Below are positions 1-64,000 of a stretch of DNA of 64,000 bases, in pieces. Numbering within the stretch: the first letter of the stretch is position 1; every line of letters begins with the position of its first letter. The DNA comes from Diplonema japonicum (Eukaryota > Protista > Euglenozoa: Diplonemea): assembly GCA_964019335.1 (NCBI GenBank), contig OZ025653.1, positions 496,001 to 560,000 on the forward strand. Reading direction: 5' to 3'. The notes below the pieces were generated by a model, which had not been told where the DNA came from, searched no databases, and saw nothing but the letters and a program-made list of their open reading frames with translations. The translations under genes were made by a program, and so were the position numbers.

Positions 1-678
1 CAGCTGGGCTTTTTCGGCGGCCTTCTTGATGGCAATGGTTTCGTACTCAGAAAGCTTCTTGACAGCTTCGTCAAGGGCAGTCTTGGAGGTGTGGTAGGCG
101 GTGATCTTGTCTTTCGACTGCTGCAACTGGCGGCGTTCCTTGCGAAGCTGCTTGATGACAGAATCGTGGTTTTTCTCCTCAGCGGACTTCAGCTTCTTCT
201 CAAGCGCCTTCATGGAGTGGTCGATGTCCATGTGGGACTTGTGAGTGAGGGCGCTTTGGGTGGCGGTGACCTGTTTCTTGAGAGTTTCGATCTTTTTCCC
301 AGCAGACTCGATCTCACCGAGGAGAGATCTGCATTCCCTTTCCACCGGTTCCAGGTCAAACACAACAAGCTTAATTCTGTCCATGATGAGATTTCTGTTG
401 ATCCTTGACTTTTGGTCGCCGTCTGTGAGGCTCTGCATCTTGCCGTGGAGGACGTCCTTTTCCCTGTGGAGCTGGTCAAGCTTGTCGTCGAAAGCGTTGA
501 GCATACTCTTCTGCTTCGGGTTCTCCTCCTTCATGAGTGTGTCCTTTTCCGTCCTGAGCTTCTTGAGTTCCGTTCGCACCTCAACAAGCTGCTTCGTGAC
601 CTCTTTCTCCTCCAAAAACTTCTGCAACACCGACTCATCCCGCACATGTTCAAAGCTCTGATTCATTTTCAGTGCCAT
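1..678 (-). CDS. Coiled-coil protein of unknown function, running off the window edge
   Basis: Open frame from ATG at 678 (MALKMNQSFEHVRDESVLQKFLEEKEVTKQL...) to the window start with no stop; E/K/L heptad-rich. Not in the ORF track because it has no stop within the window. Confidence 0.75.
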   Translation of the reverse strand, partial: MALKMNQSFEHVRDESVLQKFLEEKEVTKQLVEVRTELKKLRTEKDTLMKEENPKQKSMLNAFDDKLDQLHREKDVLHGKMQSLTDGDQKSRINRNLIMDRIKLVVFDLEPVERECRSLLGEIESAGKKIETLKKQVTATQSALTHKSHMDIDHSMKALEKKLKSAEEKNHDSVIKQLRKERRQLQQSKDKITAYHTSKTALDEAVKKLSEYETIAIKKAAEKAQL

Positions 679-1826
679 CTTTTTATATTTCTTTTTTTTT
701 TTTTTTTTTTTATATTTCTAGGGAATCGTTACTGTTAGCATGGGCGGACAAGAATAACCACACATAGATTGGAAAAGAAAGAAAAATCGAGTGAGGGGGG
801 GGGGGGGGGGTAATAAGAAAAAAAGGAGACGAATGCTTTTTTTTGGGGGGGGAGGGGATAGGGTTTTGCCTTTTGTTCATCTCCTTGTTCAATTTGTGTG
901 AAAAAAAAAGAGGGGGAGGACGGAAGGGGAGAAAAAAAAAGAAGTAAAAATAAAAAAAAGAAGAAAAAAAAACAGGGCATTTTCTTTTTTTTCCCATATA
1001 TTCTTCTGGAAAAGATGGGGAATGGCATCGCATAAAAACAAAGGAATAAAAATTAAAATAAAAAGGAAGGGAGGCGGGCAGGGGGAGAGGGGGGGACGTG
1101 TAGGACCGACGAAGAGCTGAGCGGGACTTGTTTTCCTTATTCTTTTTTTTTCTTACCCCCATCCCCCTATTTTTCCCCCCCCTCTTAGGTTCTTCACTAC
1201 CCTTTTAACACTGTGCCATATTCTTTTTTTTGTATCAGTTAGCACCCACCAAGTCTGGGGAGGGGAGGCAGGGGAAAATAAAAATAAAATAAAAAAGTGG
1301 GGTTTCTTTTTTTTTCTTTTTTTTTTCCTTCCTTTTTTTTCTCGAGGAAGATGACACCTGAGCAGGAACACGCAAGCAAGGTACGTCATTTATTTCTTTT
1401 TAAAAAAAAAATGAAAATTTTATCCCCCCCTCCCCCTCCCCATCCGTTGTCACAACAACGTTGTAATAAAGTTGTGTTACTGTGTCCCCCCCCCCCCCCC
1501 CCCTCGTCTTATTTGTCCTGCTTCATCTCCGTGCAGTTAAGCAGTGCCGAGGGGGGGAGAGATTGTTAAAAGTTCAAAACATGCACAAGATGCGTGAAGA
1601 AGAAAAAAAAAAATAATAGTAAAAAACCAGCAAGGAAACAAAAACAAAAAACAAGATAAAAAGATGCACAGGGGGGGGGGGGGGGGGGGGGGGGGGTGTT
1701 TGGGGGTGAGGGGGGAATGAAAAGTCAATCGAGTCCCGCGCAGCTTGCCCAATTTCTTTTTTTAAAAGTGACATCAGCCCACTAGTATAGCACAAAAAAA
1801 AATTTTCTTTCGTGTTTTTTTGTCAC

Positions 1827-1863
<37 letters not shown>

Positions 1864-2425
1864 CCCCCCCCCCCCCCCCCCCCCCCCAACAACAGGTTTC
1901 TTCGTGAAAAGAAAAAATATCAGACCCAAAGAAAAGAACACACTTCCCATCCCCCCTGATAAAATGACATTGTCCCACCCCACATTCTTTTATTTTTTTT
2001 CTCGTAATATGCCGCCTAAACCTTTTTTTAACTAAAAAAAAGGTTGCAGTTTTTTTTTTTTTTTTTTTTTTTTCTTCTCCTGTCCGGGAATATAGAGCTG
2101 AGGCGGGTCAATGTTCTCTTTCCGATATTTGTTTTCTTTCTTTTCGTACCAAGTGAAAGTTGTACAACTATGGGCATTCTTTTTTCTCCCAAAATAGAGA
2201 ACGGAAGTGGAAGAAGGGGGGTGGGGTGGGGTGGGTGAGCAACAGGAGAGATGTTTATGGTAAGAAAAAAAAGGAGGGGGGGAAAAACCGAAATACAAAT
2301 AAAAGAGGGGAAAAAAAAAAGAGAAAAAAAAAAAGATGGAACACGGCAAGGTAAGCAGCCCTTGGCCCTTTTCTATCTTTTTTCATTTTTTTTTTCTTCT
2401 TTTCCCAAAAAGAATATTTCGCCGC

Positions 2426-2458
<33 letters not shown>

Positions 2459-2584
2459 CCCCTTTCATTTCTTTTTTCCTCCTAAAAAAGTTTTTTTGGT
2501 GTGCATGTGCAAAACCCACATGAGATGTGTGTGTATTTTTTTTTTTTTAAACTCCTTTCCATCGAAAAAAAGGAAGATCCATAC

Positions 2585-2618
<34 letters not shown>

Positions 2619-2711
2619 AGAATAAAGAAGTCATCCCCCATCCCGGTTTATAAGTCAAAGAAGATAGGAGAGGGAAAAGAACACTTTTTTTTTTCTCTTT
2701 TTTTCTTTTTT

Positions 2712-5572
2712 TTACGGTTCGTAAGAATGAAGCACGTAAGTCAGTTTCCTTGAAGCAGAGGCTTGGGTTTCCCGCAAGGATATGTCACTTGGTGAAGCAT
2801 TGTTGGCAGTGACCTTCTCGTGTTCCTGCGCGAATACGTGGGTCAAGGCAATGACATATGAGCGGATGCTGACGTCCTTGACCTGCCCAGCAGTGAGACG
2901 CTTCTTGGCAGCCACAGCCTCAACGATAGCAGCAGCGTTGCTGTCACTAGACAGCTGGCCACAGCTATACCCGAAGGGGTCTACCTCAGGGAACTGGTTC
3001 AACTGAGTGTACTGTGCCACAGCATTGTACATGACACCCTTGACGTCAGCCACCCCCATCTTCAGGTCGAGCAGCTGAGGGAAGGATTCCACAATATTGT
3101 ACACGCTAAGCAGTCTCGGCCACACTTGCTCGTTCTGCGGTGTGAGGGTCGTCCACCACTCCTCCCCGTGAACAGGCTCCACTTTTTTTTTTTTTATTTT
3201 TACTACACACAAAAAAAAAAAAAATAAGAATACTTTGTTTCGGGAACAGTGTTTCCAGCTGTATCTTCATGACTTGCAGCTCCAAGGCTGAGGTCTGCGG
3301 GAACCTGTTTTGCCTCCGCTGCGGCTGTGCGGGGTTTGTGCCAGGAGGGGGGAAGGTTTGCGACAATGGCAGTGCAGACAGGGTTGCGGCAAGATTGTGA
3401 ATACTTGTCGTAGTGTCGGTGTTCCATGCCTTGGTGTCCAGTCCGCCCAACCCCACTGTCCATGCCGCCGCGTTGAGCGAGTGCTGCTCTGGGAACGGAT
3501 CAGGAGGGAGCGTGATGTTGCACGGCTGCTGGTGCTGCGTTGGCGGAGGCACCAAAGCACCGCCAGCAGGGCTGTCCGTCAGATCTAAAATCTCTGCAAG
3601 AATCGCGTCCACATCAGCCTCCGCTGCAGGCACCGCAGGCCTCCTCGTCGAGCTGTTCCTCCTCGGCATCTTCGACGCGCATACCAGCAACGGGCACAGG
3701 CCCGCCGCCACAGCTGCAACAGATGCCTGTTTTTTTTTTTTTTTCTTCTTCTTCTTTTTTTTTGTCTACCCCGCATCCATACCGGTTTGACTTCCCTCAC
3801 TTCTCCGTGCTCCTCTGTCCTCGCCGTTTCGTTCCAGTTCGACAGCTGTTTTTTTTTTTTCCTTTACATTTTAAATTCCATACCAAGGTGCCTGTAGTCG
3901 GCCACTCAGGGGTGCTGTCCGAGTTGATTGTGGCGGAAAGCCTAGCCTTGTCCACAGAGGCGTCGAGAGACTGGTGTGAGGTTAAAGAGGGAGACAAGGG
4001 TATACCTGTATGCTCTGAGACAGGCCGCCGTCCTCTCTTTCATTCTTCGCAGCCTCCGAGAGCTGCTCCTGTACTGCGTTCATGTCCACATTCTGTGGAT
4101 CGCCCAACAGTCGCAACGACACTGCCCGAGGAGGGTGTGTTTGGGACAGTCTGAAGTCCACTTTGCACCCCACCTGGAGCTTATGGGAGTGCTCCTTCTT
4201 CACACTCTTATAGTTAAACGAAAAGGCACCCACGCTCGGGAGGGCTACCAAGGGGTCATTACCTAATCTTATGATTAATCCCTGCGCGTTTAGTGTTTCG
4301 TTCAGTTTATTTTCTTTTGCCTTCACTACCTTAGTCCTCCTCTGACTCAATACTAGATGCAGTAAGTCCGGGTTAGTAGAAAGGGGGTTTTCCGATTTGG
4401 CACTATCTTGGGTAGTGTTTAGCCCGGTAGAGTTCGCCAACGGCATTATACTAAGTGTATTTGCGAGGCCGACACCTCCCATTGTGGAGGCCTTTACAGA
4501 GTGCTCGAGGGGGAGGCCCACATAGCTGTGGTGGTGTGTGGTGGGGAGGGGAGGGGGAGGGGTGATGTATACCTAGTAACTAGGGGCTTTTCAGCAGGAC
4601 TTCCGTTGCTCCATTTCCCAATCGAGTCATTCAAGGAAGGCTGTTGCGGTGCGGGGGTCTGAATGGTGGTCTGAGGTGGGACTGCTTGTGACGCAGAAGG
4701 GATGGCAGCAGGCTGGGGTTGCAAAGGTGTCCCCTGCTGCATGATGTTTCTTGGGAGATGCTGTTGCTGCTGCTGTGGCTGCGCTGGCTGTTGCTGCTGC
4801 GGCTGCTGCAGGGGTTGCGCTGCGCCCTGCGGCTGCGCCGCACCCGGCGTCGGTGAAACCTGCACGTGCTGAAGCTGCTGCTGCTGTTGAACAAGCTTCT
4901 GCTGCTGCATGTTGTGCTGTTGTTGAAGCTGTTGGAGCTGCTGCTGTTGCTGCTGAATCTTCTGCTGTTGTTGCTGCAACTGCTGTTGCTGTAACTGTTT
5001 TTAGTGTACTTGTATACAATATTATTCGCACACCTGAATAGCAGCATTCCACTGCTGCATGTTGACGTTCATGCCACTAGGCATGCTAGGCTGCATGCCA
5101 AGGTGGGGGACGAGGGTGCTCATCGGCAGCACCTGCGCACCGGCAGCATCCTTCTGCCCCCATTGCATGTTGTTTGTAGCTTCGAACTGAGGTTGCTGCT
5201 GCAGCTGCTGAGCAACATGGAACTGCTTGAGGAAAGCAGCGTCGGGTTCAGGAGGCTGTGCGGGTGGTGAAAAATTTGTGGAGAACATACATCAAGGAGG
5301 GACGGCTGTCGACTTGACGGCGTGCTCCCGAGGCCGGCAGCCGCAGCAGCAGCAGCAGCCTGTGACAGCTCGTCTTCCCCGTGAGCAAACCCACACTGGT
5401 CACCGTACTTACAGTGTCCCCGGTCCCAGTGCCTGCACAGTGATGTTTTCAACATCGTTGTCTTCAGCCCGATCAACGGGCTAGCTGTGGTCTCGCCTTT
5501 CCTCTTCGCTCTCTTCTTCCCCGCAGCAGACAGCAACGGCCCCATCGTCATGTCGTCCATTTCCATTGCCAT
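2712..5572 (-). CDS. CCCH zinc-finger RNA-binding protein with poly-Q region and a cold-shock/OB-like segment (about 8 exons)
   Basis: KTSLCRHWDRGHCKYGDQCGFAHG (C-x8-C-x5-C-x3-H). ORFs 5120-5572, 5022-5288, 4494-4979, 3982-4521, 3797-3997, 3585-3800, 3106-3711 and 2712-3212 join in frame through short GT-AG introns (e.g. 3182-3233). Confidence 0.75.
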
Positions 5573-5790
5573 GCCGCAAACACCAGGGCGGGTACTGTCT
5601 TGCTTAAACCCCCCTATCTACCGATACTTGTAATGAAGAGTAAAAAAAAAAGGGGGGGGATAATACAAATCAAACAAGGAGAAAAAAGAAGAGAAAAAAT
5701 AAAAAACAGAACCTGATCGAAGTGTGGGGTCGCAGGAAAAACTTAAAAATCGGGGGGAGGAGCCTCCTGCCCCCGTTTTTCTTTTATTTG

Positions 5791-8572
5791 TTACATCGTA
5801 AAGGTGCAGCTGCAAGGGCAACCAAGCGGGCAGCTCGTTTCGATTGCGAACCACTCACGCTGGCACTTAATGTGGGAAACATGTCCACATTTCATGCACG
5901 CCACGGCAAGCCCACGCATGATGCCCTTGCATATCGAGCACCCGAGGGTAATGTCGGGGTCGGGGCGATGTGGGTTGGCTGTGCAAATAGGCAAAGAGAG
6001 ATTGTTTGGGACATTGAGGCAAAGGCGTTTCTGGAGAAGCCAGAGGCCTGACGCAGCCTCGTTTTCCTGAGTAGTGTCACCCTTTGCGGCCGCGGTGTTC
6101 ATGAGGATGGTAATAGCTGAATAGGCAGCTGCACGAAGGTCGTAGGGCACTGCACATGTGTCCTGATTGTATTTTTTTTTTCTTTTAAATAAAAGAGACG
6201 TAGAGCTTTTCTACATACCAGCTCCCTGTCGGTCTGTGTTGGTGTCTGACTCAGAGGCACCGAGAGCACTGGCGACGAAGCGGATTTAACAGCAGGATAG
6301 AAATAATTCGCAGATTCGATGAATTGAGATTTCTGTTTTTATTTTTTATTTTTTGAGAAGGAGAAAACAGAAGATAAAAGAAAATACCTTTACAGGATGG
6401 AAGATTGCGGGCGCAGCAGCCGAGGGGTCCTCGCCCCTGCAGTGCGCCATGCACACTACGGCCACAGCGCCAAATAAATGGCACCTCTTAGCCTTCATCA
6501 GAGAGTGTAAAATGCTTTCAACTATTTTTACCAGGGGCAGAGATTTGTTCGGCGGCATGCTGACTATGGCACGCAACGTCAGCCATATTGCCTTTTCTTT
6601 CTCGCAGGTTGAGATCGAGGCGTTGTGTGCGCAGTCGATGGGGTTAGCTGTGAGCCTCCATGGCTGGTGGCATTCCTCCGTCCCCACACCATGCAGCACA
6701 CGTACCTTTGGGTAGATGTCACGATCGTAGCCATAACAGACGAGGCTCCCATCGGGTGAAAATACAGCCGCACAATACCTGGGCTGCACGACATAAGCTC
6801 GCTTGTAACATATTTGTGGGGAAGACTGTACAGGGAGGAAAGGGCAGTCTCCCAAAGACGAAGGCGGAGTTGCGTGTGTGGCCCTTCCCATGTCCGTGTC
6901 AATGGAGCTCACCGATCTATGGCTTCCTTTGTGCACGGGAGTCCCATCGTACGATGTCCTAGCAATCTGCCTGGGAAAGGTCTGCGCGCGAAGCCCTTGC
7001 GGCGACGGCATTTTCTTCAATTGCGAGGGTTGGAAGGCACCCATCCCTGTCAGCTGCTCGTTGCACGCGTCCACCATTGACGGCAGCCACGGCGTGTTGC
7101 GCCGCACAGCACCTAAAATCGCCTCCCTCATCGGCAGTGCAATGGCGTCCAACAGCCCGTCCTCCAACGACAGCTCATGCTCATTCCGGATGCAGTTGTT
7201 GCTTACTGTCACCTCGGGCATCTGGTCCCCTTGTTTCACAGTCACCTCAAAAAACACCACAGCAGGGTTCTTTGAGTTGTGGTGCGTCTGCTCCAGGAAC
7301 GGCACCTGGTGTGCAGGCACCTTCACGCGCAGTTTTATACTCTCCAAAACTGAGCCTGCTGACTGTATCCTGAATGGTGTGTTGCGGGGTTTTCTTTTTT
7401 CATACTTCACAACCTCCACGTCCCTGCGCTCTTGGAGCAGTCGTATCTGCTTGTCTAGCAAGATATCGATGGGCTTGGTTTCAAAAGCACGCGCGACGAG
7501 CAGTCCAGAGGAGTACAGGATGATAAGATGCAGAGCACGTTCCTTTTCTCCATCAACCCTGTAATGATGTGGTGCCTTGAGACGAAGCATACCGTCGCAC
7601 CCCCACAGCACGGATACCTTGGGATGGGGAAAAGGGCGTCTGCGCTACGTATTCTGGCGGCACGCCTTCAGCAGTTTCTTTTCGTAGGAAAGTGTCCTCA
7701 CATCTGTTGGACGAATACGCCACCAGCAGGAGCTTGGGGGCGAAGGGGATGGGGAGTGTGTTGAGCTTCACGGTAGCAATGCCTGCTAAGGGATGGGGCT
7801 TGTGAGTATAAGCAGGCTCCTCCATGTAGGAGTCGTTATGCATGTCCAGCTCAGCGAGGACAGGTGCGTTGACACGCCGCTCGCCATCCCTGTGGTAGAG
7901 GACGAGGAGGTGAGACTGCTTGGTGACAGACCAGGCGACAGACCGGATAGGTGTCAGGAAGTCACGTTCAAGGATCTTCTCAAGCGTCTTAACACACCAA
8001 ACCTGCACGACGGACTTGTCGTGGATGGCGAGGAAGGACTTTGTGGGATGGAGCACAATGCACTGTGGAGGGCTTTTTAGGCACACGGAGTCCAATAATG
8101 GGCTCGCCGCACCCGAGGCAGCCACTTTCCAGAGGCGGAGAGAACCCCGATGGATGTCATCGCTACCTGCAGTGACAAGGGAGCAAGGGATGCCACCCCA
8201 CTCAATTGTAGGGGGCGTGTGGAGGGAACGGCCGTGCGGGGTCGGGATCTGGGATACTAACTTCTGTGTTTTTGTGTTAAAAATCAACACATCCGTGCCG
8301 AGGACCGCCGCAAGGAGCTCAGGAGTATCATCACTTTTGCACCACGCCAGCTGTGTAAATGTCCTTGCTGCTGGGTGCAAACTCTTCCCGACCTGCAGCT
8401 GCACCTTGCCACGAACAGGATCATCAAGATCCACCACGTACACTATCCTCAAGTTGAAGGTCGCAAGATGCCGTTGCGTTCTGTCGAACACCACCATACT
8501 GAAGTCCGGCCGCACGGCTTTGCACAGACTTGCGTGCCATAGTAGCTTCCCAGGTCCGTTGTACTCCGGCAT
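5791..8572 (-). CDS. WDR59: WDR59/Sea3-like GATOR2 (SEACAT) subunit: N-terminal WD40, central RWD-like region, C-terminal RING-like zinc finger
   Basis: WD40-like repeats in ORF 7553-8683. The C-terminus CSICKGIMRGLAVACMKCGHVSHIKCQREWF...CPLGCPCSC matches the WDR59/WDR24/Mios zinc finger. Three GT-AG introns join the ORFs (e.g. 6333-6387). Confidence 0.7.
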
Positions 8573-8714
8573 GCCTGAAGGTGCTTTGCTTTGTTTGGTA
8601 ATAGTGAGCAACAAGGTTGACTGGTGGGGGTGGGGAGGGGGAGACTTATTCTTTTTTTTTTTCTCCTTTCTCTTTATTTTCACATCTTTTTATGCAATTC
8701 AATACAAATAGCTT

Positions 8715-9092
8715 CTACGAAGCAAATTTCCTCTCTGTCACAGCGTGGATCTCCAGGTCCAGCAGGAGGTCTGAATGAGGTGGGATGCCTTCGCAGTCCT
8801 CCTTCCCGTAACCCAAGTGTGTGGGGACAACCACATTAGCACGCTGTCCCACTTTCAACTGCTCCGCTGCCAGCTCCAAACCGGCAATGACATTGTTCTT
8901 CCCATGATCGTAGATAAACGGCCCTCGTTCTCGTACCACCTCCCCGTTGCTCTTCAGCTTTATTCCCAACACGCACCGCACGATGCATCCGTCTCTGGGT
9001 TTGACTGTGGTATCAACTACTGCGTTCGTCAGCAACGACACCTCTAAAGCCCCTGTGGACACCCACCTCCGTGCCACACATGCCCGCAACAT
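8715..9092 (-). CDS. FKBP-type PPIase-like protein, probably mitochondrial
   Basis: GKNNVIAGLELAAEQLKVGQRANVVVPTHLGYG...IPPHSDLLLDLEI FKBP signature; N-terminus MLRACVARRW resembles a transit peptide. Confidence 0.85.
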   Translation of the reverse strand: MLRACVARRWVSTGALEVSLLTNAVVDTTVKPRDGCIVRCVLGIKLKSNGEVVRERGPFIYDHGKNNVIAGLELAAEQLKVGQRANVVVPTHLGYGKEDCEGIPPHSDLLLDLEIHAVTERKFAS

Positions 9093-9201
9093 GTCCCTTG
9101 GCTGAGGTGAAGTTTGAAGAGAAGCAGGATAAAAAAAAAAGGGGAAGAACCATATCAATATCAACACGAATCTATACAGATAAAAAAAAAAAAGAAAAGA
9201 A

Positions 9202-10574
9202 CTACTTAACCTTGGTCCTCACAACGAAGCCACCGTAGGTACCAACGGCGGTTTGTGAAAGTTCGTGGCCTGTGGGGGCTGCGACTAGGGGGGGGGCGGG
9301 GGGGTACGTTACGTTGGCGATTGCGGCAGGGCGGACTACGGGATCGGGGTTGGACCATGTGTGTGGAGGCCACAGCTTGTAGTTGGCAGGGAGTGACTCA
9401 ACAGACACGTCGGAGTGCGGGCGGATGTTGGCGCTGAATGTTTGCATGTTGTCATCGATGCCCTCGCTGGTGATCATCCGCGACAGGGTGGCTCTGCACC
9501 GCCCGCACAGTACGTGCCGTGCAGGTGTGTTGATAATCGCATGAAAGTGCACTGCCACCTTCGCCCGCTCCTCAGGCGTCATAGGGGCCGTGGGCATTGC
9601 CTCCTCGTTAGCCGCATTCGCCCGAGCAAGGAAGTGGTCCTCTTCCTTTATTTTGTGCAACAACGACGTCAGCTCCGCCACCTGTGCACTGAGAAACTTG
9701 TTCTGCTCCTTTATATGCTCGCTCACAAAATCCCCAGCACGGGCTGCAAGGTCATCCTTCTCTTGCAGCTTCAGTTTTGCCTCCAAACCCTCGCTTGCCT
9801 GCGTGTAAGCCTCGCCCAGCTGTATTTCCAGCTTCGCCTTGTGCTCAGTCAGGTCTTCAACCGCCTGTTGTTATGAATGCTACTGACCTGCGTCATACCT
9901 TCGTGAGCCTCAGCACCTCATGGCCCCGTACCTCTAAGTCGGCGTGCAAGGCGTTGTTTTGCCGTAACTGTGAAGGCTACTCCACCCTTCTAGTGTCATA
10001 CCAAGGCATCATATTTGAGTTGCAAATCTGACGGAACGATGAGCCCTGCAGCAGGGGCACCTGCGATGCCGTTGCCGAGAAGGAGGCGCTTGTTCTCGTC
10101 AAGAAGGACTTTGTATTTGGCTTCCCAGAGACGGATTTGGTTCTTGAGCTCCTTTTTATTATTATTTTTTTTTTATTTGTCTCGAATTTCTTTTAATACC
10201 TGTGCATCAGACATGGTTTCGATATCCGTTCCTAAGACACCCATATTCGCAATGAGCGCAGCATCAGGCCCTGCAGGGTTCGTGCTATCAGCAGGCGGGT
10301 TGCTAAGTGCGGTGGTGGGAGGTGCTGCTGGGTCACTAGCAGGTGCGGGTGTGGGTGGTGTTGCTGTTGCAGCCACAGCCGCCGCCTTCTCGCCCTCCTG
10401 CTTCAGCAAGAAGGCACCGAATTCCTTCTTGTTTTTTATCTTTACTTTTTTATCCCTTTTCAGCCAGTACCAAATTTTGATGCCCCCGTCGCTCGACTTG
10501 CTCCTCTCCTCTTTCCACTCTCCAGAAGAGAGTGCAGCTTGCACTAGCGCATCCACCTTTGCCGCATCTGCCAT
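9202..10574 (-). CDS. Hypothetical coiled-coil protein (4 exons)
   Basis: ORFs 10173-10574 and 9202-9786 are linked in frame by three GT-AG introns (10152-10199 and two 34-nt GTATGA...ACAG introns). Confidence 0.65.
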
Positions 10575-11189
10575 AAGCCCCTCCCCTGTGGATAGTATTT
10601 TACAAAAAAAAGGGGGGGGGGGAAACAGAATGTTTCAGCAAGATTCTTAAATAATAAAAGATGAAGTGTTTGTTTTTTCTTTTTGTTTTTTTTTGTTTTT
10701 TTTTTGTTTTGGAGAGATACCATAGGAAAAGAACGAATATAATCAAAAAAAAAAAATAACACAAAATATAAAAAAAAAAAAAATATAAAAAATAGCGCAG
10801 GAGAGAGAGGAGAGAGAGAGGGTAAAAAATAAAATAAAAAAAAAGAAAGAAATAAACAGCTTTTCGTGTACTCGCTGGCTGCGGTTGGTGTGCCCTAAGC
10901 CTGTATAAAACCGCTCCTGCGCTGCCCACCTGTTCCCCCAAGGGTTCTTGCATACAAGGGGGAAGACAATAAGAGGGGAAAGTGTTAATCCCACTTGTTT
11001 TTCATAAATTCTTTATTACTTACACCCCTCTTTTCTGCGTTCTTTTTGTGTTCTTTTTTTTTCTTTTTTTTTTTACTTCCCTCCCCCACCCAGCGCGCAT
11101 CAGAAAATAATAGGAAAGCCCTGCTTTTAACCCCTTTAATTATCTTTTTTTTTGAAATCGGTTTGAATAGAGCACCCCCCCAAAAAAAA

Positions 11190-11230
11190 TTCACTATGAT
11201 AGGAAACGAAGTGGTTAGCAACGGCCCATC
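11190..11230 (-). other. Conserved intergenic ~40-nt motif, copy A
   Basis: TTCACTATGATAGGAAACGAAGTGGTTAGCAACGGCCCA; near-identical to 45213-45250. Confidence 0.6.
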
Positions 11231-12822
11231 AAAGCATAAAAAAGTATTTTTTTTTTTTTTAAAAAGGGGGCATTGCCCGTCCTAAACAAAAGGCAGCAGA
11301 AGAGGGGGGAGCAGGGAAAAGAAAAGGGAAATGGGAGGGGGTATGTGGCATCAACGCAGTGGGCAAAGAAAATAACAAACTTTCTTCTTTTTTTTTTCTT
11401 TTTTTTTTACGTGCCCCTGGAGAGTAATTTTTTTTTTTAAGGAAACTTTTTCCCGTCATTTATTTTAAGAAAACTAAGGGGGAAAAAAAGAAAAAAAAAA
11501 AAAAAAAAAAAAAAAGAGCGAGAAAGAAAACTAACTTTACCCTTTCTTTCTTTCTTTCTTTTTTTTTTTTTCTTTTTTTTTTTTTTAAAGGGGAGGAGTT
11601 ACAGTCCGCACTAGGTGGCTTCAGCTTCGGACACATCTCGCAATTCCTCCAGGTGCTGCCATCTTCAGGCGAGTCCCTACAACGGGTCCTACTACTATCC
11701 CAGCAGGTTGGGGAGTACTGTTCCCTGCCCACGGCAGGGAAAAGAAGAAGAAAGGACCAGCCAACAAAAAAAAGGGAGGAGGCGCATACAACACATAGAG
11801 AGAACCCTTTCCCTAATTCTTTTTTTTTTCTTTGACATTATATCTTTACCCCCCCCTTTTTTTTTCCCTTCCCTCTTCTTTTTAACTAAAAGGGGGGGAA
11901 GGTTACAGATGGACTGGCCATATCGATAAACATAAGGAATGGGGGGGGAGAGGGGGGCGAACGAAAAAATTAGATAAGTGGTTTCTTTCTTTCCCCTCTT
12001 GAAACTTCATTTACTCTTAAAGAGGGGAAAGAAAGAAACCAACTAACGCAGATAAAGGATTCAACAAGAATAAAGAAAACAACAGAAGACACCGCAAGGA
12101 CAGTTCTGAAGGGGCTCTTTCGGGCCAGGATTAAAAAGAAAAAAAAAGAGGGGGAGAGAGAGAGAGAGAGAGAGGGACACTCACAGGCAGAGTTAACCGC
12201 CGCCGCTGCTATTGATTATGCCTTTCTTTCTTTTTCTTATTCCCCCCTTTTTCTTTGTTTTTTTTTTTTTTTTTTTAGTCCTTGGTCCTCGCTCAGGAGC
12301 ATACTTAATTTTTAGAAAGGTAGAATACAGTTATTTTCTTCTTCTTCTTTTTTTTTTTTTTTTTTTTTTTTTTGGGAAAATGTTCACGATGGAGAGTCTC
12401 CCTTTACAAAAAAAAAAAAGAAAAGAATAGCCATAGAAAATTTCGGGCCAGTGCCGAAAACTTTTTTAAAATCTCTTTTTTTCCCAATACCGTGCCACCA
12501 TAATAGTTATAGAGGGGAGAAAAGGAAAAAATTCCATATCGGGAGACGGGGGGGGGGGGAGAAAAAGATATCTTCCTCTTTGCCACCTTTTTTATTCAAT
12601 TTTTTTTCTTCTTCTTTTCCATTCTTTTTTTTTTTCAACGCCGTTCTCTTTTTTTTTTTTTTTTTTTTTTTTTCTTTTTTTTTTTTTTTGAAAAGATAAA
12701 AAAAAAACTTTTTTTCTTCCCTTTCTCCGGAATCCGGAATCGCAAACAAAAAAGGGGGAAAGGGGGGGCAGGACAACACCAAAAGGAGGGGAAAAAAAAG
12801 AAAAAAAAAAAGAAGTTCCACG

Positions 12823-15767
12823 TCACTGTTTCTTGTCTGCCTGCGAGGGGACGACTGTGATCGCGTCGGTGAGGTCTGTGGACAAGATGACTGGAGGGTC
12901 AGGTTCTTCATTGCAGTCCGAGGCATCACAGGGGAAGGGGGACATTGGAGAGGAAAGAAAGCAATCCTCAGTTTCGTCTTCAGTACCATTTGGAGACCGC
13001 ATCTTCATAGGAGGGATGTTCTCGCTGAGCACAGAAGGAATAGACTCGCTTCTGTCTGAGGGCTGAAGATATGAGTAGGCAAGGTCGATGCTGTAGTCGC
13101 CAGGGCTCTTCAGTCGGGAGGCTGCAGCGACCGACACTCTGGAACCTCTCCGGTCAAGCACCCCATTGGTGCTTCCTATCGTGCTCCCGCTTACCCTTTT
13201 CCCCGTGCGAACGAGTGGTGTTCCTTCCTCTTCTCTTTCTCTAAAAAATGGGTGATAAAACACCTCCTTCAAAGACGGCCTCCATCTAGGGTCCTTTTTC
13301 AACAACCCTGTCAGCAGCTCGGTCAGCTTTGGGCCAACGGTGCTTGGGATAACAGGCTGGTCTCTCTGTATGGCGTTGCGCAGAGTGTTTCGATCCTTGA
13401 AGTGGAACGGGTGCTGTTTTTGTTTTGTTTTGTTTTTTATTTTTTGTTTTAACACACCTTCCCTGTGTTTAACGTGAGCATGGTCACCCCCAACGCCCAT
13501 ATGTCGCCTGTGACGCCACCGTACCCGTCTTGATTGTTCGCAGCACACGCCTGTTGTTTGTTGTTTATGTGTACAGCTGTGTCATCGGCAGCATACCTCA
13601 GGAGGAAAGTACGCAGGGGTACCTTCTGTTCTCATGAGAACGTCACCTGTGACCGGTCGGAACACGTGGCTTACACCGAAGTCAGAGAGCTTCGCAGTGT
13701 TGTTCTCATCGATGAGGATGTTCTCCGGCTTCACGTCACGGTGCACGACGCCGCACTTATGAAGGTACCGCAGGCCGCTGACTACACCCAAGAAGTAGTG
13801 TGCCAGCATGTCCTCTGGGATGGTCTTCCCGATGAGGAACCCTGTCGCTGGGTCCACCTCGCCGATGGACCCCCGCACGGCGTACTCCATCACCAGGATC
13901 ATCTTGTCCCCGTCTGCGTCGTCCAGCACCGCGTGCAGCTCGATGAGGTTCCGATGCCTCAGCTTTTTCAAGATAGCTACCTCCTGCTTCACCTTGTGCA
14001 GCGCGGTGGCCAGCTGCGACCCACGCCCACCGAGCCGGCCCACGTGCTTCAGCAAGCTCTTTTTGTATACTTTCATGGCTCGCGTCTCATTTGTCACCAC
14101 TGACTTGCACAGCTTGACCTTCGAGTAAGACCCTTTCCCCAGGGTCCCCAGCACTACGTAGTTGCTCACGATCTTGTTCCCGTTGGGCGTGAAGCCTCCA
14201 TCGACAGCTTCTGTCTCGAGGACAGGCTGTGCGGAGAGGCGGCCCGAACAAGCCGACCCCTCAGAAGGAGGGCGAGATTGGACGGAGTGGAAGCTGGCAG
14301 GGCGAGGTAGCTCTGTCTCGACGGCGCTCGAGACGGTGCTGCACTTTCGCTCGTCATCCTTCTTCTTCGGTACCAGGAGTTGCGTGTTTGCCGACATGGT
14401 CGTTGATGTTGTTGTTGTGGTAGTTGTGGTTGTGGTAGGAGGTGGCTGGGCAGGTGTCGCCTTCACGGACGGTACGGGCATCAAGGGCGGCCTCAGCCCC
14501 GCCACGGCGATCGACGTCTTCCGCCACCCCCTCCCTAGCACTCGGTCCTCCCCGTCAGAGGATCCATCCTCGGACTCGACAGCAAGCCCGTCGTGCAGAT
14601 CCTGCAAGCTCATGGACCGCCTGGGCAGCAGCCTGGGGGGGTTTGAAGATGTGCTGGTAGGACTCTTGTCGTCTTCCGGGCCTCCAACCTGTGGGTAAGT
14701 GTTGCTTAGCTACTTATTCGCATACCCTGAAGCGCACAGACGCACGCTTGATGATCGTGCGGGGGTTCTTCACCTTGACGCTGGAGCTGATGATCGGAAC
14801 GGACTGCGATGACAATACACCGTGAGCTGTGCTGGCATACCTCAGAGCGTTTAAAGTGCGGGCGGGTCTTCAGTGGCTTTGTCTTCACAATGCTGCCAGC
14901 GTAGGTAGGCTGCATGTCCTTTTCAGGGGACGGCTCGTCGTCGATGACAGGTGGGGGGGAGGGCTCTACAGGAGAGGGGAGGTTGAGGTCCGTAGACGCT
15001 GTGGTCTCGGAGCAGGAGATGTGCGGGGGGATCGGAAGATGAGGGGGCGACAGGGAAGGATGCGGGGGCGAGTCCCTGACCTCCATCTCCGGTTCAGACT
15101 GCTGCCGCCAGACACTTGCAGGTTTGGATTGCTTTCTGAATGACTCCATGCGGAATGATTCCAGCTTCGCCATCTTCTCCTCTTCAAACCCTTCGTAGCT
15201 CTGCATGTTCACAACTACATCTCTCTTGATACGTTTCTTGTATTTCCCGAAAACTAAAGGTGTGAAGACCACAGCAGGGTACCAGAGGATAGCACATCCC
15301 GGGATAAGGTCAGAACTGGTTACAGTGAGAGCAGACGAAATGCCAGCAAGAATGGACAACACGGGCATGGATATGAGGAACCGTGTGCCTAAGGGGTGTG
15401 GTTTATTGTGACCGAGAAGGTGGCCGACTCGTAAGAGGCAGGCAACCACGCCCAGTAGGCAGATGATGGAGGTCGTCAGGCAGAAAACTGCGGTTACGGA
15501 GTCGGCAGAGGTGAGTACCCCAGAGCCGCCAGGGTAACATACAAGACCCGAGCAGAATAAATCATCTTTCACTCTCACTATCGGTACAAAGAAGGCGCTG
15601 GAGAAGGACAGCGTAGTTAGTGCTAGCAGAGCTGAGACATGCTGCACCTCTGGTGCCCCTTCTTGTGGTTCGCCGTCACCCCCACATTCACGTGTTGTGC
15701 CGGCTTTTTCACCACCTACCTCGTATACCTTATGGGCCTTATGGGTATCAGTTTGGTTTTGTGTCAT
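12823..15767 (-). CDS. CAMKK/SAK1-like Ser/Thr kinase with an N-terminal multi-pass transmembrane region (5 exons)
   Basis: GKGSYSKV, AMK, HRDVKPEN, DFG, TEGTPAYFPPE and DIWALG motifs. About 4 hydrophobic segments in ORF 14706-15767, joined to the kinase ORF by two GTATG...CAG introns. Confidence 0.75.
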
Positions 15768-15802
15768 TGATTTTGTTGCATTTTTTTTTAAAGGTAGAGG
15801 GG

Positions 15803-15833
<31 letters not shown>

Positions 15834-17091
15834 CTTCTCCCAGGATGCATTGGAAAAAAAAAATGAAATAAAAGTGGGGGTGGGGAAAAAAAAGAAAAAA
15901 GAAAAAAAAAAGAGCTGTGGGGTGGGTGGGTGGTGGGAAAAAAAGAGGAAAAAAAAAAGAAGAAAAAAAAAGAGAATGGCTATGCAAAGTAAAAAGAAGG
16001 GGGAAAAAAAAAGAAAATTGGGGGTGTGAAAAGAGGAAAAAAAAAAAGAAAGTATTCTGATTTGACGCCTTCGTTGGGGTGTGGGAGGTCTTTTTTTTTT
16101 CCAGTTTTTTTGAGAACTGAAAAAAAAAAAAAAAAAAAAATGAGGGAAGGGAAGTAAAGAAAAAAGGAAAAAGAAAATCCCAGTTACCCATATTCTCGCC
16201 CTTGCTCCTCTCTCTTCTTAAAAACACGACTTAAACAAACCTCCGTTTTGTTCAAGGAGCGCCTAGGTAGGTTCTTTTTTTCTCGGGAGGAAAAAAAAAG
16301 GGAAAAAAAGAAAAAAAAAGAAAGGAAAAAAAAAATGTAAAAGGTATCCCACCTTTACCCCAGCAATTAAAATATTTTTTTTAGAATTCTTTTTTGTTTT
16401 TGCGAGATGGAACTTTTGAGATAGGGAGAAAGAGAAAAAAAAAGTTTTTTTAAAAGAAAAAAAATACAAATGATTTCATTACTTTCTCCCCTCTTCTCTT
16501 TTTTTTTTTTTTGTGTGACAGACATGTCACCACAATAGGGGCTCAGCATTTTTTTTTTCACCTCAAGAGGGGCACTTTTTGTACTTTCGTACTTACTTTC
16601 CTGTCCTTTAAAGTAAAAAGTAAAGTAAAGTAAAAATAAAAAAGGAAAGAAAAATAAAGAGGGAGAGTGAGCGCTTTTCTTTATTAAATAACACTAGAAA
16701 GGAAAAAAAAAAGGGAAAAAAAAAGAAAAGAAAAACAAGAATGCAAAAGTAAAAATAAAAAAAAAAGAAAAATAAAAAAAAGAGAAACTATTTCACTCCT
16801 TTTCCTAGGCCCTCTTTCTTTTTTCGAAAACAGAAGGAAAAAAGGTATTTTAAAAAAAGAAAAAAATAAAGCAAAAGAAGAAACTAAAAAAAAAAGAAGA
16901 AAAAAAGTTAAGGAACTCCTCTTGCCTACCTCTCTTCTTGGGTTTTTTTCTCTTGGAGCATTTCTATATGCTTTTCCTCTTACCTTTTTTTTTTAAAATT
17001 ATAATCGGTCCTCTCTATTATTCTTTTTTACTTCGTCTTCGTGTCTTTTTCATGTTTTTTTTTTTTTAAATAAGTCGCTCCGCCCTTGCAC

Positions 17092-17145
17092 TTACTTGTA
17101 ACGCACCTGGAGCTGGCGACCCCCGATGACTTGACCGTTGAACTA

Positions 17146-17176
<31 letters not shown>

Positions 17177-18144
17177 CCCTTCCACCCTCCCTCAATACCG
17201 AAAGGGCCGCCTGGGCAGCGGTGAAGTCAGCGAAGTGGATGAAACAGAAATTCCTGGGCTCGCCAGTGGCGTGCTTGGGGACATCAACCTTTATGTGTTT
17301 TTTCGTTTTCTTTTTGTGTTACCCCCCCTTGTTCCAAACCTTCACAATCCTCCCAATCCCCCCGAACACAGTGTAGACAGACTGGAGGACATCGCTCTCA
17401 GCAGCACCAGAGATACCGTGCACGAAGATGGTGTTGGGCGAACCTTTTTTTTTTTTTTTTTTTTTTCCCTCCCGAAAAAAAAAATATATATATACCGAAC
17501 TGCTTGTGCTGCTCGTGGGGGAGCGCAAAGGGGAAGGACAGCATGGAGGACATCTGCTGCTGTCTGTTGCCCCCGCTGCCTTTCTGCTGCTTGCGCTCAG
17601 CGAACTTCACGGCCAGGGTGATAGGAGTCCCCGACTGTGTGGGCATTTCGTACCCGTTAAGGGCACGCACGCATGCTTCAGCCTGCGCGACGTTGGCGTA
17701 CCTAACGAAGCCGACCCCCCTGGGGTGCTTGGTCGTGTCCATCACGCTGACCTCGATGATCTCACCGTGCGGTGCGGCAAGCTCGCGGATCTGGTGCTCG
17801 TTCAGAGCGGACCCGAAGCCAGACAGGAACACGTTGATGGACGGCGACGGCCCACCGTTGACTGCCGACGGCTGCGCGTAGGCCACCCTCAGCTTCTTGC
17901 CGTTGATGTCGAAGCCAGACAACTCCCTGATGGCCCTCTGCGCCTCCGCAGCACTGCTCATCACAATAAACCCGTAGCACCTGCTCGCACCGCTCACGGG
18001 GTCCGTGATCAGCTTGATCTTCTCAACAGTCCCGTGCACCGAGAACAGGTCCTTGAACCTCTTCTCATCATAAGTGGTAGGGAGGTAGTTCACAATCAGG
18101 TTGCGGGAGGCGTCCTCCTTCAGCAGGTTCATATTTTTCATCAT
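17092..18144 (-). CDS. ELAV/Hu/Sxl-like RNA-binding protein with 3 RRMs (4 exons)
   Basis: RRM1 NLIVNYLP...RCYGFI and RRM2 NVFLSGF...RGVGFV. RRM3 (TIFVHGI...RNFCFIHF...GRQLQVRYK*) is recovered after removing three introns (the first at 17444-17495). Confidence 0.85.
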
Positions 18145-18204
18145 GATCACGGGGGGGTTTAATGCCTGGAGTGGTGAGTTAATTTCTTTTTGGGTAGAGT
18201 CCTA

Positions 18205-18420
18205 ACTTGACCCCTAAGTTTTCGAAATGCTTAAATTCCGACCCCTAAGTTTCCAAAATGCTCAAAGTCCGCCCCCTCAGGTTTTCAAATGCCCTCACTA
18301 AGCCCCTACGGCGGGAAATCGCTCAATGTCAACCCCCCTAGTTTTCAAAATGCTCAAAAAACCCCCTTAGTTTCACAAATAACCCGATTGGGTCCCCCTA
18401 TGTTTCATTAGCGCTCAACA
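18205..18420 (+). repeat. ~31-bp subterminal tandem repeats of the MULE (left arm, about 7 copies)
   Basis: Recurring GACCCCTAAGTTTYCRAAATGCTCAAA-like unit. Confidence 0.8.
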
Positions 18421-18569
18421 AGGTTGTGCGCATGCATGTTCCTTAACAATAGGCAACTTGAAAGGAAAAGAAAAAGACAGCCCAGGTAACCAAGGCTACT
18501 TCTTAGAGGGCTGTAAAAGATTACAGCATTTAAAAGAAAACCTTTGCTTCTTGAGAGGACCAGGAGGGT

Positions 18570-19292
18570 TGGTGCACATCGAAGTCTTGTGGCCAAGAAT
18601 GCCACAACGACTGCAGGCATTCTTCCTTTCGCTCTTGCTGGGGATCCTCTTCTATTCCTCCCTACACCTTTTGAAGCAGAACCCCCCCAAAGTCACCCAG
18701 GTGTTCCATCGAAATTATGGGCTTCACATAGTGAAACCGTTGACTGAGGGGGCGAAGGCAAAAAAACAGCACTTGAAGCGCGACCCTGAGTCCCTCTCGA
18801 TGTCAAAAAAGGTGCCAGGGTTGATTGCCTTCAGGTCATCGAAGTATGGGGAGAGCTTCACATAGGCACTGGATGCTGATCCGAAAAGAGTCTCCCTAGC
18901 CCTCCTAGCAGAGGAAAGTCCAATGCCTGCCTCCCTGAAGACCCGTATGTCAGTCATCGCCTGGGTCGGCCCTTAACCGGAGGATTTCTCCACCTTGTCC
19001 CGAAGCATCCTTGCAACCCAACCAGCAATGCCAACTGGTGCCTTCTTTCCATGGTTGGATAGGGTGCAGGTATGGGGAGGCATGTTACATGTGCCCCCCC
19101 TTCTTTATTCCGGAACACCACCCTCCATTGGCAGTCTTCAGTGCAGCAGGCAAGTACCACCTTTTCGCTGATGGTTTTCACAGTGCTAAACACCCGACCG
19201 CTCTTGTAGCAGTCCGAGAAGGCCTCTTTTCGCGCCTCAGCCATGTCTGAGAACACCGCATCAGCAACAATCTTTGACTGGGTTGTAGGCAT
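18570..19292 (-). pseudogene. Frameshifted, internally deleted MuDR-type transposase remnant
   Basis: N-terminal VVLACCTEDCQWRV (WRKY/GCM1-like DNA-binding domain), then YFDDLKAINPGT...RFKCCFFAF and KPIIS..HLGDFGGVLL (start of the MULE DDE region). It then jumps directly to the C-terminal knuckle CSRCGILGHKTSMC. Confidence 0.75.
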
Positions 19293-19364
19293 TTTAAAAG
19301 GATTGGTTTTTGTGATATAATGATGGGAAAAAGAGCTGTAGGAAATGTTGGGGTGAAAAAATGT

Positions 19365-19736
19365 TGTTGAGCATTTATGAAACATAGGGGCCCAGGTTGG
19401 GCATTCTGGAAACTTAGGGGGCCCAAATTGGGCATTTTCGAAACCTAGGGGGCCCAGGTTGTGTATTTCCGAAACTAAGGGGTCCGGATTTGAACATTTT
19501 GAAAACCAAGGGGGTCTACTTTGAGCACTTATGAAACTAAGGGGACCGAATTCAAGCATTTTAAAACTTAGGGGTCGAGTATGAGTTTTTTTTGAAGATT
19601 TGGGGTACTACACAGAGATTTAAGAAACCTCGGGGACTGGATCAGAAACTTTTTCCTCTTTAAAGATAGACCTTGAACATTTCTCAAACTAAGGGGGTGG
19701 CTTTTGGACATTTCTCAAACTTAGGGGTCAAGTTAG
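19365..19736 (-). repeat. ~31-bp subterminal tandem repeats of the MULE (right arm, about 12 inverted copies)
   Basis: Recurring TTGAGCATTT..GAAACT.AGGGG unit, the reverse complement of the left-arm unit. Confidence 0.8.
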
Positions 19737-19788
19737 CAGTTTTCTCTTTCTTTTTTTTTTAACAGTATGTCATATAATATAATGAAAA

Positions 19789-21879
19789 CTAAAGTGCATC
19801 GATGTCGATGGAGGTAGAGGGCTCTAGCAAGGAGCGCAGTGCGTCGGGGTTTGCCGCCATTGCGGCCCATTGTACGGAGCTGACGCGCTTTACGATGGTG
19901 CCTTGTTTCTGGAGTACCGTGTGCTGCAGTTTCGTGCGTCTATTGTACTTTCCTGAGAGGGTGAAGTGCTGCGCACCGTCGAGCTCTATGACCACAGGCG
20001 GTCTGCCCTGAGCTGTGATGGCAAGGTCGACGACGAAGCCAGCAGTGTGGTACTGCGTGTGCAGTGTGGCTGCTGGGGGAACATGTGGTGCGAGTGCCTC
20101 AAATGCCGCACCTTCGAGTCCTGACAAGGAACCGCTGTGAGCAGGTGGTGGCAACAACGCAAGTGTCCTGACCACCCAATGAGCCTCCGCCTCTTCAGCA
20201 GGCAGCACATACCACAACAACACCGCTAGCTTCCTCACTCTCTCGAAGTCCACAGCAGCATCAGAAGCCTCCCATTCCCTGATCACCGTTTCCAAACCCT
20301 CCCTCGCGAAGCCATGGTCGCACAGGGCGAACGCCTCCATGATGCGTGTCCCACCGTCAGGGTCTGCCAGGAGAGAGGGCTTTTGTTTGATACTCTTTTT
20401 GAGCTTCTCAAGAATGTCCCCCAGCAGGGGGTCGTTCAATGGGGCCCGCACCACAAACCGCGCCACTTGTCCCGCATCAAGCAAGGAGAAGTACTTCAGT
20501 ACCAAAGAGAAGAGCTGTTTCCATATGTACCCCGGGAGGTACATGAAGCTGGTGTGCCTGCCTGAAGCGTTTAGAAGGATTGACACATGATGCAGACCAC
20601 AGTTCTTCTTGAGGTTCAAGCACGGCTCCAACTTGTCTATGTACAGGAGGTACTTTTCGCGCTTCACTGTAGCAGCCCATGTGGTCCCCCCCACTAGAAG
20701 GTTGACCACACCGTCGGTGTTGAGGTGCTTTGCCTGCTGCATGAACGCCCGTTCGTTGTCCAGCAGCTTGCTGTAGGCCCTCAGCGCAGAGGGGTCTTCA
20801 ATCTTCAGCAGGGCGAGGATGTGGTGCAGTTTGGATTCAGCAGTGACACTGCCGAGCTTGTTAAACTGGTTAGCCATACGGCGCAAGCTAGCAGGGTCTA
20901 AGGGAAAGCTCATCACACGCACATAAGTGCCGAAGCCCTCCATGTGCTTGATAGCTTTGATGTACACATAAGGGTCGGACTCGTGTGTGTACACCGCACC
21001 CAGCAGATCGACAAGCACACCAGTCTCCTTCACGTTGTGTATGTTTGCTGCAATGCACTCCTCAAGTGCGACGGTGACGCTGCATGGCCTCGTGTCGGCC
21101 ATCAGTAGTATAAATGCCTCAATGAAGGGCAGGAGGGTATCTGGCATGATTTTCTGCTCTGGCGACGGAGGCACATCTTTCATGATCATTGACCGGAAGC
21201 GGTTGCGAAGCGGGTGTCCTGACTTGTAAACAATGGCAAGGAGAAGCGCGGCGTCGTTGAGGTTCCTGACCTTGACGAAACCTCTGAGGAGCTTACCGTA
21301 CAGCGGGGAGGTGTTGGCGGCGTAGACAAGGACATTGAGCACGCACCGTGCAGGAATAGCATTCTGCCGGAGCTGGTTGATCTTTGCTTCAAGCGCGACG
21401 AATGACTCTCTTGAGATAGACCGCAATGCTACAGGGGATTTAGTTAGCTTCGTAAGGCTGGATGTACCTAGAGAAGCGATGTGGTTCGGAGTCAGCATTT
21501 CAGCCAAGTGGGGTTCAGACTGTAAGATATTGACGATCGTGTTCCCACAAAGTTTTTGGTTAGCAACCATCGCTTTAGACGCCGAGCCATTGTACATCAG
21601 TGTTGCCAAGGTGCTTTGGGGCAGCTCGTGGCCGTTATTCACCATCTGCTCCACCTGTTTCTTCACAACGGCACCGCCGTATTTCCATTTTTTCATGTCG
21701 CACAAGATTTCGGCGCATTGCACAACAGACACGGAGTCCTTTCCTGCAATCTCTCTTGAGATTGCATCAAGTACAACGTCTTCCTCCCACCTTACTTGTG
21801 GGTCGGTCTGAAGAATCGTGTGCATGTCTTGCCGGCCTGCTTTCCAAAGATTCCGTATAGCAGCGCAGCTAGACTTCAT
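19789..21879 (-). CDS. RAP-domain helical-repeat protein, probably organellar RNA metabolism
   Basis: 696-aa intronless ORF; the C-terminal GFVVDLAI...VVIELDGAQHF...RRTKLQHTVLQKQG..VKRVSSVQW is a RAP (PD-(D/E)XK-like) domain. Confidence 0.8.
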   Translation of the reverse strand: MKSSCAAIRNLWKAGRQDMHTILQTDPQVRWEEDVVLDAISREIAGKDSVSVVQCAEILCDMKKWKYGGAVVKKQVEQMVNNGHELPQSTLATLMYNGSASKAMVANQKLCGNTIVNILQSEPHLAEMLTPNHIASLGTSSLTKLTKSPVALRSISRESFVALEAKINQLRQNAIPARCVLNVLVYAANTSPLYGKLLRGFVKVRNLNDAALLLAIVYKSGHPLRNRFRSMIMKDVPPSPEQKIMPDTLLPFIEAFILLMADTRPCSVTVALEECIAANIHNVKETGVLVDLLGAVYTHESDPYVYIKAIKHMEGFGTYVRVMSFPLDPASLRRMANQFNKLGSVTAESKLHHILALLKIEDPSALRAYSKLLDNERAFMQQAKHLNTDGVVNLLVGGTTWAATVKREKYLLYIDKLEPCLNLKKNCGLHHVSILLNASGRHTSFMYLPGYIWKQLFSLVLKYFSLLDAGQVARFVVRAPLNDPLLGDILEKLKKSIKQKPSLLADPDGGTRIMEAFALCDHGFAREGLETVIREWEASDAAVDFERVRKLAVLLWYVLPAEEAEAHWVVRTLALLPPPAHSGSLSGLEGAAFEALAPHVPPAATLHTQYHTAGFVVDLAITAQGRPPVVIELDGAQHFTLSGKYNRRTKLQHTVLQKQGTIVKRVSSVQWAAMAANPDALRSLLEPSTSIDIDAL

Positions 21880-22836
21880 TTTCTTCCTCTTCCCCCCCCC
21901 CCCCCCCCCCTCCTGGTTTTTTTTTCCTGTTTAGTTTGCGTTTTTTATTTTATAAATGAAAAATTCGTCGGACTGAAGGGGGGGGGGGGGGGCAAGGTAA
22001 AAGAAAAACAAAACAAAAACAAAAAGGGGGGAGCAAGAAAAAAAAAAAAGGCCCCACTCTCAAAGAGGTGCACCATAGCCAAATACAACAGGGGGAATCT
22101 TATAAAAACTCTCACTATGATGGTGCTTTTTTTTTTGGAAGAAAAAAAAAGGAATAAAAATAATAAAAAAAAAAAAAAAAACCGACACCCTCCTCACACC
22201 AAATAAAAGAAAAAATAAAAATAAAAAGCAAGAGATTGAAAAAAGGAAGAAAAAAAAAAAGACAAATCAAATGAACAGATATATTTCCTAAACTCCCATA
22301 AGCCAAAAAGGAAAAAAAAAAATGTGAATGGGGCGATTTACATAAAAAATAGGAAGGGGGGAAGGGAGGGGGGAACTATTTTGCATTTTCATCAGGAAGA
22401 GTGACAAGTATTTAAAAAAAAAAAAAGTGATAGAAAAAACAAAACAAAAAAGGTGTTTTTTTATTTATTTTTTTTTTTTCATCTTCTTCTTTTCTTTTCT
22501 TTTCTTCCTGCAAGGTGAGAAGATGGTTGGGCAGGATATATGGGGAGGAGGGGCCGTTAGTTCGTGTAGATTTTTTTTTTGATTCCAAACATACATTAAT
22601 TCGCACCTAAAACCTTTTTTTTTTTTGGCTTTTTTTTTTTCTTCTTCCCTTTCTTTTTTTTTTTCCCATTTCTACAGGATTCTAATGTTGATTTTTCTTC
22701 CCTCCCGTTTCCGTTGTATTCGTCATAAAGTCACTCTCCCCTCAAAAAAAAAAAAAAAGAAAGAAAGAAAAAAAGAAAAAAAGAAACTGTACAATTCATA
22801 AACTAATTTTTTAACTTTTTATTTTTCTCGATTTAT

Positions 22837-24924
22837 CTACTTCTTGCTCTGAGCTTTGACAACAGGCGAGAGCCATGGGTGAGCAAGAAGCTGTTCCGCA
22901 GTGGGCCTGTGAGAAGAGCACCAGGTTAAGCACTGCATCACAAAATTATGGACATTTCCAGCTTCTTCAGGAGAGCACCGCCGCAACAGCGTCGCCTTGA
23001 TGTCGGGTATTTTATTGACGTGGGGGCTTTTGAACCGATCGTTGCTGTCAAAGAAGCGATAGGCGTAAACACCTTTAAGCACAGAGGGCGGGGGCTTGCC
23101 TATGAACTGAGTGATTTCTGATAAATGCTCGATGTCGTTCCCGTGCTCCGACGTTACTCCAGGCTTGGACTTTGGATCAAAGAGGAATTTCCCTGTCACC
23201 ATCTCGTAGACAATGCACCCTAGGGACCAGATATCAGTTTCACAACCGAAATCATTCCCTAAAATGATCTCCGGTGCACGATATTCCCGCGTCTGTATTA
23301 ATGCCCCTTTCGTGTAGTTGGAAGCTCTTATCAACCTGTGATCAATGTCGTCTAAGGGCTCTCCAGTGTGTTTCTTCCCATTCTTCGCCTTCAATAGGAA
23401 CGACAGCCCGAAATCGGATATTTTCAGCTCCCGCTGCTGTTTCAAATCGTTCAAAAGTTGTGTCTTTCCACCGACGTCCAGCATCTTCTCCCCCGGGTTG
23501 GCGTGGCGACGCACGATTTGTTCGATATCCGCAGAAGGCTTCACGAACATCAGGTTTTCGGGTTTTAAATCCGTGTGAACTACGTTGACTGCCTTCAACT
23601 GTCGCAGGGTCTTCAGGATCGAGATGGTGATGGTTTTGACCAAGTTGATGTCCTGTACGCCACGGTAGCCTGACTGTGCCATTAGAACATCTAAAGGCGC
23701 GCCGAGCAGCTCGAACACCATGCACACATGTGTCCCGTACAGCCCTCGGTGCTCGAAGTGGTTTAGCAGCCTTGCCACCCCACCGCTGTCCATCTGTGTC
23801 TTGTCTGTGCTGTACGGGTTGTTCTTCGCCAGATAATACAGCAGTGCCACCTCGTGCGTCGAGCTGGACACCACGTTCGGCGCGCACCGCGTCACTTTTA
23901 TCGCAACAAATTCGAAAATCTTGTCCGATCGCACAGTCTTATCGCGAATTGTCTTGTCCTGTGCCAGCCACACCGTCGAGGACTGGCCCCGCCCCAGCTG
24001 CTTGATGACACGGTACTGGTGGTGCAGGACGTCGCCAGGCTTGACATGCCCGTAGCCACCTTCACCGAAGTTGAGAGAAGTTGAAGGAAGAGGCGGCACA
24101 GAGCTGACCCGATTGTAGTAATCAGTCTGCCGCGGCTGTGGGTGGCTGTGCGTGCTGCTCTTCGCAGGCTTCTTTTTCGTCGACGTAGGCTCCTTCGACT
24201 CTTGAGCGGGCGACTTCTTCCTTCGCAGCGCGTTGCCGTTCATCGGAGTTGCCGGGCGGGAGTGCCTCCCGGAAACCTTGCGTGTATTAGAAGGGGGGGG
24301 ACTCTTCGTCCGTTTAGGCTTCACATGGCTAGCATCTGTGCCATGCTTACTGCGGGGGGCTTTTTGCACGCTCGTGAGGGACTTCTTAGAAACCGCTTTG
24401 GGGCTCGTCGTGCGTTTTGGGGTTTGAAGCGGCTTCCTGTCAGCAGAGGAGCTGCGTGCTGGTTCTTTTTCGCTGGGAGGTTTGCGTTCGGGGCTGCGGA
24501 GACGAGTGGGACGGGGCTGCCTTTCTTTCGAAGTGCTTCTGGCCTCCTTCGCGGTTAACGGCACTATTGTGTCGGGGGGCTTGAAGCTGTGGTCGAGGGT
24601 GCAGCTCGCTTTGTTCGCAACGATGGTGGAGCCGTTTGAGATCTGAACCTTCAAACTCCCGAAGCAGACGGCGTTTACTACCCCGCTGCGAGGCTGGGGG
24701 TTCTGCTTAGTGCTGACTACCACTCTGCACCCAACAGTGAACTGCTCCTTCTTCGGCGGCGACCTGGCCCTGCTGGCTCCAGGAGGAACCGCAACCTGCT
24801 GCTTCATGGCCTTCGAACGGAACGGCGAGTTCGTAAACCCGTACTTCGCTGGACTCCCCATCAAAGGAGCGCTAGGCTTCGGGCTGGCATGCACCGCCTT
24901 CTTAGCCTTCGACCTTTCTTCCAT
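22837..24924 (-). CDS. SRPK-family (CMGC) protein kinase with a long basic low-complexity N-terminus
   Basis: GGYGHVKPGD...YRVIKQLGRGQSSTVWLA, HVCMVFELLG, HTDLKPEN, DFG, IQTREYRAPE, DIWSLGC. Confidence 0.9.
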   Translation of the reverse strand: MEERSKAKKAVHASPKPSAPLMGSPAKYGFTNSPFRSKAMKQQVAVPPGASRARSPPKKEQFTVGCRVVVSTKQNPQPRSGVVNAVCFGSLKVQISNGSTIVANKASCTLDHSFKPPDTIVPLTAKEARSTSKERQPRPTRLRSPERKPPSEKEPARSSSADRKPLQTPKRTTSPKAVSKKSLTSVQKAPRSKHGTDASHVKPKRTKSPPPSNTRKVSGRHSRPATPMNGNALRRKKSPAQESKEPTSTKKKPAKSSTHSHPQPRQTDYYNRVSSVPPLPSTSLNFGEGGYGHVKPGDVLHHQYRVIKQLGRGQSSTVWLAQDKTIRDKTVRSDKIFEFVAIKVTRCAPNVVSSSTHEVALLYYLAKNNPYSTDKTQMDSGGVARLLNHFEHRGLYGTHVCMVFELLGAPLDVLMAQSGYRGVQDINLVKTITISILKTLRQLKAVNVVHTDLKPENLMFVKPSADIEQIVRRHANPGEKMLDVGGKTQLLNDLKQQRELKISDFGLSFLLKAKNGKKHTGEPLDDIDHRLIRASNYTKGALIQTREYRAPEIILGNDFGCETDIWSLGCIVYEMVTGKFLFDPKSKPGVTSEHGNDIEHLSEITQFIGKPPPSVLKGVYAYRFFDSNDRFKSPHVNKIPDIKATLLRRCSPEEAGNVHNFVMQCLTWCSSHRPTAEQLLAHPWLSPVVKAQSKK

Positions 24925-25091
24925 GCCGCCCACCCGACCCTGAAAGCGATAAACACGTAAAGAAAGATAAAGAGAAATGCAACAACGTGACGCAATAGAA
25001 GGTGATAACGTAAAAATGACGAAGTTTCGTTAAGGCTAGCTACTTCTTCTCTTTTTTCCCCCCCTCTCTCTCTCCCTTTTTTTCCTCTCGT

Positions 25092-26915
25092 TCACCACCA
25101 TGTTTGAGTGGCGCTGGTACCATAGCTGCTCTTTTGGTTCCAAGACTCCAGGGTTTCAATACGCTTTTGTTTGACCCATTCCTTCGTGTTCCTGTTTTAT
25201 TTTATTTTTCACCCCCCTGATCCCAGTAGTACACACCAGTGCCGTGCTCCGTTGAATGTAAAGCTGATCTCTTTAGGACGTGCTTGCTGCTTGCCAGACT
25301 CAAGCCCAATGACCTTGATAACAATCCCCGATTTCGGTGGCGGCTTGTCTCCTTCGCACTCGACTTCATGTCCTACCATCTGCGAATTTTTTTTAAAAAA
25401 GTTCTTTTTCCAACCCCACCCTTTTAAAAAAACACAAACCTGCATGGCGATCGCAACGCAAGCAGACGAAGTAAAGCAGAGCGTGATGCTGCCGTCGGGG
25501 ATCTCCTCACCAGGGGTGTCTTCGGGTAGGGATTTTCTTGAGTATTTCACTTTACCAAGATCGGAGAAGAGCTTTTTGACGGCCACCGCTTGCAACTGCA
25601 TACCGTTTGTGACTGGGGACACAAGAATGGTTTTCGCAGTAGAGAGGGTGCTGTTAAGGTCAAGCTGAGCGGACCTCGCTGCCTTCTTTTTGTCAAGATC
25701 GATACGAATGGGTCGCCTGTTGATTAGAAATACGCCTGAATGTTGAACGGCCTTTGTAACGGAGTCGAGGTGTGTGTAAGTGACGCGGGCCGTACCGTTG
25801 AAACCAGAATCGCCGAAGTTCATGTTCACCGTTTCGATTTCACCGAATTTTTTAAGCGCGAATATTATCTGGTCTTCCGTGAGGGTGAGGGGGAGGTTTG
25901 CTACAAAAACGGTGTTTTTATCACCGAGAAGCGTGTTTTTTGAAAGTTGGTCGGCGGTTTGCTTTTGTTCAACTCTGACTGTTCGACCGCTGACGATTAT
26001 CTTACCATCTTGGATGCTGCGGACAGCTGCAGCCTCTTGTTTCTTTTTGGCGAAGGTGACAATGGCGCACCCGTTCGGGAGGTTCATCTCGTTTTTCAAC
26101 AGTTTGAACGACGCGAGTTTTGCTCCGCAAATTTCGCGGAGCTCTGATGTGAAGAGTTGTTGTGCGTCAGGGATCCTCGGCAGGTTGCCAATGAAGTACC
26201 GTTCCTTGTCTTGTTTCTTTTCGTCGGGTTTTTCAGGACCGCGTTCTTCCCCCGCGGTTTTCATACGTTTGACAGCTCGAATCTTTCCGAGCTTCGCTGT
26301 GTTTATCGCTGTTATCACGTCATCAGTTTTGTCGAGATCTTCACATTGCAAGCGAACTGCACTGCGAAATGTTTTCGTCCGATTGTCCGTCAACGGTGTG
26401 AACTCTGCTATCCCGCATGTCTCTTCAATGATTTTTTTGACATCTTCGAACTGTGATTCCTTGATGTTCTCTAAAATCGCAATACTGTACTTTTCTGTTT
26501 TCCCGGAATTTTTCTCGGAGCTGTCCGGTTTTATTGTTTTCACGCTGACGCCTTTGCATGTTTCTTTAATCTCTGCCGCTGTTTTTTCCGCTGCGTTTTC
26601 ATCGGAAAACGTGAGTTTCATCATATTTCTCGATTTGCCGGAAGCGTCTTCGAGCTCTTTGCACATTTTGCATTGGTTCTCCGAGGCGATTTTTGCCACG
26701 TTCGTTCGTAGTTCTGGTGTTTTGACCCTTCCGATGATGAGGATTATGTCCGTCTCCACGGGTGCTGCTCGTTTTTTCTTATCGGGTTTGTTTGATGTTT
26801 TCTGTTTTTTCCGTTTGTGCGCACCACCTTGGGAGCTCTCCCCCACATCCTCTCTCGATCTTTTTTGAACCTGCCTCAGCTGATTCGCGATGTTTGTCAT
26901 CGAAAATTTCCCCAT
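25092..26915 (-). CDS. Nucleolin/Nop4-like multi-RRM protein (3 exons)
   Basis: RRMs (YFIGNLP...GCAIVTF; VFVANLP...GTARVTY) and a K-rich N-terminus. One in-frame intron near 25380-25439; last exon NTKEWVKQ...QTWW*. Confidence 0.75.
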
Positions 26916-26939
26916 TTTTCCTCTTTTTTTTTTTTCACC

Positions 26940-26976
<37 letters not shown>

Positions 26977-27125
26977 GAAAACGAAAAAAAAAAAAGAGAA
27001 TTAAGAAACTTGTACCATAGAATTAAAAAAAAAAAAAAAGGAACACCCCCTCGATCAAAACACTAATTCAAAAAGAAATATTTTGAAGGAACACTATTGG
27101 AAGAAAAGGGTAAAGTTGATGATCC

Positions 27126-27995
27126 TTAAATGATCGAAGCGGACGCGCCCACAGCAGCGAGGGCGGCCTTCAGTGTCTCGGCGTCGTCCTTGGAGACGGC
27201 AGTGGCCACCACACTGGGGAGGTTTTCGGTTTTATCCTTTGCATCCTTTAGACTCATTTTGAGTGCGTCCTTCAGCGCCTAGGTTTTTTTTTTTTTTTTT
27301 TTTTTTTCCCCCCTTCTTTTTTTTTTCTCTTTTTTTTTTTCTGTACCTTAATAGTTTTCACCTTCTTCTCCGGGTCGATTTGGGTCATTTTTACGTCAAA
27401 CTCAGTTTGTTCAACCGCTGCAGGCGCTTCTTCCTTCTCTTCAGGCGCAGCTTCTTCCGCTGCTGGCGCCGCTGCTGCCGGCGGAGCCATCTGCATGGCA
27501 CCAGGCTGCATCATCATCATGCCGCCACCACCACCACCACCACCACCACCCGAAGACAGAGCCTTCGAAAGGTTCATCACAAGATCGTACTCCCACATTT
27601 CCGACTTGCCCATCGACTGTAAGGGGTGGGTTTTTTTTTTCCTCCCTTCAATAAAATACCTCATTGATAATCTTTTGAAACAATCTGAACTGCAGCACGT
27701 TCAACGACATCACCTTTTCAGCCAAGTCGTACACCACCTTTTTTTTTCTCTTCTTTTTTTCTCCCCCCTGGTATGAGTATACCTTCTCAGGACCCTCCCC
27801 CTTTTGTGGCAATCGGAAGTGTGCCGTCAGCTCATCTTCTTTAGTGGTAGGGATGTCCTTCTCCGCCTCTGCCTTCGGCGGCTCGCAGTACGTTCTCTGT
27901 GTGTTTTGTGTGTATCGTTCTCCCTCTTTACCCCAATATACCTGAGTGTGTCGGTGCGCTACCCTTGCGACCCTGAACATCCGTGTGCTCAGCAT
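27126..27995 (-). CDS. MRPL12: Mitochondrial ribosomal protein bL12 (L7/L12), multi-exon
   Basis: Transit peptide MLSTRMFRVAR, Ala/Gly hinge, and C-terminal domain QTEFDVKMTQIDPEKKVKTIK|ALKDALKMSLKDAKDKTENLPSVVATAVSKDDAETLKAALAAVGA after splicing out 27279-27346. Confidence 0.85.
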
Positions 27996-28093
27996 TTTTT
28001 TTTAAAAAAAAACCTCCCAAAAAAACCTCCTTTTTTTTTTTATCCCCCCGTCTCCAAGAACAATTTGGAAAAAAAAAAAAAAAAAAAAAAAAA

Positions 28094-29218
28094 CTAAAGC
28101 TCGTCGTCGTGTCTCAGGTTCAGAATAACGAACTCGTTCATGTCCTCAGCGGTCCTGTCACCTGTGTAGAGCAGCGGAGGCTGAGATTCCATCTTAAGAT
28201 ACAATGTAGGGTAGCTTTCTACTTCATAAAGAGCAGGAGCGTCAGTTGATGACACATCCATTGCGATGAGGGTGACATGAGTGGGGAGGAGGGAGGCCAG
28301 ACGGAGGAAATCCGGTTTCATTTCGGTGCAGTGTGTGCACCATGGCGCGTAGAACAGGATGAAAAAATTCTTGGGGAGCTTTTCCACGTACTCGTCAGTA
28401 AACTGGTACGGGGCGGCATGGGTTACCTTCCCCTTGAAACCATCGTCCTCCTCTTCCTCTCGGTCGTGTAGGTCGATGGTGCCCTCGTTTATAGAGCCTA
28501 TAAAGGTTTCAAATGTTTTTGCGGAAAATCTTTCCACGTTCATGCTCCCTGCTTTGTTTTTATTGTCATCGGTCAGAGTATCCACGTGGTAGGAAGCCGT
28601 ATCGCCTGGTGAAAGGTAAAATATGCATAACGGGTTGTTTTTAGCGATTTTTGCCATCCTTTTCACAATGTATTTTACCATTTTTTCGTTTGAATACGCG
28701 ATTTTTTCAACGACAGTCACGTGGTTCATTCCAGGGAGGATATCGTCCGATGGAGTGTGTAAGCTGTCTCTCCAGTTTACCACCATTTTTGACCTTTCGG
28801 AGATGAATTGGTAGAACTCCTTCTTCGTTTCTCTGTTGAGCTTCCCCGTTGTTGGTGTGTACAGGAACGGGTTCAGTTTTTCTTTTTCCATGGTTATCAT
28901 GAGTTCCGGGAGGTGTAGTTCCGCGGAGAAGTCCGACCCCTCTTCGTCTACCCACGCACCGCATCTTGTTTCAATCTTCTTCACCCTGCTGCAGAGGATT
29001 TCGCAGATTTCCATGGCATCCTCATCGTTTTCTCCCACATGAATCATGATCTTCACGCCTTTGCCTTTTAAAAAATCCCGTTCTTCTTCCTCCGTCCCCA
29101 CTTCAGTTATCAGCACCTGCTCTTCCGACAGCGTCTGCGGGCCGGCACCCATTTCACCAAAATCCCCAAACCCTTCAACCACCATCAACAATATTGGGAG
29201 AGCTGTTATCGAATTCAT
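28094..29218 (-). CDS. Thioredoxin/PDI-family ER protein
   Basis: Signal-peptide-like start, FYAPWCTHC active site, YEVESYPTL, and C-terminal DDEL ER-retention-like motif. Confidence 0.85.
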   Translation of the reverse strand: MNSITALPILLMVVEGFGDFGEMGAGPQTLSEEQVLITEVGTEEEERDFLKGKGVKIMIHVGENDEDAMEICEILCSRVKKIETRCGAWVDEEGSDFSAELHLPELMITMEKEKLNPFLYTPTTGKLNRETKKEFYQFISERSKMVVNWRDSLHTPSDDILPGMNHVTVVEKIAYSNEKMVKYIVKRMAKIAKNNPLCIFYLSPGDTASYHVDTLTDDNKNKAGSMNVERFSAKTFETFIGSINEGTIDLHDREEEEDDGFKGKVTHAAPYQFTDEYVEKLPKNFFILFYAPWCTHCTEMKPDFLRLASLLPTHVTLIAMDVSSTDAPALYEVESYPTLYLKMESQPPLLYTGDRTAEDMNEFVILNLRHDDEL

Positions 29219-29361
29219 TTTTTTTTTGTTCCTTTCTTTTTTTTTTTTTGTAGGTTCGAAGAGAACACAAGAAGAATGGGGAGGATGGAATAATAAAAAA
29301 AAGTTGTACAGGTACAAATACGGGGGGGAGAGGGGATAACTATACCAAGAGGGAAGAAAAA

Positions 29362-29898
29362 GAAGAAGAAGAAACTATTCTGTTAACTGTATCGTCCAAT
29401 ACTACCTATAGGCGCTCTTGCAACGACCACCACAGCCATCGCCAACGTGCCAAAAAATGGGCTAAACTCGCACACTGGTGTGAGCTTCAAGGGAGCTAAA
29501 CGTTTCAGACATGGCGTGCCACACCCATAGGCCTCACGACCGGGGAGGGGGACATTTATCTTTCGCCCGTAAGCTAGAGTGCGCATGCATCCCCAGCTCG
29601 CTTTGGGAGGTGTTGCCAACACCTGGGTCGCTTCGCGGTCCGACCTGCTGCCCAATTCAAAGCGCGGTTGCGGTGAATCCAAGCCCCCTAAGCATCGACA
29701 CGATTAACAAAGGGGTTTGTTACGCCGGGATATCTTGTTCACCAATGCTCCATACGCCCCCTGTTGCCAGTTCGCCGGATGAGCATACTGCAGGGTCTTC
29801 CACTCATCCGTTGCCCGGTGGGTACCACGAGGAGGTCAGCAACAATTCTATACTTTTGGCCACGTAGGGCCTGTTCTACATTTAGTATAGTCCCACCT
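29362..29898 (-). mobile_element. Putative non-autonomous retroelement (SINE/SIDE-like) headed by an HDV-like ribozyme
   Basis: GC-rich, hairpin-dense island with no credible protein. Its 5' end coincides with ribozyme G1 and it has a 3' (TTC)n tail. Candidate low-complexity TSD GAAGAAAAA at 29353-29361 and 29899-29907. Confidence 0.55.
29761..29897 (-). ncRNA. HDV-like (double-pseudoknot) self-cleaving ribozyme
   Basis: Minus strand: P1 GGUGGG(A)/(A)CCCACC; J1/2 hairpin CUAUACU/AGUAUAG; P2 UUGUUGCUG/UGGCAACAG; P3 ACC/GGU with L3 UCCUCGU; P1.1 GG then GCAA; P4 CGGAUGAG/CUCAUCCG; J4/2 GCGAAC containing the catalytic C. Confidence 0.88.
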
Positions 29899-30191
29899 GA
29901 AGAAAAAAAACCTTGGTGGATAAAAAGAGTTGATGATACCCCCACGGTCTTCCCCGTTTCTTTGAACTCATCTAAAAAAGAGAAAGCCGATAATAAAAAA
30001 AAGGGGGGCGGATGGAGAAGAAGTCAGAGGAAGAACAAAAACAAAAAAAAGCGTTACTTTTTTTTTTTCTCGTTTTTTCTTTTTTTTTTTTTCGTGTCGT
30101 TGTACAAACAAAAAAAGGGGGAGAAAGGGAGGGGGAGAAAAGTTACAATTTAAAAAAAAAGGGGGGGGGGAAAGTGGTACAAAATACAATT

Positions 30192-31106
30192 TTAGCTCTC
30201 TTCATCAGAATCACCGTCGCCATCACTGTCCACATAGCGAATGTCCAAATCGGTGTCAACCTTATTCACGGAACTGCTTCTTCCCTTTGATGTGTCCAAG
30301 CCTCGTTCGTTTCTCTTTTGAAGCCAGAGCTTCCTGTATGCCTCGCGTTGCCCTTCGATGGCCTTTTCCTGCTCATCGACCTTCTTCCGCATGTCGTCTG
30401 TGAGTATAGTATCTTCCACGTCAAAACCTTTGATAACAGTGAATCCCGTGGAGAACCGTTGTGCTGGTTTTGTTTGATTGTCTTGAATGACTTGAAATGC
30501 AACACTACCGGATCTTCGAAAAGGCTCTGGGCTGACGCTCATACGTTTGTAACTGCTTGAGAGACGTGAGACGTTGCCGGTGGAGAATTTTCGCTGGACT
30601 TGCGGGGGAGGGGGTGGAGGGGGCTGATTCACACTGCTTCGTCGCCGGCTGAACGACAAGCTGCCTGAGGACAGGCGTTCCCATTTCTGGGCGTGTGATG
30701 ATGTTCGTGAGAGAGACCTTTGCAGAGCGGGTGTGTCGCCCTCCAATGTGTGCAGCGACAAGTTGCTGTACATACTGCTGTTGCACGACATGTCCGAAGA
30801 CCTGAACGCAATGGTGCTCTTCACCTGGTCAACAACCTCCTCGTCAGACCACTCCTTCTCCTTCGCCAGCCCCGGTACTATCTTTTCCTTGAACGTTTTG
30901 AACGTTACGTACCTCTTTCGTTCCTTCGGCAGCACCTTCATGAACAGTAGCTCCGCCTCTGCTTGTGTGAACATTGGACTCAGCATCTCGCTCTCCTTGC
31001 ACAATCTCACAAACCTCGAAATGTCCATCATCTGTTTTGTTCCCCCTGTGCTTAACCGGCCCTTTCCAAACGAGCAGAACTCATCAAAAGCCTGTTTCAA
31101 CGACAT
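30192..31106 (-). CDS. TPPP/p25-alpha domain protein
   Basis: LKQAFDEFCSFG...MDISRFVRLCKES...AELLFMKV...RYVTFKTF matches the p25-alpha N-terminal domain; Ser/Arg-rich tail. Confidence 0.8.
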   Translation of the reverse strand: MSLKQAFDEFCSFGKGRLSTGGTKQMMDISRFVRLCKESEMLSPMFTQAEAELLFMKVLPKERKRYVTFKTFKEKIVPGLAKEKEWSDEEVVDQVKSTIAFRSSDMSCNSSMYSNLSLHTLEGDTPALQRSLSRTSSHAQKWERLSSGSLSFSRRRSSVNQPPPPPPPQVQRKFSTGNVSRLSSSYKRMSVSPEPFRRSGSVAFQVIQDNQTKPAQRFSTGFTVIKGFDVEDTILTDDMRKKVDEQEKAIEGQREAYRKLWLQKRNERGLDTSKGRSSSVNKVDTDLDIRYVDSDGDGDSDEES

Positions 31107-31289
31107 TTTTTCTTTTTCTCTCTCTTTTTCAAATTTGTTTCCCTCCACCTAGTGGTATTGACTTGGCGGGGGACAGGAATACAAGGAGACAATAAAAAGA
31201 AAAGTACTACAACAAAATTCTTATTTGAATAACAGCTCTATGGAAAATATACATGGTGGAAGAATGGGGGGGGGGGGGGGCGTTGACTC

Positions 31290-33530
31290 TTAGAGAATAG
31301 ACTTGTGCACCATAACGAAGATGATGTGCTTGGCACCGCTGTTCATCTGTGGGTTTGGGTTGTTGCGAAAGAAAAACGTTGAGCACACCTCCCTTCCTTC
31401 TTCCTGCAGGATGCTCTGAAGGCTGTTCATGTTTTGCCCGAGTTTCGTTTGTTCCGACAGCAGCTCTTCCAACGGCTGTGCCGAGAACGCCCCGGCGGTG
31501 ACCTGTGTTGCGGTTTGCGGATTTGTCAGAAACATACCCCCCTTGGTGCCAGGTGCAGGTTGAAGTTCCCCCTCGCCAGCATGATCCCTTGTGTCTTTGT
31601 GAGGAACTTCGTCAGCTCCTCCGCGAAGATGTCAGGCGTGAAGGACCCGAGGAAGTTGATGGTGTCGAAGATAGGTTTTGACTGTGTTTTTTTGTTTCCT
31701 TTTGTTTATTTTGCCCTTCCATACGCTAGGTCTGTACACGACAACTGTGGCACCATAGTATCCTTTGGGCTTCCCTTTTTTCTTTGGCGAGGGCTGACGT
31801 TCGTCCGCCTTGTACGGTGGCCTTGGCTCCTTCGGAGTATGCTGCGGGGGGAGCCCTTCAAGCTCCTCAGTAGTGACCGTCGGCGGCTCCAAGCGTGGCT
31901 TCGGCGACACGGTGGATATGGTGGGCGAAGCCATAGAGGAGTACGTAGGGGAGCGGTCCGTCTCCGACTCGGGGAGGGACCACGGCGGGGGTGGTGGTAT
32001 GTCCGGCGAGTGCGCCCGCTGGTACTCCCTCCCTGGTAGGGGCTTCTGAGAAAGTACTTTTTGCGGCGCGTCAGCGGCACTCATCTGTGGTGAGGTAGAC
32101 TTCGTCCTGAAAAGTAACGCCACAGGCAGCAGCGCTCCTGCCCTGAACGAACCCTGATCAAGTTCCATGACACTACTCAGTGCTTCATTGTAATACCGCA
32201 CCGCGCCGTTCCTCCGTACAGAAACCACTTGCGTCAGTATGTCGACCACCTCACTGTTCCCAGTCCGCACAAGCAGATCATACTGCGACGGGATGACCAG
32301 CCCCACACCCTCCCGCCCTACTAGCACCCTCGTTACTTCATCCAACGGCACACATCTCTTCACCAGCCCTGCGATTGTCACCACATACACACACCTGTCG
32401 GTGACGAGCAGGATTGCCTCCCTGGATGCTGTCTTGGTTTCGACACCCACCACACCTGTCCACAGGATGGGTGCTTGTGCCGCGACCTTCTTGCAAGCTG
32501 TAACAATGGTGTTCAGCGCCCTGCGCACCTCTCGTGGGTGGTCGCCGATGGTGATATATGACAGGTTCGATACCGAACAGTGCGTGGGCATCGCTGACGA
32601 CGGCATTGTGATGACCTGCAGCTCACCGTACGACAGCTCTTCGGGAGGGCTGGGCGGGGCGGGCGGTGCAGGGGGGGGTGGTGGCTTGGTAGGCTGGTGA
32701 TGTTCGACAGGAAGCGGCGGAGCGATCTGCGGTGCGAAAGTAGGTGTGGGTGTGGGGCTTGCAGGAACCGCAAAGGCCACATTCTCAAGCTCCTCTTCGA
32801 GGGACTTAATCCTGAGTTGGAGGCTGCTGGTCTCCCTGCAGCTCTGCTCTATGGTGTCGGTCAGCTGCTTGTCTTTGGCGACGAGACACATCTGCGCCTC
32901 GAGCACCTGCTGCTTTAGCCCGCGGGTTTCCTCCCTCAGGGTTTTGGACTCGCGAGCCGATTGCTGTGAGCCAACCTGTCGTTCTGTCTGCAAAGTGGCA
33001 AGGAGCCTGTCCTTGCTCTCGATGGTCATCTTGAGCTGCTCGTTGAGGCTGTTGACGGTGGCGAGTTCCTGCTTCAGGTGCTCTGTCTCTGCGGAGTGGG
33101 TTGCGACGGCAGCGGTGGTGTTGATGGCATGAGACACGCCATCCATTTTGATCTGCTCCATTATGGTACGGAGTTGATGCACGACATCTTGGTGCGCCGC
33201 CTCGCAGGTCTTGATGTTGTTTCGCGCCCCATGCAGCTCCGCCTCCAGGGAGACGATCTTCTCCTCGTACTCCTGCACCATCCTCTTGTGGAACCTCACC
33301 AGTTCCTTCACATCCCCAGCATCGTCGTAGAATGCTCCAGGAAACGCCAACCCCTTCTCGGGGGGCGGCGGTGGCACAGGGCTCCTTCTCATAGGGCTTC
33401 GGTCAGGGTTCGTGTCTGCTACTTGCGTTGGTATTGGGGCAATCATATCCCTCGATCTCTCCCGCAGTTCCTGGCTTTGCCGTAAAATATCGTTCATCCT
33501 AGACGTGATGCCACCAGAGGAATACGCCAT
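31290..33530 (-). CDS. Coiled-coil, proline-rich protein with a myosin-TH1/PH-like segment (4 exons)
   Basis: REAILLVTDRCVYVV...VKRCVPLDEVTRV...GLVIPSQYDLLV segment; three GT-AG introns extend ORF 31632-33635 to the stop at 31290. Confidence 0.65.
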
Positions 33531-33762
33531 GTTTATGGACAGGGCCACCCCCCCGACCCTTGAGCAAATGTATCGTGTAAAGAAAAAAATAGAGGATAAA
33601 AGCCGATAGGGAAGCAGGAAAAAAAAAAGTGTCACAAAGCAATCGGAAAAATGTTTGAATTCGAAAGAAAGAAAAAAAGGAAGAGGGGGAAAAAAAAGGC
33701 AAAACGAAAACGGGAAAAGGGAAACCCTTCTTTTTGGAAAAAGAAGAAGGACTTCCCCTTTT

Positions 33763-35044
33763 CTACCTGATCCGGTTCGGGTCCCTGTGGATAGATCGGC
33801 GATGGACTCTCTGTTTGATTCTGGGCTTGCCTTGTGTATTAGAGTCGTTTGGGGTAGTCATTTGTGTGAGGATCTGCCCAACCAACATGTCGGGCAAGAT
33901 GCTGGAAGTGACACGGGCGGCCCTGTTGACCCAGGATGGCACCTCCCAGCCACCGAGCTTCTTGACGAGTTCCGTACAGAAGTCGTTGCAATTGTGGTTC
34001 AACAAATGATACTCCCCAGCACGCCAAGCAGACTCCCGTTTCATGGAACTTAAAATGTAGTCGATATCCTCAGGCGCCTTTTCCGTATGCCCCAGGAGGA
34101 TTGATTCCCTATTTCTTTTTGTGTCATCCCCCCTTTTTTTGCTTCCATACTTAAAACTCTGTGAAGGCAGCCCTGTCTTCGGGAAAACACAGAACACGCC
34201 AGTCTCGTTTTTACAAGCAGTGTCGGCTCCGGGGAGCAGCCCGCCAAAGGACCATTCTTTGCCGAGGATCTCAACCCCAGTGTGGTGGATGCCGACTCCG
34301 AAGAACTGGAAACGGCTGTTTGTACTGGGGTCTATTATGTTGTAAATGTTGACACGGACAGGGGTTTGCTTTGTTGTGATATCTGTGGGCATGCAGGGGA
34401 GGTCGAAATGGGACTGGATTGCAGGTGAACCGGGGCCGCGGTTCGCGTCGGTGAGAAGCTCCTGCAACACATTACTGAACCCGCCGCAATCCTGCGGGAC
34501 GAGGTTCGCCAGCTGATCAGGGCGGAAATAATACAAAAACTCCCTGCGAAGCGCCCTTAGCAATGGCAGTGCTGACGCTCTCGACAGCGTGTGCCTTGCG
34601 ACCACCAAGAACACCAGCGTGCAGTCGACAACAAGGAACGCTGTCAAACCACATTTATGCGGCATTTCTAAATCGAAAAGCCTACTGCGTGTATGGCTCG
34701 TCACCTTTCTATCGCTTATCCGTACTGAGCTGTGCTCCCCTGGTGTGTTCCCTCGCTTTAAACTGCTTCCTCGAGTCCCACTTCTTCCCCGTCTGCTTTG
34801 AGATGCACTTCTTGGCGTCTCTCTCCCGCTCCGTGGCGAGCCCAGCCCACCCATGTCCCTTTCGCCCATCTTGTTGACATCTACCCCTTTAAATGCTTCA
34901 TGAGCGACTCGTATGGCCCTGTGAAGAGGCATTTTTTTTATTTTCTTTTTCTGTTCCTTACCTTGTCGAGCCTCCTTCTTTACCCTTTTCGCATAACACC
35001 GTCGCCCCTCTCACCTTCTCACCAACTAGCAAGTGCAGGAACAT
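33763..35044 (-). CDS. Longin-domain plus PPPDE/DeSI (C97) isopeptidase fusion (3 exons)
   Basis: PPPDE motifs VRVNIYNI, GIHHTGVEILGKEWSFG and YHLLNHNCNDF (His/Cys dyad). Longin-like region MFLHLLVG..TVLCE and AFLVVDCTLVFLVVA...LPLLRALRREF...FSNVLQELL. Exon 1 recovered through a GTAAG...ACAG intron. Confidence 0.75.
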
Positions 35045-35277
35045 GGGGTCATAGAAATGGGGCTAAGAAGGGGGGTGGTGTTTGGATAATGGGACGGGGG
35101 TTCTTCTTCCTTTTTTTTGCTTCCAAAGAAAATATATTCACATCAAACTGTTTTTTTTTCTTCTTCTTTTCTTCTCACAATCTTTCACTTTTCGTTTTTT
35201 TCTTCCGTGTTAAAAACAAAGGGGTAGTGGGATCGATAACGTATTGCGTTTTTCTATTTTCACTTCACTTTCGCTTG

Positions 35278-35322
35278 TTAACTACGGACACCGCCGTGTT
35301 CTGCGAGGACGACCTTTTTATA

Positions 35323-35354
<32 letters not shown>

Positions 35355-36552
35355 GCAGCAAATGCTTCCATTACAAACCTGAGGTGCATTGTCCACAACT
35401 TGGAACTCGCAGTCGAAGTCCACAAGCTCCTCCAGACGGGAGCGATGGGAATAGAAGACCTTTTTTTTTATTTTACCCTCACCCCGATTCTTCTGTCGTG
35501 CCCCATACCTTTGCTGCCTTTGGTGTCCAATGGTTACCCCAAAGAACAAGCGTGCAGATCGAGCTGTTCGCCTTGAGTCCTTGTGCGATTGCGATGAGTC
35601 CTTCTTCCCCGATCCCGCAGTGTGAGAGGTTCAGGGTGGATATGCCTTGGTTCGCCTTCAGGGTCTGTGCGATGGAGATGGCACCTGGTGTGCTCAGGTT
35701 GTTGGACGACAGATCGACAACAGAGATATCGTGGCGCCTTGCCAGCAGCTTTGCAACGAACGCCCCGCCGTCCTCCGACAGCTTGTTTGCCGACAACAAC
35801 AGAGACCGCAACCCTTCGTTGAAAACGAAGGCAGGAAGCATCATCCCGAAGTGCTCGTCGGTGACCATGCTTCGTGTCAGGTTCAGCTCTGCCAGAACAT
35901 TGTTCTTCTTTAACATCTCGCTAAGGTGTTGCGAAACACTGGCTCTCTCCTGCACACCAGACAGCATCGGGGAGCTGATATCCAAGCTTTCCAGCGATGG
36001 GTGTTCGATCAGTGCCTGCGCGATCCCGATGAGTGAACTGACACCCAACCCGCACATCCTGAGGTTAAGACATTGAAGAACGTGGTTCTCGCGTAGCATG
36101 GTTCCGATGAGCTTCCCACCTATCTCACGGAGTTCTGGTCTGTGCGGGTCGGAGTCGCCTGTGATAGAGTTGCCTGCGACGTTCAGTGTGAGGAGCGTCT
36201 TGTTATCAACGAGGGCGTTGGCCAAGGTGCGCCATCCTTTGTGCTCTATGCTGTTGTAGGCGAGGTTGAGGTGTCGCAGAGACTTGTTCTGCTTCAGCAT
36301 TCCCGCTAGCTGTCTAGAACCTTCGTCTGTCAAACTATTGTAGGACAAGTCAAGCTCCGTAACATTATCCGTCTGGGCAATAGCCTGCGCAATGGCCACC
36401 ACCTCCGCATCTTTCACTTTATTCGAAAACCTCTCCGGACAGTTCCCGTTCAGTATCACCGATGCTAGATCATCACTTGCATCCTTTAACTCCTCCCGCA
36501 AGAGCACCCCGTGCTCCGAGCATGCCCCTCGGTATACTATGTTCCACGTCAT
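35278..36552 (-). CDS. RNI-like leucine-rich-repeat protein (LRRC34-like), 3 exons
   Basis: 28-aa LRR units (LDLSYNSLTDEG, LNLAYNSIEHKG, LNLSHCGIGEEG); introns at 35460-35508 and 35314-35378. Confidence 0.8.
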
Positions 36553-36628
36553 CGCCCTGCGGTGGTGTGTGGGGAGAATGTACTTGATATAATGTAAAAA
36601 GGAAAGGTGTAAATAAACAAGCAAAAAG

Positions 36629-38783
36629 CTATTCAATGTCGGGTAAGGTGACAGCTTCTTGTTTCTTCACAGCCGCCAGCCAGGCGTCCCTGCTTTCTTT
36701 GCTTGCCTTGTACCGTTGTGCGGTCCATTCTGAAAACCATTTTTCCTTCTCCCTGACGGTGCTTCGTAAGGCAGCGGGTGCCGTCAACATACAAGGTTTG
36801 AAACTTATCTTGGACCCTGAGTGTAGAGAAACAGCAGGGCGGACCTCAAGGCGGCCGATCACCGCGGGTAGTTGTATGATAGCCGCTGTTAAGCGGTTTA
36901 CAAAGAACACCACCTCGCGGTTGAGCATGTCAACGACGATGCCGATTGTGTCGCCTTGTGTGTAGGTTAGGGGTGCGCCACTGGGCCCCGGTAGGGTTGT
37001 TATCCTTCTCCCCATCCCGGAGATGAGGGAAGTCTGGCTCCACCATGCTATGCCATGCACGCCCCCTATGTACGATGAGTGTGCCTCGACATCGTGCGCC
37101 CTGAACCACTGGTTCGTGATCAACCCTACTGTGACGTGCTCCGCAGGCCCACACTGCTCGACTACAATCTCGTAAGCACACGCAGGGTGCCCGTCCTGCG
37201 ATGGTGCTATGGATGGGTCACATGGGATAGTCGCAATATCCATGAATCCCTTCTGCAAAAACTCAATCAGCGTGCCATCGGGAGACATGCTCAAGTTCTG
37301 GGTGTTCAGCGCTTCCAAGATCGCCGACGGCTGGATGAGCTCTGGGGTTGTCAGCAGGAATGCTTTGTGTACAAAACAGCCTTCTGCACCCATATCCACG
37401 CCACCACAGCAATCCCAGCACGACCCCATTGGGGTGCAGAATGCGGCTTTGCCCTTGAGCCGTAAGGAGTACAGCTTGCGGGGTGTTAGCGGTTCATGCA
37501 CTTCAGTGAAATTCACATTATGGCGTTTCTTCTCATTTTTAGCACAACAGCAGCCGTCAATGTGGTACCGATATTCACCAAGGTGGTAGCACGGCCTGCT
37601 CTTGTCGTCAGCCACGATGCATCCTTGGCCGTATTCCTCGTGACCACCGCAGCATGACCACACTTCGTTGTAGGTGCCGGTGTGTGTCACTTCTGCAGTG
37701 GCGAGCCAGTCCGCAAGGCGCACGCGGCGCGAAGCTTCCTCCTTCTTTCGTAACTCAGTTTGTCGCAAGGTACGCTCGGCTTCCTCCTCAGGGAACAAGA
37801 AAGGTGACATCATTGCTTCAGAGGGAGGGAACTCTGATGCGCTAAACGACTTCGACACCTTCGAACGTCTCTTCTTTCGCTTGTTCCTTGCCTGAGGCTT
37901 CTCGTCATTGTCCCCTTGTACGTCTGGTGCTTCAAATTTGATTTGCAAACCTGCGAACACCCCGATAGTATCGTACTCCAAAGCCTGCAGCTCCCTCATG
38001 GCAGTGTGCCACAACAAAGCTGTGTCTGCCAGCTGTGTGCGCCCCACCCCCTCCCTGCACAAGACCTCGTTCTCGGTGACGGCAAAACGCTGCCTCCGGA
38101 ACTTCTCCAACATGCGCTGTTTGTCTCGTTCCTCCTTTNNNNNNNNNNNNNNNNNNNNNNNNNNNNNNNNNNNNNNNNNNNNNNNNNNNNNNNNNNNNNN
38201 NNNNNNNNNNNNNNNNNNNNNNNNNNNNNNNNNNNNNNNNNNNNNNNNNNNNNNNNNNNNNNNNNNNNNNNNNNNNNNNNNNNNNNNNNNNNNNNNNNNN
38301 NNNNNNNNNNNNNNNNNNNNNNNNNNNNNNNNNNNNNNGGAAGGCTAAGGACTGGTTGTCGCAGAGATGGGCGAGCTCGTCAGGGGTGCTGCCGGAGTCG
38401 TCGATGATGGAAGGATCAGCACCACAGCGTAGGAGCTGGTCGACAACCTGTGGGTGATTGTTGTAAGCGGCGAAGTGGAGGGGTGACCAGTGGTTGTTTG
38501 TAAGCTTATTGATAGAGCTCCGAGAGCGCAGAAGCACGTCGATGACAGCACCGTGGCGGTTGTTCGCAGCTGCATGGTGTAGTGCAGACCACCCGTGTTT
38601 GTCCGTCACATTCACTCTATTGTTGTTTGCCAGCAGCCATCGCCGCACTGCCTCTACATCGCCACCCACAACACCCTCTTTCAGCTCATTGAAATTCTTC
38701 TTTGCTGCTGCAGCCACAGGGCTGTCTCCTTCCCCCGGTTCGATGTTCGACCCCACCCCATCTGACAATGACTCCCTCGACAT
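36629..38783 (-). CDS. Ankyrin-repeat, BTK-like zinc motif and SPRY/B30.2 protein (spans the assembly gap; could be two genes)
   Basis: Ankyrin repeats GWSALHHAA and HWSPLHFAA (38345-38783). HTGTY..VWSCCG...GC and YHLGEY...WDCCG...GC motifs. SPRY AYEIVV...VTVGL...YTQGDTIGIVVD...VFFVN...RPAVSL. Confidence 0.6.
38139..38338. other. Assembly gap (200 N)
   Basis: Run of n. Confidence 1.
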
Positions 38784-38903
38784 CTACAGCATCGCCTGTG
38801 TGTCGTTGTCGCAACACACCGCAAAGGGAAAAAAAGAAACACTACGAACCGGAATAAACATGATGTTACTGAGGTTTCTAGGATGCCGGAGGTGCCGGGG
38901 GCG

Positions 38904-41339
38904 TCATGCGGGTTGACTGAGTCGGCTTCGTTGAGGGAGGCGCCTGTAAGAGGATTGTTTATTCGTCTTTTCGTTGAAAACCTGTTTGATGGTCTGATAT
39001 TCCTCATGTGCCACAGCGGGCTTCTGCTCAGGTTGTGCCTCACGTTCTTCGAGCTTGTCTTGCCGTGCGGCAGTGGTCCTCTTCTGCATGTTAGAAGAGA
39101 CATCTGTGAGTGAGCGGTACCACCTGCATGGTTATAAGATTTTGGATACACAGGTACAGCATACACTTGTGCTACTTTGGCACCGTCCATCCAGTTGATG
39201 CGCGAGAGTTTGCTGGAGGCAGACGTTATATGCCCCCATTCGGCATCCATCTTGTACGTCTTCATTCTTGTGTCACCGGAGTCGGTCATCTCAACGAAGT
39301 CCCACGTGACCTGATGCCATGTGCGAAGTTTGCCCTGTTGCATACCTCCCCATTCTGCATGGCCAGTGGCCTTCGCGGCATTGTTCTGCCAGGCACTGTG
39401 CCCCCCTTCGCGTCCTTCTTCGCTCTCATCACTTGCACCACCCTGTTGTTCATCACAGCCATCTCCACCACCGCAGCAGAGCTGCCCGTGTTTGTCGCGT
39501 TCGGGTCGATAGTGTACCAAGTGCCATCCGCGTCATTGATCAGGATCTGTTTTCATTTGGTTTTCAGTAGGTTTGCAGTTTACAATGTTAACACACCTTA
39601 AGCTGCACCTGTCTCACTTCAGGCATCCTCGACTGGTTCTCGGCTGCAACCTCTTTCTTGGGTGTCGTCAGGGCATACGAACCAGGAACCACCTCTACTT
39701 CCACTGGCCTGGGCACCTTAGCTGCCGACTTCTCAGCATCTACCTTTTCTGATAATCTCTGTACTCTCCCCAGCTGCGACCCTAACACAGTCACAAAGCT
39801 CTTTACCAAAGGTTTCAAGCCTTCGTTAAGACGTTCGAATGTCGCGCGATCTACCTCGTGCCCTGTCTTCTTGATAAGCGACAGCTCTTGCAGGAGCTCT
39901 TTGAAGCCTCCGGAGGGGGGGAACCTGGACTTTTTCGATTTATCAGCATTCAGCAGGGGAATGATGACATCATCCCGCAACTTCATAACTTCCTGCTCCT
40001 TGCTGGTGTCCATGGCCCGGCCATAGTACACACCGAAATCAAACAGCTCGTCAAGGTCCCTGCACGTGTAAGGTGGTACTGCCTGATGCATACCTGTTCT
40101 CATCGAACCGAGCACCTCCTTGGTCTTGCAACCTAGCCAGTGCCAAGCTGCTAAGTACAGCATGCAGGCTGTGAGTGGGAGCCGTGAAGACGTTGCAGTT
40201 CTTGCTGCTCAGTTCGCCACCAAGTTGCTATGTGGGGTGAGGGAGAAAAGATGGCATACGTTCATTTCATTGTAGCGAATGGCAGCTGTGTGGATGTGGG
40301 TACCTTTTGGAGCCACTAAGAGAGGGTCCACATCGAGAGACGGAAGAGGAGCTGCAGGAGTCGGAGGTGCGTTGGGTGCGGTAGATGAAAGAGTTGCTCC
40401 AAGGGTGTATTTGGTAGCTTTGAGAGGGGCGTAGGTGGAGTGAAGACGAGCACCGATCTCGAGTGACATTTCTGTCGGGGCATCGTCTACAAAAGGGGTC
40501 TGTGGCTGCTCGGACTGGGTCGCTTCTGGTTCGCTGTCTCGGTGCTCTTCTTCCTCGATGTCCTCCACCTCAGGCACTTCGGCAAGGTCGTTCTCCTCAA
40601 AGGCCGTTTCAGGCACCACAGGGTCCTCCCCCTCTGCTTCTACCTCTTCGAGAGCGGCTGTCTCTTCAGGCGCTTCTTCGGCAGTCTCTTCAAGTACTGC
40701 CTCCTTCTCTTCGACCGCGATCTCTTCAGGCGCTTCTTCGGCAGTCTCTTCAGGTACTGCCCCCTTCTCTTCGACCACGTTTTCTTCAGGCGCTGCCTCT
40801 TCGAGTGTCTCGGATGTTTCTTCAGGCTTTTCTTCCAACTTCTCGGATTTTTCTACCTCTACTTCGGCTGGCTTGTCAACTTCTTCAACTTGTTCCTGCA
40901 ACCCGAATTCTTGGCCGAATGCTGCCATGTCAAGACCCCTGTAGATATGCAGCAATGCAGCTTTTGTCATACTTGTTGCCGGCAACGACAGCTGCGATCT
41001 CAGCAACCTTCTTTAGGTCGATTGCGGGCTTGGGCTGCTTGGCGACGGTTACCTCAAACCCACAGGCGTTGAGGAGCTGGGCGCGGTACGTCTGGAAAAT
41101 GTATGACGAGCGTGTGGGGTGCATACCGCTAGGGACATTTTACCTTTGTAACTGAAGCCAGTGACAGCCTCGGAGTAGTTACTGTCAAAGGTTTTTGCCT
41201 TTTTGAGGCTGCTCAACATTTCTTTACCTTCTTCGCCTGTGACGAATTTTTCCAGCTGCTTGCCGAGGCTCTTGTCGACGACGAGCTTTGCCGCGTATCG
41301 TGTTTGTGCACTTAACGTGCATCGGAGTGCGGACAACAT
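38904..41339 (-). CDS. Hypothetical protein with a mitochondrial-type presequence and acidic repeat (about 8 exons)
   Basis: MLSALRCTLSAQTRYAA start; seven 32-50 nt GT-AG introns join ORFs 41049-41411, 40930-41124, 40209-41006, 39588-40163, 39286-39471, 38681-39520 and 38904-39089 in frame. Confidence 0.65.
40661..40793. repeat. 60-bp coding tandem repeat (about 2.2 copies; EETAEEAPEE..VEEK.AV)
   Basis: TCTCTTCAGGCGCTTCTTCGGCAGTCTCTTCA.. recurs at 40661 and 40721, and partially at 40781. Confidence 0.85.
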
Positions 41340-41411
41340 CGTCCTCTCGCCCCCCCTCCTGTGTGCTGTGCGTGACATGCAACGGTCAGTAAAATAATAT
41401 TTATGTAACAT

Positions 41412-41948
41412 CTAAGCCCCATGTCTGCGATGCAGGGCACGAAGGATATCGCCCCTGTTGACAGGGCGTGCAGAGGATGTTGGCGGTGGCAAGCGGTGTT
41501 GTATTTCTTGCTGCTTTTTATTATCTTCGTCCTCTGTCACTACCATCGTCTTGGAACCGCCAGAGGTACGGGGGTCCTTCAACTTCAGACTCCCTTGTGG
41601 TACGGCTCCATCGTCGGTCTTTTCTTTTTTCTCCTCTTCATGTTTCATAAGTAAGAATGTCGTGTTGTTGAACACCGGCTCTGAGTCCAACACGACTGTC
41701 TTCCCCTTCATTAACGTGTACCCATCCCTGCTGTATCCATACATGTCTTCAAGGGCTTCCTTGAGCTTCCTCACTGGACCTACTTCAAGACGTACAACGT
41801 GCGTCTTTGCTCCGAGTACTGCGACCCTCCCCCCGCTCAATTGGTCTGGCGTCCATCCATCTGCGAGATGCTTGGCTAGATTATCCGCTGTGAAGACCTT
41901 CACCTCGACCACCCCTTTCGTCTTCACCTTCACCTTCCTCGCATCCAT
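41412..41948 (-). CDS. Small protein with a ubiquitin-like fold segment
   Basis: MDARKVKVK...; the segment PVRKLKEALEDMYGYSRDGYTLMKGKTVVLDSEPV resembles a UBL domain. Confidence 0.55.
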   Translation of the reverse strand: MDARKVKVKTKGVVEVKVFTADNLAKHLADGWTPDQLSGGRVAVLGAKTHVVRLEVGPVRKLKEALEDMYGYSRDGYTLMKGKTVVLDSEPVFNNTTFLLMKHEEEKKEKTDDGAVPQGSLKLKDPRTSGGSKTMVVTEDEDNKKQQEIQHRLPPPTSSARPVNRGDILRALHRRHGA

Positions 41949-42030
41949 CACCTGTGGTGTCTTTGATCTGCATGCATGAAACAACAGAGTAACACAACGT
42001 GTGATAACACGCCTGGGAGCTTCGTACTCT

Positions 42031-44751
42031 TCAAAAAGGACAAACCGGTGGGCACAAGGGGAGGTCATCGGTGTCCGTTCCACGAGACTCGCGTATCGTG
42101 ATGACCTCTTCGTCGGTGAGCAAAGGGGGTGGCATGGTGGGAAGCACAGGAGGTGGAAGCAGGATGGTGCTCATAATCGGGTTCTGGTTTTTGCAAGGGG
42201 ACGTCACTGGGGGCGTCATCGAGCTGTGCCTGAGAGCAGCGTCTTTGAGCATACGGTACACGGCAGGCCGCGATTTGCTGCGCTTCACATATTTCTGACA
42301 TTGCACGCCGCATTCCTGAGGGGGTAGCGTACGTACTGGGTGCATCGATTCACGCTTTCTCAGGTCCACGGACCTACGGTCCTTGAAGAATGTGCTATTC
42401 TGACGATTTGTCTGCACTGATGCGTGTCGTGTTTGTCTAGGCAGCAGACTGCTCGGCGAGGGGGCCTGCCTCGCGCTTTCGGTTGTAAAACTCAACTGCC
42501 TAGGTATGGCCCCCAGCTCGCCACCGTTGATGTGATACACAGATACATGTTTGCGAGATGAGCATGCAGACTTTGGTCTGTGAGGCAAATGTGCAGAAGA
42601 TGGTCTGAGAGGTAAACGTGCAGACGATGGTCTGAGAGGGGAGTGTGCTTTATGAGATGAAGTTGGAGATTCCGACTGCTGCGATGAGCATGCAGACGAT
42701 GGTCTATGAGGCGAGCGTGCATTGGGAGGTGAATTCAGACAGGGTGTACTAAAAAGTGAGTGTGCATGAGATACCGACCTCTGCAATGAGAGTGGAGACG
42801 ATGGTCTGTGAGGCGAGTGTGGAGATGGAGGCGCCTCTGAGCACAACGACATTTGAGCCATGTGGGAGAAGGGGGTGACGGGTTCACTGATGAAAATGGA
42901 TGGTGTGATCTCATTGAGACTAGTCGGCGATTCTCTCATTCGTTGGAGCGCGCTCCTCATCTTGCTTGCTATCGCGGTGTTGTGGAACCTTTGCCTTGTC
43001 ATTTGAAAAGTTTCTGCGATCGACCCCAGCTTTTCCACGTTGCCAGCATCGCTTGTGTTGCTGGACCCCAGTGACGAAGCAGAGTCGATTTCTGCCAATG
43101 TCACTTGGCTCTGGGCCCTCGGTTTCCCCACTCGGTTGTGCTCTTCGCTGTAGGAGAACAGCTTCTCAACAACCTTTTCCAACTCGTGTATATAAGAAGC
43201 AGTGTCCTCAGCATCTTTTGTTGCGAGCTTCTGACCTTGCTGTACCAGTTCAACTTTTTCACCATGCTTCCCGCTCTTCTTCAACGATTCGATAATATTG
43301 CTCTGTGTCTGTATCTTCTCATGAGCTATTTTCAACCTATTCGTAACTACACTGACTCTCTCCTCCCACTCAGCCTTCCCAGGTATCTTTAAAAGCCTTA
43401 TTTCTACATCAGGATCTCTCTCTGGCTCTGTGTTGCGCTTTATCCGTGAACGCACGATCGCGGCAAATTGCGCAGCCTCGGCTCTTTTTTCAGCAGCGTT
43501 GCATTTTGCTGTTAAACTATTCAGCTCGAAAATAAACCTGGATTCTTTTTGGTTGAAGGCCAGGAGTTGTACCAACATGCGAGCTTCCTGCATTTTCATC
43601 ATTTCTGTGCATTTTGTTAGCGTGCCATCGTCGGTGATGAACTTTTCGAATTTGGGGCGCTGATGCGTCGAGAGGGTGTTTTTAATAACATTGAGTTTTG
43701 CGTCAAGGGCGTTGGCTCGTGTCTCGCTTTCAATGAGAGCTATGTTGTGCCTGACCTTGTACATCTCCAGCTCGACAGACGCAACGTCTGTGTTGGGGTT
43801 AAGCAACTGCGTTACAAAGTTTCTTTCATCGTCGTCCTCTTCCTTCACTTCTAACCCCTGCTTCACCCTCTCGATGTCAAGATTCCTCTTTTGCTTCAGA
43901 TCTAGAAGTTTAACCTTCAACAAGAGACACTCCTTCTCAGCTTTCTTAACAGCGTTCTGCTTCTGGATCAGTGCTTTGTTGAGACTGTATTTTTCCTCTG
44001 CCGCGGCGCTGAGGTGCGTCTGTACCTGGTCCAGCTTGTTATACAGTTGAGATATTGTGTCGTGGCATCCCATTATTATTCGTTCCAACCTGGACGCGGT
44101 CCTTATTGTGTTAGCTTGCATTACGTGTTTTCGCATGACGCCCGACTTGTCACCGTGAACAGCTTCAACGACATTATGCAGTCTTTCTAGTTCTTTCTCG
44201 AGGGAGGTGTTTTTTGTCAGGAGGTGCTTCACTTCTTGACTGAGGTTGAAGACGTGCTGCTGGTGCTCTTGTATCATTCGCTGCAGTTTCACAGACTTCG
44301 CATCCGATTTGCTGTCCCTTGATGGACTTGATTTCCGGAATGAGGACTCACGCGGCTCAATGCGTTTTGTGGGTTCTTCAAGGGGCGGGCTAATATACCT
44401 GTGCGGATGCCCGCTGGATTTCAAGAGTAGAATCTCGTGCAGCAATTCTGATTGCCTTTTCTCGTAGTGTTTCTGCCGTTGAGCAAGCTGAGATTCGTAG
44501 AATTCGAGCCGCTTCTCATACTTCTGATGTTCAAGCCTGAGATCCTGCTCATCTTTGAAATGCTCGTTGAGTTTTTCGATCAGCTTCTCCTTGTACAAGA
44601 GCAACACAGTCTCTTCTCTCTTTTCTATTTTCACACCAAAATCCCCCAAGATTCGTTTCAACAGAGCATCGATGGTTCTCACTAGTTCGGCTTGCCGTCT
44701 CTCCTCTGGTTGTGACGGGTGGGTTAACTCAAATCTGTTGCTTTGCAGCAT
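42031..44751 (-). CDS. Large coiled-coil protein with a Ser/Pro-rich (HRPSSA-repeat) C-terminus
   Basis: ~900-aa uninterrupted ORF; heptad-rich N-terminal half; repeated AGACGATGGTCTG units at 42560-42810. Confidence 0.75.
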   Translation of the reverse strand: MLQSNRFELTHPSQPEERRQAELVRTIDALLKRILGDFGVKIEKREETVLLLYKEKLIEKLNEHFKDEQDLRLEHQKYEKRLEFYESQLAQRQKHYEKRQSELLHEILLLKSSGHPHRYISPPLEEPTKRIEPRESSFRKSSPSRDSKSDAKSVKLQRMIQEHQQHVFNLSQEVKHLLTKNTSLEKELERLHNVVEAVHGDKSGVMRKHVMQANTIRTASRLERIIMGCHDTISQLYNKLDQVQTHLSAAAEEKYSLNKALIQKQNAVKKAEKECLLLKVKLLDLKQKRNLDIERVKQGLEVKEEDDDERNFVTQLLNPNTDVASVELEMYKVRHNIALIESETRANALDAKLNVIKNTLSTHQRPKFEKFITDDGTLTKCTEMMKMQEARMLVQLLAFNQKESRFIFELNSLTAKCNAAEKRAEAAQFAAIVRSRIKRNTEPERDPDVEIRLLKIPGKAEWEERVSVVTNRLKIAHEKIQTQSNIIESLKKSGKHGEKVELVQQGQKLATKDAEDTASYIHELEKVVEKLFSYSEEHNRVGKPRAQSQVTLAEIDSASSLGSSNTSDAGNVEKLGSIAETFQMTRQRFHNTAIASKMRSALQRMRESPTSLNEITPSIFISEPVTPFSHMAQMSLCSEAPPSPHSPHRPSSPLSLQRSVSHAHSLFSTPCLNSPPNARSPHRPSSACSSQQSESPTSSHKAHSPLRPSSARLPLRPSSAHLPHRPKSACSSRKHVSVYHINGGELGAIPRQLSFTTESARQAPSPSSLLPRQTRHASVQTNRQNSTFFKDRRSVDLRKRESMHPVRTLPPQECGVQCQKYVKRSKSRPAVYRMLKDAALRHSSMTPPVTSPCKNQNPIMSTILLPPPVLPTMPPPLLTDEEVITIRESRGTDTDDLPLCPPVCPF

Positions 44752-45126
44752 TGCATCCTCCCCACCTTTTATGTGTACATATGAGAGTAAACAGTGGTAC
44801 GAAGCTAAGCAGAGAGTACAAAGGAAATACACCAGGTAACTTAGATACAAAAAAAAGGGAACAAATTCACTACTACGGTGGAGAGAAATGAGAGCAACAA
44901 CTCACCGACGAAAACGGGGTGAAGAGTGTGGACTGAACAACAGCAGTTTTTTTTTTTTTTTTTTTTCCCAAAGGGCAAATTAATGGCCTAGAGGCACTGT
45001 CTAAAAGGATTCTTGAAAGAGTTCACTTGAGTTGCGTACTCGCAAGAAAAATGAGAAAACAGGGAGAGAAATGAAATAGAAGGAGGAAAAAAAAAAAAAA
45101 AAAGAGGGGGAACGGGCCCGTTGGAA

Positions 45127-45172
<46 letters not shown>

Positions 45173-45212
45173 AACACGCTGCCACCATTCTCGTTCTTGC
45201 AAAGAAAAAAAG

Positions 45213-45252
45213 TTCACTATGATGGGAACGAAGTGGTTAACAACGGCCCACC
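45213..45252 (-). other. Conserved intergenic ~40-nt motif, copy B
   Basis: TTCACTATGATGGGAACGAAGTGGTTAACAACGGCCCA; near-identical to 11190-11228. Confidence 0.6.
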
Positions 45253-45473
45253 AAAAAAAAAAGAAAAAAAGAAAAAAAAAGAAAAAAAAAAGAGACATTT
45301 AAGGGTACCTGCGGTGTGTGGCAGGACGCCTAAAAAAAAAAGAGAGATAAAGGAGGTTCCTGTTTTAGAAAGCGTCCCGCTAGTCTCTACTAGAAAAAAA
45401 AAAAAGAATCTTCCATCGTGATGGGTGGGTAAAAAGTAGATAGGACAGACAATACATACAATGGGTACAGAAT

Positions 45474-47974
45474 TCAAGGCGAGGGGGATTTAAAGGGGCT
45501 GCAAGGGGAGGCGGTGTACCTTGGGGACTGGGAACTCCGCTCCAAGGCGTGACGGGATTTTGGTGAGGGACTGAGAGACGACCGCCACGGGGATCCCGCA
45601 GCGGTCTCCAAAGCAGGTGCAGCTTGGGTTGTGACAAAACTCTTGAGGTCATGGTGTTCTTTGGTAACTCTTTCCAATTCACTTCTCACATAAGCGGACG
45701 AGCTAGCCCACTCTGTAGTGGCATGTTGGTATGCTTTCAAATTCTTTCCTAAGCTTTTCACGAGGTCATCCTTTTTAGAAATCTCGCTCTTCAACTTCTG
45801 CGCTGCATCTAGTGCCTGATCCAGATGTGTCTGCTGAACCTGCACTTTGTGCCTATCCTCCCTTTGTGCAGAGATGGTAACCTGTGCGTTACGCCTGTCT
45901 TCCTTTAAGGCATTTATGATCTTCGTGTCAGCTTCATGGATCAGTTGAAGCGCCACGCACTGTTTTTTATAACCATCTTTCTTCCGCATCGCTTCATCTT
46001 TCTTGCCTGTCATCTCTTCCAGCTGTTCCCGGAGGCTTGGGAGGTCGTATTGAGCGATGCGAGACAATCTTTGGGGAGAGAGGTAAAACATGTTTGAAAG
46101 AAGAACACACCTGTGGTTTTCCGTCTTCAAGGCGGCACACTCATCTTTCAAGGTTGTTATCTTACTGGTTTGCTCGCTTATCAGGTGTTTCAAGCTGCTC
46201 ATCTCTTGAAGGGCTGCCAGTTCCCTGTCCCTATATTTATCACGCTCGTTGGCTGTTCCCACTACATCCCTGAGTGATTCCTGTGAACATAGTTGCTGTC
46301 GTTATTTACTGTGGTCATACTTTAAGTCTTTTTTCTAAATCAGAGGACTTGTTTTTGAGGGTTTGGTTCTCCGTTTGGAGAGCTTCGCTGCGTTTTTTGT
46401 ACATGAGGCCTTCTTCCTTGTTCTTGGTGTTGGTTGCTAGCATGTCTTCTGCTTCGGATCTGAGTTTTACGAGTTCGTCTTTCATCCCTTCGCGTTCTTT
46501 GCTGTCTTTGTTGATGACGAAGGCAGAACGGAAAGCTGCAGCGAACTTTTGTTTTCGTTGGCTGTCGACTTGCATCCGTAGCTCAGCTTGTGCTTCCTGC
46601 ATTTGAACCTCCACCTCCATGGCCTCGGCAAGAGCTTGTTCCCTCGCTTGCAGCTCTTCTTCAAATTCTTTTTCCCTCTCTTCGCTGACGCCGCCGCCAC
46701 CGCCGCCCTTTGCAAGCTGCTCCTTTAGTGCTTCTAGCTCCCCTCGCAGATCTGATTGTTTTGTTTTGTCCCATTCGTTTCAAATACAACAATTACATAC
46801 TTTCAACCATTCTCGCACTGGGTTGCTCGTTGCAAATCACCTTGTTGACAATAGACTTCGCCTTCAACGCGTAACGCAGTGTACTGTAAGTGTCCTCAAG
46901 GTTCTCTGTATATTGTGTTTATGTTTGTGGTTCTTATTGTATACCCTCGTGGGGACTGATGGCAGCAATCATCAATGTCTTGCTGTTGCCACCCAAAGAT
47001 TCTTTCAGGACCCATGTAAGCATGGACTCTCTATAAGGCGGGACTTCTTTCCCACCACCTTTCTTCTTCGAGTTCGCGATGAGGGTGTCGAAGACTTTTC
47101 TGAGAGTCGACAGAGAAAGGTTGATGTTCTTTGCTTCCTTGGCGGCAGTGCCTTCGACCATGGACATTTTAAGACGTTCAGACCCTGCTAAATCCACCAG
47201 GTTTATGAGGGAGTTCTTTCGCAGACCTGTGGTGGGATTGACGAGGAGGATGGAGATCTGGCAGATGGCGTGGGATCGCGAAGAGGTGGCGTTCATCTTC
47301 GTCTCGGCCAAAGCTCGTTCAGAAACACCACGTTCCATTTCTTTGGCGCATTCTGATGCGCTGCAGACGGGTTTGGTGATGAGACCAACGACTTGGATAC
47401 CTTTGACGGGGTCTTGCCTGATTTTCACAGGGCTGTACTCACCGGCTTTGGTTTTCTTATTGAAGAGATCTCGAACTTGTTCGTTGTAAATCTCCATGAA
47501 CGACACCTCCACGGTGCACTTGGTGCCTGGGTCAAGTTCCTTCTGTTGTTCAATGTGCTGAAAAAGCTCATCGATCAGAATGTACGAGACACCCCTGCTG
47601 TCGGGTGAGCCAAGCATGGTGTATGTCTTCCCTGCACCTGTTTGCCCGTACGCAAAGATGCAGCAGTTATACCCGTCAAGCGCAGAACGCAACATTTCTG
47701 CACCTGTTTTCAAGTAAACGTCGTTCTGGCCGGAGAACCCGTTCACTGAGTCGTACCCTGTGGTCGACCAGAACACCTCGTCGTAGGAGAAGGCGTCCTT
47801 CTCCTGGTACTCGTTCTCCGGGTCCAGCACCGCTATGCGGCACCCGTCGGCCTTGATGCACGGGTTGAGCGGCTGCCCCTTGTCCTCGGAGTACGCCTTT
47901 TCTCTTTTCGAGAACGGCCTCACCCTCACCATCACCTTCACATTCCCGGTTTGGACCTTTAATTTAGGCGCCAT
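45474..47974 (-). CDS. Kinesin (kinesin-3/Unc-104-like motor) with a coiled-coil tail, multi-exon
   Basis: NVKVMVRVRPF, YNCCIFAYGQTGAGKTYTM, SFMEIYNEQVRDL, TKMNATSSRSHA, LVDLAGSER, VPPYRESMLTWVLKESLGGNSKT. Confidence 0.9.
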
Positions 47975-48180
47975 TTTTCTTCTTTTTTTTTTTTTTTTGC
48001 CTTTTTTTTTTTTGCCCCCCACCTCCTCTTTTTTTTGTTTTTTTGTTTTTTCCCCTTGGAAGAGACAAATGAAGATGAAATGAAAGAAAAATAAAAAAAA
48101 ACTGGCACCAGGGGCATAGGATGTAAAGCTAACGCACTCAGTTCACAGAAAAAAAAAAGAGAGAAAAAAAAAAAAAAAAC

Positions 48181-48924
48181 TCACAATTTGTTAGGGAAGA
48201 GTTTGAACATGTCCTTAGTGGTAGCGAGGTCGGAGGCCTTGCAACCCCTGTCATCGGTAAGGGAGAGGTCGCACCCGTGTTCGAGGAGAGCAGAGGCAAC
48301 CGCGACATTATTGCGTGCCACAGCCTCCATGAGGGGCGTGCGAGAGTAGTGGTTGGCGGCATTGGGGTTCGCACCACGTGAAAGGAGCATGGCGGTTATG
48401 TGGTGCTCCCCCGAGCGGGCAACATCATGCAGGGGCACCTCACCGAAATAATCGCACACATTGGGATCCGCAGTAAAGTCGAACAAAATCTGTGCTACTT
48501 TTTCAGAACCACATCTGCTAACGGCGTGCAGTGCTGTGTACTGGTTATATCTACCTGACTGCTTGCTGTTGACATCTACACCAGCCTCCAATTGTAGCGT
48601 CACTGCGAAGGCATCTCCGCGCAATGCCGCATCAATCATGGCATCAGGGCCTACTTCCCATCCATGACCTTCTATCTCCTCTGTTGCCTTTTGTTTATTT
48701 GTGACTTCCAAGGTCAACACTGCATCGAAGCCCAAGCCGAGGTCCATTACCTCTTGGTCGTCACTCAACTCAGCCCCTTCGAAAACGAGGTTTTGATCGC
48801 ATGTCTCGATTCCCGTTACCTTTGCGATCTCAGTTTTTATATCTCTTACGTTGTACTCTTCCCCCACCTCAACTTGGACACTGCTGTCATCATATAGCTC
48901 AACCAACACAGAAACCGTGTTCAT
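48181..48924 (-). CDS. Ubiquitin-like domain plus ankyrin-repeat protein
   Basis: VRDIKTEIAKVTGIETCDQNLVFEGAELSDD (UBL), followed by TALH, VPLH and TPLM ankyrin repeats. Confidence 0.85.
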   Translation of the reverse strand: MNTVSVLVELYDDSSVQVEVGEEYNVRDIKTEIAKVTGIETCDQNLVFEGAELSDDQEVMDLGLGFDAVLTLEVTNKQKATEEIEGHGWEVGPDAMIDAALRGDAFAVTLQLEAGVDVNSKQSGRYNQYTALHAVSRCGSEKVAQILFDFTADPNVCDYFGEVPLHDVARSGEHHITAMLLSRGANPNAANHYSRTPLMEAVARNNVAVASALLEHGCDLSLTDDRGCKASDLATTKDMFKLFPNKL

Positions 48925-49368
48925 AAGGAAGTACAATTAAAAAAAAAACAAAAAAAAGGGGGGAGGGGAGGGTGAGCTAGCCTGTTTAGATACGATATGA
49001 AAAAAAAGAAATTTAGTGGGGGGGGGATGGAAAAGGGGGATATCGGAAACAAAACAGATACACTTTCTTTTCCCGCTCCCCCACCCACCCGGAAGAAAAA
49101 AAAGGAAAAAAAAAACCACACAAAAAGTAATTTTATTAAGAACATTAAAAAACAAAAAAACGCCGATTCGTGAGTTTTTTTTTTTTTTTTTGTATCACGC
49201 CTTCTCTTGTTGTTTTCCTTCTCTTTTTTTTATGTAACAAGATATAAAAAAAAATCGAAAAGAAAAAGCAAAAAGGGGGGGGAGGGGTAAATATCTATAC
49301 TGGATTGAAGAAGGGAATAGAAAAGAGGGAAACAAAAAAGGAAAAAAAAAAAAGGAAAACGTTGATTT

Positions 49369-51927
49369 TTACGTGCGAACCGTCATCAGCCCCGATACCG
49401 TAAATTCTTCCTTGACAGGAGCAGCAGAAGTATAAGTGAGTCGGAGCTTCATAGCTACGGGGCGAGGCTCTGCTTGATTCGTGACCGACATGGGCTGAAC
49501 AAGAAGGCCATGCGGGGGTACTTGCATTTGTTCTTTCGGGTGCATCTGCAAAACGGCAGTCTTGGTGACCGCAGCAAGCATCTCGACGTTCGTGAGCTGT
49601 GTGCTCCCGAGGTTGGCGATAACAGCCGTAATGAGAACCTTTTTTTTTCCTCTTCTTTTTTTTCATGCTTCCACATACATCAGCCCGCGAAGGATCTTGC
49701 TTCATGACATAGAAGGTGACGGTGACATCAGCATTTTGAAGCCCAACCGTTTGGTCTGTGAAGTGATGTTCATAAATTTCCAAACGAAACAAAGGAAAAA
49801 AGACGGCATACAGATAACAGGGTGCGGCGGTGTGTACAATGGTGCTTTTGGAGCAGCGGAGGGCGGGGCAGCAGGTGCTGACCCAAATATATCGTCGATA
49901 AGAACCCCGTTGGAAGCAGGCGCTGCTGCTGCTGCTGGTGTAGCGTCGGAGCCGCCAAAAATAGAGTCGAGGAAGCCAGCATCGCCATTCCCTGTGACAG
50001 GGTCAGCATGCGCACTTACCTGAGGTTCCGCTTGGGGTTCCGCCTGTGGTGCTGCTTGTCCCGCACCTGTGCTGCTCGTCAGTATAATCGAGTTTTCCTG
50101 TTTCGATAGTTTAATCAAATACTATAAACACACCTCAGTAACAGGCATCCTCTCAGCAGCCGCTCGTGCAATGGACGTATCACTGCTGACAAGCATCTGC
50201 AAGTACTCCCATGCCCTCTGTTGCAGCTCCGTATTACTTGAGCTCTGGTGAAACTGGAATACTTCCACAGCTGTTTTCTGCTGTGCGGGGAACCTGTGGT
50301 GTTACGGGGGAAAAGACAAATGGGTGCCATACTTCACTGCCGCCTTAAACAGCGAGTTCAAGCAGTACTGCTTGACCGTGGTGCTGTTGCTCGTCTGCAG
50401 GATATTCTTTATCTTGCTCAGAACCGATTCTGCGCTCACGCTCGGGACGAGGTAGTCGGCGTATTCCCCTGCACACCACACCGTGGCTTGGAGCAGTGCC
50501 TCCTTCCTTATCGTCTCGGAGTCGGGTGTTGCAGGGACTTTTGCCCACAATTTCCCAACCATGTCTTCTTGGATGTTCTTCTCGGACTGTGACACAAGCC
50601 TGATAAACTTATTGGCTGCCGACTCGTTCAAATGTTCACCTGCCGCGCACATGAGGTTGAGGAGCGTCCCGATGTGCCACTGCACGCTGGGGGCGTACCT
50701 CTCGCACGCTGTGCAGATCTTCGCGGCGAGGTCGTCCTTGAACTCCTTTTTCGAAAATTCCAAGTAGCCCAGCAGGTCAGGGATCAGCGCTCGCACGTTG
50801 GAGTTGTCCACCAGCGAGTACACAAGATCCAAGGCACGTCTCCGTATCGAGTCGTCGTAGTCGGTGAGGCAGTCGACGATGGTGTTCTTGTGGCGCATGA
50901 CGGCAGCATGGTCCTTTTCGATCAGCATGGGGAAGGTTTCCAATGCCACGTACCGCATGTTGTTGCTTTTGTTGGTGAGGAACCTGCCAAGGATGGTGAC
51001 GGCGAACGGGATAAGCTCCTCCTCGTCCAAGGCGAGAATGGTCTTGACGCACTCGTAGAGCACAGCGTTGCCCGGCAGCGTGCTGCCGTCGGTAAAGGTA
51101 GAGACCTTAATGAGGATCTCAATGAGTTGTTGCGTAGAGTCGTCGTTGGAACCTACAATGCGGAAAAACTGGAGGAGCTTGGTTTGAAGGAAGGGGTCTG
51201 AGATGCCGGAGAAGTCGCGATCGACGGTAATGGAACCGGTGGCTATTGTTTTGAGTTTTAAGATGGCTTGCGGGAGACAACTGGTGAAGACATGTTTATA
51301 AGATTCCGCCTCGGGGAGGAGCAGGCACTCGTTGATGAGAGGAAGGGCTGAGAGAAGCACACCGCTAGATACCTTTTCATGGAAAACGTCAGCGACAGGA
51401 TTGAGGAAGGTTTCGACGAGAGTCGGCACACGTCGGACACAACGAAGCGCTGCAAGACATGCTCGTTTACGGATGTTCCCATTCCCAACCTCAGCACAAC
51501 ACGCGGCAACTTCAGAACTCAACCCACGCGCCATGTCTTCACCAGAAATATTCGCGATGGTGGTCAATACCATAGCTCTAACGTGCTCATTCTTGTTGCT
51601 CAAATCGACTTTTAACTGATGTTCCACCAGCGTTAAAATATCGTCTGTTTCATCCAAAAGCATTGTGAGCGCCAGGTATCCGATCTTCTTCTCCCTGAAT
51701 ATGTCACTGGAGATTAGTTTGATGCACTCTACCTGTCCGAACTCGGTGGGATGACCCAGGAGGCTTAAGTACATCAATTTGTTTACATTTCGAGATCTAT
51801 ACTGCTCCTTGCCTTCCTTGAAGGCTGTTCGAATCATGATACATTCATTCTTGATCACCACACGTTCCTCAGCAGCGGTCTTGGCCCCGCGGACCTTCTT
51901 TATAACGTCTATTAGTTTGTTGGACAT
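49369..51927 (-). CDS. AP1G1: AP-1 complex gamma adaptin, multi-exon
   Basis: KLIDVIKKVRGAKTAAEERVVIKNEC...IR; GHPTEFGQVECIKL; EKKIGYLAL; DPFLQ; GNAVLYECV; LGRFLTNKSNNMRYVAL; C-terminal GAE-like exons. Confidence 0.92.
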
Positions 51928-52808
51928 TTTCTTTTTTTTTCCCCCTTCTATCCCGTTTTTCTTTCTCTTCCCTCCTCCCTCCTCCTTTTTTTTTTTTTGA
52001 GGGTATATTTTTTTGTTTTTCTTGAGGGAATAATATATTTTTTTTCTCTTTTTTTTTAATGGGGAAAACGGGTTTAGAAAGGAAGACCAACAAAAAAAGA
52101 AGGGTTAAAGAGAGAGGGGGGAAATAAGAAAAGCAAACCGTGGGTATCCTTTTTATTTCTTTTCTCTGTTTTTTTTTTTCTTTTTTTTCTTCTCTTCTTC
52201 TGTTTGCTTCTCCTCTCATCGAAGAACAGGGGGGGAGAGGAAATGAAAGGAAAGGGGGGTGGTGAGAGGGGGGAAAGGGCAAAGAGGAACCGAGCGATGG
52301 TTGTATAGAATAGTGCTTGGATCACAAACCTGTAGAATTTACCTTCGGGATGCATATAAGCTGATTCTTGGCTTTTCTTTTTTTTTTGGTTACGTTTTTT
52401 TTTTTTTCTTATTTTTCTTTCCCTTGTTCTTTTTACCTCTTTGGTTTAAAAAACTGCTTTTAACGGGGTGTTTCGGAAATTTGAACATTTATAACGGTGA
52501 TGCTGGGGCAAAGGGGGTGGGGTGGGGTGGGGGGGGGGGGGGGGGGGGGGGCATGGAGAGAGGGATGGAAAGGTCCAAAGACCTTGTACCATATCCAATA
52601 AAAAAAATTGCTTTACATTGTTCTTTTTTTATTATAGTAAATTGCATTTCGTTTTGTATCACGTTTTTTTTTTTCTTTTTCTTTCTTTCTTTCTTTCTTT
52701 TTTTTTCATCTTTTTATTTTCGTTTTTCTTTTTTTTTTTTCTTGCGCTTTCTTTTGCTAAATTATAAATGCAATTTATTTTTTTTATGAAAAACTATTCT
52801 GCCACCGC

Positions 52809-54542
52809 TCACGCCATGGAGGGGTAGTTGATCCCACGGAGGGGAAGGAAGGTCTCCTTGATGGACCTGGCCGACACCCACCTGTATTTTTGTGTGTTTT
52901 TTTTTTTCTCTCTCTTCTTTTTGCCCATTGAGACATACCTGGACATGAAGGCGGCGGAACCTGCCTTGTCGTTGGTGCCCGAGGCCCTGGCCCCACCGAA
53001 GGGCTGCTGGGCGACGATGGAACCAGTGGACTTGTCGTTCACGTAGAAGTTCCCAGTGCTGTGCTTCATCTCCTCAGCCACGTTCCTGATCACCTCCCTG
53101 TCCTTCGCGAAGATGGATCCGGTGAGACTGTAGGGGGTTGTCCCGTCGATGAGGGCGGGCATCTCGTCGAACTTCCCATCCTCGAAGGGGTACACGGTCA
53201 GCACGGGCCCGAAGATTTCCTCCCTCATCGACTTTGTGAGGGGGTTCGTGGTCTCGATGATGGTAGGCTTCACGAACCACCCCTCGGAGTCATCACACTC
53301 TCCTCCCACAAGGATCTTGCACTCGGGGTCAACCTTAGCACCGTCGATGTACGACTTCACCTTCCTGAAGGCCTTCTCGTCAATCACGGCTCCCATGAAG
53401 GTCGACAAGTCGGAGTGCACGTTGCCCATGTGCAGCTTCGACACCGCCTCGCACATCTCGTCCCTGAGACCGCCCTCCCACACGCTCTTCGGGATGTACA
53501 GCCTGCTCGTGGCGCTGCACTTCTGCCCCTGGTACTCGAAGGCCCCCCTCACAGTCCCGTTCAGCACCGACTCCATGTCGGCAGAGCTGTGGACAAGGTG
53601 GAAGTTCTTCCCACCACACTCACCCACGAGCCTGGGGTAGCTCTTGTAGGTGCTGATGTTGTTCCCAACATGTGTCCAGATGTTGGAGAAGGTGCGTGTG
53701 GAACCGGTGAAGGCAACGGCGGCAAGGTCGGGGTTGGGGATGATGTAGTCGTTGTAGAGGGAGGGGTCGGAGGGGACGAAGTTGATCACACCAGGGGGAA
53801 GCCCGGCCTCCTCCATGATCTTCATGCAGAGGTAGTTGCTGTGAACAGCCGCGTCACTGCACTTCCACACCACCGTGTTACCCATGAGAGCAGGGGCGGT
53901 GGGGAGATGGATCCCGATCGCGGTGAAGTTGAAGGGGGTGATGGCAAGGCAGAAACCTTCAAGAGGACGGTAGTCGCTGAAGTTCCAGGTCCCCTCACCC
54001 GACACAGGCTGCTGCTGGTACAGCTGCTCAGCGTACTTCACGTCGAACCTTAAGAAGTCGATGGACTCAACAGCAGCATCGATCTCCGCCTGCCACACCG
54101 TCTTCGACTGCCCCAGCATGGTCGAAGCAAGAATGTCGGACCTGTACTTCGTCGCCATCAGGTCTGCCGCCTTCAGCCAGATCGCAGCCCTGTGCTGGAA
54201 GGGCATGTTCTCCCACTCTTTCTTTGCCCCCATCGCCGCCTTGCACGCCTGGTCCAGGGCGTCCTTCGTTCCGTAGGAGAAAGTGCAAAGAGTCTTCTTG
54301 TTCTCGTGAGGGATCTCCCTCGCCACCTTTTCAGAGGTGTGCACCTCCTTCCCGTTGATCACCGCAGGGATGTCCCACTGCTCGGAGCTCATCTTCTTCA
54401 CAGAGGCGATCACATCCTCCCTCTCCTGCGAACCGGGGGCGTAGTCCAGGAGGGGCTCGTTCTTGATCTCGGGCACACGGTACGTCCCGTTCACACCTCC
54501 GTGGAACGCCCTGCGGGTGATCTTGCTGGTGCTGCTCCTCAT
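52809..54542 (-). CDS. ALDH4A1: Delta-1-pyrroline-5-carboxylate dehydrogenase (ALDH4), mitochondrial, copy 1 (intron 52882-52938)
   Basis: NEPLLDYAPGS, QAEIDAA, PFNFTAIG, YPRLVGECGGKNFH, AFEYQGQKCSATSR, EEIFGP, QQPFGGARASGTNDKAG; splicing yields ...MSRWVSARSIKETF. Confidence 0.97.
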   Translation of the reverse strand: MRSSTSKITRRAFHGGVNGTYRVPEIKNEPLLDYAPGSQEREDVIASVKKMSSEQWDIPAVINGKEVHTSEKVAREIPHENKKTLCTFSYGTKDALDQACKAAMGAKKEWENMPFQHRAAIWLKAADLMATKYRSDILASTMLGQSKTVWQAEIDAAVESIDFLRFDVKYAEQLYQQQPVSGEGTWNFSDYRPLEGFCLAITPFNFTAIGIHLPTAPALMGNTVVWKCSDAAVHSNYLCMKIMEEAGLPPGVINFVPSDPSLYNDYIIPNPDLAAVAFTGSTRTFSNIWTHVGNNISTYKSYPRLVGECGGKNFHLVHSSADMESVLNGTVRGAFEYQGQKCSATSRLYIPKSVWEGGLRDEMCEAVSKLHMGNVHSDLSTFMGAVIDEKAFRKVKSYIDGAKVDPECKILVGGECDDSEGWFVKPTIIETTNPLTKSMREEIFGPVLTVYPFEDGKFDEMPALIDGTTPYSLTGSIFAKDREVIRNVAEEMKHSTGNFYVNDKSTGSIVAQQPFGGARASGTNDKAGSAAFMSRYVSMGKKKREKKKNTQKYRWVSARSIKETFLPLRGINYPSMA

Positions 54543-55444
54543 TGTTTTAAGTATAAGTGCTAATCGGCCTGTTATGGTGTTAAGACAAACATGAAAACAA
54601 AATAACTCAGTTAGACATCCATAACAACGAGTTCCGAGGGGTTAGCAGGCGCAACATACATGCAGAAGGGCAGACAGTGGACACTTATAACATGCTAAGT
54701 CTAGCTTGCATTTTTCCTGCTTCGGAACCGCTGGAACAATAATAAAGAGGGTGTTACTCTGACCCTGCAGGGTGGCTTACGCTGAGTAAACAAAACATTA
54801 AAAAAAAGGGAGGGGGGATCGATAAGTAAGAAATAAGCAAAGTTATTCCCTGCTATTGCTGTTTTGCGTGTTACAAACCCGATAAAAGAGATTATTTTTG
54901 CAAGCGCTGTCCAGCATTTCTTTTTGATAATTATAGTGTTTCTGTTCACTGAGGGGAAAAAAGAAAAAAAAGGGGGGGACCAAGGCAACCATGGGTTTTC
55001 CTCGAATGGGAGGGGAAAGGGGGGAGGGTAATTACGTCAGCGCGTTATATTTTTCTTTTCTCTCTCTCTCGCCTGATATCGGCAAATCTTCATTCACACC
55101 ACCCCAAAAAAAAAAACGTTTTTTTTTTTTTTTTTTTTTTTTTTTATTGCAACTTCTTAAATTCTTCTGGTGAAAGGGAGGCACATCATATAGTGTCCCC
55201 ACTATCCAGATAGATAAAGCCAGTCAAAAAGTAAAAATAATCTGTTGTTTAAGGTAGGCGTATGGGCTATATTCTTCGTCGCCACTTCTCGGTTGCCGCC
55301 ACCAAATAAAAAACACAAAAACCAAAAAAGCACCCAAAACAAAAAAAAAAACCAGATCACTAATAAAGGTGCTCAGACCTGTTGAAACGTTTTCTTTTCT
55401 TTTTATTTCTTCGTTTTCGTGTTTATTCCTCGTTCTGCGAGTTC

Positions 55445-58400
55445 TCACGCCATGGAGGGGTAGTTGATCCCACGGAGGGGAAGGAAGGTCTCCTTGATGG
55501 ACCTGGCCGACACCCACCTGTATTTTTGTGTCGCTCCATATTCGCTAAGTGACCCGCCCTATGTCCCAAAGGGGTTATAGGGGGGCTATAGGGGAAAAAA
55601 TGTCAAAAATGCCCAAAGGCTCATTGAATTTTTTTTTTCAAAAAATCCATATGTCGAACATGAAAGAACGGCGAGTTCCAAGGAAGTTCCAAAAAAGATT
55701 TTCCAAAAAAAAAATATTGGGGGCCAACCAAAATGACCTTGGAAGTCGCCATTTTGGGTTTTGGCCATTTTTGCCAAACTTTTGCAACTGGGCACTTTTC
55801 CTTTGAATAACATGGTTAACAGGGTTCGATCCCAGAAGCCAGCATCTTCCTGACCAGTAGTTCAGCCGAAAATATTTTCGAAGGCGTAGTAGTCTAGTTG
55901 GGGGGGCTTTGCCCTGTACCTAGGCGAAGCGGGTTCAAACCCCACTCCAGCGGATTTTTTTAGCCTGAACCGGTATTTCCGCGAAAGCTTTTCGTAAGCT
56001 TGTGGGAGTCTAGTTGAGAAAAGTGCAGTTTTGAGGGAAGGACAGCTTCTTAACATTGTAAGATTGTTAGTTGTTAGTCAGTAAGCATAACAGTCCTGTC
56101 CTCTGTTCTTTCGGCCGTAATCACCAATACAAACGGGTGGAGATGACGAGAAGGTCAAAGAGGGTTCCGTAGGGGAGTTTATAGTTGAAGAGACAGATGC
56201 GCGTCTACGCCGTCCACCACAGGGCAACGTACAGTCCAAATGGCATAGTCATTTGAAAGTGACGTTGCCTTTGGGGCAGAAGTTATTTCTGCTTGGAAGG
56301 AACAGTAACAGCAGTAGCAGCAGCAAAGACAGTAGCGACAACAGAAAGTAAAGAAGAAGACATCCTCCCCCCCCTTCCTCCTCCTCCCTTCCTGCTGTTC
56401 TACTTCGGGTGGATCAAGCGTCTGAAGAAACAACAGATTTTTCTGATGACCCCTACTCTTCAGTGTACTAGTTTCTTTTCATCATTATTCTGTGTTGGTC
56501 ACCGATCACACCAACACCGGCTGAGGAAGACGCAGTACTACCTGCTGGAAATGGTGGCAAAACGAGACCGGCTTCTCCAGGACAAGAGAATGCTAGAAAC
56601 GTACACGACGCACCCCTGGGAACAGATAACGGAAGGAAACGCTCATGCACACCACCTGAGTGGTAGGAGCTGAAGAAGCACGTGAGCGGGAGCCTGATGA
56701 TGAAGCACGGAGAAGACATGCTCAGGAATCTGAAGTAGTACGACGGACCGAGGAAGACGAGTCACCACAATGGAACTCGTACTAGACTTCGAGAACAGGG
56801 AAAGGGGTAGATAAGTAGAGATAAGTAGACAAGGACGTTCCAGAACAGGAACCTCCTTTATCTCATCTCTTATTCGAAGCACGTCGTGAGTGTGTATTGC
56901 GGAGGATATCTGGTGTGGAAAGAAGGGACCTACTCCACTCACTATGCCGGATGCCTGAGTAAAGATGGGGGGTCAGAGTTTTGAATTCCTGTGTGGTAGA
57001 GTGGTTACCGTGCTCACCTGTCAGGCCCCCTTGTTCCAGGACGGGTTCGAATCCCGACGCAGTGGTTTTTTCATCAGGGTTCGAACCCCACTTGTGCTGT
57101 GTTTTTTCCACCGGAGCTGCTTCATAGTAAGGCAAATCACCAAAAAAAATTTTATTACAAAAAAAAATTCCATATGTCGAACATTGGGCCCCGTACGCAA
57201 ATAAATCCATTCCAGCCCTAGAAAAAGCAATTAGAAATTTTTTTAGCTCTTCAAAATGCGGTTTCTGGTGGGTCACTTAGCGAATATAGAGCGTGTGTTT
57301 TTTTTTTTCTCTCTCTCTTCTTTTTGCCCATTGAGACATACCTGGACATGAAGGCGGCGGAACCTGCCTTGTCGTTGGTGCCCGAGGCCCTGGCCCCACC
57401 GAAGGGCTGCTGGGCGACGATGGAACCAGTGGACTTGTCGTTCACGTAGAAGTTCCCAGTGCTGTGCTTCATCTCCTCAGCCACGTTCCTGATCACCTCC
57501 CTGTCCTTCGCGAAGATGGATCCGGTGAGACTGTAGGGGGTTGTCCCGTCGATGAGGGCGGGCATCTCGTCGAACTTCCCATCCTCGAAGGGGTACACGG
57601 TCAGCACGGGCCCGAAGATTTCCTCCCTCATCGACTTTGTGAGGGGGTTCGTGGTCTCGATGATGGTAGGCTTCACGAACCACCCCTCGGAGTCATCACA
57701 CTCTCCTCCCACAAGGATCTTGCACTCGGGGTCAACCTTAGCACCGTCGATGTACGACTTCACCTTCCTGAAGGCCTTCTCGTCAATCACGGCTCCCATG
57801 AAGGTCGACAAGTCGGAGTGCACGTTGCCCATGTGCAGCTTCGACACCGCCTCGCACATCTCGTCCCTGAGACCGCCCTCCCACACGCTCTTCGGGATGT
57901 ACAGCCTGCTCGTGGCGCTGCACTTCTGCCCCTGGTACTCGAAGGCCCCCCTCACAGTCCCGTTCAGCACCGACTCCATGTCGGCAGAGCTGTGGACAAG
58001 GTGGAAGTTCTTCCCACCACACTCACCCACGAGCCTGGGGTAGCTCTTGTAGGTGCTGATGTTGTTCCCAACATGTGTCCAGATGTTGGAGAAGGTGCGT
58101 GTGGAACCGGTGAAGGCAACGGCGGCAAGGTCGGGGTTGGGGATGATGTAGTCGTTGTAGAGGGAGGGGTCGGAGGGGACGAAGTTGATCACACCAGGGG
58201 GAAGCCCGGCCTCCTCCATGATCTTCATGCAGAGGTAGTTGCTGTGAACAGCCGCGTCACTGCACTTCCACACCACCGTGTTACCCATGAGAGCAGGGGC
58301 GGTGGGGAGATGGATCCCGATCGCGGTGAAGTTGAAGGGGGTGATGGCAAGGCAGAAACCTTCAAGAGGACGGTAGTCGCTGAAGTTCCAGGTCCCCTCA

Positions 58401-58945
58401 CCCGACACAGGCTGCTGCTGGTACAGCTGCTCAGCGTACTTCACGTCGAACCTTAAGAAGTCGATGGACTCAACAGCAGCATCGATCTCCGCCTGCCACA
58501 CCGTCTTCGACTGCCCCAGCATGGTCGAAGCAAGAATGTCGGACCTGTACTTCGTCGCCATCAGGTCTGCCGCCTTCAGCCAGATCGCAGCCCTGTGCTG
58601 GAAGGGCATGTTCTCCCACTCTTTCTTTGCCCCCATCGCCGCCTTGCACGCCTGGTCCAGGGCGTCCTTCGTTCCGTAGGAGAAAGTGCAAAGAGTCTTC
58701 TTGTTCTCGTGAGGGATCTCCCTCGCCACCTTTTCAGAGGTGTGCACCTCCTTCCCGTTGATCACCGCAGGGATGTCCCACTGCTCGGAGCTCATCTTCT
58801 TCACAGAGGCGATCACATCCTCCCTCTCCTGCGAACCGGGGGCGTAGTCCAGGAGGGGCTCGTTCTTGATCTCGGGCACACGGTACGTCCCGTTCACACC
58901 TCCGTGGAACGCCCTGCGGGTGATCTTGCTGGTGCTGCTCCTCAT
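55445..58945 (-). CDS. ALDH4A1: P5C dehydrogenase copy 2; terminal intron (55518-57341) expanded by a transposon
   Basis: Exon 1 (57342-58945) encodes the same protein as copy 1; the last exon (WVSARSIKETFLPLRGINYPSMA*) is at 55445-55517; both splice sites are intact. Confidence 0.92.
55884..55961 (+). other. Degenerate tRNA-like Pol III cassette inside the TIR element
   Basis: A-box TAGTCTAGTTGG, anticodon-like arm TTTGCC/GGCGAA, B-box GGTTCAAACCC, then a T-run; acceptor stem is poor. Confidence 0.45.
56987..57071 (+). pseudogene. tRNA-Asp(GTC)-like sequence (pseudo-tRNA or SINE head) inside the TIR element
   Basis: Acceptor TCCTGTG/CGCAGTG, D-stem GGTA/TACC, loop CTGTCA, T-arm CGGG-TTCGAAT-CCCG, T6 terminator; the anticodon stem does not pair. 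Confidence 0.55.
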
Positions 58946-59105
58946 TTTAGTGTTTTTTGCAACAAATACTAATAGCCTGTGTGTGCGTTATATTTGCTTC
59001 GGCGTCACACACGCATCAAGTGAATACAAAGATACACATTACAGACTGTACATCTATGTTTTCCACGAGATTGGTCTGAAGGCCTGTTCGTGGCCCTGAC
59101 TCAAT

Positions 59106-62100
59106 CTAGCAAGGGGATCTGTGTGTACAGCGGAGGCAGCAAGAAGGCCGTCCCGTGTGCCAGACACACCGAGAAGCCTTTCGTAAGCCTGGGCTGAAAT
59201 TGGGGGTCCGGACGAATTCGGATTTGTTTTTGATTTGGATTTCAAAGCGCTTCTCAGGACTGGCGAGGGGCTGGCTGTCGTCACGGAGCATCCAGGGGGC
59301 CGCGGGGGTGTACGTTGAGGTGAAGGAAGAGTCTTCCTCTCAAGCATTTCGTCAGCAAGCTTGGCGCTCTCCCTTGCAACGCTGCTTGCCTGCGAGATGA
59401 TAAATCACGTAATTAGTGCTACATACCCTGATGGCTCTGTCTTTGGACACCTGTGCCAGCATGCTTTTGTGGTGCCGCTGCCTTTCTGCAAGGATCGCTT
59501 CTTCCGCGTTTTTGATGAGCCGTCTGTTGTCACTGTCACGCTTCTTCTGCTCAGCAACCATGCGCTTCTCGTGCTGCAGTGCCACGCTTACCGTTGCGTC
59601 CCTTAAAAGGTTCTGACGCACAAGCTCAGAGGCTGCTTTGCGCTGGTTGGCATTAAGGTTGTTCTTTCTTCGTTGCAACTCAAGTGCATCAAGTGCTTCC
59701 TCCTTCCTGCTGTGCTGGGTGACACGATGCTTAACGATACCCATCGTTTGTGCCCAGAATTCCTTTTCTGTGTGGTGCCACTCCGACACACGAAGCGCGC
59801 CCTGCATCGCATCCTCACGCTGCTGCTCCCTGTTGCGTGTTGATGTGGACGAAAAGAAACATACTGTAGCTCCTTGCGTTGCCTCGCATTCTGCAACTTT
59901 GAATCCACCATGCCCGTCTTCCTCAGCGTGTGCACCCTCTGCACTTCTACGATGCCACGCCTCCGCCTTTCTTCGTTCTGCTGAAACTTTTTCAAAATGT
60001 TCTCTTGTTCAGCTTCCTTTATCTCCATCGAGCGTGTTTGATTCTTTGCTAGCCGCTCGCGCTTCCTCTCTAGCTCTCTCTGCTTTCCCTCCTCTTGTGC
60101 TATCCTCTCCATACCCTTCTGTCTTTCGAGCTCTGCGCGCTCATCCATAGCAGCTTTGATAAGCTGTACTTCTTCCTGAGTTCTTCCTAAAACTAGAGCT
60201 TCCTCTGCTGCGGCTCTTGAGGCTGCTGCTGTGGTGCACTCTTGTGTTGTCATGGAGGGCTTGTGGTAGAGCTCGCTCATGGCATCTTGCAGGGCTTTGA
60301 GCTGCTTGCGTTGCTGCCGCACAGCAAGCTCTTCGGCCTCGAGCCTCTCAAGCCGCTCACGTTTTGCTTGCTCTCTGAGCCCAGCTTCTTTTTTGCTGCG
60401 CATCTCGGCTTCCTGAAGACCACTTGTCCACATGTCGTTGTGCAGTCCCCTCCACTGCGTCACCACACCCAGCTCGATCGTGTCCCGTGCCTCACGTTCA
60501 CGATCTGAAACTACATTACGTGACTTGTCGTGTGTCTTGACTAGCGCAGACCGCATCTGCAACCGCTTCGCGATGCTTTTCAGAACTTCTTCGTTCGCTC
60601 GCAGAGATGCTGCAGCACGCTCGAAGTCACTTAGCTTGTACCTCGCGAAGCGGTGCAGCACGCCTATGTGCTTCCGCAGCGCTTCGCTGCGCAGTGATTC
60701 CAACCTGTGCTGCGTGTGGGACTTCAAAAAAACCTTTGTTTTCCCTAACTGCGCCTCTTCCTCCGAAAAGCCTACGTGCGTGAGGACAGATCTACAGGTG
60801 GACTCAACATCACCTGTGATGTGCTGCAGCAGGCATTTGAACCTTGCTGAGAAGGCCTCCTTCGCGATACGGACCGGGTACCCCGCCTTGCGGATAGCGA
60901 CTGTCTCCAACACGCCAGAGGACTTCAGCTGCGACATTACCATGTTACCATCGAAGAGGCCGGAGCGCTTCTCGGAGTTGGGCTTGATGCACCTGATCCA
61001 AGAGGGGGACGTGGTACGGATGAGCTGCATGAGGTCGTCCAGTTGCGAGGTAAACGCAGAGACGACGGACTTGGGCTTCTGCGTCGGTGTGGGGAGCAGG
61101 CCCGCGATGAGCTTATCCTTCGAATGCTGCATGAGGACAACAAGGTCTTCTTTCAAGGTGTCTAAGTTCTTGGAGCCCCAGTTGAGGACTGTGTAGGGGA
61201 CTTCTGCTGCGTAGTGGTTCACGCGGAAAAGTGCTCGGTCGAGTTGCTTGCGGTAGAAGGAACGGTGCGACTCAAAGGCATCGGTGACCTTTGCTAGTAG
61301 AGACTCGTCATCTGCAGGGTTGATCTGCGACTGGTCGTCTAGTAGTGCAAGAATGCCACCTCTGCCCGAGATCAACTCTACAGTGTCCGTGTTGTCGTGA
61401 AAGGTGACGTACTGCGAGTCGATGCCTTCCGTCTGACACTCCGCCATGTCCGCCTTGAAGATGTGCTCGTTGTAGTGGTTCTGCAGCATTTCATTCGTCA
61501 GGTTGATGCACAACTGTTCAAGGTCGTTTTCCTTGAACTTCTCGAACCCGAAGATGTCCAGGAGCCCTATCCACGTCGCACACGCATGCTCGCCGTTCAT
61601 CGTTTTGTTGATCGAACTTATGAGCCACTCGAAGAGTCTCTTGTACAGACCTTTGCACAACGAGTCGCGCGTGGCAGTTGCCTGTGCAGCAGTTAGGTTC
61701 TTCTTCACCATTGAACCACGGAGTTTGAAGATCTTGGTGGTGAGCTGGTCCTCGAGGTCGTTGGAAGAGACACCCCATGCACATGCTGCTTGTTTCAGGT
61801 ATTTCCCTGTCTCCGGCATGACGGCGGCGCACCCTTCCTTCTCGAAGAAAACAACGCGTGTTGCGTGCAGAATGCCAGCGATGACCGCCCAGATGGACCA
61901 CTGCTGCGCCTCGGTCATGCCAATGGTGCGCAGTGCGTGGTTGGTTTCCGCAAAGGAAGCAGCGTCATCAACATGGGGTATGGTGATGGCAGATTTCTCG
62001 AGAATGGGGTATCTTTCGGGGCTTTCAAGCGAAAACAGTTTGCAAGCCTCGCTGCTGGAGAGCAGTTGATAATAACAGTGGAAAAGCCGTTCCTGAAGCC

Positions 62101-62839
62101 CGCAGGATATGACACGGGACTGTTCGAGGAGGTAGCTGGTAGTGAGCGCACCGCAGATCTGACCGGACGCATCGAACTGTACTTGAAGGAATTTCCCGAA
62201 GCGGGACGAATTGTCATTCCGAACAGTCTTAGCGTTCCCGAACGTCTCGAGCACAGGGGAGGTAGCGGTGATGCGAGTATGCAGTGTGCGTGAAAGATCG
62301 GACCCCGAGGTACGGGAGCAGCTCAGCTCACCAAGAAACCGCAGGACCAACTTCACAGCTTCTGTTTTCCCTGCACCAGAATCACCGGAAACAAGAACAG
62401 TCTGACTCTGCTGGGTGTCCATCATGCTCTGGTACACATCACGTCCTGTGCGCCACACGTGGGGTAGAACATCGCTATCTGCAAGGCAGTACTTCGGCAT
62501 CTGATCAGAAGAGTACCAAGGAATGTTGAACGTGAAAGGGTTTATAGATAATGATATCCTGCCTATATCAGTGTAGGTGACATTCTTAGTGAATCGCCTC
62601 TTTACTGCTTGTAGCAAGTGGCCTTCGTGTAGTTCTGTCAGGTCTAGTAAGTCGTGTGGCTCCTCTTCACACAGTGATACATTCATTACTGCGTGAACGA
62701 GCTCCAGCCTCGTTGTTACCTCCTCACCCTCATCTTCACATGGTTGCACGGCCACTTCATTTCCATCCACGCGAAGGATGCTCCCATAAGACCAGCTTGC
62801 CTTTGGAGACACGTATAGAACTAGCTGCCCACTCTTCAT
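59106..62839 (-). CDS. Myosin heavy chain (motor plus coiled-coil tail), at least 3 exons
   Basis: SGDSGAGKTE P-loop, LETFGNAKTVRNDNSSRFGKF, IGLLDIFGFE, LEQLCINLTNE, VNHYA, WIRCIKPN, LGKTKVFL; two GTATG...CAG introns in the tail. Confidence 0.93.
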
Positions 62840-64000
62840 TTGTGCATTTTCTGGTGGTGTTTTGCCTGAAGGGAGGGGGGTTGATATTTCGATAGAAATG
62901 AAAAGTGAGGGGGGGGAGGAAAAAAAAGTAATAAAAAAAATCTGGAGAAAGAGCGAGTGAATGAGAAAAAGAAAAGAAAAACAGGAAAAAAAAAAGTGGG
63001 ATGAAGGAAAGGGAGAATGGAGTAAATGCAACTTTCCATAAAGATGCAGATAGGTGGGAAGGGAAAAAAAAAAAAAAAAAAAAAAGCAAGAGATGGGGCT
63101 GGGACGAGATTAAAAAAAAAAAAAGAAAAAAAAAAAAAAAGGCACTACTATTTTTTTTTGTATCCTGTCTTTTTTTTTTTATTGTTTTTTTTTTTTGTTT
63201 GTCATTCATGTAAAAGATATGGGGCATAACTCTTTTTTAAGTAAAAAAAAAGCGTTATAAAAAAAATGTGGTTTTTTTTTAAAGGGTTTTTCTTTTTCTC
63301 ACGATATCTTTTGCAAACTTTTTTAAAAATTGGTTCATTTTTTGTCGTCAGCCTAGAACTAGCTGTTTCTATTCCACAGGAACAGATAAGTTTTTTTTTT
63401 ATTAGAGTAAAAAAAAAAGGGGGAGGAATGTTGAATAATTGATGCTAAAAATTGTCCAATAAGATAGAAAGGAAAAAAAAAAAATGTAAACAAAAATAAA
63501 AAATGGAATAGAGAGAGGGACACCCAGGGCAAAGTTATAGTGGGTTAGGAGGGGGAAAAGAAGGGAGGGGGGATATGATGCCCAGTGAGTGAATAAGAAA
63601 AGAGTGGCTTCACTGTGACTATAGAACCCCCCGAAGGGCATTCCAATTAAGGCACAGAGAAAGAAGGGGAAGAAAAAGAAAAAAAAGTAATGGTTGAATA
63701 TATAAATGGATGAACATGTGAGTCGAACTTGAGCATCATCTCTTTTGATTCATTATTCCTCCACAGGAAGGAGAAAAAAACCCTTTTTTTTTTTTAAATG
63801 TTTTCATGAACATAAATTGTACAGCAGAGAAGGAAAAGTAAAAGTTAAAGGTAAGGATGAGAACATTCTTTTTTTTTTTTTTTTTTTCCTGTTCCCCTCC
63901 CTGTTTCCTTTAATATTTTCTTTTAAATTTTCTTTTTCATTTTTTTTAAATAATTTTTGTACAGCCAAAAAAAAAAACTGTTACAAATCGACCCCGTCAT

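What the first reader, a model, noticed from the sequence alone, without database searches (positions are those of the whole stretch)
29761..29897. Near-canonical HDV-like self-cleaving ribozyme, sense to the gene cluster, between the TPPP and PDI genes
Seen in sequence: every element of the HDV nested double pseudoknot is present in order on the minus strand. These are P1 GGUGGG/CCCACC, a structured J1/2 insert, a 9-bp P2, P3 ACC-UCCUCGU-GGU, GG for P1.1, GCAA, an 8-bp P4 and J4/2 GCGAAC. Established: ACC-UCCUCGU-GGU is the P3/L3 of R2-type retrotransposon ribozymes, GGGCAAC...GCGAA matches the genomic HDV core, and such ribozymes process the 5' ends of non-LTR retroelements including trypanosomatid L1Tc/ingi. 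Inference: it would cut the presumed polycistronic pre-mRNA about 295 nt downstream of the TPPP stop, just 5' of G at 29897. It could free a retroelement RNA and/or act as a protein-independent processing or decay signal for the neighbouring mRNAs. The seventh P1 position is an A-A mismatch, which may lower activity.
Basis: partly seen in the sequence, partly recalled or inferred. Interest (0 to 1): 0.92.

Follow-up and report, generated by a model that had tools for sequence, protein, structure and literature searches.

The report
Ribozyme-headed SINE-like retroposon copy
The flagged 137 bases are a complete HDV-like self-cleaving ribozyme motif at the exact 5' end of a roughly 540-bp mobile repeat, an expected arrangement for retroposons that ride on host transcripts but found here in a new organism and at high copy number; cleavage itself is untested.

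Summary
On the minus strand at 29897-29761, every HDV-like element is present in order: P1, a 45-nt J1/2 insert, P2, P3/L3, P1.1, P4 and J4/2 with a GCGAAC catalytic-C motif. A descriptor requiring L3 = UCCUCG finds only this site in the window, against 0.0016 expected by chance.

It is not a single-locus host signal. It heads a dispersed SINE-like repeat, family A (window 29897-29375 plus a T-rich tail). About 21 copies keep the ribozyme, and many 5'-truncated copies keep the common 3' end.

A second, much larger family (B, about 330 nt) has the same core:
- It gave 1,543 first-look BLAST candidates.
- Its P1, P2 and P4 helices differ from family A by compensatory changes.

All 16 full family A copies and all 20 family B copies examined begin at the first P1 nucleotide, the predicted cleavage site. 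Insertions lie in sense-strand T-runs and are mostly sense to neighbouring genes.

Best reading: the ribozyme frees the retroposon RNA from read-through transcripts, as in R2 and L1Tc/NARTc. Catalysis is untested, and the public runs gave only contigs. Other first-stage notes on this genome flag similar elements on other DNA. I class it as a new member of a known kind, of moderate interest.

The parts
29892..29897 (-). P1 5' strand GGUGGG. The predicted cleavage is between A29898 and G29897. A29891 is the unpaired seventh position.
   Evidence: Sequence. Pairs with 29817-29822. All 16 full family A copies begin here after a T-run plus 0-4 variable nt. The family B equivalent is a 7-bp P1 with one both-sided change.
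29846..29890 (-). J1/2 insert of 45 nt, with a predicted internal hairpin (CUAUACU/AGUAUAG and GGCC/GGCC).
   Evidence: The hairpin is not kept in variants L027, L021 and L005 and is replaced by unrelated sequence in family B, so it is probably dispensable.
29837..29845 (-). P2 5' strand UUGUUGCUG.
   Evidence: Pairs with 29761-29769 over 9 bp, 3 of them G-U. One both-sided change relative to family B, plus pair-preserving single changes in L079 and L034.
29824..29836 (-). P3-L3-P3': ACC UCCUCGU GGU. The CC of L3 forms P1.1.
   Evidence: Invariant across families A and B. Identical to the consensus of Rfam drz-agam-1 over this stretch (alignment).
29817..29822 (-). P1 3' strand CCCACC.
29811..29816 (-). 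GG of P1.1 followed by GCAA (J1.1/4).
   Evidence: GGGCAAC matches the HDV_ribozyme consensus. The GG is invariant.
29776..29810 (-). P4 stem CGGAUGAG/CUCAUCCG with a 19-nt loop.
   Evidence: Three both-sided compensatory changes relative to family B, and 100% of cells paired.
29770..29775 (-). J4/2 GCGAAC, with the candidate catalytic C at 29774.
   Evidence: CGAAC is invariant in both families. It aligns with GGCuAA / GGCGAA of the Rfam HDV models.
29761..29769 (-). P2 3' strand UGGCAACAG.
29375..29897 (-). Whole family A element (523 nt), from the ribozyme head to the common 3' end ...ACAGAAUAG.
   Evidence: BLAST against the own genome finds full copies at 93-99% identity and many 5'-truncated copies that keep the 3' end. 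Contigs from other copies diverge at 29372-29375. There is no tRNA-like part.
29357..29374 (-). T-rich tract after the element (UUUCUUCUUCUUCUUUUU). It is a tail and/or a target-site duplication.
   Evidence: Every copy is followed by a T-rich run of variable length.
29898..29910 (-). Upstream T-run plus CA (UUUUUUUUCUUCA). This is the remnant of the T-rich target, plus junction nucleotides.
   Evidence: T-runs precede both full and 5'-truncated copies. The 1-4 nt next to G1 vary between copies: CA, AA, A or none.
30192..31148 (-). Upstream neighbour: ORF with a p25-alpha (TPPP) domain.
   Evidence: Pfam PF05517, E = 2.9e-11.
28094..29317 (-). Downstream neighbour: ORF with a thioredoxin domain (PDI-like).
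   Evidence: Pfam PF00085, E = 1.4e-16.

Best explanation
Window 29897-29761 (minus strand) is the HDV-like self-cleaving ribozyme at the 5' terminus of a non-autonomous, SINE-like non-LTR retroposon, family A (about 523 nt plus a T-rich tract).

Proposed mechanism (inferred):
1. The element has no demonstrated promoter of its own. It sits in sense orientation inside a T-rich intergenic tract, so it is transcribed as part of the host read-through or polycistronic RNA.
2. The ribozyme folds into the nested double pseudoknot and cuts between A29898 and G29897.
3. This releases an RNA that starts at G1 of P1.
4. A LINE-encoded endonuclease/reverse transcriptase copies that RNA in trans into new sense-strand T-runs.

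Shown here: the motif, its significance against chance, the repeat structure, the 5' boundary at G1, the truncation polarity, covariation with a sister family, and the orientation bias.

Inferred, not shown: actual cleavage, co-transcription, and the identity of the mobilising LINE.
For: 1. All HDV-like elements are present in order. The site is unique in the window under a descriptor expected 0.0016 times by chance. Three Rfam HDV-type models converge on the core.

2. It is a dispersed repeat:
- 35-41 BLAST matches.
- About 21 copies score 84-184 bits with the covariance model built from family A.
- Seven copies have a ribozyme identical to the window's.

3. The polarity matches a non-LTR element. 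Truncated copies start at query positions 135, 180, 197, 226, 244, 353 and 360, and all run to the common 3' end.

4. The 5' boundary is at G1. All 16 full family A copies and all 20 family B copies examined begin at G1 of P1, right after a T-run plus 0-4 variable nt.

5. Family B gave 1,543 first-look candidates, and the 40 scored were 99-100% identical. It keeps P3/L3, P1.1 and CGAAC unchanged but differs in the helices:
- 94% of cells are paired, against 22-50% when partners are slid.
- Both-sided compensatory changes: 1 in P1, 1 in P2 and 3 in P4.
- Family B has a full 7-bp P1.

6. Variants shared among family B copies fall in J1/2 and L4, or preserve pairing, such as G-U to A-U in P4.

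7. The longest flanking open frame is sense to the element in 26 of 29 loci.

8. Active natural HDV-like ribozymes tolerate the two unusual features:
- Large J1/2 inserts: 23 to over 700 nt in R2 (PMC3774820).
- A G-C closing pair in P1: present in the RF02682 and RF01787 consensus sequences.

9. An apparently intact LINE (ORF1 of 645 aa; ORF2 of 1332 aa with APE and RT domains) uses the same T-run targets.
Against: - No biochemical or read-level evidence of cleavage. The public runs were served only as assembled contigs from coded related organisms, and contigs cannot show RNA 5' ends.
- No Rfam family reaches its gathering score.
- Family A has only a 6-bp P1 with an A-A mismatch. P1 mismatches have been linked to weak or absent in vitro activity (PMC3774820).
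- About half of the copies carry CA or AA just upstream of G1. This needs non-templated addition, target-derived bases or an RNA start 1-2 nt upstream.
- The covariation rests on only two lineages. The alignment was fitted to P1/P3/P4 by the model, although P2 and P1.1 were not in the model.
- The MFE fold is no more stable than shuffles (z = -0.39). That method cannot score pseudoknots.
- No 3' sequence shared with the LINE was found, so the partner is unproven.
Confidence: 0.78

Rival explanations
1. The ribozyme also, or mainly, works for the host. By cutting the read-through RNA 294 nt after the p25-alpha stop and about 440 nt before the thioredoxin-gene ORF, it would act as a protein-independent processing or decay site for the neighbouring mRNAs. 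With over a thousand copies in sense-strand T-tracts, it could form a genome-wide processing layer.
For: - Sense orientation relative to flanking open frames in 26 of 29 loci.
- Position inside T-rich intergenic tracts next to downstream genes.
- The junction usually reads T-run + CAG|G, which resembles a splice-acceptor context.
- Precedent: Pr77/SIDER elements in Leishmania 3' UTRs have been linked to mRNA down-regulation (abstract of PMC4035085).
Against: - This copy is 98-99% identical to the other copies, so it is a recent insertion and not a conserved host feature.
- The orientation bias is equally explained by insertion into sense-strand T-runs.
- There are no expression or end-mapping data.
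Confidence: 0.12
2. The motif descends from a ribozyme but is inactive or irrelevant in family A, because of the A-A mismatch and 6-bp P1. The uniform 5' ends would then come from transcription initiating at or next to the CA|G junction through an internal promoter, as Pr77 does in L1Tc/NARTc.
For: - CA precedes G1 in about half of the copies.
- P1 mismatches have been associated with loss of in vitro activity (PMC3774820).
- L1Tc combines a promoter and a ribozyme in the same 77 nt (PMC3383444).
Against: - The nucleotides before G1 vary (CA, AA, A, none, CC, G), so they are not part of a fixed transcript start.
- The ribozyme core is invariant across two families that differ elsewhere, and the helices covary. 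That indicates selection on the fold in the master copies.
- Family B has a perfect 7-bp P1.
Confidence: 0.08
3. The match to the HDV descriptor is a chance resemblance within a repeat that has some other function.
For: - No Rfam gathering hit.
- The loose descriptor alone is expected 0.29 times per window.
Against: - The strict descriptor is expected 0.0016 times per window.
- There is exact identity to conserved HDV-like core strings.
- The motif sits exactly at the repeat's 5' end in two families, with compensatory changes between them.
Confidence: 0.02

Closest known systems
R2 retrotransposon 5' HDV-like ribozyme and drz-Agam-1 (Rfam RF01787)
   Same: - Nested double-pseudoknot layout.
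- Identical P3/L3/P3' string ACCUCCUCGUGG(U).
- A large J1/2 insert is tolerated.
- It sits at the 5' end of a non-LTR element that is co-transcribed with host sequence and cuts at or near the junction. The variable 5' junctions resemble those of Drosophila R2 (PMC3774820).
   Different: - Not inserted in 28S rDNA. The targets are dispersed sense-strand T-runs.
- The carrier is a short non-coding element, not an RT-encoding R2.
- It scores only 15.7 bits against a gathering score of 37 for RF01787.
L1TcRz / Pr77 ribozymes of trypanosomatid L1Tc, NARTc, ingi/RIME and SIDER (PMC3185411, PMC4035085)
   Same: - A euglenozoan host.
- An HDV-like ribozyme in the first nucleotides of LINE and SINE-like non-LTR elements.
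- High copy number in transcribed intergenic or UTR space, with a possible effect on host mRNAs.
   Different: - The core here is the canonical HDV/R2-type string (UCCUCGU, GGGCAAC, GCGAA). No direct sequence comparison with Pr77 was made here.
- The elements have T-rich 3' flanks and no poly(A).
- The LINE characterised here carries a spliced-leader-RNA-like 5' head instead of a ribozyme.
Non-autonomous R2-derived SIDE elements (PMC3414825)
   Same: Short non-coding derivatives that keep a 5' ribozyme and rely on an autonomous element's protein.
   Different: - SIDEs are internal-deletion derivatives that share both ends with R2.
- No sequence shared between families A or B and the LINE was found here, beyond the T-run target.
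Genomic HDV ribozyme (Rfam RF00094)
   Same: GGGCAAC after P1 and GGCGAA in J4/2 match the consensus, with the same helix order.
   Different: - 45-nt J1/2 insert.
- G-C rather than G-U closing pair.
- 6-bp P1.
- 21.7 bits against a gathering score of 50.

Membership tests
HDV-like self-cleaving ribozyme (structural class) | P1 helix of about 7 bp whose first 5' nucleotide is the cleavage site and whose 3' strand directly follows P3' | tested here: met
   GGUGGG/CCCACC is 6 bp plus an A-A mismatch. Family B has 7 bp, GGUGGUG/CAUCACC.
HDV-like self-cleaving ribozyme (structural class) | P2 pairing between the strand 5' of P3 and the 3' terminal strand, which creates the pseudoknot | tested here: met
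   9 bp, 3 of them G-U. 85% of cells are paired across families A and B, with one both-sided change. P2 was not part of the model used to align the rows.
HDV-like self-cleaving ribozyme (structural class) | 3-bp P3 closing a 7-8-nt L3 with the conserved UCCUCG string, and a 2-bp P1.1 between the L3 CC and the GG after P1 | tested here: met
   ACC-UCCUCGU-GGU and GG are invariant in all rows.
HDV-like self-cleaving ribozyme (structural class) | P4 stem followed by J4/2 carrying the catalytic C (C-G/U-A-A) | tested here: met
   8-bp P4 with 3 compensatory pairs relative to family B. GCGAAC contains C29774.
HDV-like self-cleaving ribozyme (structural class) | Site-specific Mg2+-dependent self-cleavage that yields 5'-OH and 2',3'-cyclic phosphate ends and depends on the J4/2 cytosine | not testable with these tools
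   Only assembled contigs of public runs were available.
Rfam families RF00094, RF02682 and RF01787 | Score at or above the curated gathering threshold | tested here: not met
   21.7 of 50, 18.9 of 44 and 15.7 of 37 bits. The J1/2 insert disrupts the modelled P1.
Non-LTR retroposon, non-autonomous (SINE-like) | Dispersed copies with a common 3' end and variable 5' truncation | tested here: met
Non-LTR retroposon, non-autonomous (SINE-like) | Target-site duplications flanking the copies | tested here: inconclusive
   The flanks are low-complexity T-runs. Clear examples exist, such as TTTTTTTAA at L101 and TTTT(T)AC around a truncated LINE copy. Most cannot be delimited.
Non-LTR retroposon, non-autonomous (SINE-like) | 3' tail or 3' sequence shared with an autonomous LINE partner | tested here: inconclusive
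   Families A and B and the APE+RT LINE all end in T-runs and insert in T-runs. I saw no shared 3' sequence and no poly(A).
Non-LTR retroposon, non-autonomous (SINE-like) | Pol III-type head derived from tRNA, 7SL or 5S | tested here: not met
   ARAGORN finds nothing and Rfam has no gathering hit in the window. The head is the ribozyme instead.
R2 clade element | Site-specific insertion in 28S rDNA | tested here: not met
   Copies lie on many contigs, between protein-coding open frames.
L1Tc/ingi Pr77-bearing elements | The conserved 77-nt Pr77 hallmark at the 5' end | not tested

The most novel reading that the evidence does not exclude
Over a thousand ribozyme-headed elements sit in sense-strand polypyrimidine tracts. 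Together they could act as a protein-independent cleavage layer on polycistronic pre-mRNAs in this euglenozoan. They would set or destabilise the 3' ends of upstream mRNAs and sit beside trans-splice acceptor-like T-run + CAG|G junctions. The element at 29897 would then shape expression of the p25-alpha and thioredoxin genes rather than being only a parasite's 5'-end device.
Probability: 0.12. Interest if true: 0.8.

Novelty: new member of a known kind. Interest (0 to 1): 0.5.

Why it matters
HDV-like ribozymes are already known to head co-transcribed non-LTR retroelements such as R2, RTE, and L1Tc/NARTc.

This finding adds:
- A canonical R2/HDV-type core heading two SINE-like families in a euglenozoan. 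Its spliced leader is closest to the variant I recall as diplonemid; that recollection is unverified.
- A copy number in the thousands.
- Unusual insertion into sense-strand T-runs, with no poly(A).

The two families offer a natural covariation pair and many near-identical substrates for testing ribozyme-dependent 5'-end formation. They also allow a test of whether such insertions alter processing of polycistronic transcripts.

Tried and rejected
- Rfam at gathering threshold on the whole window gave nothing. Only sub-threshold HDV-type hits appeared in a local E-value scan.
- The MFE fold was no better than shuffles. This is uninformative for a pseudoknot.
- MAFFT alignment of family A with family B mis-registered P1 and L3. 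The covariance model built from family A also shifted family B's P1 by 3 nt. A model built from family B gave a consistent alignment.
- The metagenome pattern scan for the core returned 120+ contigs, but those inspected were GC-rich bacterial coding DNA. None of 80 passed the descriptor.
- A pattern for other P3 variants with the same L3 in the own genome gave 40 hits against 106 for the reversed control, so there was no extra family of that type. After this call no more genome letters could be fetched.
- Public runs: all four candidate RNA runs were Logan contigs from coded relatives, so neither RNA 5' ends nor expression could be read.
- I considered the opposite polarity, with a poly(A) tail on the plus strand and the ribozyme antisense. 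I rejected it because truncated copies always lack the ribozyme end and because the LINE ORFs read toward its T-run end.
- I considered family B plus LINE chimeras formed by template switching. Nested insertion into family B's T-tract is the simpler reading.
- Weak model hits at window 3620-3777 and 49019-49108 are noise.
- Literature searches found no report of ribozyme-headed elements in diplonemids. They could not confirm which taxon owns the closest spliced-leader variant.

Full report
**1. The observation**

Read on the minus strand, 29897-29761 contains every element of an HDV-like nested double pseudoknot, in the canonical order and at the stated coordinates.
- P1 is GGUGGG/CCCACC. The seventh position is an A-A mismatch.
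- J1/2 is a 45-nt insert.
- P2 is 9 bp, three of them G-U.
- P3/L3 is ACC-UCCUCGU-GGU.
- GG for P1.1 is followed by GCAA.
- P4 is 8 bp.
- J4/2 is GCGAAC, with the candidate catalytic C at 29774.

Rfam reports nothing at gathering thresholds. A local scan puts sub-threshold hits of three HDV-type families (RF00094, RF02682, RF01787) on the same 29762-29854 stretch. These hits match the conserved core strings, but P1 fails because of the J1/2 insert.

I wrote my own descriptor to estimate chance.
- The loose form finds this site alone in the window, against 0.29 expected per 128 kb.
- With L3 required to be UCCUCG, the expectation falls to 0.0016 (5 hits in 398 Mb of simulated sequence).

The closing P1 pair is G-C rather than the G-U of HDV. 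The consensus of RF02682 and RF01787 also shows G-C there.

**2. What the site belongs to**

The stretch is not unique. BLAST against the window's own genome (62.5 Mb, 132 contigs) finds dozens of copies. The repeat, family A, runs from G29897 to ...ACAGAAUAG at 29375 and is followed by a T-rich tract.
- Sixteen or more copies are full length at 93-99% identity.
- Many others are truncated at the ribozyme end, at query positions 135, 180, 197, 226, 244, 353 and 360, but run to the common 3' end.

That is the 5'-truncation signature of non-LTR retroposition. It fixes the RNA sense as the ribozyme sense.

Full copies begin with GGUGGGA directly after a T-run plus 0-4 variable nucleotides, most often CA and sometimes none. 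Truncated copies are also preceded by T-runs. The T-runs therefore belong to the target, not to the element.

No tRNA-like or other known RNA head is present.

**3. A sister family and covariation**

Weak matches to the core led to family B, about 330 nt long.
- It gave 1,543 first-look BLAST candidates, and the 40 scored were 99-100% identical.
- A covariance model built from family A found about 3,100 first-look candidates in the genome. About 21 of the scored hits are family A at 84-184 bits, and most of the remaining scored hits are family B.

Family B keeps P3/L3 (with one extra L3 nucleotide), P1.1 and CGAAC unchanged. Its helices differ:
- P1 is a full 7-bp GGUGGUG/CAUCACC.
- The base of P4 is different.
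- P2 is altered.

I aligned 6 family A and 9 family B rows with a model built from family B.
- 94% of pair cells form standard pairs, against 22-50% when partners are slid.
- Five pairs change on both sides: P1 has 1, P2 has 1 and P4 has 3.
- P2 and P1.1 were not in the model used for aligning.
- Pair-preserving single changes also occur within family B: G-U to A-U in P4, C-G to U-G and U-G to U-A in P2.

All 20 family B copies fetched begin at the first P1 nucleotide after a T-run plus CA, AA, A, G, CC or nothing. Three of them have small deletions within the first ten nucleotides.

The caveat is that this amounts to two lineages, so the statistics are descriptive.

**4. Genomic setting**

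In 26 of 29 family A loci with a flanking open frame of at least 150 codons, the longest frame is sense to the element. The window copy follows this pattern. It lies between a p25-alpha ORF and a thioredoxin-domain ORF, all on the minus strand.

The genome holds an abundant LINE:
- ORF1 is 645 aa with no domain hit. ORF2 is 1332 aa with APE and RT domains.
- Subfamilies sit at 97-99%, 89% and 81% identity.
- It also ends in ...UUUGAG plus a T-run, and its truncated copies sit in T-runs.

It is therefore a plausible source of the machinery, but I found no 3' sequence shared with families A or B.

The full-length LINE 5' end is a 124-nt spliced-leader-RNA-like sequence, exon plus intron. It is 97% identical between subfamilies that are otherwise 79% identical. 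The exon resembles the SL variant listed as 'Euglenozoa 14' in PMC3795323. I recall that variant as diplonemid, but could not confirm this.

**5. Mechanism**

The best-supported reading is the known one for R2 and L1Tc/NARTc (PMC3774820, PMC3185411, PMC4035085):
1. The element is transcribed as part of a host read-through RNA.
2. The ribozyme cuts 5' of G1.
3. The freed RNA is reverse-transcribed at a new T-run.

The variable 1-4 nt at the 5' junction resemble the junction heterogeneity reported for Drosophila R2, whose ribozyme cuts exactly at the junction (PMC3774820).

How the 3' end forms is unknown, as is whether the T-tract is a U-rich tail or only a target duplication. One clear TSD is TTTTTTTAA at L101.

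**6. What could not be shown**

Cleavage itself could not be tested. The one sequencing-run search returned only coded runs kept as assembled contigs. Four of them may be RNA. All come from related organisms whose genes are about 96% identical and whose element copies are about 99% identical. Contigs cannot show RNA ends. One 573-nt contig stops at 29894, three bases inside G1, which is anecdotal.

A host-side role for this copy remains possible but has no support beyond position and orientation.

**7. Comparison and novelty**

Structurally the site meets every sequence-level feature of the HDV-like class. It fails only the curated Rfam thresholds. Functionally it matches the ribozyme-headed non-LTR elements already described, including non-autonomous ones (NARTc, SIDER, R2 SIDEs).

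The new points are:
- the host lineage;
- the canonical R2/HDV-type core, which contrasts with the Pr77 ribozymes known from trypanosomatid L1Tc/ingi elements (no direct sequence comparison was made here);
- the very high copy number of family B;
- the T-run targeting without poly(A).

Other first-stage notes on other parts of this genome describe similar elements. I did not test them.

My verdict is a real feature, a new member of a known kind, of moderate interest.

Noticed in passing
L056:122-450 (G000:C47:406021-406349) and more than 1,500 other places: Family B is a roughly 330-nt SINE-like element with an HDV-like ribozyme head. The 40 copies scored were 99-100% identical. It is the dominant ribozyme carrier in this genome.
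   Followed up: yes
L072 (reverse strand, oriented positions 949-1071) and L074 (oriented positions 795-917): Full-length copies of an APE+RT LINE begin, right after a T-run, with a 124-nt spliced-leader-RNA-like sequence (SL exon plus intron). It is 97% identical between LINE subfamilies that are otherwise 79% identical. There is no ribozyme at this LINE's 5' end.
   Followed up: partly
L084:76-100 and L074 oriented positions 702-739: Partial spliced-leader sequence is fused directly to a 5'-truncated family B copy, and is duplicated upstream of a LINE head. These may be template-switch or microhomology junctions involving SL RNA.
   Followed up: no
L068, L069, L070 and L056: Family B copies lie immediately 5' of LINE copies truncated at different points (LINE query positions 292, 2417, 2558 and 3073). 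This fits repeated insertion into the T-tract that follows an older element.
   Followed up: partly
G000:C66:427202-451851 and G000:C95:241490-283330 (L057, L059): Units spaced at about 8.1 kb each carry a 195-nt segment 88-94% identical to the 3' part of family A. The C66 unit (L057) also holds ORFs with Zeta_toxin and BspA-type LRR domains.
   Followed up: partly
L056:4174-5139: An ORF with Dicty_CAR and 7tm_2 (GPCR) domains lies next to a LINE. This is unusual for trypanosomatid-like genomes and fits a free-living euglenozoan.
   Followed up: no
window 38139-38338: A run of 200 N, either an assembly gap or withheld sequence.
   Followed up: no
window 29372-29906, laid against runs X1-X4: In contigs from related organisms, family A is about 99% identical to this genome while the neighbouring ORFs are about 96-97% identical. 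The family is therefore shared with relatives and better conserved than the genes.
   Followed up: partly
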